Source: Squalus acanthias (lineage: Eukaryota). From it: 64,000 bases of DNA. The position numbers were made by a program, and so were the translations under genes. The notes beneath the pieces are model-generated. The model was not told where the DNA came from, made no database searches, and saw only the letters and a list, made by a program, of their open reading frames with translations. Shown in pieces: positions 1-64,000 of the stretch (position 1 is its first letter; each line of letters opens with the position of its first letter). Location of the stretch: assembly GCA_030390025.1 (NCBI GenBank), contig CM059429.1:54746001-54810000 (forward strand), read 5' to 3'.

Positions 1-3000
1 AGCGTTCCAGATGATGGCATTGTATCGTTCAACCTGTCCGTTACCGATTGGGTGATATGGTGTCGTCCTACTTGAGGCGATTCCCCGTTGGGAGAGATAA
101 CTTTTAAGTTCACTCGACATAAAGGAGGGACCCCGATCAGTGTGGATAAAATTGGCCGTCCCGCAAAGGGAAAAGACCTGATCGAGGCATTTAATTACCG
201 TAGAGGTAAGCATATTAGGGCAGGGGAAGGCGAAGGGAAAGCGTGAATACTCGTCCACCATCGTAAGTAGGTAGGTGTTCCTTGTCGACGAAGGCAATGG
301 CCCTTTAAAGTCTATGCTGAGCCTCTGCATAGGCTGCATTGCATGTATGAGTAAGCCATCTGATGGGCGAAAGAATTGTGGTTTCAATTCTGCACAAATC
401 CTACAGGAGGAGCATGTTTTCTTTACGTCCTCGGTTGAAAATGGTAGATTTTTGGAGCGCACAAAGTGCAACATGCGGGTCACACCAGGATGGCATAAGT
501 CCATATGCAAATCCGCCAGAGTCGACGTTGACATTGAGGAGCAAAATGCCCGTGTGAAGGTATCTGGGGCCACGTTCTGTTTGCCGGGTCGGTAACAGAT
601 AGTATATCCAAAGGCAGCCAGCTCCATCCTCCAGAGTTGAATTTTATTATTTTTGGTTTTCGTGCGCCTCCGGTTATCCAACATGAAGGCCACAGAGTGC
701 TGGTCAGTTATAAGCGTAAAATGACGCCGAGCAAGAAAATGACCCCATTGGCGTACAGCCTCGATGATGGCCGTAGCCTCCTTCTCGACGGGGGGGTAAT
801 GGAGCTCGCTACCCTGCAAGGTTCTGGATAGGAATGCCACGGGTTGGCCACCTTGATTCAAGGTAGCGGAGATCGCCACCTCCGATGCATCGCATTCGAC
901 CACAAAAGGAAGATTTTCGTCAATGGAGCGAAGCGTGGCTTTCTCCAGCTGTCGTTTGAGGAGGTTGAAGGCAGAAATAGCCGTAGCTTCCAATGGAAAA
1001 GACTTTGCATGGAGCAGGGGCTGTATTTTATCGGAGAAGTGTGGTATCCATTTTGCGTAATAAGCAAACATGCCAAGTGCCCGACGAAGAGAGCCGAGGT
1101 TCGTCGGGGGAGGGAGCTCCTGAAGTGGACGAAGTCGCTCTGGGTCCGGTTTAATAACACCGTTGCCCACCCAGTAGCCAAGAATGTTCACCGATGGCAC
1201 CGACTTCACCGATTTGGATTCGTTTAACGTTAAGTGGCAACGGCGGAGTACGTCAAAAAATCTCTGAAGATTGGCGTCATGCTCCTTTTGATCATGGCCG
1301 GCAATAGTGATATTGTCTAAATACGGAAAGGTATCCGTCAAGTTCTCTTGCCGGACTAGGCCATCCATGGCCCGTTGGAAGACGGCCACCCCATTGGTGA
1401 CCCCGAATGGAAGGCGGCGAAACTGGAAAAGCCGACCATTGGCCTCAAAGGCCGTATACTTCTTGTCGGAGTCTTGCAGTGGCACCTGATGGTACGCGCT
1501 TTTTAAATCGAAGGTCGAGAATACCTTGTATTTGGCAAGGTTGTTGACCATGTCATCTATGCGTGGCAGCGGGTAGGCATCCAGATCGGTATATAGATTA
1601 ATAGTCTGCGAATAATCGATACACAGACGTTTTTTATGTTGTTTTAAGGGATTCCTCACGATGACGACCTGAGCCCGCCAGGGAGATGAACATGGCTCGA
1701 TAATACCATCGACTAAAAGGCGAGAGATTTCCGCCTCAATAAACGCTCGATCATCTTGGCTAAAGTGCCGCGATTTGGTGGCTATGGGTTTACAGCGGGG
1801 GGGAAGATTGGCAAACAGGGAGGGTTCACCGAGTAAGGCCGCCGAGAGTGCACAAAACGGCACCTTAGAAATGGTAAGCTCCGGCCTTGACCCTCCAAAC
1901 TCAAAAGTGATCTTCTTGTGCTGCTTCTGGAAGTCCTGTCCCAGAAGCACATCGCTGCATAAGTTTGCGAGTACTCCGAGCCGGGTGGAGAGATACGTGC
2001 GGCCGTTGAGGATGAGGTTGACCAGACAGAAGCCAGAAGAATTGGTGGTCAGAGTCGTCAGAGCCATTGCAATCTCCCTGTCCGAGGGATAAATGTGCAG
2101 TTTTAACCTGTTGACAGCCCGCTTACTAATGAAGCTGTCAGAGCTGCAGGAGTCGATTAGCGCGCTTAGAGTGTGCCCATTTACTGAAACCTTCGTGGCT
2201 GCATGGGACAAACTTTGGGGAAAAACAGCCGTGATGGGAGGAGGGGCAATTTTCCCTTCGGCAACTGTAGCCTTAACAGTAGTTCTTGGGGGAGGAGCAG
2301 CTCCATAGATAGCAGCTGTGAAGCTAACAGGAGCTCCCGACCGGTATACTTTAGAGGAGCGGCCTTTCTTGTTAGCAAAGGCCCGTGACTGGCATACCTT
2401 GGAAAAGTGTCCTTTCTTGCTGCAATGATTGCAGGTCACATTACGAGCCGGGCAAAATTTTCTGTGATGGCACGCCCCTCCACAAAAGAAACACTTTCTT
2501 CCTGATTGCCAGGATGCTGCTAGGGCGGGGTCGTCATCAGCGAAGGCCTCTAGGGTAGGGTCGTCGTCTGTTAGAGTAGAGTCAACATCAGTGGGGGCAT
2601 CCGCCCGAGACCTACCGAAAGACTCATTAAAGGAGATAGCCGCCGCCCGTGCACGTGGTGGGAGATAAGTGTCTGCATTTTTCTTGGCCAAGTCCAAGGA
2701 ACACGCCTGGTCATAAGCAGCCCGTAAATTGAGGGTTTTATTTTCCAGCAGGCGCTGACGTATAAAAGGGGACGCGATTCCATTGATAAAGGAATCGCGG
2801 ATTAGTTCCTCTTGATACTGTTCAGCTGAAACTGCTTTAAGGTTACAATCCTTGCTGAGCCTGCGAAGTTTCTGGAGAAATTCATCGAGTGATTCCCCAG
2901 GCTGCTGCCGAGTTGTGGCCAGTAGGTGTCGAGCAAAGATTTCATTTGGGGACTTGACATATAGCTGCTGTAAGATTTCGATAGCAGTGTCATAGTCTAT

Positions 3001-3189
3001 ACAGTCCTCAATATAATCATACACATGAGGAGACACGTAGTTGATAAGCATTCGTAACTTATTAGGGACATCCGCCCCACATTCTTCAAGAAAGTTGCTA
3101 AAGGTACGAAACCAATGCTTCCATACCTTTGCTGCCGCAGGTGCATTCGGGTCCAGGTCGAGACGAGCGGGTCTAAGGAGTTTTTCCAT
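1..3189 (-). CDS. Gypsy gag-pol polyprotein, single ORF of at least 1063 codons, 3'-partial
   Basis: Manual translation: ATG at 3189 (in-frame TGA just upstream), MEKLLRPARLDLDPNAPAAAKVWKHW; Cys/His knuckles CFFCGGACHHRKFC and CNHCSKKGHFSKVC; protease LIDSCSSDSF; RT FPYLDNITI (~1323); RNaseH ECDASE; integrase HPG...CRIC and TPYHPIGNGQVERYN. Start, RT motif and window end are in the same frame. The ORF track lists no ORF in this frame, which fits there being no stop inside the window. Confidence 0.92.
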   Translation of the reverse strand, partial: MEKLLRPARLDLDPNAPAAAKVWKHWFRTFSNFLEECGADVPNKLRMLINYVSPHVYDYIEDCIDYDTAIEILQQLYVKSPNEIFARHLLATTRQQPGESLDEFLQKLRRLSKDCNLKAVSAEQYQEELIRDSFINGIASPFIRQRLLENKTLNLRAAYDQACSLDLAKKNADTYLPPRARAAAISFNESFGRSRADAPTDVDSTLTDDDPTLEAFADDDPALAASWQSGRKCFFCGGACHHRKFCPARNVTCNHCSKKGHFSKVCQSRAFANKKGRSSKVYRSGAPVSFTAAIYGAAPPPRTTVKATVAEGKIAPPPITAVFPQSLSHAATKVSVNGHTLSALIDSCSSDSFISKRAVNRLKLHIYPSDREIAMALTTLTTNSSGFCLVNLILNGRTYLSTRLGVLANLCSDVLLGQDFQKQHKKITFEFGGSRPELTISKVPFCALSAALLGEPSLFANLPPRCKPIATKSRHFSQDDRAFIEAEISRLLVDGIIEPCSSPWRAQVVIVRNPLKQHKKRLCIDYSQTINLYTDLDAYPLPRIDDMVNNLAKYKVFSTFDLKSAYHQVPLQDSDKKYTAFEANGRLFQFRRLPFGVTNGVAVFQRAMDGLVRQENLTDTFPYLDNITIAGHDQKEHDANLQRFFDVLRRCHLTLNESKSVKSVPSVNILGYWVGNGVIKPDPERLRPLQELPPPTNLGSLRRALGMFAYYAKWIPHFSDKIQPLLHAKSFPLEATAISAFNLLKRQLEKATLRSIDENLPFVVECDASEVAISATLNQGGQPVAFLSRTLQGSELHYPPVEKEATAIIEAVRQWGHFLARRHFTLITDQHSVAFMLDNRRRTKTKNNKIQLWRMELAAFGYTICYRPGKQNVAPDTFTRAFCSSMSTSTLADLHMDLCHPGVTRMLHFVRSKNLPFSTEDVKKTCSSCRICAELKPQFFRPSDGLLIHAMQPMQRLSIDFKGPLPSSTRNTYLLTMVDEYSRFPFAFPCPNMLTSTVIKCLDQVFSLCGTANFIHTDRGPSFMSSELKSYLSQRGIASSRTTPYHPIGNGQVERYNAIIWNA

Positions 3190-3289
3190 GATGGATCAGT
3201 TTCTTGCCGAAGTTCCCTTCTGTGGTTCGAGTTGCAGCTGGTTGTTCCGAATCACCCAAAGCGTGGAGACGATACCAAGTTGATTAAAT

Positions 3290-3504
3290 TGACGTAATAA
3301 AGACTCACTACGCACTTGAACATAAAGCAAGGCTTTAATCAACTTGTAACAAAACATGGCGGTCTAGTTAGCAGTCACTAGCTTCCTGTTTCCAGATTGT
3401 CTCTGCCCAAGGTGGGCCCATGCCTGAGTATTTATACTCCCTGGACGGCGCCCCAGCTGGCCGCCCAGTAGTACTTCCTGAGTTGTTACTTGTGATTTAT
3501 GACA
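3290..3504 (-). repeat. 5' LTR (~215 bp)
   Basis: TGTCATAA...TTACGTCA termini (TG..CA, imperfect inverted ends); TATAAATA at ~3436-3429; ATTAAA at 3339-3334; YY1-like CGCCATGTT motif. Confidence 0.8.
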
Positions 3505-4449
3505 GACACCCAGGTCCCTTTGCACAGCAACATTTCCCAATAATACTCTGCCTTTCTGTTTTTCCTACCGAAGTGGATAACTTCACATTTATCCACGTTA
3601 TACTGCATCTGCCATGTATTTGCCCACTCACTCAACTTGTCTAAATCGCCTTGAAGCCGCTTTGCATCCTCCGCATAACTCACAGTCCCACCTAGTTTCG
3701 TGTCATCAGCAAACTTGGAAATATTACATTTGGTTCCCTCATCCAAATCATTGATATATACTGTGAACAGCTGGGGCCCAAGCACTGATCCCTACGGTAC
3801 CCCACTAGTCACCGCCTGCCACCCTGAAAAAGCCCCATTTATTCCTACTCTCTGTTTCCTGTCTGTTAACTAATTTTCAATCCATGCCAGTATATTACCC
3901 CCAATCCCATGTGCTTTAATTTTGTGCACTAACCTCTTATGTGGAACTTTATCAAAGGCCTTCTGAAAATCCAAATACACCACATCCACTGGTTCTCCCT
4001 TATCTATTCTACCAGTTACATCCTCAAAAAACTCCAGTAGGTTTGTCAAACACAATTTCCCTTTCATAAATCCACGTTGACTTTCTCTAACCCCGTTGAT
4101 ATTTTCTCAGTGTCCTTTTATCACATCCTTTATAACAGACTCTAGCATTTTCCCGACGACTGATGTTAGGCTAACTGGTCTGTAGTTCCCTGTTTTCTCT
4201 CTCCCTCCTTTTTTAAATAGTGGGGTTACATTTGCCACCCTCCAATCTGCAGGAACTGTTCCATAATCTATAGAATTTTGGAAGATGGCAACCAATGCAT
4301 CCATTATTTCCATGGCTACCTCTTTTAGTACTCTGGGATGCAGATTATCAGGCCCTGGGGATTTATCAGCTTTCAGTCCCATTAATTTATCCAACACTTT
4401 TTTTACTAATACTAATTTCCTTTAATTCTTCCTTCTCACTAGACCCTTG
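3505..4449 (-). mobile_element. CR1 LINE ORF2 RT fragment (decayed)
   Basis: [39 protein letters not shown] motifs in broken ORFs. Confidence 0.95.
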
Positions 4450-4819
4450 GGGGTAAAAATTCACTTGGTTGCACCTCCCGTTAGCGCCTTAAGAGGGCGC
4501 TAATGGGGCGTTAAGCCGCTAACGCCCGGGCGCAGTGCTGTTTGCGCCGCTCGAGAACTTAACTTGAGATTGTGCGGCGGCGCTAAAACTTACCGCTGCG
4601 ACCACCTGCGCGCGCAGATTGTGACGTCATTCCATGGTGCAACGCCCTTGGGGCGCCCCGGAGCGGAAATTGAGTGGCGCCCCCTGCCTTACCACCTGGC
4701 GCTTCCAACGACCGGAAGACTGGAACGTTATCAATCGGTGTGGGGCTGGGGGGGGCGCTATTTAAAGGGGGCCTCTTCCTGTCTTTTTCTGTGGTCGACA
4801 TTTATGCACCACTCGTTCT

Positions 4820-4857
4820 GAGAGAGAGAGAGAGATTCGGAGAGAGAGAGAGAGAGA
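4820..4857. repeat. interrupted (GA)n microsatellite in transposase 5' leader
   Basis: direct reading. Confidence 0.9.
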
Positions 4858-4961
4858 CTTCTACATTGACTCAACGCTTTGTCAGGTAGTTTTGCCTAGT
4901 TCATCCTAACTTTGTTGCTACTTTAGTTGCTGTACCTCATTACTTTTCTGGCAAAGAGAAT

Positions 4962-6113
4962 ATGGGGGCTGCAATGATTGGGGGCGTCGTCCTGCTCCAG
5001 CTGAATCGGAGGATAGTGAGACGCAGACAGAGAGTGGCAATGATGGCCAGACGGAGGAGGGCCATCAGGCGCATGGACAGGAGAGCTTACCCTCCCAGGG
5101 TATATCGTGAACAGCTCTCCTACATCCATATGTCCGAGGAGCTGTGTTTGCGAAGGCTGCGATTCAGCAAGGAGGTGGTCACTGAGCTCTGCCACCTGCT
5201 GCAGCCAGATCTGCAGCCTCAGCTGAGGTCCAGGACGTCTCTGTCGGTGGCAGTGAAGGTCACAGTGGCTTTGAACTTCTACGCCACTGGCTCATTCCAA
5301 GCTGCTGTTGGGGACCTCGCCAATATCTCCCAGTTTGCGGTGCATCGCTGCATCCGGCAGGTCACCAATGCCCTCTTCAGAAGGAGACGAGACTTCATCT
5401 CTTTCCCTATGACCCCAGACAAGCAGCGTGACCGTGCTCTGGGCTTTGCGAGGGTAGCGGGCTTCCCCATGGTGCAGGGCGCCATTGACTGCACGCATGT
5501 GGCTTTGCGTGCTCCGCGAGAGAATGCAGAGGAATTCAGGAACAGAAAGGGGTTCCATTCCTTGAATGTGCAGTTGGTCTGTGACCACAGACAGGTGATA
5601 CTCGCTGTCAATGCCCACTATCCGGGCAGCTGCCACGATGCTTTCATCCTGCGTCAGACTACTGTGGCAGAAGTTTTCGAGGCACCGCATCAGCCAGTTG
5701 GTTGGCTTCTGGGGGACAAGGGGTACGCATTGAGCACCTGGCTGATGACACCGCTCCGTACGCCAAACACCCCTGCTGAGCTGCGGTACAATGAAAGCCA
5801 TCAAGCAACCAGGAACATTATTGAGCGCACAATCGGCGTGCTGAAACAACGGTTCCGCTGTCTGGACCATTCCGGAGGAGCCCTGCAGTACTCGCCTGAG
5901 CAAGTTTCGAACTTCGTAGTCGTGTGCTGCATGTTGCACAACATGGCAATCGTCAGGACCCAGCCAATGCCACCAGGCCTTGTAGCACCACCAGAGGAAG
6001 AGGAGGAAGAGGACGAGGACGATGATCATCAGCAGCACCAAGGCAGGAGGGCGGCCCACAATGGTCAAACTGCAAGGGCCGTCCGTCAACGACTAATAGC
6101 AAGCCGCTTCTAG
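4962..6113 (+). CDS. Harbinger DDE transposase (HARBI1-like, DDE_Tnp_4), 383 aa, intact
   Basis: GAIDCTHV, NRKGFHSLNVQLVCD, YPGSCHDAFIL, LLGDKGY, TRNIIERTIGVLKQRFRCL, CCMLHN; acidic C-terminal tract; AATAAA at ~6275. Confidence 0.95.
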   Translation: MGAAMIGGVVLLQLNRRIVRRRQRVAMMARRRRAIRRMDRRAYPPRVYREQLSYIHMSEELCLRRLRFSKEVVTELCHLLQPDLQPQLRSRTSLSVAVKVTVALNFYATGSFQAAVGDLANISQFAVHRCIRQVTNALFRRRRDFISFPMTPDKQRDRALGFARVAGFPMVQGAIDCTHVALRAPRENAEEFRNRKGFHSLNVQLVCDHRQVILAVNAHYPGSCHDAFILRQTTVAEVFEAPHQPVGWLLGDKGYALSTWLMTPLRTPNTPAELRYNESHQATRNIIERTIGVLKQRFRCLDHSGGALQYSPEQVSNFVVVCCMLHNMAIVRTQPMPPGLVAPPEEEEEEDEDDDHQQHQGRRAAHNGQTARAVRQRLIASRF

Positions 6114-6400
6114 GGCCCCTGCCATTGCTACAAACACTAATCAACCCAGCACGCAACCCCTAAGCCGGCCAAGGCACCAATAATTCCAACCACCAGCCAT
6201 GTATATTTTGAATACAGAAACTTATTTATTTTACAAACTCTGTGTGTGTCAATTCCTCATGACAAACTCATAGAAATAAACACAAAAAAACAGTCAATAA
6301 CATAACTGGTTCTCACAACCTGGAGATAATGTCCAAAACACTAAACAAAAGTTGGACCTCGACCTTTAATAAAAAAATGACCAGCATTTTGTCACACCTC

Positions 6401-8442
6401 CTACTTTTTGCCCTTCGAGGGTGATCTCCTTCCCTTGCGCACTTCCCCCCTTCTAACCCTACTGCTCCTCCGTAATGGGACCTCAGTGGCTGCAGCAAGG
6501 CTGGTGGAAGGCTGCTGCTCGTCAGACCCTGACACTGCAGATGCCCCTGAAGGACGGCCTCGACCACTTCTGGGCCTGGAGGGCCCGGCTGCAGACTGCA
6601 CCAACTCTGCATGGGCGGCAGCAGTCTGTCCTACAGGCGGTGGCAAGTGCAGTGGAGAAGTGACAGTGTTGGCAGCAGGAATGCTGTCATCGTGAGAGAG
6701 GACAGCAACTCCCTGCTCGCCCGACACACTGGCACTCCCACGGGGCAGCACTTCAGCATCCGGAGCAATCTGCCGGAGAACAGATTGCTGGCCTGCTGCG
6801 GCGCGGTGACAGCCCCGGGGACATGTGCACGAACCATCGAGGTTGGCAGCAGTCAGTGCTCGCGTGGCCTCCATCTGAGTCTGTATGAGAGCAGTCAGAG
6901 GTGGGATCACGGCAGCCAGTGACTGAATTGCAGCACTAAGCGTTAGTGTGGCATCCGCCTGTGCTACAGCGAAGTGCTCCACACTCCTTGCCAGTGACTC
7001 AATGCATTCGGGCACCCTTCCCACTGCACCCATGAGCTCAGTGTGCATGCCCACCGCCTGGGTGTTCATTTCTGCAATCAGCCGCTCCTCCTCTGCGTCC
7101 ATTGCAGTAGGAGTGTCTGGCATACTCTCCCTCTGGGGAGAAGGCCCCCGTTCTTCCCTACCCCCCCCCCCATGGCGTTGCTGCAGCCCGCTGGGTCCTG
7201 GAGCTTCACCATCATCAGCCCCTTCCCCCCTGCTCCCCTCCGGGGAAGGCGTGTTCCCAGTGTGAGCATGGGCTTCCTCGGGAGAGGGTGGCACTGATGC
7301 TCTGGCTTCCTCTTCCTCCTCAGCTGCAGCATCACTCCCAGTGGCAGCTTCAGGGCCCGTCTCCTCAGCTGGTGAATCACCATCTGAAAGCAGGGAGGTA
7401 CAAGAGTGGCTTTAGCGTGAGGACAGGGTGGCAGTAAGGGAGGAATAAGTGCAGCGATTTAGTAAGTTGGATTGAAAGTGTCAAAGGCTGGTATTGTGAG
7501 GGACAAGTGGAAGGACAGAGGACAAAAAGGTGATGACCTTACCATTGCTGTCCACAACGGGGTCGGCGTCTCCAGTGGCGACGGGACCGATCACCCGGCT
7601 TGCCACAATCCTGTGGACGCGCTCCTCCAGATCGCTGAGGGGTTGCAGCTGAAGCCGCCCTCCACCCGTCCGTTGCTGCTGTCTCCGATTATGAGCCAGC
7701 TTAGCCTGCAAGAAAAAGGACAGCATCTGAGTAAATATACAGCCATGGTCTTGCCTGATGTGCCTCCCATAGGTGAATAGCCCTTACAATATGCAGCCAT
7801 GGTCTTGCCTGATGTGCCTCCCATAGGTGAATAGCCCTTACAATATACAGCCATGGTCTTGCCTGATGTGCCTCCCATAGGTGAATAGCCCTTACAATAT
7901 ACAGCCATGGTCTTGCCTGATGTGCCTCCCATAGGTGAATAGCCCTTACAATATACAGCCATGGTCTTGCCTGATGTGCCTCCCATAGGTGAATAGCCCT
8001 TACAATATACAGCCATGGTCTTGCCTGATGTGCCTCCCATAGGTGAATAGCCCTTACTGTATGCAAAGTGTAGAATGTGTGTGTGTGTTTGATGAAAGGG
8101 CCATAGGTGTTGGATGAGTGTTGTGCATTGGGGTTTTAAGACCCTCTGGCCATAGAGTGAGGTTGAGATGGAGGGATGGAGAGGTATTGAGAAAAAGCCA
8201 CTCACCCTGACGACCCGAGTGAGGTCGTTGAACTTTTTGCGGCATTGAACATGGGTCCTGGGCACCATGCTCCTGGAGGAGACGCTCTGAGCCACCTCCC
8301 TCCACACTCTTCTGAACTCGCGTGGCAAAGGCCTCCTGCCACTCTCCGGGAACAGCATGCATCGTCTGCGCTCCACTGCGTCAACCAGAGCATCCAAGGC
8401 CCGCTCGGTGAAGCGATGAGCGCGTTCTCTCACCCTCTCCAT
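6401..8442 (-). CDS. Harbinger Myb/SANT-like (trihelix) DNA-binding protein, 3 exons: 8442-8206, 7705-7543, 7383-6401 (~460 aa)
   Basis: Exon 1 MERVRERAHRFTERALDALV...WREVA...QCRKKFNDL; donors AGG|GTGAGT and ATG|GTAAGG, acceptors TTGCAG and TTTCAG; phases 0 and 1 join in frame into ORF 6401-7294; basic NLS-like C-terminus. Confidence 0.88.
7735..8058. repeat. 54-bp minisatellite, ~6 near-identical copies, in intron 1 of the Myb gene
   Basis: unit ATATACAGCCATGGTCTTGCCTGATGTGCCTCCCATAGGTGAATAGCCCTTACA. Confidence 0.95.
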
Positions 8443-8799
8443 GCTTGGCAGCAAAATGGATTACAGGTCTCTCCAGGCTGAGATTCAAGGCTGCAATGAG
8501 CAGGGTGTGGCTGGGGAGCAAGTGGCCCCCCCCGCTTTAAGAAGTGTCCGGCGCCAGTGTGTCTGTGTTCCCTCGCTAACTGGCAGCAGCTGCGCTGCGC
8601 TCGTGCGCTGAGTTAGCGCCTCACTCCTTGGCCTTTGCGCCTTAAGACAGGTGTGCCGCGCCTGCTTTAGCGCTCCACTCACCTCCCGGGGCGGTAAAAG
8701 TGAAGTTTCCTGTCAGTGCCGATAATTAGCGCCAGGCGCTAATATTTGCGTCCAGACGATATTTGCGCCCCAAATGGGGCGCGACCTAATTTTTACCCC

Positions 8800-9890
8800 T
8801 TGGTTCCTTAGCATTTCTGGGAAGTTATTTGTGTCCTCGACCGTGAAGACAGCACCAAAGTATTTGTTTAATTGCTCTGCCATTTCCATGTTCCCCATTA
8901 TAAATTCTCCTGTTTTTGACTGTAAGGGACCTACATTTGTCTTCACTAATCTTTTTCATTTTATATACTTGTAGAAGCTTTTACAGTCCACTTTTATGTT
9001 CCTTGCAAGTTCACTCTCATACTCTATTTTTCCCCTCTCAATCAATCTCTGAGTCATTTTTTGCTGAATTCTAAACTGCTCCCAATCCTCAGGCTTGCTG
9101 CTTTTTCTGGCAACTTTATATGACCCCTCTTTGGATCTAATACTATCCTTAATTTCTTTTGTTAGCCACGGTTGGGCCGCTTTTCCTTTTGTGTTTTTGC
9201 ACCAGAAAGGAATGTATAACTGTTGCAATTCATGCATTCGTTCCTTAAATGTTAGCCATTGCCCATCCACCGTCATGCCTTTTAATGAAGCTCCCCAATC
9301 TATCATAGCCAACTCCCTCCTCATACCTTCGTAGTTTCCTTTGTTTAGATTTAGGACCTTAGTTTCGGATTGGACTACTTCACTTTCCATCTTAATGAAG
9401 AATTCTATCATGTTATGGTCACTCTTCCCTAAAGGACCCCGCACAACAAGATTATTAATTAACCCCTTCTCAATGCACAATACCCAATCTAGGATAGCCT
9501 GTTCCTTAGTTGGCTCCTCAACATATTGGTCTAAAAAACCATCTCGTACACACTCCATGAATTCATCCTCCACAGTACAGTATTATTGCTAATTTGGTTT
9601 GGCCAGTCTATATGTAGATTAAAGTCACCAAAGATTACTGCAGTACCCTTGTTACATGCATCTCTAGTTTCCTGTTTGATGCCGTCCCCTACATTACCAC
9701 TGCTGTTTGGAGGCCTATAGACAACTCCCACCAATGTTTTCTGCCCCTTGGTGCTTCTTAGCTCCACCCAGACTGATTCTACATCTTGATTTTCTGAGCC
9801 AATATCCTTTCTCACTATTGCTCTGATTTCATCCTTTACTCACCGCGCCACCCCACCTCCTTTTCCTTTTTGCCTGTCCTTCCTAAATAT
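8800..9890 (-). mobile_element. CR1 LINE ORF2 endonuclease/linker, continuation of 3505-4449
   Basis: VGVVYRPP, GDFN, LGKSDH (AP endonuclease motifs). Confidence 0.93.
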
Positions 9891-12800
9891 CGACATAGGT
9901 AGAACTGGGAATTAAGTTCTGCTGAGGGAGTTTGAGGAGCTAGGATCCAAATTAAAAAGCAGAACCTCAAAGGTAAGAATCTCTGGATTGTTACCTGAGC
10001 CACGTGCAAATTGGCATAGGGACAAACAGATTAGAGGTTTAAATGCGTGGCTCAGATTGGTGTGGGAGGAAGGGGTTTCAGTTCATGGGGTACTGGCACC
10101 AGTACTGGGGAAAGAGGGAGCTATTCTGTTGGGACGGGCTCCACTTAAACCGGGCTGGGACCAGTGTCCTGGTGAACTGAATAACTAGGGCAGTAGACAG
10201 GGCTTTAAACTAATGAAGGGCAGGTGGGAGGATTCATGAAAGAGTAAATTTTAAATCAGCGAGAGAAATGTCAAGGCTCTGGCGCAGAGTAGAGTTTTGG
10301 GTAAAAATAAGCAGAGTGGGTCAGGAAGGGACAGAGAGAGTAACAAAGGTAATAAGGCATTAGTGACTAAGGTGACATCAGGGAAAAATAAAAATAAGTC
10401 AAAGCTAAAGGCACTATTTCTGAATGCGCGAAGCATTCGCAACAAAATAGATGAATTAATAGCGCAGATAGAAATTAACAGGTTTGATCTCATAGCCATT
10501 ACGGAGACGTGGTTGCAAAATGGCCAAGGTTGGAAACTAAATATTCCAGGATACTTAACTTTTAGAAGAGATAGGCAAAATGGAAAAGGAGGAGGGGTAG
10601 CCCTGATAATAAAGGATGGGATAAAGACAGTAGAGAAAAAGGATCTTCGCTCCGAAAATCAAGGTGAAACTAAGAAACAGCAAGGGGCAGAAAATATTGG
10701 TGGGAGTTGTTTATGGGCCCCCAAACAGTAGTTGTAATGTAGGGCAGAGTATAAATCAGGAAATTAGAGGCACATGTAACAAGGGTAATACAAGAATCAT
10801 GGGACACTTTTATCTACATTTAGACTGGGCAAACCAAATTTGCAGTAACAGTGTGGAGGACGAAGTCATGGAATGTAGGCAAGATAGTTTTCTAGATCAG
10901 TATGTTGAGGAACCAACTAGGGAACAAGCTATTTTAGATCTAGTATTGTGCAATGAGAAAGGGTTAATTAATAACCTTGTAGTAAAGGGGCCTTTAGGGA
11001 AGAGTGACCGTAATATGATAGAATTTTATATTGAGTTTGAAAGTGATTTAGTTAAATCAAAACTAGGGTCTTAAATCTAAAGAAAGCAAACTACGTAGAT
11101 ATGAGGGGCGAGTTGGCTAAGGTAGATTGGGAAACTACATTAAAAGGTATGGCGGTAGAGAAGCAATGGCTAGCATTTAAAGAATTAATACATAATTTAC
11201 AACAAATATACATTCCTTTAAGGCACAAAAACCCCACAAGAAAAGTGGTCCAACTGTGGCTAACAAGAGAAGTTACAGATAGTATTAGATCAAAGGAAGA
11301 GGCTCATAATGTTGCCAAAAAGAGCAGTAAGCCTGAGGATTGGGAGGATTTTAGAATTCAGCAAAGGAGCACCAAAAAATTGATAAAGAAAGGGAAAATA
11401 GAATATGAGAGTAAACTAGCGAGAGACATAAAAACAGACTGTAAAAGCTTCTATAGGTATGTAAAAAGGAAAAGATTAGCAAAAATAAACGGGGGTCCCT
11501 TACAGGCTGAGACAGGAGAAATTATAATGTGGAATAAGGAAATGGCAAAGAAATTAAACAAATACTTTGGTCGGGATCTTACCTGAAGAGGCGCATTGGG
11601 GCAGGACTGCTGCATTTCAGGTTCTAGTCCCGCCCCCAGCGACGTCCGATGCACAGACGCTATTTTGCGTCAGTTGGCCTTGTTAAGCCCGCCCTGCGGG
11701 CTTGCCGGCCAATTAAGAGAAAGCCGGTGTCAGACGAAGTCAGTTGATGACGCGTCATCTGCTGGTTTTCTTAAAGGGGCCACCACCATTTCTTTTTGAG
11801 AGATGATTTTTTCAGTGTTTGACAACATTGAGGTGCTGCAAACACTGACAATCACTGTACAAAGGTGAACCTTGCTCCCAGGCTCTCCAGTGACTCTCTC
11901 CTTAGGCTAAAACAGATGGCAGCTGCAGGTGAGGTTACAGAAGCGATCTGTCACTGGTGAGAGAGGTTCTCCCAATGAGGTGGGACTACACAAACACTTC
12001 AAAGCTTGTCATGTACAGAAAATTCGAAACACATTAAAAATGACTTTCCCAACATTTTCTTATCTCTGCAACTCACCAGTGTCCCATTGGATCCTTCACA
12101 CTACTTCTGCAGCTGTCATCTATACACAAACATTACAGTAGACCCCCAGCACACCACACTTACCCTGCCGGGGTTTCTCGATGTCGGGAAGCTCGCAGTA
12201 GAAGTGTCAAAATTGGAAAAAGCTTCTTAACTGCCTGTTAACTATCTTTTAACAAGCAGTTAAGTGGCTATAATCCTCTTCCCGCCGCTGGGAGTCGGGT
12301 CCCTGCGCAAATCGGGGACCCAACTCCCGGGAAGATTGATTGGAGATGGGTTGGAAGCGGGTTCAGGACCGGCTGCCAATCTTTTTTGATTTTGCCAGCT
12401 GTCCCGCCTCCAAGCCCGACCCCTGATCCCCCCCAAAGTGTCTGTCTTCACGGAAGAAGATGCAAAAAACTTCCCGGAAATAGTGGAGAACCAAGGGTCT
12501 AGCGAGAATGAAGAACTGAAAGAAATTAGTATTAGTAAAAAAAAGTACTGGAGAAATTAATGGGACTGAAAGCCGATAAATCCCCTGGACCTGATGGCCT
12601 ACATCCTAAGATTTTGAAAGAGGTGGCTATAGAAATAGTGGATGCATTGGTTGTCATTGTCCAAAATTCCATAGATTCTAGAACGGTTCCTGCGGATTGG
12701 AAGGTAGCAAATGTAATCCCACTATTTAAGAAAGGAGGGAGAGAGAAAACGGGGAACTACAGACCAGTTAGCCTGACATCAGTAGCAGGGAAAATGCTAG

Positions 12801-14093
12801 AATCTATTATTAGGGATGGGGGTAACAGAGCACTCAGAAAATAATAATAGGATTAGGCAGAGTCAACACAGATTCATGAAAGGGAAATCGTGTTTGACGA
12901 GTTTTTTGAGGTTGTAACTAGCAGAATAGATAAGGGGGAACCAGTGGATGTGGTGTATTTGGATTTTCAGAAGGCATTCGATAAGGTGCCACACAAGAGG
13001 TTATTAAACAAAATTAGGGCTCATGGGATTGGGATAATATACTAGCATGGATTGAGGATTGGTTAATGGACAGAAAACAGAGGGTAGGAATAAACGGGTC
13101 TTTTTCGGGTTGGCAAGCTGTAACTAATGGGGTACCGCAAGGATCAGTGCTTGGGCCTCAGCTATTCACAATCTACATCAATGATTTGGATGAGGGGACC
13201 AAATGTAATATATCGAAGTTTGCTGATGATACAAAGCTGGGTGGGAATGTAAGTTGTGAGGAGGATGCAAGGAGGCTTCAAGGGGATATAAACAAGCTAA
13301 GTGAGTGAAGAACATGGCAAATGGAATATAATGTGGAGAAATGTGAAGTTATTCACTTTGATAGGAAAAATAGAAAAGCAGACTATTTTTTAAATGGTGA
13401 GAGATTGGGAAATGTTGGTGTTCAGAGGGACCTGGGTGTTCTTGAACACGAATCACTGAAAGTTAACATGTAGGTATAGCAAGCAATTAGGAAAGCAAAT
13501 GGTATGTTGGCCTTTATTCCAAGAGGATTTGACTAGAAGAGTAAAGACGTCTTACTACAATTATATAGGGCCCTGGTGAGATCACACCTGGAGTATTGTG
13601 TACAGCTTTGGTCTCCTTACCTAAGAAATAATATACTTGCCATAGAGGGAGTGCAACGAAGGTTCACCAGACTGGTTCCTGGGATGGGGGGATTGTCCTA
13701 TGAGGAGAGATTGAGTAGACTAGACCTATATTCTCCAGAGTTTAGAAGAATGAGAGGTAATCTCATTGAAACATACAAAATTCTTAGAGCTTGACAGGGT
13801 AGGTGGAGGGAGGATGTTTCCCCTGGCTGGGGAGCCGAGAACTCGGGGTCACAGTCTCAGAATAAAGGGTTGGCCATTTAGGACTGAGACGAGGAGAAAT
13901 TTCTTCATTCAAAGGGTGGTGAATCTTGGGAATTCTCTACCCCAGAGGGCTGTGGAGGCTCAGTCGTTGAGTATATTCAAGACAGAGATCGATAGATTTT
14001 TGAATATTAAGGGAATCAAGGGATATGGGGCTAGTGCAAGTAAGTGGAGTTGAGGTAGAAGATCAGCCATGATCTTATTGAATGGCAGAGCAG
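9891..14093 (+). mobile_element. CR1 LINE (end of ORF1, decayed ORF2, 3'UTR; tail resumes at 15523)
   Basis: LFLNARSIRNK/AITETW endonuclease, RT motifs, 3'UTR gatcagccatgatc; many stops and frameshifts. Confidence 0.93.
11569..12437 (+). mobile_element. non-autonomous Harbinger-like element (one end truncated), same family as 15702-16545 in opposite orientation
   Basis: interrupts CR1 ORF2; shares ttgttaagcccgcc..gcgggctt and aactgcctgttaact blocks with the reverse complement of 15702-16545. Confidence 0.65.
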
Positions 14094-15522
14094 TTCACAA
14101 TTTACATTAATGACCTGGATCAGGGAGTCGGATGCAGCATTTCCAAATTTGCAGACGACACTAAACTAGGAGGGGGGGTGGGCTCAGAGGAGGAGACCAG
14201 GAAGCTCCAGAGCGATTTGGACAGACTGGGTGATTGGGCGGATAAATGGCAGATGCACTATAATGTGGACAAGTGCGAAGTTATCCACCTTGGGTGCAGG
14301 AACGGGAGGGCAAATTATTATTTAAATGGCAATAAATTGGGAGAGGGGGAAGTACAGAGAGACCTGGGTGTTCTTGTACACCAGTCACTGAAGGCGAGCA
14401 TGCAGGTGCAACAGGCGGTCAAGAAGGCAAACGGTATGCTGGCCTTCATAGCAAAAGGGTTGGAATACAGGAACAGGGATACCTTGCTGCAGCTGTACAG
14501 GGCACTGGTGAGAACACACCTCGAGTACTGTGTACAGTTTTGGTCGCCTCATCTGAGGAAAGATGTTCTTGCCATGGAGGGGGTGCAGCGGCGATTCACC
14601 AGGCTGATACCAGGAATGGCGGGATTGACCTATGAGGAGAGACTATGTAGTTTAGGGATGTACACACTGGAGTTTAGAAGATTGAGAGGGGACCTCATAG
14701 AAGTGTATAAAATTCTGACAGGTCTAGACGGACTAGATGCAGAAGGAATGTTTCCCTTGGCGGGTGAGAACAGAACTAGAGGACATAATTTAAGGATAAG
14801 GGCTAAACCATTTAGGACAGAAATGAGGGGGAATTTCTTCACTCAGAGGGTGGTGAACCTGTGGAACTCATTGCCACAGAGGGCAGTGTACGCCAGCTCA
14901 TTAAATATATTTAAGAGGGAATTAGATATATTTCTACAGGCAAAAGGGGTTAAGGGTTACGGAGAGAAGGCGGGGACGGGATACTGAATTGGAGGATCAG
15001 CCATGATCTCATTAAATGGGCAACACGGTGGCATAGTGGTTAGCACTGGTGCCTCACAGCGCCAGAGACCCGGGTTCGAATCTGACCTCGGGTGACTGTC
15101 TGTGTGGAGTTTGCACATTCTCCCCGTGTCTGCGTGGGTTTCCTCCGGGTGCTCCGGTTTCCTCCCACTGTCCAAAAAATGTGCGGGTTAGGTTGATTTG
15201 GCTATGATAAATTGACCCTTAGTGTTAGGGGGGGATTAAATATGTGGGGTTATGGGGATAGGATGGGATATGTTAGGGGAATTAAATACGTGGGGTTACG
15301 GGGCTCGGGTGGGATATGTGTACTGTGGGGATTAAAGCAGGGACAGGGTACTGGATTTTGAATGATCAGCCATGATCATATTGAATGGTGGTGCAGGCTC
15401 GACGGGCCGAATGGCCTACTCCTGCTCCTAGATTCTATGTTTCTATGTAAATGGCGGAGCAGGCTCGAAGGGCCGGATGGCCTACTCCTGCTCCTATCTT
15501 CTATGTATCTATGTATCTATGT
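14094..15522 (+). mobile_element. 5'-truncated young CR1 (HER1-like) inserted in the 3'UTR of another CR1
   Basis: open RT C-terminus to stop at 14987; AGCAG TSD at 14089-14093 and 15523-15527; ctatgt-type microsatellite tail. Confidence 0.9.
15018..15448 (+). mobile_element. HE1-like tRNA-derived V-SINE with CR1-derived tail
   Basis: A box TGGCATAGTGG, B box GGTTCGAATC, V-domain ctgtgtggagtttgcacattctccccgtgtctgcgtgggtttcc; AAATGG TSD. Confidence 0.9.
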
Positions 15523-15544
15523 AGCAGGCTTGAAGGGCCAAATA

Positions 15545-17330
15545 GAGTCATAACGGCACAGAAGGAGGCCATTCGGCCCATCGAGTCCGTGCTGGCTCTC
15601 TGCAGAGCAATCCAGTCAGTCCCATTCCCCCGCTCTATCTCAGTAGCCCTGCAGGTTTATTTCCCTCAAGTGCCTATTCAGTCTCCCCTTGAAAACATTG
15701 AGGGCTCAATTTTCACCGGCCCATGGAGGTGGGAATGGAGGCGTGTGGGGTGTGAAAACAGCAGATTCGGGGGTCCCGAACCCATCCCGCCCCCAACCCG
15801 CCTCCATGCCAGTTTCCCAGGAGGCGGGTACGCGACCTGTGCTGGGACCCGCCTCTCCGAGGCGGGAAGGGGATTAGTGCCAATAAACTGCCAATAAACA
15901 GGTAGTTAACAGGCAGTTTTTTGCCTAATCCCTATTTTTAGCCCTGAAGTGTGGGCTTCCCGACAGGTCCGAACCATGCCGATTTAGCGAGGCGGACCGT
16001 CAGTCTGGAGGGCTTGGAGGGGTCGAGATGTCTGGTGTGCAGGTGAGTGATGGGTGCATGAGTGCAGAGGTAAGTGTGTTTGGTGTGTGTAAAGTGTTTT
16101 AAGAACTTTTACTTACCTTAACTTTGTCCTGCAGGCTTCCTCCCTTCAGTTCTCGGGAGTCCCTCAGCTCACCGGCACAGAAAGCAGAATGGCCGCGGAG
16201 CTGTCAAAAGTTGCAGTCTCTGCTTTCTGTGCTGGATTGATTTCGAACTGAGTCTAAGTACAGGGACTCAAGTTAGAAATCATATTGTCAGTGTTTGACA
16301 GCTTCACAGAGCTGTCAAACGCTGAAATTTCATCTGTCGAAAGCTCTTGACAGATGAAATTTCAATGGCTGACATCACCTGTATCCAAGGGACCCTTGAT
16401 TGGCCTGCTAAGCCCGCTGGGCGGGCTTAACAAGGTCAACCAAGGGAAAATACAGTGGGTTGGCCACAAGTCGATGGAGGCGGGACTACAACCCTAAAAG
16501 TGGGAGTCCCGCCTCCATCACGTCCCCATTGACAAAATCGAGCCCTTAGTGTCTCCGCTTCCACCACTTCTGTCGGCAGCGAATTCCAGGTCATCACCAC
16601 TCGCTACGTAAAAAAGTTTTTCCTCACCTCCCCCCTGTATCTCTTGCCCAAAACCTTAAATCTGTGTCCCCTAGTCCTTGTACCATCAACTAGTGGGAAC
16701 AGCCTTTCCCCATCTAGTCTATCCAAACCCGTCATAATCTTGTATACCTCTATCAAATCACCCCTCAACCTCCTTTGCTCTAATGAAAACAAATCCAGCT
16801 TCTCCAACCTGTCCTTGTAGCTAAGATCCCCCATCCCCGGAACCATTCTGGTAAATCTCCTCTGCACCCTCTCAAGGGCCTTCACACCCTTCCTAAAGTG
16901 TGGTGACCAGAACTGGACGCAATACTCCAGTTGTGGCCTAACCAGCGCTTTATAAAGGTTCAGCATAAGTTCTCTACTTTTGTACTCAATACCTCTATTT
17001 ATGAAACTCAAGATCCCATATGCTTTGCTAACCACTCTCTCAATATGTCCTGCCACCTTCAGGGACCTATGCACATTAACTCCCAGGTCCCTCTGTCCCT
17101 GCACACTCTTTAAAACTGTGCCATTAAGTGTACATTGCCTATCCCTGTTCCTTCTGCCAAAATGCATCACCTCACACTTCTCTGTATTAAATTCCATCTG
17201 CCACTTGTCTGCCCATTCTGCTAGCCTTTCTATGTCCTGTTGCAGTTGATTGGTATCATCATCACTGTTTACCAGATTCCCAAGTTTGGTGTCATTGGCA
17301 AATTTAGAAATTCTACTCTGTATTCCAATA
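15545..17330 (-). mobile_element. CR1 LINE 3' part (second subfamily)
   Basis: ORF 16604-17197 is RT C-terminus (LEYCVQFWSP, RTRGH); 3'UTR toward 15545. Confidence 0.9.
15702..16545. mobile_element. non-autonomous Harbinger-type element/MITE
   Basis: TIRs GGGCTCAATTTT/AAAATCGAGCCC; flanks TGA/TTA; interrupts CR1 3' region; internal palindromes. Confidence 0.8.
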
Positions 17331-18333
17331 TCTTCTAAACTGGAATAGGGCTAACTTCAATGGGATGGGAAAGGATCTAGCCAGGGTAAAATGGAACCAA
17401 AGACTGACAGGAAAAACTGTAACGGAACAATGGGTGATCTTTAAGGAGGAGATGTTCCAAGTACAGGCTAGGTACATTCCAACAAGAGGGAGGGGTAAGG
17501 GAACCAAAGCAAGGGCTCCTTGGATGACGAGGGAGATTGAGAAGATGATGAGAAAAAAAGAGGGTGTATGATGCATGTCAGGTGAATTTTTCAAGGGAGA
17601 ACCAGACCAAATACAATAAGTTGAAAGAGGATGTCAAGATGAAAATAAGATTGGCAAAGAGAGAAAATGAGAGTAGAATGGCAGTTAACATAAAAGGGAA
17701 CCAAAAAATCTTCTACTGGCATGTAAACAGTAAGCGGGTAGTAAGAGGCGGGGTGGGGCATATTAGAGACAAAGAAGGTGATATATGCTTAGAGGCGCAA
17801 GGCAAGGCTAGAATACTCAATGAGTACTTTGTATCGGTGTTTACTAAGGAGGTGGATGCTGACAAAATATCGGTAGAAGTGGAAAAGGTAGAAGCAATGG
17901 AAGGAGTGAAAATAGACAGGATGCACTAGAAAGGCTGGGTATGCTTAGGCTGGTCAGTTTAACATCAGTGGTAGGTAAAGTTTTAGAAACAATAATCAAG
18001 GAAAAAATTAACGGGCACTTGGAGAGGTTTAAGCTCATTAAGGAGAGCCAACACGGATTTGTAAATGGCAGATTGTGTTTGACTAATCTAATTGAATTTT
18101 TTGATGAAGTAACAGAGAGGATTGATGAAGGGAATGCAATGGATGTTGTCTACATGGATTTTCGGAAGGCGTTTGACAAAGTATCACATCGAAGGCTGGT
18201 TAACAAAATTGAGTCTCATGGAATAGGTGGGTCAGTGGCAGCTTGGATAAGATATTGGCTTAAGGACTGAAAACAGCGAGTTGTGGTAAATGGCTGTTTT
18301 TCAGAATGGAAGATGGTAAACAGTGGTGTTCCC
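17331..18333 (+). mobile_element. inverted upstream segment of the same CR1 subfamily (linker to RT GVP motif)
   Basis: APWM, VSLTSVVGK, YMDFRKAFDKV, ends at SGVP; internal deletion at ~17950. Confidence 0.85.
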
Positions 18334-19720
18334 CTATCTGATATGGTACTACTTCCGCCTCTAGTGCTACTTTCTTCTCTAGTACTATCCAACACACTCA
18401 CTCTTTTATGCACCTTATTCCTCTTTTCCACTTCTATATGCTGGTGCCCATCCCCCTGCCAAGCTAGTTTAAACCCTCCCCAACAGCACTAACAAACCTC
18501 CCAGCGAGAATATTGGTCCTGGCTCTGTTGAGGCGTAACCCGTCCGGCTTGTACAGGTCCCACCTTCCCCAGAAATGGTCCCAATGCCTCAGGAATCTAA
18601 ATCCCTCCTTCCTGCACCATCTCTCCAGCCACGCATTCATCTGTTCTATCCTCCTATTTCTGTACTCACCCCCGGTGCTACGTGCTAGTAATCCGGAGAT
18701 TACTACCTTTGAGGTCCTGCTTTTTAATCTCTCTCCTAGCCCCCTAAACTCTGCCTGCGGGACCTCATCCCTCTTTCTGCCTCTTGTTGGTACCGATATG
18801 GACAACGACCTCTGGCTGTTCACCCTCCCCCCTCAGAGTGTCCTGCAGCCGCTCAGTGACATTCTTGACCCTGGCACCAGGGAGGCAACATACTATCCTG
18901 GAGTCATGTCTACGGCCGCAGGAACGCCTATCTGCTCCCCTAACTATCGAATATCCTACCACTATTGCTCTTCCACTCTTTTTTTCTTCCCCCCTGTGCA
19001 GCTGAGCCACCCATGGACTTGTCTCTGGCTGCACTCCCCAGAGGAACCATCGCCCTCACCAATACTCAGAACAGAATACTGGTTGGAGAGCGCGATACAC
19101 TGCGGGGACTGCTGCACTACCTGCCTGGTCCTCCTCTTCTGTCTGGCGGTCACCCATTCCCTCTCTGCCTGCATACTCTTAAGCTGCGGGGTGACCACCT
19201 CTAGAAACGTGCTATCCACGTAACTCTCAGCCTCGCGGATGCACCGCAGTGACTCCAGCCGCCGCTCAAGCTCCGAAACCCGGAGCTCGAGTTGCTGTAG
19301 CTGGCGACACATCCCACACATGTGGTTGTCCAGGATACGCGAAGCACAGGATGTGCACTCCACGGGACTGAGCTGACCTGCCATGCCTCTATTTAATAGA
19401 CTAAGCACTAACCCAGCCGAAATAAACTTAAAACTTAACAAAAAAAACTACCCAGGTACTCCCCAGCTACTCACCAATCAGCTCTTTCCCTCTATTTAAT
19501 AGGCTATTAACTAACTTAGCAGAAATAAATTTATAAACGTAAAAAAAAATACACTCACCAGCTAATCACCAATCAGCTCCTTCCCTTGTGCAGACGTCAC
19601 TTTTTTTACTCTGATATCACTTTTTCAAAAACTGCCTCTGTTGAGTTGCTGCCGCTCCTTTTAACTGCTCCACTTTCGCTGTGCTCCCTCCAGGTCCGCT
19701 CCTTCTGGTCTCCTGCTGCT
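18334..19720 (-). mobile_element. CR1 5'UTR and ORF1 (zinc finger/coiled-coil plus SGNH esterase), decayed
   Basis: VECTSC..CGMC, LELRVSELERRL, IVVGYSIVRG, CLPGARV, VVVHIGTN, DGLRLN. Confidence 0.88.
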
Positions 19721-19769
19721 ATTTCTCATCTTCTTATGAGACCAGCAATGCAACTCACATCAAAGATAA

Positions 19770-20157
19770 AACTGACTTAATTTTAAAATTCTCATTCTTG
19801 TTTTCAAATCTCTCTGTGGTTTCGTCCATCCCTGTCTCTGTAATTTCCTCCAGCCCTGCAACCTTCCGAGAACTCTGCGCCCCTCCAATTCAAGCCTCTT
19901 GTGCATCCCTGATTTTCATCGCTCCACCATTGGCGACTGTGCCTTTGGCTGCCTAGGCCCTCAGCTCTGGAATTCCCTCTCACAACTTCTCTGCCTCTAT
20001 GCCTCTCTCTCCTGCTTTAAGAAGCTCTTCAAAACCTACCTGTCCTAATATCTCCTTATGTGGTTGTGTCAAACTTTTGTTTAGTAGTACTCCTGTGTTG
20101 TGCTTTGCGATGTTTTACTACGTTAAAGGCAATATATAAATGCAAGTTGTTGTTGTT
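19770..20157 (+). mobile_element. L2 LINE 3' end
   Basis: ctctggaattccct..ctttaagaagctcttcaaaacctacc; tail tatataaatgcaagttgttgttg. Confidence 0.8.
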
Positions 20158-21084
20158 CCACTGCCAGGAAGGTCTGAGTTTCATATTGCAATTTCAAGTT
20201 TAAAATGCTCTGATTTCATTGCCCCTTATTACACCTTATAAAGTACACCTTATAAATGAACTCCTAAATATGAGAAATGTTACATTATCTGGTTCATGTC
20301 CACAAATCTGAGCCTAGGTCTTACCTTAATTATTCTTCTAGAAGTACATTATTATTATGATAAGTCAGCCAGTGCATTATCTTCTGTCAGCCTATGGAAC
20401 TCCCTGCCTGCAGTGTTAATCCGCATTCTTACCCACATATAAATAGTTTGTACTTGGTTATTACTGTGCTTTATTCACAATTATTTCATTAAGACTGATT
20501 GATTGTAATTCCCACACTAGTTACTTTAGTTTCTATAACATTTATTGTAACTATGCTAAATATTTTGCTGGAAGATTGTGGGGTGCTGTCGTTGACAATA
20601 TTTATTGTTATCGTGCAAATTTTACATTTTCCTGCTTTGCATGTGATGATTTTTAGTCACATCATTTGATAACTAGAAATTCTGGTGAAAAACTGATCAA
20701 ATTTGCTCCTCAAACATTTACAATTTTTTTTTAAAGTCTTGTTTCTAATGATGTATAGCAAGTTCATGACAGTATCCTGGAATGTACAGATGCAATGCTT
20801 GGAGGTATTGCACATACAAATCAGACCTCATGCAAGATATGCGGTCCTTTGCATGCTTCCATTTTGTATCATTAATTATATCCATTGCCACACAAGGTCA
20901 GAGTTTTCCCATTATTACTGTTTCTTAAATGATTCCAGGATTTTTGCCTTCATTACCCTACTTGAAAGTCCATTCCATGTGTTCATTACTTTTTGTGTGA
21001 AGTAAGAACTTCCTGCCATTGATTCCTAAGTTTCAATCTGTGCCCCCTTATTCTACTGTCATGATTGAGTTTGAAGCACTGCGT

Positions 21085-24000
21085 AGAATTACATAGAATT
21101 TTACAGCACAGAAACCGGCCACTTGGCCCAACAGATCTGTGCCGGTGTTTATGCTGCACACGAGCCTCCTCCCACTTTACTTCATCTCACCCAATCAAAA
21201 TATCCTTCTATTCCTTTATTCTTCTATTCCTTTAATCTTCCAGAATTCCCTAGATTCTCGAACGGTCCCCAAGGATTGGAAGGATGCAAACATAACCCCA
21301 CTATTTAAGAAAGGAGGATGACATCAGTAGTAGGCAAAATGCTAGAATCTATTATTAGGGATGTGGTAACAGGGCACTTAGAAAATCATAATATTTAAGG
21401 AGTAAAAATCATCACATACAAAGTAGGAAAATATAAAATTTGCACGATAACAATAAATATTGTCGACGACAACAACCCTCAATCTTCCAGCAAAATATTT
21501 AAGGAGGGATATACATGCATTGGAGGCAGTTCAGAGAAGGTTCACTAGGTTGATTCCTGAGTTGAAGGGGTTGTCTTATGAGGAAAGGTTGAGTGGGTTG
21601 GGCCTATACTCATTGGAGATTAGAAGAATGAGAGATGATCTTATTGAAACATATAAGATTCTGAGGGGGAATTGACAGGGTAAATGCTGAGAGGATGTTT
21701 CCCCTCGTGGGGGAATCTAGAACTAGGGGGCATAGTTTCAGAATAAGGTGTCGCCCATTTAAAACGGAGATGAGGAGGAATTTCCTTTCTGAGGGTCATG
21801 AATCTTTGGAATTCCCTACTCCAGAGAGCTGTGGAGGCTGTGTCATTAAATATATTCAAGGCGGAGATAGACAGATTTTTGAAAAACAGGGAAATGAAGG
21901 ATTATGGGGAGCGGGCAGGAAAGTGGAGTTGAGGCCAAGATCAGATCAGCCATGATCTCATTGAATGGCGGAGCAGGCTCGAGGGGCCAAGTGGCCTACT
22001 TCTGCTCCTATTTCATATGTTCATATGTTCATTAGGCAGAGTCAACATGGTTTTATGAAAGTGAAATCGTGTTTGACAAATCTGTTCGTTTTATGAAGAT
22101 GTAACTAGTAGGATGGATAAGGGGGAACCAGTGGATGTAGTGTATTTGAATTTTCAAAAAGCATTCGATAAGGTGCCACACGAGGTTATTTCACAAAATT
22201 AGGACTCATGCTTTTGGGGTTAATATATTAGCATGGATTGAGGATTGGTTAACGGACAGAAAACAGAGAGTAGGAATAAACGGGACTTTTTCAGGTTGGC
22301 AGGCTGTAACTAGCGGGGTACCGCAAGGATCAGTGCTTGGGCCTCAGCTATTTACAATCTATATTAATGACTTAGATGAAGGGACTGAGTGTAACGTATC
22401 CAAGTTTGCTGATGATACAAAGTTAGGTGGGAAAGTAAGCTGTGAGGAGGATGCAAAGAGGTTGCAGAGAGATATAGACAGGTTGACTGAGTGGGCAAGA
22501 ACATGGCAAATGGAATACAATGTGGGGAGTGTGAAGTTATCCACTTTGGTAGGAAAAACAAAAAAGCAGAATATTTTTTGAATGGTGAGAGACTGGGAAA
22601 TGTTTGCACTCAGGGACCTGGATGTCCTTGTACATAAATCACAGAAAGTTAACATGCAAGTACAGCAACAATTAGGAAAGCAAATGGTATGTTAGCTTTT
22701 GTTACAAAGGGATTAGAGTATAAGAGTAAAGAAGTCTTTCTACAATTATACAGGGCATTGGTGAGGCCACCTCTGGAGTACTGTGTACAGTTCTGGTCTC
22801 CTTACCTAAGGAAAGACATACTTGCCTTGGAGGGAGTGCAGCAAAGGTTCACTAGACTGGTTCCTAGGATGAGGGGATTGCCCTATGAGGAGAGATTGAG
22901 TAGACTAGGCCTATATTCCTTAGAGTTTAGAAGAATGAGAGGTGATCTAATTGAAACATATAAAATTCTTAAGGGTCTTGACAGGGTTAATGCTGGGAAA
23001 ATGTTTCCCCTGGCTGGGGTCGCAGTCACAGATTAAGGGGTAGGCCATTTAGGACTGGGATGAGGAGACATTTCTTCACTCATTGGGTTGTGAATCTTTG
23101 CAATTCTCTACATCAGATAGCTGTGGCTGCTCAGTTGTTGAGTATATTCAAGACAGAGGTCGATAAATTTTTGGGAACAAAGGGAATTAAGGGATATGGG
23201 GATAGTGGAGTTGAGGTACAAGATCAGCCATGATCTTGTTGAATGACGGAGCAGGCTCGAAGGGCCAAATGGCCTACTCCAGCTCCTATTTCTTGTGTTC
23301 TTATGTTCTTATTTAGCTTCCCATTAAATACGTCTATGCTATTCACCTCAACCACTCCATACGGTAGTGAATTCCACATTCTAACCACTCTCTGGGTAAA
23401 GAAGTTTCTCCTGAATTTCTTATTGATTTATTACTGACTATCTTATACTTATAGCCCCTAATTTTAGACTCACCCACAAGTGGACATATCTTCTCTGTGT
23501 CTACCCTATCGAACCCCTTCATAATTTTAAAGACCTCTATCTTTTTTAGAGAAAAGAGCCCTATCTTCTTCTGTCTTTCCTGATAGTTGTACCCTCTCCG
23601 TCCTGGTATCATCTTTGTAAATATTTTTTGCACTTTTTCCAGTGCCTTTGTATCCTTTTTGTAATATGGAGACCAGAACTGTGCACAGTACTCCAAGTGT
23701 GGTCTAACCAAGGTTCCATATAAGTTTAACATCTCTGCTTTTGAATTCTATTCCTCTAGAAATTAACCACAGAGCTTTGTTTGCACTTTTCATAGCTTTG
23801 TTAACCTGCATTGCTGTTTTAAATGATTTGTGTTTCGGTTCCCTTTGCGTCTCTACCCCATTTAGACTCTTATTTTCCAAAGAGTCGGGGGCCACCTTAT
23901 TCCTCCTACCAAAATGCACCATCTCACACTTGTCTATATTGAAATTCATTTGCCATTTACACACCCATTCTTCAAGTTTGAAGTTTGTTAATGTCATCTT

Positions 24001-24240
24001 GTATATTGTTGCAGTAGTAATATTCTGAATATATCGGCCCGTATTTTCCGATCGCAGGAATATCTGGGCCAATATTTATTCTTTGCAATATAATTTCTGA
24101 ATCCATGTTGTTCGTGTCAGTTAGAAAAAACAGAGGTTCCAACACCGATCACTGTGTTGTAAAATAGTTTACTATTTTGTTTAGGCCTCAATTCAGATAT
24201 CAAGGATTCTTGCTTGATATCTTCCTGAAAGAAAAAAAGT
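21085..24240 (-). mobile_element. old CR1 3' part (tail 21085-21225, body 23313-24240) split by nested + strand CR1s
   Basis: HLEYCAQFWSP ORF fragments; tail sequence continues across the insertion. Confidence 0.75.
21226..23312 (+). mobile_element. CR1 RT and 3'UTR, itself containing a shorter CR1 3' fragment (~21495-22030)
   Basis: RT motifs, two complete 3'UTR tails; host resumes at attaggcagagtcaac (22031). Confidence 0.88.
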
Positions 24241-24279
24241 TCAATAATCTGTATTGCTTACAGATAACATAAACACATC

Positions 24280-24545
24280 AGCTCCTTCCCTCCCCTTTCC
24301 ATTTTCTGGAGAGACCATTCCCTTTGCAACACCCTGATTCACTCTTCCATCACCCAACTTCCAACTTCCCTCCCCCAGCACCATTCCATGTAAATGCAGG
24401 AGATGCAACGCCTGCCAATTCACCTTTTCTCACACCTTTATCCAATGGCCCAAACACTCCTTCTGTGAGACAGGAATTTACCTGTACTTTCTCTGATCAA
24501 TTATACTGTGTTTGCTGCTCATGGTACAATCTCTACACCAGCGTT
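24280..24545 (+). mobile_element. decayed Penelope fragment (GIY-YIG region)
   Basis: similar to 45330-45600. Confidence 0.7.
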
Positions 24546-25464
24546 GTCCAATACATTAGCCACTAGTCACGTGGCTAATTGCGTATCTGATTAGTAAATA
24601 AAAAATGAATAATAAACACAGTCATTGAGCAAGTTATCATGATACTCAACCTCACGGCATATGTATGTATGCATGCGTAATTTCACTTTTTTTGCATTTT
24701 TTGGTAAAATGGTAAAACAAAAAGCAGAGCGTGCAAGTGTTTTTTGATCATTGTGAGTGCATTACTTCCTTGGTTACTGAATGGTGATAGATGTTTAAGT
24801 AAATATGCATGTGAAGTTCATACACCTGTATTGTGTGAGTGTAGCTGTAGTTTTCTACTAAAATTACTGCCTATGATTAAAACGGTGTTGCCGTAGTCAC
24901 ACCTGTGGTTAGTCAGCAATTTCTATTGGACAGCATCATTGGGTGACTGTTTTACTGAACACCTCCATTCTCTGCACAAAGGCAGCCCTAAGCTACATGT
25001 GGCTTGCCACTTTTAATTCTGCATTCCCACTCTGACCTCTTCTTGGCTTTGTATACTGTTCTAACAAAGCTCAATGCAAGCTTCAGGAACATTGGGGTAT
25101 ATTTTAACTTTCACTGCCAGGTGGAAAACTGGCGGTGGTGGATCAGCCACCCAATTTTCCTTTCCGTTTGTCGCGGATCTTTCACACACTCTTTGTTTCT
25201 TTAATGTCTTTTATTTCTTCATATGCTTCTGTCTATTACTTGACTTAGGTGATCTTTCACTTCACTTTATTGATGCTTTCTCTCTTTTTTTTAAATTAAA
25301 TCTCTATTCCTCCCTTTTTTCTGATTATGTTAATATACCTGTCTGTCTCTTATTTTTTGAGTCCTGAAGAAGAGTACCGCCAATAGGATTTTTAACTGCA
25401 GAGCCAAAACAGGAGAATATACGTCAGAGGAGATAATGATCAAATTTTTTTAGTGCTCTTGAGT

Positions 25465-25910
25465 AATCTGTCTAGTTCTGGTCACCAAGAACAAGAGACA
25501 TTCAAGCGCTGGAGGCAATGCAGAGATGAAGAGAAGAGCCACAAGGTTGAACCTCAGTGTCTTGTGTTTTGAGGAAGGACAGGAGAAAGTTGGGCTTTTC
25601 AGCCTAGAAAGGAAACAACTGAGAACTGATCTTGTAGTGATGCATTTAAGATTATTAAGGGTATAGAAAAAGTGTGGGAGTAGAACAAGAGGACACAGGT
25701 TTAAACTAGATAGATATCAGGAAATTCACACACACAGAATGATCAACATGTGGAATAAACTTCCAGATAGAGTCGTGGCGGCAAAACCACTAAAATCATT
25801 TAAGAAACAATTGGATAGTGCAATTGGTGGACATTTGGATCTCTCTGGGTGAATGAATCAACAGGGCCGAATGGCCTTCCTCATCTGTAATTATCTTGTG
25901 ACCTTGTTCT
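25465..25910 (+). mobile_element. old CR1 3' fragment
   Basis: gttctggtcacc, agaacaagaggacac, gggccgaatggcc tail. Confidence 0.7.
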
Positions 25911-27044
25911 TGTACCTCACTGCCAGTCCTATACAGATTGCTCCTATTGTGTTGTTCGTCACTAATGGCTCCATTCAGCTTGTTTTTGTCTGTGGTTTCT
26001 CATTATCAGTTCCACGCTGATTGTTCTCCTCTTGCTACGCATAGTAATGAGAAATCATGCCCATGAGAATAGGGAATGGGAGCAATTGTTCCTTAGAGAA
26101 AGTACAGTAGTTGGAAGAGTTAAACCTAAAAATTCACATAAATCACTGAACAAGTGGTGTAGAAGGAAGTGTCATGTATAATAATGCCTTTTAAAATTAA
26201 ACAGTTTCTAATTTGCATTTTTGAAAAAAAAATTCTACCCATTTGTGTTGCCTTCTCAATTTTATTTTGAAGAATGAATATTGATGAAGGCACCAGGGAA
26301 CTGGTTGGGAGCTGAACAGTACAAGAAAGCTGAATGAAGACATACACTTGAAATGACATGACCACTGAAGTACCCTAGGTTAGTCCCTGTATTTGTCGAG
26401 GTTAATTTAGTTTCTTCTCAATGTTGGGTCAGTAACTTCTTCAGTCCGGTTTCCTCCAATGATATAATTAGTGCTCATTGCTTAAATAATAATACACACA
26501 AAATCAATAGAAATAAGCAGAAAAAATAAGCAAAATGAATCCTAATTATTTTTAGCCGTTTGATTTTTAAAGGAGATGCCTGATTGTGAGAATCACCTTG
26601 TTTAAAACAAATAATTGAAATGACCTAAACTACATGTATTGAAGGTATAGAGATGCACCAAAGGTTCTGGGAACATTTGAAACTGTGCAGCTGATATCAC
26701 TCTCTGTCTAGGCAGTGACTGAGATGTTCGGTAGCAGGAAGTGGGCATTAACAGTTAAAATAAAATTACGACCGGCTTCTGATTTTTTTTCTCTTTCAAA
26801 GTAATGTGTTCAAGGGCAAACCTCCATTTACAAAAAGTGCTAAAATCTAAATTTAAGCAGCATTTTAAACTTGTTCACAATCTATTCTGAACGTCAGGCC
26901 AGACTATGATCACGGCCTGTTCTACAGTACTGTATTTATTTATTAAACATTACATTCATACATATATTTCAGGAAGTCATTATACATATTGATATGTTGT
27001 GAGGTCAGTATACAATTTGCACATTTCTTGGGAAGAATAAATTT

Positions 27045-27305
27045 AAAAAAGATTGCAAATGCTAGAAATCTGAAACAAAACCAAAAAATACTGGAAATAA
27101 ACAGCAAACCTTTCAACATCTGTAAAAGAAAAAGACAGGTTAATATTTTGATTGTGAAACTTTCATAGGACCAGAAATAGGCTATTCAGCCCCTCGAGCC
27201 TGTTCCGCTCACTTTGTCGGAATGCTTTTTGATGAAGGCCAATTTTCTTTCTTTCAGGTGCTGATAGAACCGCTGTGTATTTCCAACATTTAATGTTTTT
27301 GTCCA
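27045..27305. mobile_element. decayed Penelope terminal-repeat remnants in both orientations
   Basis: aatgctagaaatctgaaac..ctggaaa resembles 46060-46150 reversed. Confidence 0.5.
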
Positions 27306-27405
27306 GGGAAGAATATAATGAGTACATTGGTACGTTGATTTTGTTGGCCGGCTACACAAAAGTGTGTGCTTGAGGATTAAAGCAATTTGTTTGATCGAAT
27401 CTGCT

Positions 27406-27642
27406 GGGGTAAAGTTGGGCAAGGGTTGTGGCGGGCTTTGTTCTTATACCTGCATTGATCGGTGATCATGCTGAATCATGTCAGTGCCCTGGTTGGTCTT
27501 TGGGCAAGGCAGTAATGGTGACGGATGCTCCCCTCCTATGTTCATCCTGTTGAATGGACAGGGAAATCAGGTGGGGTGTATAACCGGCGGCGATCCGTTA
27601 CCTCCAGTTTTCCACCCAGTGGTGAAAGTTAAAATCTACCTC
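27406..27642. mobile_element. decayed MITE (GGGTA.. / ..AAATCTACC family)
   Basis: ends and core shared with 42633-42766, 48902-48973 and 25105-25170. Confidence 0.5.
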
Positions 27643-30600
27643 ATTTTCTCTGAAACATTTGCATTTTTGATGCAGTAGATGTAGGGTGTACTATGTGCTC
27701 ATACTGATTCACATCCAGTGTAATGTTAGTTTATCCCAAGCTTGCAGTTTGCATTTGCCACATTTACAGCTATTTAAATGGAAACTTAAAAACTTTGGAT
27801 CTGTGCTTCAAAACTTTCTTGTATTTTACATCAGTTCTGTTTTTCTTTTGGTCTCCATTCCATTTTTGATTCTTTCTATTTTTCTTTATTCCTCATTGTT
27901 TCATTTTTTTTCTTGATTTGTATGGTGAATTTCTATTAAAAGCAATCTATCTATTTTTACTATTTATACAGCTATGAAATTAAAGGAACACTGTAAAATA
28001 ACTGACATTTTCATTTTTTTCATTGTAACTAAAAACCTTTTACTCTTGGGCTTCACATTCTAGACCCCTGACTGAGAGAGCAGACAGGTGACATAATTTG
28101 CATCTGCCAATGCTGCTTTAGAGCTTTGACTTATTCCTGTTTTTTCCCCACTTTGTAGCAAAGTAACTGGACTTTTCCCCTTTGTCCATTTACTTGCTTC
28201 ACCCTCCTTCTTAGCAATACTGATCGATATATGTACATGACAATACTGAATATTGAAGTACTTACACTGGGACTCTTGTTTTCAAAATTAAATCCAGTAA
28301 GATTTATTTAATTACATTTGATAATATTAGAGGAAATACTAGATTATCGCAACAGCACCAAGACACATTAACATAAAAATAGCACACACAAGTCTTGCAA
28401 CTATTATGTAACTTGAAAGCATGCATACATTTTGAAAGAGTCAAAGGATATTCACTATCTAAAGGTTTAGTAATATTACACCATTAACCATAAGTTTCTT
28501 GTGTCATATTGTTTGTTGAAATGTAATTTTTACAGCTACAGTGGAATATTCTAATAAATTAAATTAGAGCATAATTTTGCTTTTAAGTACAAGAAGTACA
28601 ATTAACAAAGTAAAATGTTCTTTCTGTATACATGCACAGGTATGTTGTAATTCAAATGAAAGCTTGCATTAAAAACTGCAGCTTTTAGAAATAGTTCTGT
28701 TCAGTTTTAAATAGAAATCTTGGAGCTTTATGGAAGCAAATAAATATGCCTAATTTCTATAGTACAAAAAATGATTTTGTTTGACAAAATATTGTTGACA
28801 AACCACCTTGCATTTAGAAGAGTTATAAGGTGGAACACTGTAGATGTTTGATTTTATTCATTATTTTAATCACTAGTCTAGTTAAAAAGGAAACAGTAAT
28901 AAAAATTAATGGGCCAAAACATTTTTCCTAACATTCAGACCCATCTTCTGGAGCCCTGAGGGTTCACCAGGTACCAAAGAATAGAATGAAAGGTTACAGC
29001 AGATGCATCTGTTTAATGCTATATAGGAGGCCAACATTTGCTTGCTTCTAGTTGACACAAGGGAGCCTCAGCAATCTGGTTCCATTGTATCTAATCCTGT
29101 GAGTATTTATCAGAAGTTGTTAGAAAAATGAAATGTTACTGATAATAAATAATCGACAATTAAGCTGGGTTTAAAATCCTTAACTGCTGGAAGCTTGGCG
29201 CTCTCAATTCGTGTACAGTTAATTGATATTTACTATTGTATCTAGAATGTTATAATTCAACATTCTTTTTAAATGCTCGATGAATGATAGCATGAACAAC
29301 ATCCCCATGGAGAGAGTATTTTAATTTACATGGCCTGCATTGCACCGAGTGTTGCACTCTTGGGCCTGCTGGAGATTATTTGTAAGATAAGTATGATGAG
29401 CAGGTGAAGGTATTGTTAAACTGGTTCAATAGCAATGAATGTAATTAAAAAGCTAAATCCATTTTGATAGGATTGCAGAATATATCGGTCTAATTGAAAT
29501 GGTTCAATCTGTGGCTTCTGTGGAGACAAATGAAGAGTACAGGAAAACATTTAGAGAAATATGAAATCAAGCAAAACCCACTGAGTGATATGATTGGATT
29601 TAGTTTGCTGTAATTAACTTTTAATGCACAAAATAAACTTTGGAGGAGTAAAGTGGTCCAGATTTGTTGGTGTAATATGCTGGGGAATCACTCTCCTTCA
29701 TTTTGTTTCTATTTGATTTCAGAACAGTATCTGTCGAGGGTTTTAGATCTAAAAGCACGATCATCAAGAAACTCCTTAGTCATTTTTTAACCAGACACTT
29801 GGATGGAATAGAGTTTAATCCAGAAAAACAACAATTTTGCCAGTTAGTATTTTACTTGGATCAGAGTCAGGTTGGGTCACAGCTTCTACGTAGTGGAAAC
29901 TATACTGTTAAATTATGTGATTGGATCAAAATTATGGTCACTTCATGCAGGTGTTTTGCTGAAAAAATTCCACTCGGATTCAAAATCTAATCTAATATAT
30001 ATGATAACCCTAACACAACAGAATGCTCAGCCAGTTGTGTTTTTTGAGAAATTCTTTAGCTTGGGCTAAGTTTTTTATATACTTCATAAGCCATTGAAAG
30101 TACAACAACTTTTGGTTACAAAACGATTCATCTACGTTCCAAATGAAACTATAATGTCATATTATGAGGTCACTTTTGTTACATACTGAGTTATTACTGT
30201 TTGTTTTATTCATTACAGTTGACATATTAAGCTCCTGTATTTTGCATAAAGGACACAATATTGCAGCATATTGGCAAGCTGCTTTGCTTTTCACAGCTAA
30301 TGTTATGTCCTAATATCAACCCCTAGGGATAAACACATGTATAAAGACTGGAAGCAAATGAGGCCCTGCAGCAGGTGGGCTTTTGCAGCCTAATGAATGT
30401 GGCAATCTGTTACTATCACTGCAGTGCTTTTTACCAGACAATTAGTCAACTAAGCGTGTAATTATTCCAGGCCAACAAGAAGAGGCTCTTCTCTAATTTC
30501 ATCTTTTCATTGCTGTTTACTCACCCACACTCCCCTCATTAATGAGAGATTTTCCAGTCCACATTAATTGGTTTCAATAACATTCATTTTAGTTGAAAGG

Positions 30601-32189
30601 GAATGATTCTGTTAATTGGGAAGTGGAAGCATCTTTTCATTTCAAGTGCGTCCTACTACAGTGCTTTGAATAGACTCAACAGGTCTTAGCTAATGAAATT
30701 AAGTTACATAGCAACAGCAAAACTAAATTAAATTTATCTACATTGAAGCATGTAGCAAAGCTCCTGTGCAATTACTACAAAATGTACAAAAAAGTAATAT
30801 AAATACAATGCATCTGAATAAAGAAGGCATAATTCTTCAGAGCTTCTCAGCAACATAATTAACACTTGGACCTTCTTTCTGGTTAAATGTAATCAATAAG
30901 CTTTTAACTGCTAAACAAATTGATCTCACTGTTATTCTCTAGGTTAAATGTTTTTGGATTCTATTAAAATCACTTATGTCAGTGCTCTAATCAAGCTTAT
31001 TAGTGTTTTCAAGTAGTAGATGACATGTATTAGAACAGGTGCCATTTACTTTTGGGATCTGTGCGCAAGTTTAGCCTGAAAGACTGCAGTTGTGTCTTCC
31101 CTCTCAGGTGACTGGCAGCTCACAAGTGAAGTGCATCCCAGTCATATTAATTTGGTTCCTGATGGACATAAATCTGCCGGACAAAACTGACCCTAGAATT
31201 TGGAAACACTCGCCACTAATTTGGAGACATTGCTTTGGAAAACAATAAAAAAAAAAGGGTGTGGGAAATAGAACAGTCATGTTGGCAGGAATTGCTGCTA
31301 GAGTTGGGCTCCTGGGATTGCAACGTTCAAGTTCAGGTTGAAGTATGTGATTGCCAAATAATTGTTTGGAAACCATGCTTAGTATCCATGCTCCACCTAT
31401 ACTGGAGTGCTTGATACTATCACAGGATGAAAAGTGCATCAGCATTGCCATTTCTCCCGTTGATCATTATTTATATTTACATAGATCTCTCTCTTTTTTT
31501 CTCTATATATACATATATGTGTGTAAGACAAAGAAATGGGCACTCTTTTGCTTGTCTTTGCTGTCTTTGTGTTGCTGCTTCTCTCTGTTTCTCCTCTTCT
31601 GATTCTCTCTTTCCTCTTAGTAATATGAAAATAATGAACGCTCCCCCACATCATTGGGTTATTTTGCATGCCCTAAATACCCGCTTGCATTCTTCTTCTG
31701 AGCCTGGCAATACCTTGCCAATACTGCTTTCTGTTTAAAAACCTGATTGACTCTGTACATCTCTCTATTTTTATCTCCTTATGTTCACAACCTGAAAGGT
31801 GGATCTATACCAGACAACCCTGCATGAGACCAGGGACCTCCCAAAAAAATGGATGTGAGGTGTTTATCAATTGTTGAGACAGCCTAATGAATGACTTATT
31901 TACAGTCTTTGAGGAAACAACATCAAAACATAGCTCATTGGCATTTTAACCCTTGATGAAACTTTGCAGTTCTGTGACTAAATTTACAGCTGCCCTGCTT
32001 GATTTTTCTATCTCCATATGGATTGCTGCAAAGGTTACCAAAAACTGACATCTTTAGTTTCTTTTTCCATCACAAATGATTTACTGCCAGTTTCTTCTGA
32101 AGACATTGACTTCTTATTGGGATATGGTTACACAAGCAGTGATCACTTTTCAGTCCCTTGCCTAATTAACCATTTTTGATGCATAAGCT

Positions 32190-32468
32190 GCAAATGTCGG
32201 TAGCTTATTTAGCTTCATTGGGGCATCAAAGCCTGATTTTTGTCTTCACTCCGCATCCATATGCATACACTCCCAGCAGGTGTCACTGGATCGTCAGCAC
32301 GGATGGGAATCCTAACAGATCTTTCTTTCCCTAACTAAGTGGTATTAAGGCCAGTTACGACACCTCAGCACAGTCCTGCTTGAGATCTTATAATTCAGCA
32401 GGCAACAGGGATTGAAATTGGGAATTTCCTGGTTTGTATGGATCAGACTCACTGAATAAAAGCACTGA
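32190..32468 (-). mobile_element. ancient tRNA-derived SINE remnant (possibly AmnSINE2-like)
   Basis: degenerate B box and gatctcagc..ccagtgacacctgctggga core recognised from memory. Confidence 0.45.
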
Positions 32469-34669
32469 GTTGTTGGGAAGTTCTTCCTTTCCCAAATTAT
32501 GAACCTCAGCCAAACTCTTAAAATTGGATAAAAATCTTAATTCTATCACGGTTACATTGTAAAATTTCAACCTAAATATGATAGTAAATATTTATGAAAA
32601 TTTTAAATGTACAATTTCATCTTAAATTCAGCAGCCAAAAGTAGATGTGTTACATTCTTCATAGTGCCAACTAAGTGTTATGTGAAAGGTACATTGTCTT
32701 AAAGCATTATGCTATGATGACATGCAAAATGATATTATGAAACTGTCTTTTTCACTATTTATTGTCTTCCACATTCCAGTTTAAAAAAAAAACAACCATT
32801 TTTACCTAGCTACTTTTTAAACTTTATTTTTTAACCAGTACTTTTTCCTTTGTGTTTTGGAGTGTTAGACATAAGTTTTCTTTCTTTCGATCCAGGCATA
32901 TTTCTTTCAAGTTCCTCTTTGCTCTTACCTTAAAAATACTGGTCTGAAGTCTGGCCACAATCACTTTCAAATTAGTTCACTTTTGAATTTCTCCCCCATT
33001 TTGGATTTTGTGTCCACTGGAATCTTGTTTTTGGAAATATGAATCTTGCCGTTCTTAGTCTCAGATCACTAAATTCAATTGTTCATAGTTAATTTTGGGT
33101 CGTTTTTCAAGTATTGCAAGCCTCATTTAGTGGGAAAAGGAATGATTGCTGCCATACATCCTATCTGTAACAGAGACAATGATGAGAACACATTCGTCTC
33201 CAGATAAAATGGTTGGTGAGTTAGCAGAAAAGGGAGAATGATTATTTCTTCTCGTACGGTAAGTTTGGGTCTCTTGTTAACTAAGGTAGAAGAAAGGAGA
33301 ATGTACTTCAATGAAATAAACTAGTCACAAAATAAAATTTGAATGGGAAAAAGAAAACTAATATTGCTACTTGCGAATAAACTGGTAGAATCTCCTCTTA
33401 GCTATTCCAGTAAAGGGAAGAATGATACTACCACTAGGATGTGAAGCTGGAAAATTAGCATTAATTCTTGATATAGAAGAGTGAAAAAGATAATATTCCC
33501 TTCTGCGTATTTTTAGAGTAATATTGCTTATCAAGCTGGAAGAGGGATATCACATTTTTAATTTAACAAATATAACCATGATCAGGCTGGGCTGAAAGGA
33601 CCAGACAATCTCCCCAGGAATCCCTGATCTGCTATGGGTGCTTAAATTGCACAACTAGTCATCGATGGTTTGAGATTTCAACACCTAAATCAGACAGCGT
33701 AATTGATTCCTTCCACTCTTCAGCTGTGCCTCTAATTCTCGACATATTTAAATAATAGTTTCCCTGGTGTTCTTCGGGCCTAATCATTTTATCATCTTCC
33801 TTCCCACAACCACAAGGTTTTTAGTGTTTTATCTGTGTTATGTAGAATCTTGACAGCTGGTTTGCAGTTGAGTATGTGCACCTGTGGTTGTCAAGGTTAC
33901 CCAGTTTCATCCGCCCACAGATTTCTTTGATTTGCATAATTCTATCATATCAGTTTATTGCATTCCAGAATGAAGTTGATAAATGGCACATTCTGAAACT
34001 GATATCTTCTCCTAGGATTTTATCAGCCAATATATATTTTTTTTCTTAAATAATGAGTTTCAAAGATCGACCAAACTTTGTAGCAAGAGTAGCAAAGACA
34101 AAGAAAAAGGGGGAAAATCCAATACGCACAAACAACTTTTATTAAATAGTCCTGGAGCCACCTTGAGATATATTTGAAGTTGTAGCACCCTTTTCCCTAA
34201 CAGAAAACGTTTAAGACTCGTGTGTGACGGAGCATAGTCTAAGGATCATCTTTAGACCCATTCTGCCAATGGAAATGTCCATGCTGTGCTTTCATGTATT
34301 TAGTTATTTTTCATAATTTGGCTCCTGGACTATAATATGATAGTGACAATGGTACAACCCAAGGAAGACAGCTACAATTCTTGAATATACATTTTATGAT
34401 CTGCAACTGATTGAAGGTAGGATAAACTGACCCCTTGGTAACACTGCAATAAACATGTCTAGCAAGATTATGTTCTGCATAATAGAAAATATTTTAAGAC
34501 AATCTCAAATTGAAATTGAGTAGGCCTTGGCAACCTACAGCTTTGACATTAGCCTGCTCATGAATTGAATCCCAGATTGGTCCAGGATGCCCAAGGCTTA
34601 ACAATGCCAAGGCCCCCAACTTAATTAAAATTTTAGTTAAAACTTGAATTTTTAAATGCTTACAGTTAC

Positions 34670-34785
34670 AAAATATTACAGTGTATTTACAGCACAGAAA
34701 CTGGCCATTCGGGCCAACAGGTCCATGCCAGTGTTTATGCTTCCCGTGAGCCTCATCCCACCCTTATTCATCTAACCCCATCAAA
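34670..34785 (-). mobile_element. CR1 3' tail fragment
   Basis: closely similar to 21095-21200. Confidence 0.75.
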
Positions 34786-35333
34786 TATTAACTTATTAAA
34801 TAAGTTAATTCAACTTACTTAGTTAAAGTTTTAGTTACAACTTTTAAACAGTTAAAGTTATTTCAACTTACTTTAAAATTTCAGTTTAGTGTGTAATGGC
34901 TACCTTCTGCGTTTGTTGTGAAATGTGATTCTCAGATCTATGCAAGAGCACGTGCTTGGAAGCAGTCAATCAGAAGAGGGTTCTGCGACCATTATGAGCT
35001 CCAATTTAGGAGTCATGTGATTTTTACACATCAATTAGATCTCTCAAAAGGGAAAGATAGACAGGGGTGGACACTTTGTGTTATTTATATAGATTTATTC
35101 ACAAGTATAATCCTCTGCTGGTTGTTGAGACACACATTATGTTGTGTACCACAGAAATCCATTTTTTACTGCAGTGCATTGATGCATTCTGAGTCAAAAT
35201 TATATAATTGTGTACTGCTAGCACTCTTTAGTTGTATGATTTTTCATAGAATTTTGATTTATCAAATATTTACTGAAGTGGGATTTTCAATATTTACAAG
35301 TGAAGAGAAAATAGTTAAGTGAATAAGATTGTA

Positions 35334-35769
35334 GGGCAACACGGTGGCATAGTGGTTAGCACTGGTGCCTCACAGCGCCAGAGACCCGGGTTCGAATCTG
35401 ACCTCGGGTGACTGTCTGTGTGGAGTTTGCACATTCTCCCCGTGTCTGCGTGGGTTTCCTCCGGGTGCTCCGGTTTCCTCCCACAGTCCAAAATGTGTGG
35501 GTTAGGTTGATTTGGCTATGATAAATTGACCCTTAGTGTTAGGGGGGATTAAATATGTGGGGTTATGGGGATAGGATGGGATATGTTAGGGGGAATTAAA
35601 TACGTGGGGTTACGGGGGTAGGGTGGGATATGTGTACTGTGGGGATTAAAGCAGGGACAGGGTACTGGATTTGGATGATCAGCCATGATCGTATTGAATG
35701 GCGGAGCAGGCTCGACGGGCCGAATGGCCTACTCCTGCTCCTAGATTCTATGTTTCTATGTTTCTATGT
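35334..35769 (+). mobile_element. HE1-like V-SINE, full length
   Basis: nearly identical to 15018-15448; A/B boxes; (tttctatg)n tail. Confidence 0.92.
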
Positions 35770-36483
35770 ATAATCCAAAACCATCTTCCATTCCGACCTA
35801 TTATAATGATTCTTAATTCCAGATAATTGTATCTAAAAATTCATGTTAAGTGAATTAAAAAAAAATATAATAACATGTCCAAAGCCTAAATGTACACAAT
35901 GATATTCTATGTAACATGTTATTTGAATTCTCTTTTTTTCAGCAATCAGCTACAAGAGAAGTAGAAACCGTAACCTGGTATAGCATAAGCTGCATGGTAA
36001 AGCTCTCTCTTAACATGTCCTCAAGATGTGCTTTAATTCCAGGATTTAGGAGAGCATCTCTTATTCCGTCAATGTGATTTTCTCCATTTCCTATAACAAA
36101 GATCCTTAACGTCTTTCTGAGCGAGATTACCAAATTGTACTGAATTGTGAGTAGTTCTGTGTGACAGGCCCACATCCACTGGAAATTAGATTGATACTTT
36201 GAAAAATTCATTTCACATACAGCAGAGAGAGGAGGCTTTCAACCATCAATTTGAACTAGATTTTCTAACACACTGAATCACTCAGTCCCAATACTTTATT
36301 GTTTGTCAAGATATCATCGCTGCTCCTAATTTACCTTTTTCAATATTTGCTATATCTACCAAGTTTAATTTATAAATTTGTGTTTGTCAAGTCACAGGCT
36401 GGCTACTGTACAGCAAGGTTCATAATCTGTGATTGACAATTGTACAACTTTTGCAAGTGTGCTGTCAAAAACTAAAATATTCT

Positions 36484-36660
36484 GGGAGTGAAACTCAACT
36501 TCGGCGGGGTAGCAAAATGGGCAGTAACAGATGGGCTGCCCATTATACATGCTGCCCGATTTTCCTTCTGACTTCAGTGGAAAGGAAAATCGAGTGTATA
36601 GCGGACGGCTGGTCTGCGCCTGCCTGTTTTGTGCCTCTGCCGAAGTTGAATTTCACCTCC
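36484..36660. mobile_element. Harbinger-type MITE (177 bp)
   Basis: 22-bp imperfect TIRs GGGAGTGAAACTCAACTTCGGC; TCT TSD. Confidence 0.85.
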
Positions 36661-36859
36661 TCTGTTCTGTATTACAAAATTTGGTGATAAACGACATAGT
36701 ATAAGATCTAAATAGCAATTATAAATTACAAAAGAGGAACTGAAATTAAACAATGGAATTGTTTGTTAACTAATTAAACAAATTTCTTTCCATCTTCCAT
36801 TTCTTTATAAATATAGTCTCACACAGTCAGTAATGGATAATTTCAGGTGTTTGTCAAAA

Positions 36860-38723
36860 AAGATTGTTTGCGACCACAGGCAATACATCATGTAGGCCTC
36901 TGCTCGGTTTTGTGGCAGCAGTCATGATTCATTCGTCCTGCGCCAGTCTTCAGCGCCACCTTTATTCCAATCAGGCCATCAAGTCACAGGCTGGCTGCTG
37001 GGCAACAAGGACCATCCTCTTCAGACATGGCTCATGACTCCTGTCAGGAACCTGGGCACAGCTGCAGATTTGGTGTACATGAGAGCCATACTGCCACCAG
37101 AAACTTAATCGAGCAGACAGTCAGCATGCTCAAACAACGGCTTCCACTGCCTGGACCATTCGGGAGAAGCTTTGCAGTACATTCCTGACTGCGTATTCAG
37201 ATATGTGGTTGTCTGCTGTATGCTGTATATCTTTGCGATAATGAGGGACCAGCCGTTACTAACATCTGCGCTGCAAGAAGCGGAGGAGGAGGAAGAAGAG
37301 AAGCACAAATAGGAAGAACAGAAACAACATAAAACACCAGTGTATCTAGCTGTCAGAACTCTTAGAGAGCAGTTCATCCAAGAGCACTGAACATTAACTG
37401 CCCCTCTCATACCCAATGCACTAAACCTTTCACAATCCTCATCACCACCGTCCTTACTACTACCATCCAATTGCTTTCCTTCAGTCAATTCAGATGGCCG
37501 TGTTGGGCGACCTTGAACAGCTCTAGGCCATCAGGGCCTGGCTGACAGACTGTAGCATCTCAGTGTGGGCCGGGGCAGTCTGGCCCACCTAGCCGTTTGG
37601 CACTAACAAGTGCACTGGCAGAGTGGGCGGCTGAGGAGCACACATGCCATCACCCTGAGAGAGAACAGTAGGTGCCTCAGCTATGGAGCCAAGCCCACTG
37701 TCCTGGGACTGTGCCTCAGCACTCCTCCTGCTCTGCGAGAGAACAGAGTACAAGTGTCATGTGACACCCAGAGCCAAGATGTCAGGTGTCTGAGATTCCA
37801 TGACAGCAGTGTGAGCTGCCGTGGAAGCTGTCAGCAGAGGCTCCATCATCTTGGAGTCACTGCCTTGTTCATGGAGCTGACCACTTGCTCCATGTTGGAC
37901 AGAATGATCTCCATGCTCTGTGCAAAGCCCTGACACAAATTGGAGCTGCACTCCTCCATACTCTGAGCTATTGCACACAAGCTCACTGGCAGGCTGCCCA
38001 GTGCACCAAGCATTTCTTGGTGTGTGCATAATCAGCTTTCTTTGGTAGCCTGGGCCCTTGAAGTCTGTACCTGAGTCCTCTGCAGCGGAACTAGTATGTG
38101 ATATCGCCCTCGGGAGAGCTGGCACCTGTGGTGTCCTGTCCCACTGCCTTAGCTCCTGGGCACTTGTGGCTGGTGATTCATCACATGAAGACCCTCCTCT
38201 AGCCTACTTTCTAAAGTGTGCATGGTGCCAGTCTCTGAGCTGGTGCTTGCTAGGGTCAGATCGAGTGACGCTGCATCTGCAGGAAGGCTGGCCACCTCTT
38301 ACAGAAGTGGCAAATGAGCATCCACTTTCTCAGAACCTGAAATGAAAGAGAGGGACAGGGGTTGGCTTTTAGTGTGAAGGGAGATCAGAGAGAGGCTGAG
38401 TGTGTAGGGTGAGATAGAAGTCAGAAGGGAAAAAGAGGATAAGGTGTGAAGAAACCCTGCACAACGTCTTCTCCAGGGTTGACATTCGCCGCGGCCATGA
38501 CTCTACCCCTGCCCGTGATGGCCACCATGTCTTCTTCCACAGGGGAGAGAATGTGTAGCCGGGCTCAGACTCCTGTGGTCACGGCCTCCTGCCACAGGTT
38601 GCACGCTTCCTTCCCCTGTAAGAAAGAAGGGAGTGCATTAGTGACATCCTTGTGAGGTGTTTAGAGAATGTGCCTATCATGGTGGAATAGCTTGTATGTA
38701 GTGTGTGAGGTGTGGGGAAGTTA
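36860..38723 (+). pseudogene. decayed Harbinger (transposase C-terminus on +, Myb exons on -); probably resumes at ~42240-42420
   Basis: ATRNLIEQTVSMLKQRLPLPGP-like remnant homologous to 5800-5960; Myb exon-3-like sequence 37490-38340 with acceptor at ~38340. Confidence 0.75.
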
Positions 38724-39569
38724 AGTGATCCCACAACCAACGGATCAGATCAAAGCTCTGCAGTCCTGCCACATCCAGTCGTGAATGGTGGTGGACAATT
38801 AAACAACTAACGGGAGGAGGGGGAGGCTTCATGAACATTCCCATCCTCAATGATGGCTGAGCCCAGCATGTGAGTGCAAAAGATAAGGCTGGAGCATTTG
38901 CAGCCATCTTCATCCAGAAGTGCCAAGTGGATGATCCATATTGGCCTCCTCCTGAGGTCCCCACCATCACAGAAGCCAGTCTTCAGCCAATTCGATTCAC
39001 TCCACGTGATATCAAGAAATGGCTGAGCACACGGGATACAGCAAAGGCTATGGGCCCCGACAACATCCCGGCTGTCATCCTGAAGACATCTGCTGCAGAA
39101 CTAGCCACGCCTCTAGCCAGGCTGTTCCAGTACAGCTGCAACATTGGTATCTACCCAACAAAGTGGAAAACTGCCCAGGTATGTCTTGTCCACAAACAGC
39201 AGGACAAATCCAATCCGGCCAATTACCGCCCCATTCGTCTACTCTCAATCAGCAGCTAGGTGATGGAAGGTGTTGTCGACAGTGCTGTCAAGCGACACTT
39301 ATCAATAACCTGCTCACCGATGCTCAGTTTGGGTTCCGCCAGGACTGCACGGCTCCCCGACCTTATTACAGCCTTGGTCCAAACATGGACAAAAGAGCTG
39401 AATTCCGGAGGTGAGATGAGAATGACTGCCCTTGATATCAAGGCAGCATTTAACCGAGTGTGGCATCAAGGAATGCTGGGAAAATTGAAGTCAATGGAAA
39501 TCAGGGGGAAAACTCTCCACTGGCTGGAGTCATACCTATCACAAGGGAAGATAAAGGGAAAAAAAAGTT

Positions 39570-40035
39570 AGAGTGGCATTTTTTTCGCACCTTTCACTAC
39601 CTGATTACGTCCCAAAGCGCTTTGTAGCCAATGAAGTACTTTTTGAAGTGTAGTCACTGTTGTAATGTAGGAAATGGCGGCAACCAATTTGCACACAGCA
39701 AGCTCCCACAAACAGCAAAGTGATAATTACCAGATAATTTTTTTTTTAGTGATGTTGATTGAGGGATAAATATTGGCCAGGATACCGAGGACAGCTCCAC
39801 TGCTCTTCTTCGAATTAGTGCCATAGGACCTTTTACGTCCACCTGAGATAGCAGTCGGGGCCTTGGTTTAACGTCTCATCTGAAAGACAGCACCTCTGAC
39901 AGCGCAACACTCCCTCAGTGCTGCACTGGAGTGTCAGCCTAGATTTTTCTGCTCAAGTCTCTAGAGTGGGACTTGAATCCACAAACTTCTAGACTCAGAG
40001 GCGAGAGTGCTACCAACGAAGCCACGGCTGACACC
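39570..40035 (-). mobile_element. SacSINE1-like Deu-domain SINE
   Basis: tRNA-like head at ~40032 and Deu core (ggtttaacgtctcatctgaaagacagcacctc; ttgagggataaatattggccagga) in reverse. Confidence 0.8.
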
Positions 40036-40676
40036 ATGATGGTTGTGATTGTTGGAGACCAATCATCTCAGCCCTAGGACACCACTGCAGGAGTTCTTCA
40101 GGGCAGTGTCCTAGGCACAACCATCTTCATCAATGACCTTCCCTCCATCATAAGGTCACAAGTGGGGACGTTCGCTGATGATTGCACAGTGTTCAGTTCC
40201 ATTTGCAACTTCTCAGATAATGAAGCAGTCCGTGCCCGTATGCAGGAAGACCTGGCCAAGATTCAGGCTTGGGCTGATAAGTGGTAAGTAACATTCGTGC
40301 CACACAAGTGCCAGGCAATTACCACCTCCCCTTGACATTCAATGGCATTACCAGTGTTGAATCCCCCACCATCAACATCTTGGGGGTCACCATTGACCAG
40401 AAACTTAACTGGACCAACCACATAAATAATGTGGCTACAAGAGTAGGTCAGAAGCTGGGTATTCTGCGGCGAGTGACTCACCTTCTGACTCCTCAAAGCC
40501 TTTCCATCATCTACAAGGCACAAGTTAGGAGTGTGCTGGAATACTCTCCACTTGCCTGGATAAGTGCAGCTCCAACAACACTCAAGAAGCTCGACATCAT
40601 CCAGGACAAAGCAGCCCATTGATTGGCACCCCATTCACCACCTCCACCACCAGCGCACCGTATCTGCAGTGTTTAC

Positions 40677-41887
40677 TACAACAGCAACTTATATTTATAT
40701 AGTGCCTTTAACATTCCAAGGCGGAGTATTTTCAAAACAAAAAAAATTTGACACTGAGCCACATAAGATGCTGTTAGGGCAGATGACCAAAAGCTTGGTT
40801 GAAGAGGTAGGTTTTAAGGAGCATCTTAAAGGCGGAAAGAGAAGTGGAGAGGTGGAGAGATTTAGGGAGGGAATTCCAGAGCTTAGGAGCTAGGCAGCTG
40901 AAGGCACGACCGCCAGTGGTGGAGCATTTAAAATCAGGGATGTTCAAAAGGCCAGAATAGGCGGAGCGCAGAGGTCATGGGGGATTATAGGACTGGAGGA
41001 GATTACAGAGATAAGGAGGGGTGAGGCCATGGAGGGATTTTAAAATCAAGGCGTGAGAATGAGAATTTTAAAATCAAGGCGTTACTTAACTGGGAGCCAA
41101 TGTAGGTCAGCAAGCACAGGGGAGATGGGTGAGCGGGACTTGGTGCAAGTTAGCACATGGGCGGCAGAGTTTTGGATGACCTCAAGTTTACGGAGGGTAG
41201 AACTAGGGAGGCCGGCCAGGGGTGCATTGGAATATTCAAGTCTAGAGGTGATAAAGGTATGGATGAGGGTTTCAGCAGCAGATAAGTTGAGGCAGGGGCA
41301 GAGATGGGCGATACTACGAAGGTGAAAAGTGGCAATCTTGGTGGCAGAACAGATATGAGGTAGGAAGCTCAATTCGTGATCAAATATGACACCAAGGTTG
41401 CGAACAGACTTGTTCAGCTGTAGACAGTTGCCAGAGAGAGAGATCGAATCAGTGGAAAGGGAACAGAATTTGTGGCGTGAACCGAAAACAATGGCTTTGG
41501 TCTTCCTGATACTTAATTGGAGGAAGTTTCTGCTCACCCAGTGTTGAATGTTGGACAGGCAGTCTGATAGTATAGAGATGGTGGAGGGTCCGAGAGAGGT
41601 GGAGGAGAGGTAGAGCTGGGTGTACATGTGAAAACTCATGTTGTGTTGCCGGATGATGTCACCGAGGGGGCAGCATGTAGATGAGAAATAGGAGGGGGCC
41701 AAGAATAGATCCTTGGGGTACACCAGAGGTGACAGTGTGGGATCGGGAAGAGAAGCCAATGCAGGTGATTCTATGGTTATGGCTGGAAAAATAGGAATGA
41801 AACCAGGTGAGTGCAATCCCATCCAGCTGAACGATGGTGTAGAAGCGTTGGAGCAGAATTTTGCGGTCAACCGTGTCAAAAGTTTCT
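40677..41887 (-). mobile_element. L2 LINE RT C-terminus and 3'UTR
   Basis: FDTVD, GVPQGSILGPLLF, VRNLGVIFD, SRLEYSN, LHWLPV. Confidence 0.9.
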
Positions 41888-42632
41888 ACAAGATGCACTG
41901 CAGCGACTCGCCAAGGCTTCTCCAACAGCACCTCTCAAACCCACGACCTCTGCCACCGAGAAGGACAAGAGCAGGAAGCGCCTGGGAACACCACCACCTC
42001 CAAGTTCCCCTCCAAGTCACACATCATCCTGACTTGGAAATATATCGGCCGTTCCTTCATCGTCACTGGGTCAAAATCCCTGAACTCCCTCCCTAACAGC
42101 ACTGTGGGAGTACCTTCACCGCATGAACTGCAGCGGTTCAAGAAGACGGCTCACCGCCACCTTCTCAAGGGCAATTTGGGTTTGGCAATAAATGCTGACC
42201 TTGCCAGCGACGCCCACATCCTGTGAGTGAATATAAAAAAAAGTGAGGGTTGCAATAGTGGTGGGAGTAGGAGGTGCAGAATGTGTGAGCAGAAGGAGGT
42301 GCAGTGATTGTAAGAGAGTGAAGGGAAGTTGGGAGGGGAGCATTGTGAGTAGTAAGGCTGCATCTGGTATAATATTGCACGTGAGCTGCCCACCTTGTTC
42401 ACCTGAGTACCCTGAAAGGTGATAAATACCATATTGTCTGACTTTTACATTCAGGTTAAAACTAATAGATTTATTTCTAAGTAAGATAATACATAGAAGC
42501 AGAAAGACACAGCAATCTACTGATGGTACAAAAACAATAACCATAGTCCAAAAGTGGTTAAAATATCCTTTTTAAAACATCCTTACACAGTCGGATGTTC
42601 TGCAAGACTTGTGGATGAAGCAGACTTTCATT

Positions 42633-42766
42633 GGGATAGATTTTGAACTCACTGCCCGGACGTAAAACTGCGGTGGTGGATCCGTCAGCCACTATCGAAA
42701 CAGCTCGTTTTCATTTCCATCCGAAATGCCTGTTTTATGCTTGATGGTAAGTTGAAAATCTACCCT
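42633..42766. mobile_element. short MITE
   Basis: GGGATAGATTTTGAAC / GTTGAAAATCTACCC inverted ends. Confidence 0.6.
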
Positions 42767-42909
42767 GTAGACTTCCCAATGCAATACCATGGTGATGTGA
42801 TTCATAACTTAATTTCAATGAATTCAACTTCACAACTGAACTGAACTTGAGAAGTCTTTATACCAAAAGAAGTTTTTTGTGTTGCAGGTGTTAATGTTAT
42901 GACATTTAA

Positions 42910-43940
42910 GGGTGTTATTTTGGCCAAAGGGTGAAAACAGACACTGCATGGGTGCAGTGCTAATAAAACTAGCCTGTTTGAAAGCCTGGAGTAGCACATC
43001 ATTTTGGTCCTAATTGCTGATTACCATAATTTGAACTTGCCTGGAGGTGCTAAACCAGAAACCTGCAGGTTTAGCACTCAAGCGCTAATTAGACACAATT
43101 TTTGTGGAGCAGTACATGTGGGCTCCTCGCACCCACTTCAACTGAAGGCGTGGAGTGTTCTGGCTGGTACACAGCGACACATTGCAGGATAGCTCAGGAA
43201 CCGAGGGAGAGGGTGCAGCGGTTCTTGGATGCGGCACTAGAGGTCCTGGTGGAGGAGGTGCAGAGGAGGAGGGTTGTTCTGTGCCTGCAGTGGGGAAGGA
43301 CGTCACCTCACCATCCTCGGCCCCCTGTCCCCCCTCTCCTGCAGCAGCTGGTGCTGCTCTGCCTGGCCTCATGTCCTCCCATTCCTCATCCAGACCAAGG
43401 GGACCCCTAGCAAGATGCCCATGACCAAGCACTCCCTTTCTCTTGATGACTTCTATAAAGGTGGAGTAGCACAGCACTTACTCTTTTTAGGTGAAGTCCT
43501 CAGAGAATTTCCAGAATAAATGTTGCTCGAGTGTTGAAGTCTTGACAAAGTGTACCAGAACGTCTCCAGATGTGTTTCAGAGGACCTCTTCACAGCTCCA
43601 GCAGCAATGAACATGAAATGGTGAGTATCCCTTTAAGTAGCGCTTAAAATCGACATCAACACCATGTTTACTCCCAAACAGCTGGTCACTGTTAGGAGAG
43701 GGCGTTAGTTGAAGCACTAGCCACCAAAATGCCTTGCAGTCTCTTTCATGAGCACTAGCAGACATTTTCAGTGGCAATCAGCTGTTTAACGAGTCTCCGG
43801 GTGGCTGTTCCTAGCGCTGGTTTCAACTCCTTTACCAAAATGGTGTCTTGCGCTAAATGCGGGTTAAACCGGCTTAGGACCCCATCTTGGCCGCCTCGGA
43901 GGCTCTTCAGCGCCTAATGTATTCGGTGAAAATTGCCCCC
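42910..43940 (+). mobile_element. internally deleted Harbinger derivative with Myb exon-1 remnant
   Basis: TAA TSD; GGGTGTTATTTT/AAAATTGCCCCC ends; RERVQRFLDAALEVLVEEVQRRR resembles Myb N-terminus at 8442. Confidence 0.75.
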
Positions 43941-44036
43941 TAATTATATTCCTCCCAAACATGTCCCTTGATGTCAGCCATTGGAGATAACAAATTATTG
44001 TCCCTTGTGGACAGGTTTCTGGCCAAATGGATTACA

Positions 44037-46150
44037 CTAAAACTACTGATAAGGGTGGTGCTGTTGTTGTTTGGCGAACCGACCTCTACCGTGCGGAAGC
44101 TGAACGCCAACTCTCTGACACCTCCTCCTACCTCCGCCTGGACCATGACCCCACTAGCAAACATCAGGCCATTGTTTCCAAGACTGTCACTGACCTCATC
44201 TCCTCTGGAGATCTTCCCTCCATGGCCGCCAACCTCATAGTCCCCCAACCCCGCACAGCCCGTTGTACCTCCTTCCCAAGATCCACAAACAGGACTGCCC
44301 TGGTAGACCCATTGTTTCAGCCTGTTCTTGCCCCACTGAACTTATCTCTTCCTATCTCGACTCTATTTTTCCTCCCCTTGTCCAGTCTCTTCCCACCTAC
44401 ATCCGTGACTCTTCTGACGCCCTCCGACACTTTAACAGTTTCCAGTTTCCTGGCTCCAACCGTCTCCTTTTCACTATGGACGTCCAATCCCTCTACACCT
44501 CCATCCCCCACCAGGACGGCCTGAGGGCGCTCCGTTTCTTCCTTGAACAGAGGCCCAACCAGTCCCCATCCACCACCACCCTCCTCCGCCTGGCTGAACT
44601 TGTTCTCACATTGAACAACTTCTCCTCTGACTCCAGTCACTTCCTCCAAATTAAAGGTGTTGCTATGGGAACCCGCATGGGCCCTAGCTATGCCTGCCTG
44701 TTCATGGGATATGTGGAACATTCTTTGTTCCAGTCCTACTCAGGTCCCCTCCCTCACCTCTTTTTCCGGTACATCGATGACTGTATCGGTGCCGTTTCCT
44801 GCTCTCGACCTGAACTAGATAAGTTCATTCACTTTACTTCCAATTTCCACCCTTCCCTCACCTTCACATGGTCCATCTCCGACTCTTCCCTTCCCTTCCC
44901 TTCCTTGACTTCTCCATCTCCATTTCTGGCGATCGGCTTTCGACAAACATCCACTACAAGCCCACTGACTCCCACAGCTACCTGGACTACACTTCCTCCC
45001 ACCCCGCTTCCTGTAAGGACTCTATTCCATTCTCCCAGTTTCTTCGTCTCCGCCGCGTCTGTTCTGACGATGCCACCTTCCATACCAGTGCTTCCGACAT
45101 GTCTTCCTTTTTCCTCAACCAAGGATTCCCCTCTACCGTAGTTGACATGGCCCTTGACCGTGTCCGTTTCATTTCCCGCACTTCTGCTCTAACCCCTTCC
45201 CCTCCCTCCCAGAACCATGATAGGGTTCCCCTTGTCCTCACCTTTCATCCCACCAGCCTCCACATTCAACGGATAATCCTCCGCCATTTCCGCCACCTCC
45301 AACGTGATCCCACCACCAAACACATCTTCCCCTCACCTCCCCTTTCAGCATTCCAAAGGGACCGCTCCCTCCGCGACACCCTGGTCCACTCCTCAATCAC
45401 CCCTAACAGCCCTTCTCCTTCGCCTAGCACCTTCCTGTGCAAGCGCAGGAGATGCAACACCTGCCCTTTTACTTCCTCCCTTCCCACTGTCCAGGGCCCC
45501 AAACACCCCTTCCAGGTGAAACAGCGATTTACTTGTACTTCTTGCAATTTAATATACTGTATTCGCTGCTCACAATGCGGTCTCCTCTACATTGGGGAGA
45601 CCAAACGCAGATTGGGTGACCGCTTTGCGGAACACCTCCGTTCAGTCCGTAAGGGTGACCCTGAGCTTCCGGTCGCCTGTCACTTTAATTCTCCGCTTCA
45701 CTCCCACTCTGATCTCTCTGTCCTTGGCCTATTACATTGTTCCAATGAAGCTCAACGTAAGCTCGAGGAACAGCACCTCATCTTCCGATTAGGCACTTTA
45801 CAGCCTTCCGGACTCAACATCGAGTTCAACAATTTCAGACAATAATCCCTGCCCCCATTTTTCATGCTGTATGATTTTGCCATTCCCATTTGCAACATTT
45901 TATCTTTCCTGCCTCTTACATAAGCACAGTATGTTCTTTCAATTCCTTCCTCCCCTCCTAACCCCCCCCCCCCGCTGTCTCTGCACCTGCTTAATATCTG
46001 TTACATCTTCAGCTTTTTCCAGTTCTGATGAAGGGTCCCAGACCTGAAACGTTAACTCTGTTTCTCTCTCCACGGATGCTGCCTGGCCTGCTGAGTATTT
46101 CCAGCATTTTCTGTTGTTATTTCAGATTTCCAGCATCCGTAGTATTTTGC
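44037..46150 (+). mobile_element. Penelope-like retroelement (RT + GIY-YIG endonuclease), 5'-truncated, two frameshifts
   Basis: DKGGAVVVW, YLLPKIHK, GRPIVS, GVAMGT, FRYIDD, NLIYCIRCSQCGLLYIGETKRRL. Confidence 0.95.
46021..46057 (+). ncRNA. minimal type I hammerhead ribozyme in Penelope terminal repeat
   Basis: AGTT-CTGATGA-agGGTC-cca-GACCt-GAAA-CGTT-AACT: complete core, stems I and II, palindromic stem III. Confidence 0.75.
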
Positions 46151-46391
46151 TATTGGACTACAATAAAGCCCTGAAATGCCTGGAGCCCTGTTCCTCTGCC
46201 ACAAGTGGTTGCCAATTTGGCCTGGCATTGAACCCATCCCAAATAGCAAGGACAGGGTTATTTACATAAAGGAGGCAGGTGACTGTGCAATTTACAGCAC
46301 TTTCTGGGAGACCACTCTACTATGGGGGCATAGGGGGTGGGGGCCAGGAATATTGAAGTAGAGCCTTGCTATTCTATCAGGAAGGGGTAAG

Positions 46392-46774
46392 TTGAAACTT
46401 ATAAAATTCTAACAGGACTAGACAGACTAGATGCAGGAAGGATGTTCCCGATGGTGGGGGAGTCCAGAACCAGGGGTTACAGTCTAAGGATAAGAGGTAA
46501 GCCATTTAGGACTGAGATGAGGAGGAATTTCTTCACCCAGAGAGTGGTGAACCTGTGGAATTCTCTACCACAGAAGGCAGTTGAGGCCAATTCATTAAAT
46601 ATATTCAAGAAGGAGTTAGATATATTTCTTAAGGCTAAAGGGATCAAGGGATATGGGGAGAAAGCAGGGACAGGGTACTGAATTTGGATGATCAGCCATG
46701 ATCTCATTAAATGGCGGAACAGGCTCGAGGGGCCAAATGGCCTACTCCTGCTCCTATCTTCTATGTTTCTATGT
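46392..46774 (+). mobile_element. CR1 (HER1-like) 3' fragment
   Basis: MFPMVGESRTRG...KGYGEKAGTGY; tail matches the HE1 SINE tail. Confidence 0.9.
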
Positions 46775-47164
46775 CGCAATTTATTTCCTAAAAGACATTG
46801 TTTTCACTGTTGCTGCTTTTGGAGAAGTGGCAGCGATGCACCTTTTACTGTTGTCCACTTGACTCACTTAGAGAGCCTTATTAATGTCCATACTAAAAGC
46901 ATCATTAGGCTCCCACTTACGTACTCCTGTATCATGCAGGCATACTTTCTCCTGGCCACGGAAATGTGAAACTAGCAGGATTTTTGACACTGAATATTAT
47001 CCAGCAGACCCAACTGTCAATGATGTCATGACTAAAAGGGACAGGTGCAAGAAGTGCTGTCACTCCTGTTGGAATTTCACAGCATAAAAAAGGGTGAAGT
47101 GCCAATGGAACCGGATCCTGCGCCAAATTCTGGTACCCCTGCCTCACTTGTATCCTTGTTCTGC

Positions 47165-48645
47165 CTTTCCAGGCCCAGGAGTTTCAGGGCTATGATTATT
47201 AAAGGAGTGAACAATGAAATTTATCACAATCTGACAGACCTCTTTCGGGATTCATTGAAAAGAGAAATGTCCAAGGATTGGAGAAGAGCAAACCTAACAT
47301 TAAATTCTAAAAAAGGGGCTGAGAGATAACCCTGGAAATTGCAGGCCAGTGAGCATGACATCTGTAGTAGGTAAAACATTAGAAGGTATTTTGAAGGAGG
47401 GAACAATGAAGCGCCAAGAGAAATATGAATAACAAAGAAGTCAGCATAGCTTTATGATAGTGGGGTCTTGTCCAATAAATCTGTTGTACTTCTTTGAGGA
47501 GAAAGTGAACCTAATGTATAATGGGAGTTCAGTGGTTGTTATTAAATTTTTGCAAAACTTTTCACACGGTTGCCACATGGGAGAATGTCCACAGGTCAGA
47601 AAGCATGGAATGGCGTGAAGCTTCAGGAGTGCATCAGAAATTGGTTGAGTTAGAGGAAGCAAAATTGAACATGGAGCCATCTGAGAATAGAGAAAAATGG
47701 TCTTGGAAGTGGGGGTAGAAACAGAACTGCCTATGTTTGCTGAAAATTTACAAAATTCTAGGGTGGATGGGGGGTGGGTGCGCGGCGGGGGTTGGTTGCT
47801 GCAAATAACAAAGAATATGCAGAGAAAATTGAGGGATTTGGATAGATTGGGCATTGTTGGAGCAGATGTTTAACATGGCCAAATGCAAGGTGATGGAACA
47901 GACCAAGTGAATAAACCGTGTGAATATGAGATGAATAACAGACTATAGGGCATAACGCATGAGCAGGATCTAGGGAAACTGGTGGATAACTTGTTGGAGC
48001 CATTAGCACAGTGGTAAAGAAAGCATACAAGATTTTGAGGTGTAAGGATAAATTGACACAACTTAAGACACACAGTGCAATAATGAGCTTGTATAATGCA
48101 CTGATTGGGCCTCACCTGCAGTACTGTGTACAGCCCTTGTCACCATACTACAAATGAGACATCCTGGCTTTGGAGAGTATACAGAGGAGGGCAACTAAAG
48201 TAATTACAGAAATTAGGCATCTGCACTATGAGGGGTGCTAAGGAAGGTTGATGTCTTTACACTGGAGAAAAGAAGTCTTGAGGGAGATCTTACTGAGGTT
48301 TTCAAGATTCTAAGGGGGATAGATAAACTGAACCGTAATCAATTGTTTGATGTAACCACAAATTTTGTAATCAGTGACATGGACTTGAGCTCAGAATAGG
48401 GAAGATGAGCAGAGAGTTTTGATTTAACTATTTCATGCAGAAGTTGGTGAAGTATTAAATAGACTTCTGAGGGCGACCGTGAAGGCAGATACTGTCAGCA
48501 GATTCAAGCTGGGTAGTTCTTTGGTGAAGTGATTGAATGGTACAATATATTGGAGTAGGGTATGATATTTTTTAAACTTTGGGAATAGCTCGTAGCTAGT
48601 TGGACAGCAATTGTATTTTCTAATTCTGTACATTTCTATGTTCCT
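47165..48645 (+). mobile_element. highly decayed CR1
   Basis: residual RT motifs (cagtactgtgtacag, gagggagatctt). Confidence 0.65.
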
Positions 48646-48901
48646 ACATAGATGTTGTTATGCTAAGTTACATAGACAGTTTTTAATTAACTATTTGAGG
48701 ATGTCTTTATCTATTCATTGGTGGTTGTTAACAAATGTTAGTTTATTGTTTGATTTTCTGTCATGTGTGGTTGAAGGGAAATTACTGCTTTTAGCTCAAA
48801 AATTCAGCATGATCAGGGATGCTTGTACAAAGAATGAAAGTAGTCTGGTGAAAACAGTTCACGATGACTCTTGTCTTGGGGTAAAAATAATTCTATTATA
48901 T

Positions 48902-48973
48902 AGGGTAGATATTCTGCGTCCTCACTCATAGCCTGATACTTTTCCGCTGGCAGGGATTTGGAAAATCTACCCT
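48902..48973. mobile_element. very short MITE
   Basis: AGGGTAGAT / ATCTACCCT inverted ends. Confidence 0.5.
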
Positions 48974-51900
48974 TGTATTTAATAACTAGTTGTATAGCAT
49001 TTATATAAACAATATTTAAACATACATATCATGTTGGGTTTTTATTCGGGCGGATCTTAGTTTTTAATTTCTAGGTATGACTGATGAGCCACTTCTGTTG
49101 CTTCCAATGATTCGCTTGTGTCTATGTTGATCACCTGTATGATTAGATTCAGAGCATTATTGCTGATGGTGACATAAGATCTGTACAGTTTGTAGTTTAA
49201 ACATCTGTAAACTGTTTAGATTATAATATAATTAAACCCGTTCAGGAATCACGTGATTGCATTTGACCAATTGCATTATCTATGATCAGTATTGCGTTTG
49301 GATAATACTTGTAATATAATGGTTTTGTGGTTTTTCTATGAATTAAGAGTGTGCTATCATTACTATATTTAAATTTCTTTGAACACAGCAAGATATTAAT
49401 TCAAGGTCCTTTTAAAGGGTCTGGTAATTGAGGAATATCATGCAGTATTTGTGTATTTTTAGGCAAGTCAGGAAGAAAGGCTCCTTTTTTAAAACAAAAA
49501 CAAGTTCTATCAACATAAAACAAAGCATAAATATCAACCAGTGAGAGACCAGGGAAGATATATTAAATGCATGACAGCAATTTTCTCTTAAGATTTTACC
49601 TTCCTGCTATCTAACACTAAAACCAAAACTCTGTTGGTTGAAGAATGTATGTTGCAATAAAAAATAGATCAGTATCTATGAAGCCCTTAAGGGAAAACAC
49701 TGGCAGAACCTTTAAAATGGTATTACTACCTTATTCAGTTCTGTTCTTTTGACAGTGATCTGAGGTCAGGCCACTGTTGATATCTTTGAGCTGTTCAAGT
49801 AAGTTAGGCATCCATTGTTGTAAAAATACAGAAAACTTTAACAGTTATGTTGAATGCAGACTGCATACTTAATAGATACTATGCAGAAGAGACTGTGTAG
49901 CAAGGCCATTACTATTGTATAACTAAAGCAGTTTGATCTAATGTTGTCATAGTGAAGTTCTAAGAATGTCTTCAACAAAAAGCACTGAATCTAATAAAAA
50001 CTGCATAAAGAGACGTGCTGTCCCAGTTGTTTATATACCATTGTATGTTTTTGGAAGTCTGAATAAAAGCAAGCAAGTCAGAAAGAAAATGACTAAAAAG
50101 ATGTCGCTTTCAAATATATTTTAAGACTTCAGTTTGCAGTTTAAAAATGTAGTGGCTTTAGTAACTTGACATTTTTCCTTTTTTGAAATAATTTTCATAT
50201 CCCAGCTTCATTTAAGCAAGTTCATTACATAGTTTGTTATAAATGAAAAATAGTTTAGCTGAAATGTAATTAGTTATACTTGTGGAAGACAAATCTGTGA
50301 AATCTGAAATTAGTTTCAAATCATTGATTAGCATACTCCTGTTTTAAGGAAGATCAAATAAATCAAACCAACCTTTTGGTTTTGTTCTACAACTTGTAAG
50401 CTTCCTAAACCCCCTCAATTTTACTACCTGTTTTAAAACTGCATTTTTTTCATTTACTTGTCAGTGCTAAATATAAATTTCTTTCTTTCTTGAAAGATTT
50501 TATTTTATTTTATGGTCATAATTTCCCAATTAAAAATAAAATGTAAGTATAATTTCAGGTGGACAGTTGTGCACATAACTGCCATAATAATAATTTCTGC
50601 TTATTTGAAATTTACAGTCACATCCTGTAATGTGATGTAATATACTGTTTATTTCTGCAGCATACTCACATTTCTGTTCGATTTTATAATTGAATTCAAT
50701 GAAAACATTTCATTCAGTGAGTGATTACATTAAGTGCTAAATTAGATTGTGTTTGTTATTATTAATGCCTGTAATAAGAAAAGAGTCAGGTATAGTTGGT
50801 AATAATTAATGAGCTAGTTTTGGTGCATTATAACTGCCATGTTGTTAGTCTCTAACACTGAGGAGCTATCAGCATATTTTTCCTTTCATGTGCTGACTGG
50901 TTTATTGTAACTGAGAAAAAAAAATACTGAATCGACCATATACTATTGAATTAACATTTTAAGCAAAGGTAGACATTACTGGGCTTCTAGCCTGATAATA
51001 TTGTTTGGACTGAACATGGCTGTTAAATGCCATTTAATATGCATGTGTTGTATTGAAAATATACTGGTGTGCTATGCATTTCCAGTATTACTGTGATGGT
51101 ATCGTGACGAGTTTAATAGTTTAAAAAAATATATATATATATACAACTCTAATCAATGTCGGCATTATGTTGCTGACATTGTAATTCAATTTGTTTTCTC
51201 CTAGGGGAAACATAGCACCTGAAAAAAGAGGAAAAAATTATAAAGTTGAGCTTTTTTTTAAATGACCAGGCATCCAAAATCTGAATTGCTTAGAATTTGC
51301 AATTGACTAATCACACAAGAATTTCAGTATGTTGTGTTCCCAGAGAATGACGAAAGGAACAAGAACTAGCCAGCACCCCCTGTAACACTAATAGTAACTG
51401 ACAAAAACAATATCACTTCTGCCACACACAAGATCAAGTCTACTCCATTTGCTGCCACCATTGGGACACCCATGTTCCCTGCTGATGCAGTTATGAAATA
51501 TAAAATGTAATTTGACACTGGTTCTTTTGCTGGTGCTGCTACTCCTGCTTCTGATGTGGAATTTGATATGGTTAAACATTTGGTTTTAGCATGCAGCTAT
51601 GTTTGCACTGGTCAAACTAGTTCAGTGGAATTCTTTAACTCAGTTTCCTATACATCCTTTAATTACCTGTAATGTTTCTGTTCGGATTATCGGTGCTATT
51701 TCAAAGAATTATATCTAGGAATACTACTCATATATCACAGTCAATTTTTTTTTCAAAACTTGCAAGCAATATTTTAAACTGTTTCTGAAATGTTAATGTA
51801 CTAGAAAATATCATTATTTGGTATCAGCACCTTCGAGTATAGTTATGCTTGGAATTTCCCGATGAAAACCTACCCGTTTTCAGGTGGTTATGAAGCATAA

Positions 51901-52479
51901 AATGGGGTGATGTGGTTTACCGTCATAATTATACCCCAAAACATGGCCACCAAAACTGTCAACTGACAAGCTGGTCTGTTGCTATTGCTGCCTGCCTGGA
52001 ATCCACCCTGCCCATTGTAAATGGGGTGGGGGCGGGGCAGGGGAGGAGGGGTGGTGTCGGCGGGTGGGCATAGCTGATATTCCTACACCATCTCCCCAAT
52101 TTTCACCCCGAACCTGACCTCCCAGAGAACCATCACTATTTGAGTGGTGGTATGAGCAGCACAGTGCTATCCCAGAGGTGGACACTGCATTGAGGAGGCC
52201 ATTTGGATTTTGTGACTGAAGTTTGCAGGAACATTGCCTTCACAGTGATTTTTTGGTTGGTTCTTGCTTTGAAACTGCTCTCAAGACTTCTCCTGATGGG
52301 TTTTGTGCATACTTGAGAAAATACATTTCTGGACTGGGGAAATAGATTTCCCAATTGGAATCCGTTGATTCCTATGCTATGAAGAGGAGGAGGATATGAA
52401 AGAGACTAGATTGGGGGCTCTTGGAGTGAGGCATCACAGAAGACATTTGTTTCCAACATGTCAATACTCACTCTACATG

Positions 52480-53226
52480 GGCCCAACATTTGCAATCGAA
52501 GGCTTCCTGTGGGCGGACGCCTCCGACCTGTAAAATATCTACACATTTACCTGGTGGCCCGGGAGGTATGGAGACTTGCAATCCTGGGCCTCTCCGGGTA
52601 CGCGCGGGCAGAGGCCCGTGTATCCCAGGGGCGCATGAGGTTCGCAAGCGCCCCTGGGGTCACGTGGGCCGGCCCAACCAATAAAAGAAGAGAACCCCCA
52701 TCCGTACATACGGAACTCCCATAAGTATGAATGGGGATCACTTAAAAAATACACTAACACATGAAATAAATAAAATAAAAAATTGCATATTTAAAATTAA
52801 TGAAAATGCCATTTAATTAAATATTTTAAACAAAAATTTAACTTTTTGATTTTTTTATATGTTTTAACAGGGCTAAAAATAAACTTACCTTATTGGACAG
52901 GGTTTTTAATGTATAAATGAGTGATAAAATTTTATTTTTCTATTTTTTAAAACTCTTATGCTGGTAAAAGCAGGCCTTACGCCGGCTTTTACTAGGCGTA
53001 AGAATTTCACAGGCATTCAGCAGGCAGAAGTTGGGCAAATAGCGCAACTCTCCACCCGCAGAGGCCCATCTCCTGGGAATATGGAGGATCTGTCAAGAAG
53101 ATTCTTGACATCGCAAGTTCCGGGTTTTAGTGCATGCGCTTCGCATGCCTAAACCCGGCACTTGCCCGGCCCTGACGGGTGCGTGCGCATCTCGTATGCA
53201 CCCGTAGGGGTTGCAAAATACGGCCC
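52480..53226. mobile_element. Harbinger-type MITE (same family as 61100-61995)
   Basis: 16-bp imperfect TIRs, ATG TSD, GC-rich arms with AT-rich centre. Confidence 0.8.
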
Positions 53227-53559
53227 ATGCTATCTAAACCTAGAAGGTCTTATTTAGATTTTTCTGACCGTCAATGTCTCAGAACACTGCGCTTCCCCCT
53301 GGAGGCTATCGGGAAGTTATACCAGCTGCTGGATGAAGACCTGAAGTCCACAACCACCAAGAGAACAATTAAGTCTTTAGCAGTGCAAATGGCAACTGCC
53401 TTGAATTGCTTTACCACTGGGTCTTTCCAGGCAACCTCGGATGACCTTTGTCACATTAGTCAGGCAGTAGCAGAACATTTTATTCAGGGGGGGGGCCTTG
53501 CACTTCATAAACTTCTCAATAGAATAGGAAAAATAAAGAGATTGAGCAGTCCAGTTCTA

Positions 53560-53822
53560 TAGATAGACACAGGTGAGTGGGACTTGGCGCAGGATAGGAT
53601 ATGGGCACCAGAGTATAGGATGAACTGAAGTTTCTGGAGGGTGGAGGATGGGAGACTAGCCAGGATAGCATTGGAATAGTTGAGTCTGGAGGTGGCAAAA
53701 GTATCAATGAGGGTTTTGGCAACAGATGGAGGGGTAGAGACAGGCGATGTTACAGAAGTGGAATTAGGCAGTCTTTGTATTGGACAGGATATGGAAGCTC
53801 TGCTTGGGGTCAAATAAGATGC
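53560..53822 (-). mobile_element. L2 fragment
   Basis: TSRLNYSNAILASLP. Confidence 0.75.
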
Positions 53823-55835
53823 ACAGAAGTATTAATCCATTGCATGATTCTGATGCCTCCAGGAACTGACTCCCTTTAAACACCTATCCATCCAGAGTAG
53901 TGTACCCTCTCATAGCCGGCAGTGTGCGTTTAGATAATGGTATGTAGTAACAAGGTGGCAAAGCTTCCCTCTGAACTGTGACGGTCTCCCTTCCATCGAG
54001 TTAATGACACTCAGAGACTGGTCAACGGGAAAGTCATGACCTTTACAAGAGTTAGAGGCTGTGCATGGGGAATAGTGCTTGCACTTACCTTGGCCAACCT
54101 TGGGAAGTCATTAAATCTGTTGCTGCATTGCTTGTCAGTTCTGAGGGTGGTGGGGGTTGCACTGTCTGCCTCAGCAATCTCCCTCCATAATGTTTGCACC
54201 ACCCTTGTATGTGATTTCCTGTTCTCAGTACCCAATAAACTGTTCCTCTTTGCTCTTATTTCTGCTAGTAACACATCAGTAGATGGATCAGAAAACCTTG
54301 GAGCCTACCTGAGAGTGATTCTACCCCACCCCCCCGGATGCAGATTCTTCCTCAATTATTGTTGCTCTTTTCCGCTGCTCCATGCACAGAAGAAAGTGTG
54401 GCCCTTTAATAAGATGCAGTGTTTTAAACACTGCAGCAGGACTCTATTCATCCCTCCCAGCGGCAGTGACCAATGGTTTTACCACTGCCATCCTGCACAG
54501 CATCAGTAATTAGGCCCTTCTTCGGAAAGTTAACCAGTTTGGTCACTGACTCACACGGGCAGGTGTAAGTCCCACCCTAAAACTAACAGGAAGTGAATCC
54601 AGCCCTTATTCTCACAATGTTTTACCTCTGGGGAAGTCACTGCTCTTTACTTCCAGCTTTGCTCAGTGCCCTAATTAATTTGTTTAATATCCATAAGTGG
54701 AAAAGTATTAAATTATATGAATTGTTTCTCATGGAAGATCATTCTTACAGTGAAGAATGAACATTTGAAATGATTAAATGTTAACTTGCATAATTCCCTA
54801 CATCTATGGGGTTCAAATGATGGGTTTACTGGTTTCCTTATCACAATGTCTCAGAAATCACTCAACATTGTATCTCTCATATAATTTTAATGTTTTGTTG
54901 AGGGAGTTCTCTGTTAATTGAGGGTATAATTTTGGGACTCCCTAATTTGCTGTAGGACTGTGCATTGTCAGCTGAATAATTCTTAGTACGTTCAGAGACT
55001 GCACTCTATACCCAAGCACTCCCTCAACAAGTGTTAGAACATTCTTGTACACCACTATGGTACTGAGAGTCTCTGCACTCACCATGGCCAAACAATGGAA
55101 AAAAAATAACAATCTTCGCACTACCGCCAGCCTGGGTAAATAGGAAAAACACATTTTGACCCCACAAATATTGAGACGGAGTCTGTGGGTTGCTTAGCAA
55201 CACAACACACAGCCAATTACACTGAGGCTGTGTGCTCCCTTTGTTGCTTCAGATTAAGGACACAGGTCTCAGCACTTTGAGCCTGTGTCTTGCACTTACA
55301 ACTGTCACTCCTAACCAATCAGGAATAACAGTGATTTAGAAATTCCTCGTTGCTTTGTTATTCAAAGTTTATTATGAGCGCTGTTTAGAATTTAGAGGTT
55401 TGAGTGTGGCTCATCATTTCAGCAAGCTAGCTCCATAACAGATGTTTGCTGATTCAATTCGAAAGCTTAATAGTGACACAAATGTTGTCTTTTGCAGCTT
55501 AATATTAGTAATAAGTACTCTGTTTTATGTATACTTTAAACTAGTAGATATCCAACATTGTTGCTCACAGTGTTTCAGAAGATTCGTTGTTTTACCAGCG
55601 TGTTTTTACTATGCAGGGGATAACATCAAGGCTACTTGATTTACAGTGACTGAATAAGTCAAATTCCATTTGTATTAAATGGTATTACAGGATTTTGGGG
55701 TTTGAATCCCACAACTCTGTCCTATATACTGTGAAAACTGAAAATGAATGGCCTTGTGTGTGTATATACCTTTACTTATGTGTTTAATTTTCTCCCTTAA
55801 CATTTTTAAAGCTGAGCATACACAGCATGATGGTA

Positions 55836-56162
55836 CAGGTTGAGCGTCCCGAATCCGGCAACCTCGGGACCGAGGCCGAGCCAGTTTTCGGGTTTTTTCG
55901 GACTTCGGAATGTGTTTCTGATGTCCGAAGTCCGGAAACGCCCGAGCCCAGGTTGCGATATTTCCGGACTTCGGACATCAGAAACACGTGCCGAGTCCGG
56001 AAATGCCTGGGCCCAGGTTGCGCTATTTCCGGTTTTTGGTAAGCCTCCCTCAGGGTGTCCAGATTCCGGAACATTTTACGGATTCCGGACCCCTGCCACC
56101 AATCGTCCCGGAGTCCAGATTCTGGAACATTCTGGAACTCCGGATTTGGGACGCTCAACCTG
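55836..56162. mobile_element. Tc1/mariner (pogo/Tigger-like) MITE
   Basis: 23-bp TIRs CAGGTTGAGCGTCCC(G/A)AATCCGG; TA TSDs; CpG-rich. Confidence 0.9.
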
Positions 56163-56970
56163 TATACAAGCTGCATGAATTGAAGATAGATATCTTGGAT
56201 TCAAATTTACGTGGCCATTCCAGTAACTTCGGTGGGAGTCTGGTAAAATACCTGGAAACTCTACCTCGACCTGGATTGGCTTGGTCCAGGCGTCACATCG
56301 GAGTTTCCAATGGCCTTGTTTCAGGACGCAGCCTCTGCTTGCCTCAAACAAAGCCACTGACTTGGATGGGGATTTCCTACGCTGTGAGTTCCAGCTTCCT
56401 TGGCTGTAATGGGACACACAAGGCCAGGCCAATGCAGCAAGTCAGGTGAAGCTTGCCTACCAGTCTCCAGAAGGGCACAAGTAGGCCCCACCTGGGGGGG
56501 TCAGACCAAGGTTGGGGCCTTCACTCTGGAAGAAACGGTAAGTTTTCTTTCAAAAAAATGTAATTACTGGTCCCCTGGCAAAAAGGGCTAGAAGGGCCAC
56601 AGACACGCTTTTACTGGATAATAGAAGATGCCAGCGTTTCTAGCAGTATTGGCCTGGAAGGTGCCTGAGATGCGCCCATAGTGGAGCAGGCACCCGCTAG
56701 CCACCTACAAGTGAGGTGCCCTCCAAGTGACCCTGTATACTCTGGCAGGGTCAGTGCTGGAGGACACCAGTGGGTGCAATCCCATTGTAACTGCCAACAC
56801 CATGGTCCGTTTAAATTTGAGGCCTTTGTATTTGTATTTAGGAGGGGGCGAATAGGATTCAACTGCGCTTGGGGGCAGTCTTATGCTTTGGTAGCATTGC
56901 GGGAAGGTCATGGGCTTCCAGAACACTTGGGGAAATGGTCCCAGGGCTTCGCAGAACTTGCGTGGTGTCC

Positions 56971-57188
56971 TGGAATTTTACAGTATTGCAGTGGGTCTGT
57001 TGGAATTTTACAGTATTGCAGTGGGTCTGTTGGAATTTTACAGTATTGCAGTGGGTCTGTTGGAATTTTACAGTATTGCAGTGGGTCTGTTGGAATTTTA
57101 CAGTATTGCAGTGGGTCTGTTGGAATTTTACAGTATTGCAGTGGGTCTGTTGGAATTTTACAGTATTGCAGTGGGTCTGTTGGAATTT
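56971..57188. repeat. 30-bp minisatellite, 7 perfect copies plus partial
   Basis: unit TGGAATTTTACAGTATTGCAGTGGGTCTGT. Confidence 0.97.
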
Positions 57189-58370
57189 GGCAGAATTGTT
57201 GGATGGGGGGGGCGGCGGGGGGTACTTTGATCTGGCATCACTGTGGAGGAGGAAACTAGGGTTTAGTGGAACTGTGGAAGGCAGCCCTAAGTGATATCCG
57301 TCAGCAGGGAGGGGAGCACCTGGGGATGGCCCTGACAGCACTGGGTGGGAGATCCCATTATCTGGCAGCACTGGTTTGTGACATTTCTTAGGGGCCTCTG
57401 TGAATATTGAATTTGCTATTTTGTGATAGGTTCTGGACTTGCATCATTGTGTCTGTCTGTATCTGTATATCATTGTCTCTCTCACACAACTGTAAGAAAT
57501 GTAAACAGTTTAATTACCATCAACAAAAACAGGTGATAAATGGAGCTTTTGTTTGGGGATAAAAGATTAAATTAAAAATGAGGAAAAACATTCTAAGGGC
57601 AAGTTTAACTCTCTACGCCTGGCAGAAACCGAGCTCGATATCAGTGCACATTTCAGGTTTTTTTTCCAATACTATTCACTTTATTCTTCGTTTAAAACAT
57701 GTTGAAGTTTGTATAAACTATCCTGACATATGTTGGCTTTTTTAGATCCTCAACAAATTTTTCAACAGAAAGCTATAGTGACAAATATGTTCATTATAAC
57801 TTCATTATGGAGCTATTGAAATAAGTGGAAATGTTTATTTGGTGTTTGACATCTCATTCTGTTGAAGTATATAGTGTGCTGACTTAATAGTGAATTATCA
57901 TTCTCCTTCCCTCTGATTGTAAAAAATATGCTTTTTTCCTGTTTACCAACATAACAGTCAGTGCACTACAATGGTAATTAATTTTCATGTGAATGTGAAT
58001 ATTAATTTTAGGATTCACTAATATTTGCATTATCAGTGTAGAACAATGTCTTGCAAATAGCCTGTCAGCAATACTTTCTATAAGGAAAACTTTTTATTTC
58101 TCGATAATTGCTGTTAATGATCTAATTTCTCCACTAATTTAGCCAACCATTGGCTGACCTGATGACTAATATTTGTTTATCTTTCTTTGCTCTATTCACA
58201 AGTAGAAAAACTCAAAATGTATTACTGTATTAGAAGCCAGAGCTTTCCACTTAAACACAGTTTCTTATCACTATTACATTTAATAAACATATAAATCAAA
58301 TGAAGCTGATTGAGCTAACGAATAATTTTGTCCATACCTTTACAAAAAGTTTTTCTTCTCTTTTCCCAAG

Positions 58371-58446
58371 GGAACATCAGACGTCTTCCTTCTTCAGCAA
58401 GTTTCAAAGATCAGCTGTCCCGTTCCTGTTCTGAACTAGCTGTCCA
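58371..58446 (+). CDS. putative internal exon of unidentified host gene
   Basis: acceptor ttttcttctcttttcccaag, donor CA|GTAAGT; open frame NIRRLPSSASFKDQLSRSCSELAV; phase matches next exon. Confidence 0.65.
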
Positions 58447-59099
58447 GTAAGTGTTGTAACTCACCAACTATAACTGCTTTATTGTTTTTAATATAAAATG
58501 CTTAAATGCATAGAATGAATATCAAAATATGACAGAATTATAATGGATTAAAACATCAAATTAATTGTAAATAATAATTATTGTTCCCCAAATTAGTGTT
58601 ATATATTATATCGTAGAAATGCTGAGTGTTGGCAGCATTTCAAACATAATGAATTTGTGGGCATAATGTTATGTGACAGGATGAATTGGAAACTGGTCCT
58701 TGGTTTACATTTATGTGAAGGATGAAGAATACGTTAGAAAAAATGGAGAATATATAAAGTATATATAAACAAAGTAAATTTTATGTGAGGATAAAAGTGA
58801 ATGAACTAAAGACAACACCGTTAAGATGATGAGAAAACAGGAAACACAGCTGCAGCACCCCCAAAAAACGAAGAGCTTTGATAAATAAAATCAACCTGGC
58901 CACGAAAAGTAAAAATTATCACTGCCAAAGCAGAAAGCTGTGGCTGGCACCCGCCCAGACAGAAATATCTGGCCAGCCAATCCCCCACAGCTCAGGCAAG
59001 TTTAACTCCCAGGCCTCTTTCTAATGAGGTAAAATTCAAACTCAGAAACCCTTAGCCAAGATGTTTGAGAGGACTGTTAAAGTGGGGGATATTGGAGGA

Positions 59100-59700
59100 G
59101 GAATTCATATGAAGCAGTGGGTGATGAGTTGGTAGTGAACCGCTCTTGCTACCAGCTGCTGTTGTTCCACTGGCTTGCCTTCAAGATCCCCTTCGTCTGA
59201 AGCTAACAGGTCTTGCTGCTGCTCTGTCTGAAGTGGCAGGCCACATTGTAAGGTGAAATTATGCAAGATACAGCTTGACACCACCATGTACGACACTCTG
59301 ATGGATCCCCAGAACTGTACAAGCATCTGAAGAGCTTTTTCAGTATGCCAATATCCTGCTGTATGATGGCTCTATGCTGCCATGACCCTGGTTAGATCTT
59401 GGTTCAGTGGGTGAATGAGGGTGCCTTAAGGCATCATCCCCAACAGCAGTATGTGCACTGGAATTATTTGCATTTTAATGGAATGAAACCTCTTTCGGTT
59501 GAATTATGCTGCCAGCTCTTAGGTGCCTTGATGACTACAGATGTGCAGTCTATTACTGCCTGGGCTTGGGGAAAGCCCATTATGACTGCAATGCCAATAG
59601 CCTGCTTATGCTGACTCCTGCTGTCCATTAGGAAGGAGATGAATTATTTCTCTTTCCAGCATGTAACTAGCAAAACTTGCAACATTGGATCAAAATAGAC
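59100..59700 (-). pseudogene. decayed Harbinger transposase fragment
   Basis: VVSSCILHNF and acidic-tail remnant in ORF 59105-59326. Confidence 0.55.
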
Positions 59701-59802
59701 TTGGTACAGAAATCTGAACCGCAGTTATTTTTTTAAAACTCCTTATATGTTTTGATGGGGTTTAAAGGGACAGGCACCCAGTCAAACCTAGACAAAATTA
59801 CT

Positions 59803-60548
59803 GGCCCAGAAATTACTGCAAAAATAACGGCGCTCACTGTTATTTATGTGCAAATCAGACAACAACTTCAGGCGAGTGCAGATGCGTAGTTAAATGCGAA
59901 AATCCGGAAGTTGTGCAGCTCCTCCGTAAGCTATGCGAAAATGGCATCTCGCTGTCTGGCTCCCCATTCAAATATATTGAATGGCATGAAGTTCCTGTAC
60001 TGATGTCATAGATATGGACTAAACTGGCCACAGAAAGTTAGGCCTTGTCCATTTCTGTCTAAGTACCATTTTTAATGGCGTGATAAGTCTTAATTACTGC
60101 CAAACAACCTCCCTGGCACTGAAAATTAACTTTTACAAGTGTGGAGTCTCATTCCTTCAGATTTTAATTGCTGTTGGAGGTTTAAAATTTTTTAAATATT
60201 TTAAAAACTTCTTTCTGTCTCTTTTTTCTCTCTCGTAATCCAACCTTTCTTTCCCTCTCTTTATTTTGTTTTCAGTACCTGATTTGACATTGAATTCACT
60301 ATTCTAACTTACACTTTCTGGTTCAGACTCTGAGCTGTTCATTAAAATACTTCAATCTGGTTAAGGAGATACACAGTTGCTTTCCCTGTTCACATAGGTC
60401 TCAGATGCCCTGTAGAGGGCGCCACGCTGTTTGGATCTCCAACTTACAGCAACTTCCAGTGCAAAAATTCATGGAAATTAAATGGGCAAGTGCAAGTCTA
60501 ATGAACAGCGGGTGCCATTCGTTCTCCAGCTACAGTAAATTCTGGCCC
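59803..60548. mobile_element. Harbinger-type MITE
   Basis: GGCCCAGAAATTACTG / CAGTAAATTCTGGCCC; ACT TSD; a related half copy lies at ~62805-62958. Confidence 0.8.
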
Positions 60549-60722
60549 ACTATTATTTTCAATCTATATTGGGCAGTACCTTTACCCACTCGGCCATCTT
60601 AGAAGCTTATAAGCACTTTTAAAGCTCAGAATTTGTTCACTGGTAGTGGTTATTAAAATGGTTATGACACAATGTACTTTCTTGTTTTGACAAATTATAA
60701 TCTGTTTTAATTACATGTTTAG

Positions 60723-60831
60723 GCCTGAGTCTGAGGCAGTATTGGCAAACTGGGTCACCGAGGTATGCAAGATACAGAAACACAGTGGAGAATCACCGCT
60801 GTTCACCGAATGCCTGCTTTCACCCAGAAAG
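60723..60831 (+). CDS. putative internal exon of unidentified host gene
   Basis: tgtttag acceptor, AAG|GTAAAG donor; PESEAVLANWVTEVCKIQKHSGESPLFTECLLSPRK, in frame with 58371-58446. Confidence 0.65.
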
Positions 60832-61099
60832 GTAAAGATTACTAGCATGGTATTTAGCACATCAACTTTTATCAGACCAATGTAATAGATGTAATGACAT
60901 TTTGGAGTTGGGGACCACTATCTGAAGCAATTGGAAGCAGGGATAAAGTCTTTTACACAGGTATGTGCACAAAAAGCTGAGCTCAATGCTTGGAAGAATA
61001 ATAATTAAATTAGCATCTCAGAATTTAAAAGTGCAGATCAGGGTAGTGGGCTTTTCTTAGTCGTGAAAAGATGGTACCGTTGTTATGTCGAATCTTATT

Positions 61100-61995
61100 G
61101 GGCTGGAATTTGCAGTCGGAGGCGTACCTCCGGAGTACGCCTCCGACCCAATAAAAAAAAATCCGCACCTACCCACTGGCTCCCGGGCTTCGGAGACTTG
61201 GGTCCTGGGCCTGTATAAAAGCCCATGGATCCCAGGGATGCAGACGGTTCGGAAGAGTCCCTGGGATCATGTGGGCCAGGTCCTCCTATCCGATAGGAGG
61301 ATTCCTCATATGCTTATGGGGATTCCATTTATGAGATTTTTGAATATTAAGGGAATCAAGGGATATGGAGATAGTCCAGGAAGGTGGAGATGAGGTAGAA
61401 GATCAGCCATGATCTTAATGAATGGCGGAGCAGGCTCGAAGGGCCAAATGGCCGACTCCTGCTCCTATTTCTTATGTTCTTATGAACTGAATCCCCATAA
61501 GCATATGAGGAATCCCTAAATAATTAAATAATTTACATAACTGGAATAAAAATAAATGTTCTCATTTTCAAATGTAATTAAAAGTCCCTTTAATGAAGCA
61601 TTTACAATAAAAATTTAACTTTTTGAAAAATAATTTTAAACATTTTAATCCGGGCCAAAATTTACATAAACGAATTTTAAATGTTTGTGTATGATTTTTT
61701 TATTTTTACATTTTTAATTTAACATTTATATTAACCCTTATACTGGTTAAAGCAGGCCCTATGCCTGCTTTTACCAGGTGGTAGGGTTTCGTGGACATTT
61801 GCTGGGCAGTAGTTGGGCAAATAGCCCCACTCTGCACCAGCGAAAGTGATTTTTGGGTCAGTGCGGTAAATCTGTCAAGGCAAACCTTGACAGATCGCAG
61901 CGCTTGCAGAAACCCGGAACTTGCGGGGCCTTTTACAAGACTTATGACGGCGTACACTGTGCATACGTCGTCATGGGGAATGGAAAACCCAGGCC
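61100..61995. mobile_element. Harbinger-type MITE containing a CR1 3' tail (~61333-61485)
   Basis: ATT TSD; homologous to 52480-53226 (aagcaggcc..gttgggcaaatagc). Confidence 0.8.
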
Positions 61996-62544
61996 ATTAT
62001 CTTCCTCTTTAAAATTTTCTGTTGGGTTCTAAATGACCTTACTGTGACAGGACTACTTATAGAAACATTAAATAATTCTCAGAAATAAAATCTGCATTAT
62101 GGCCTTATTTAAATACATCATGGAGCATATTTTCCAGCCAGGGGAATCGATCTCACCAGTTTGGTACAAGGACAAAGAAATCAAGCGGACAACCCATTTG
62201 CTGGATCTCTGCTCAATTCGTGTGGCACGCAACCTTCTGGCTGCTCATTTAAGACTGTATAAAGTACTCTCTCAGAAAATGTACTAGAGCTTGATTTAAA
62301 TATTAAAATGTACTTTCAAATCTGTAAATAGACCCTGAATGGATGGGATTGGACTGTGCAATATGCTGAGCCATCAGTGAAATGGGAAGCTCTCTGCATG
62401 ATTTTATTTTTTGGTCAGAAGTGATTGACTTGCATGGAAGCCCATTGCCAATTTTAAGAATTTCCAATTTAAGCTATTGAGAAATCTACATCCACCTGTA
62501 GGTTGCTGTGGCAAAGAAGTTATGCTGAACTCAGCTGAAGTATC

Positions 62545-62800
62545 GTGTCTAATTCTCAGCACCACACTTTAGGAAGGATGTCATGGTCTTGGAGAGTTTG
62601 CAGAGGAGATTTACCAGAATGATACCAGTGATGAGGTACCTCAGTTATGTGGAAAGGTTAGAGAAGCTGGTATTGTTCTCCTTAGAGCTGTGAAGGTTAT
62701 GGGGAGATTTAATAGAGGCGTTGAAATATTGAGGTATTTTGAAATTGTTTCTACTGCCAGGAGGTTCAGTAACCAGAGGACACAGATTTAAGTTATTAAG
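62545..62800 (+). mobile_element. CR1 3' fragment
   Basis: ccacactttaggaaggatgt, accagaggacacagattt. Confidence 0.7.
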
Positions 62801-63056
62801 ATCTGGGCCGCTCCCCGAGCAGTACATCTGGGACAGCAACTTCCTATTTTCCATGTTTAACTGCGCATGTGCGGTCGCGGAAGTTGCTGTTCGATTTACA
62901 TTTTAATAACGGTGAGTGCTGTTAGCTTCACCGTTACTTCTACAGCAAAATCCAGCCCAATAATCCCTTGCTGAAATTTTTGTCCCACTGTAAAGCACTT
63001 TGCATTTCTTGACCGTAAATTTCATCTGCCATTTGTCTGCCAATTCACAAATATGT

Positions 63057-64000
63057 TCAACAGAAAATGCTGGAAACACTCAGCAGGTCAGGCAGCATCG
63101 AGGAGAGAGAAACAGTCAACGTTTCAGGTCGAGGACCCTTCATCAGAACTGGAAAAGGTTAGAGAAGAGAGAATTTTAAGCAGGGGCAGGGAGGAGGGGA
63201 GGAAAGAACGAAGGGAAGGTCTGTGACAGGCTGGAAGGCAGGAGAGATTGACTGACAAAAGGGATGATGGTGCAAGGCATAAAGAGAGGTAATGGGACAA
63301 ATTAAGAAACAAAAGATGACTCTAGATGAGGTGTGAATGGCGATGGCAGAATCATTAACAGCTGCCATGTGAGAAGACAAGGGGAAATTTTTTAAAAAAA
63401 TATAGGGGCCGAGGTTATAGTCTGAAATTGTTGAACTCGATGTGAAGTCCAGAAAGCTGTAAAGTGCCGAATCGAAAGATGAGGTGCTGTTCCTCGAGCT
63501 TATGTTGAGCTTCGTTGGAACAGTGTAAGAGGCCGAGGATGGAGAGGTCAGAGTGGGAGTGGAGCGGAGAATTAAAGTTTCAGGCGACCGTAAGATCGGG
63601 GTCACGCTTGTGGACTGAACGGAGGTGTTCCGCAAAGCGGTCACCCAATCTGCGTTTGGTCTCCCCAATGTAGAGGAGAACGCATCGTGAGTAGCGAATA
63701 CAGTACACTAAATTGTAAGAAGTACAAGTAAATTGCTGTTTCACCTGGAAGGAGTGTTTGGGGCCCTGGACAGTGGGAAGGGAGGAGGTAAAAGGGTAGG
63801 TGTTGCATCTCCTGCGCTTGCACGGGAAGGTGCCGGGTGAAGGGGAAGGGGTGTTGGGGGTGATAGAGGAGTGGACCAGGGTGTCGCGGAGGGAGCGGTC
63901 CCTTCGGAATGCTGAAAGGGGGGGCTGCGGGGGGGAAGATGTGTTTGGTGGTGGGATCACGTTGGAGGTGGCGGAAATGGTGCAGGATGATCCGTTGAAT
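63057..64000 (-). mobile_element. Penelope-like element 3' part (runs off window end)
   Basis: highly similar to 45260-46120; LYIGETKRRLGDRFAEH. Confidence 0.93.
63113..63151 (-). ncRNA. minimal type I hammerhead ribozyme in second Penelope copy
   Basis: reverse strand CAGTT-CTGATGA-agGGTC-ctc-GACCt-GAAA-CGTT-GACTG. Confidence 0.75.

Follow-up and report, generated by a model that had tools for sequence, protein, structure and literature searches.

How does a retrotransposon start reverse transcription when the site next to its 5′ LTR is complementary to its own LTR? The question is raised by a Ty3/Gypsy element at one edge of the 64,000-nucleotide stretch of DNA analysed here (the window). 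The original prediction offered two readings of this complementarity: self-priming, or a hairpin, possible only at the 5′ LTR, that masks premature polyadenylation. The fixed register, the covariation of the two paired segments and the lack of TGG at 29 of 29 anchored loci favor self-priming and speak against masking as the main role.

Papers cited by PMC identifier are represented by passages, and statements about them apply to those passages. Within Ty3/Gypsy, self-priming is treated as a mark of Tf1/sushi chromoviruses, and experiments on self-primed reverse transcription are described only for fission-yeast Tf1-type elements (PMC6317226, PMC10085805). Based on our comparison, the paired stem is real, present clade-wide and very likely a self-priming signal; if so, a variant of a known mechanism operates in a lineage where we found no description of self-priming.

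A Ty3/Gypsy element that runs out of the window

The element lies on the minus strand (Table 1). Its ORF of 1063 aa, opened by the ATG at 3189, is stop-free to the window edge and encodes gag, then protease, RT, RNase H and integrase, which is the Ty3/Gypsy order; the best PDB match of the protein is Ty3 Gag-Pol. Domain order, TG...CA LTRs and a polypurine tract show that the element belongs to the Ty3/Gypsy LTR retrotransposons. The DSC protease motif was considered as a lesion and rejected, since it is also present in 24/120 relatives. No tRNA gene was found within the 64-kb window.

The 3′ LTR lies beyond the window, and the LTR bounds are those of the 5′ LTR alone. Its ends were read from contigs of three public runs (X1, X4 and X11) over region 2900-3620; four of 23 listed public runs were compared with this region, three as contig sets and one as a raw RNA run. 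Loose contig ends and high depth are found at 3505, at the border between the LTR and the flanking LINE fragment, which we take to be CR1-type. The LINE content would suit a cartilaginous fish as host. The three contig sets differ from the window by 2-4 bases over 420 bp. At least half of the words of the element region (1-3560) occur in 19 of the 23 listed runs, which carry six organism codes, some runs being unlabelled. This spread may reflect a young family present in close relatives, a mix-up of labels or transfer.

The window holds other mobile elements. A DDE_Tnp_4 transposase at 4890-6113 (+) faces a Myb/SANT-like ORF at 7591-8460 (-), a pair presumably typical of Harbinger/PIF transposons; the Myb/SANT-like ORF runs into a 54-bp tandem repeat. 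At 44194-45845 (+), an RT and, behind it, a weak match to GIY-YIG lie in two frames. This element, which we assume to be Penelope-like, has a 91% inverted partial copy near 63398-64000, 17.5 kb away.

Table 1. Features of the element and its flank in the window (coordinates on the forward strand).
Feature	Position	Strand	Remark
Single gag-protease-RT-RNase H-integrase ORF	1..3189	-	Window edge cuts inside integrase
RT active-site motif YLDN in place of YxDD	1312..1323	-	Same in most of the clade
Primer-binding-position arm	3276..3288	-	Exact reverse complement of 3346-3334; begins 1 nt past the LTR CA
Single spacer base between LTR CA and arm	3289	-	
5′ LTR, 215 bp, TG...CA	3290..3504	-	Contig breaks at 3290 and 3504, the termini
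9-bp hairpin at LTR end	3292..3313	-	p 0.02 in the window copy; no excess over 20 families
GCCT just past the LTR arm	3330..3333	-	Conserved RCCT motif
Predicted cut at the LTR arm	between 3334 and 3333	-	Predicted
LTR arm, predicted self-primer	3334..3346	-	LTR positions 159-171; ATTAAA (3339-3334) at its end
Conserved AGY in the LTR arm	3344 (first base)	-	
TATAAA within a short palindrome	3431..3436	-	Absent as a conserved feature in relatives
Flanking LINE fragment, insertion target of the element	3505..4450	-	RT fragment; many copies in the window

The stem at the primer-binding position of the window copy

The description from which we started holds up for this copy. The two 13-nt arms are perfect reverse complements without a mismatch, the 13-mer at 3276-3288 (+) having no match in the 64 kb other than these two; the contig breaks place the first arm one base past the terminal CA, as proposed; ATTAAA lies inside the LTR segment, where it forms the last six bases of the arm; and the TATA-like box is indeed about 90 nt upstream of the paired segment. 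A palindrome surrounds that box (3425-3442 (-), GAGTAT-AA-ATACTC).

The nearest TGG had been placed about 12 nt from the LTR. This is correct for the window copy but not as a family feature: base 3275 is another letter in the sole covering contig of each of three runs, so this TGG is private to the window copy. For the same reason, an iMet-like tRNA site at the TGG past the stem was rejected.

In a folding prediction of the 181-nt region the two arms pair, enclosing a loop of 45 nt (24-70 nt in relatives). The folding energy of the whole region is at the level of shuffled sequences (z -0.18), so the case for the stem rests on relatives. Region 3100-3600 has no Rfam match at E up to 1, and the one raw RNA run compared has 0 reads on the stretch. 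One run carries a minor LTR variant at 3341, with no matching change in its one primer-site contig.

The stem recurs in relatives

A protein search gave 1000 matches among 8000 scored, the best 120 listed being our set of relatives. These are 49-68% identical to the element and mostly 1150-1250 aa long. Named hosts among them are a prawn and a copepod, corals and anemones, a nematode and also a tunicate; the tunicate relatives are 50-53% identical to the element. A separate search added a cockroach. Overall, hosts of the clade comprise cnidarians, crustaceans, insects, a nematode, tunicates and a vertebrate. An alignment of 50 relatives led to the best 80 of 510 metagenome loci and to 5 genome-bin loci; two scans of viral contigs gave no relative. 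The five genome-bin loci (L081-L085) are elements of this animal clade inside bacterial genome bins, most likely through eukaryotic contamination of the bins.

Among these 85 loci, 33 have a match to the gag N-terminus; the remaining 52 were left out of the stem count. In 28 of the 33, down to the deepest branch, L082, a stem of 11-19 bp is found in this register. Among 28 loci with enough upstream DNA, 25 have a perfect inverted repeat of 10-19 bp, compared to shuffle maxima of 7-11. Of the other five, L054, L056 and L082 have stems of 14, 14 and 15 bp, respectively. At L010 the arms lie, by eye, at opposite contig ends, and this locus was not counted as having a stem.

The stem is absent in four loci (L027, L047, L067 and L053). 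The first three have broken ORFs and no LTR pair that could be found, and accordingly they have likely lost their 5′ end. Loss of the complementarity in related elements, one of the results that would have spoken against the original prediction, did not come up. Contig ends of the loci show neither a poly(A) tail nor a start at the arm.

The stem is set by the LTR end

For a set of anchored loci, LTR ends were fixed without reference to the stem, from LTR pairs and 5-bp target duplications. Automatic LTR calls for L001, L005, L006, L016, L030, L081 and L084 were artefacts of self-overlap or of tandem or simple repeats and were excluded as LTR pairs. The 5-bp duplication is present in 10 of 11 elements checked, with none at L003.

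In 26 of 29 anchored loci, window included, the second arm starts exactly one base past the CA. In L016 it starts two bases past the CA, and in L046 and L065 the 5′ CA is altered. As the register was first chosen by best pairing, the check lies in its match to the independently fixed LTR end. None of the 29 loci has a TGG near the LTR end: a TGG-starting tRNA primer site within a few bases of the LTR is not a feature of the clade.

The two arms covary

To look at covariation we used 20 families, namely the window and 19 loci, after dropping 9 near-copies. Over stem positions 1-13, 256 of 260 cells are Watson-Crick pairs, with 1 G-U and 3 mismatches. When second arms are permuted among families, the mean is 172.9 and the maximum in 10,000 permutations is 210. 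The covariation that the original prediction expected between the primer-binding position and the LTR-internal 13-mer across family copies is therefore found. The 20 families carry 17 distinct 13-mers, and 11 of the 13 positions show 2-4 pair types. As the families are related and the cells not independent, the 260 cells overstate the number of events. Pairing is complete at position 13 (20 of 20 families) and found in 15, 10, 12 and 4 families at positions 14, 15, 16 and 17, respectively.

Within one family, compared to sister copies that are 97.8-98.8% identical, L007 has one change in both LTR arms together with the matching primer-site change. In L011 both LTR arms are changed with no match in the primer site, and in L008 the primer site alone is changed; a mismatch at position 14 is common to L009, L045 and L046. 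It is possible that L011 and L007 represent the two states expected if the primer templates the site one round later; the same pattern is equally expected from selection.

We also observed that L008, L012, L013 and L021 share the 13-mer and the next GCC with the window, at about 51% protein identity and in another sub-branch. This is probably due to a motif with few free positions.

Conserved letters around the LTR arm

The LTR arm ends in AA in all 20 families and in AAA in 18. The first bases past it are R (19/20), C (19/20), C (18/20) and T (18/20), so that an AAA|RCCT junction is conserved across the 20 families. RCCT opens a hairpin of at least 4 bp in 13 families, compared to 3.4 in shuffles that kept the first four bases past the arm; 0 of 2000 shuffles reach 13. 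This small RCCU...AGGY hairpin is thereby conserved in most families of the clade, the window copy being one of the 7 without an RCCT hairpin from +1.

Toward the other end of the arm, a T-rich run is followed by A at -11 (16/20), G at -10 (18/20) and a pyrimidine at -9 (19/20). In sequence, this T-rich YYAGY motif resembles an initiator, for which the consensus TCAKTY has been given (PMC3601003). The initiator-like A is 11 nt from the predicted cut, and a start there would yield a primer of 11 nt, the Tf1 length, yet pairing reaches position 13 in all families and 14 in 15 of them. A start exactly at this A leaves the outer stem pairs unexplained, and since pairing extends beyond 11 nt from the cut, the transcript may start slightly upstream or at mixed positions.

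TATAAA is found upstream in 1 of 20 families, the window copy, and TATATA at scattered places in 3; a TATA box as the clade promoter was rejected accordingly. The suspicion that the geometry may differ from Tf1 had been drawn from a TATA box at -90. That ground is confined to one copy. The geometry does depart from Tf1 in another respect, since the flanking duplexes of Tf1 type are not enriched over the 20 families: loop-leader pairing scores 130 compared to 131.8 in shuffles, and the LTR-end stem 96 compared to 90.4, with 96 of 500 shuffles as high.

Predicted self-priming and its alternatives

Taken together, the register fixed to the LTR end, the clade-wide covariation and the lack of TGG at 29 of 29 loci strongly support a predicted self-priming role. 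We consider it highly probable that the elements of this clade prime themselves in one of two forms, by the 5′ or the 3′ copy of the arm, and probable that they use the 5′ copy in the manner of Tf1.

In such a scheme, the 13-nt LTR segment in the RNA would pair with the 13 nt that begin one base past the LTR; the stem has the corresponding polarity, with the LTR segment's 3′ end facing the LTR end. By analogy with Tf1, the element's RNase H would cut between AAA and the conserved RCCU, possibly aided by the small hairpin just past RCCU. The LTR segment, freed after its final AAA, would then replace a tRNA as minus-strand primer. RT would copy the 45-nt loop as strong-stop DNA and jump to the 3′ LTR. 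This transfer would use whatever of R lies downstream of the cut; a poly(A) signal at the arm end would leave that sequence in the RNA and in this way fits self-priming well. Less firmly, transcription may start at the T-rich YYAGY motif, at the arm or a few bases before it. The primer site of new copies might also be templated by the primer, an idea weakened by Ty1 and Ty3, where new copies do not take their PBS from the primer (PMC5371799).

Could the 3′ copy serve instead? In that case the arm copy within the 3′ LTR portion of the same RNA, or of the partner RNA of the dimer, would be cut after AAA, or the RNA would end there, and both RNA ends would be brought together for transfer. Since the arm is present in both LTRs, this reading suits the register and the covariation just as well, and the arm ends in AAA opposite TTT. 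Nonetheless, we find it unlikely. The natural RNA end lies 10-30 nt beyond a poly(A) hexamer; with a poly(A)-like hexamer at the arm end in 10 of 20 families, the RNA would end beyond the arm and would have to be cut in any case. Moreover, with only 24-70 nt between them, the 5′ arm and its partner should pair first, and cutting the 3′ copy would cost the RNA the R sequence that lies downstream of the cut.

The remaining readings give the stem another job or bring in another primer. A hairpin restricted to the 5′ LTR might shield the poly(A) signal from premature cleavage, with priming by other means. Such a role would suit two observations: AATAAA or ATTAAA makes up the last six arm bases in 10 of 20 families, with near-variants in the rest, and the partner strand lies outside the LTR, so that only the 5′ copy can fold. 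A canonical hexamer is in the loop in 3 families, however, and in L002 and L003 it is the sole one of arm or loop. Masking also leaves the one-base register, the near absence of G-U (1/260) and the missing tRNA site unexplained and, as the main role, would leave the element without a primer. It is therefore very unlikely as an explanation, though plausible as at most a second job of the stem. A stem that mainly controls translation or packaging through the gag start codon is highly improbable. Its end is no more than about 21 nt from the gag ATG in most relatives, and it overlaps the ATG in L011 and L034, but the ATG is 86 nt away in the window copy, the position of the stem is fixed to the LTR end rather than to the ATG, and the primer would still be missing. 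Finally, a host tRNA or tRNA half might prime at the site, the LTR match being secondary; half-tRNA priming does exist in copia-type elements (PMC6317226). Against this, the TGG is absent at all anchored loci and private in the window copy, and where a tRNA site would be conserved within a lineage, each of the 17 different 13-mers fits its own LTR. We regard this reading as extremely improbable.

A second puzzle in the reverse transcriptase

The clade carries a further peculiarity. The window ORF has YxDN, as do 90 of 120 relatives; 22 have YxDD, and 8 are unmatched. Deep rows such as L082 and L016 combine YLDD with the stem, so the two features are separable. In Ty3, the same change keeps the polymerase, with low processivity, and blocks transposition (PMC5371799), which makes the YxDN RT of this clade a second puzzle. 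A literature search on YLDN with reverse transcriptase found no paper.

Implications of the proposed self-priming in this clade

If a widespread animal clade that lacks both the chromodomain and the Tf1 pretzel does prime itself, tRNA-free priming is either older or has arisen more than once, and the clade offers natural covariation data on what RNase H needs for cutting an RNA duplex. The elements would also be predicted to escape silencing by tRNA fragments aimed at primer sites. Tools that demand a tRNA primer site would mis-score them as defective.

No paper on priming in this clade was found in the literature searched, a body without some primary papers and Repbase Reports. Its passages describe self-priming in Tf1/sushi, Tcn1 and copia TAR, and leave the primer sites of Skipper, GalEa and bivalve TRIMs unexplained. 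The clade's stem is not described in the available passages of PMC6934838, PMC6317226, PMC5006619, PMC6238403, PMC3601003, PMC7175516, PMC4600332, PMC3670739, PMC2577118, PMC5341516, PMC10085805 and PMC5371799. The ESM Atlas gave unnamed or generic gag clusters only.

Placement of the clade

Gag contains two CX2CX4HX4C arrays in 94 of the 120 relatives, and two CCHC arrays together with a CPA motif in 91; purine tracts precede the 3′ LTRs of 8 relatives. The window ORF ends inside integrase, and the evidence on a chromodomain comes from relatives: no PF00385 is listed for the best 120, and none was found in 6 full-length rescans at E 0.1.

In RT-RNase H trees the clade stands apart from the chromodomain core on a single long branch with full support (100/100). 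The quick tree held 42 clade rows of 70, after dropping 5 rows without the full segment and 4 near-identical outgroup rows, and the careful LG tree 12 of 34. Outgroups were unnamed long proteins, five with a chromodomain, Tf1 and sushi not being represented by a named sequence. In the LG tree, but not in the quick tree, one long chromodomain row groups with the clade (92/99). In an AU test on these rows, a union of the clade with the chromodomain core is not rejected (p 0.223).

It is conceivable, though we lean towards doubt, that this chromodomain-less animal clade evolved self-priming separately from Tf1/sushi, with an RNA design of its own. As a joint claim, this would include a primer ending in a poly(A) signal, a small hairpin that directs the cut to AAA|RCCU, renewal of the primer site from the primer in every round and, in most members, a working RT with Asn where the third catalytic Asp would be.

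Comparison with known systems

The short single ORF, the two CCHC arrays and the 5-bp target duplication recall the Mag lineage and Cigr-1. Mag-lineage elements are described with tRNA primer sites, unlike this clade. Simmen and Bird are said to have reported in 2000 a Cigr-1 ORF of about 1210 aa, from a tunicate host. From this length and the tunicate relatives, our guess is that the clade may be that of Cigr-1. Two CCHC arrays are typical of Mag and Micropia/Mdg3 (PMC2577118). A motif search gave no Cigr-1 sequence in the readable supplements of PMC6238403, PMC2577118 and PMC8556966, and PMC2774666 was searched without matches.

A stem over a poly(A) signal near the RNA 5′ end is also known from HIV-1, whose poly(A) hairpin covers AAUAAA at the RNA 5′ end. 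The HIV-1 hairpin lies wholly inside R, with a separate tRNA site, whereas in our clade the partner strand occupies the primer site.

Self-priming has been predicted for the Tcn1 clade and for the copia TAR lineage (Houba, Osr-1) from complementarity of at least 10 bp starting 0-5 bp past the LTR (PMC6317226). The stems described here show the same features. Tcn1 is chromoviral and the plant TAR elements are Ty1/copia, in lineages and hosts other than those of our clade.

The closest parallel is the Tf1/sushi group, with Tf1/Tf2 of Schizosaccharomyces pombe, Tj1, Tosmo and Tcry1, which shares with the clade a PBS complementary to its own LTR; Tf1/sushi elements also share the Ty3/Gypsy domain order. 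In that group the own-LTR PBS is next to the 5′ LTR (PMC7175516, PMC4600332, PMC10085805), and in Tf1 it is the first 11 bases that anneal to the PBS, with the RNase H cut falling between bases 11 and 12 (PMC7175516). The differences lie in the details: a stem of 11-19 bp compared to 11 in Tf1, the AAA|RCCT junction with its small hairpin, the poly(A)-like hexamer at the arm end, the two zinc knuckles and the mostly YxDN RT. The Tf1 group also has an integrase chromodomain and a three-duplex 'pretzel' (PMC10085805), whereas our clade has no chromodomain in the relatives searched and no enrichment of the flanking duplexes. Judged by its sequence, the element would thus work like Tf1 while departing from Tf1/sushi in two features, the chromodomain and the pretzel.
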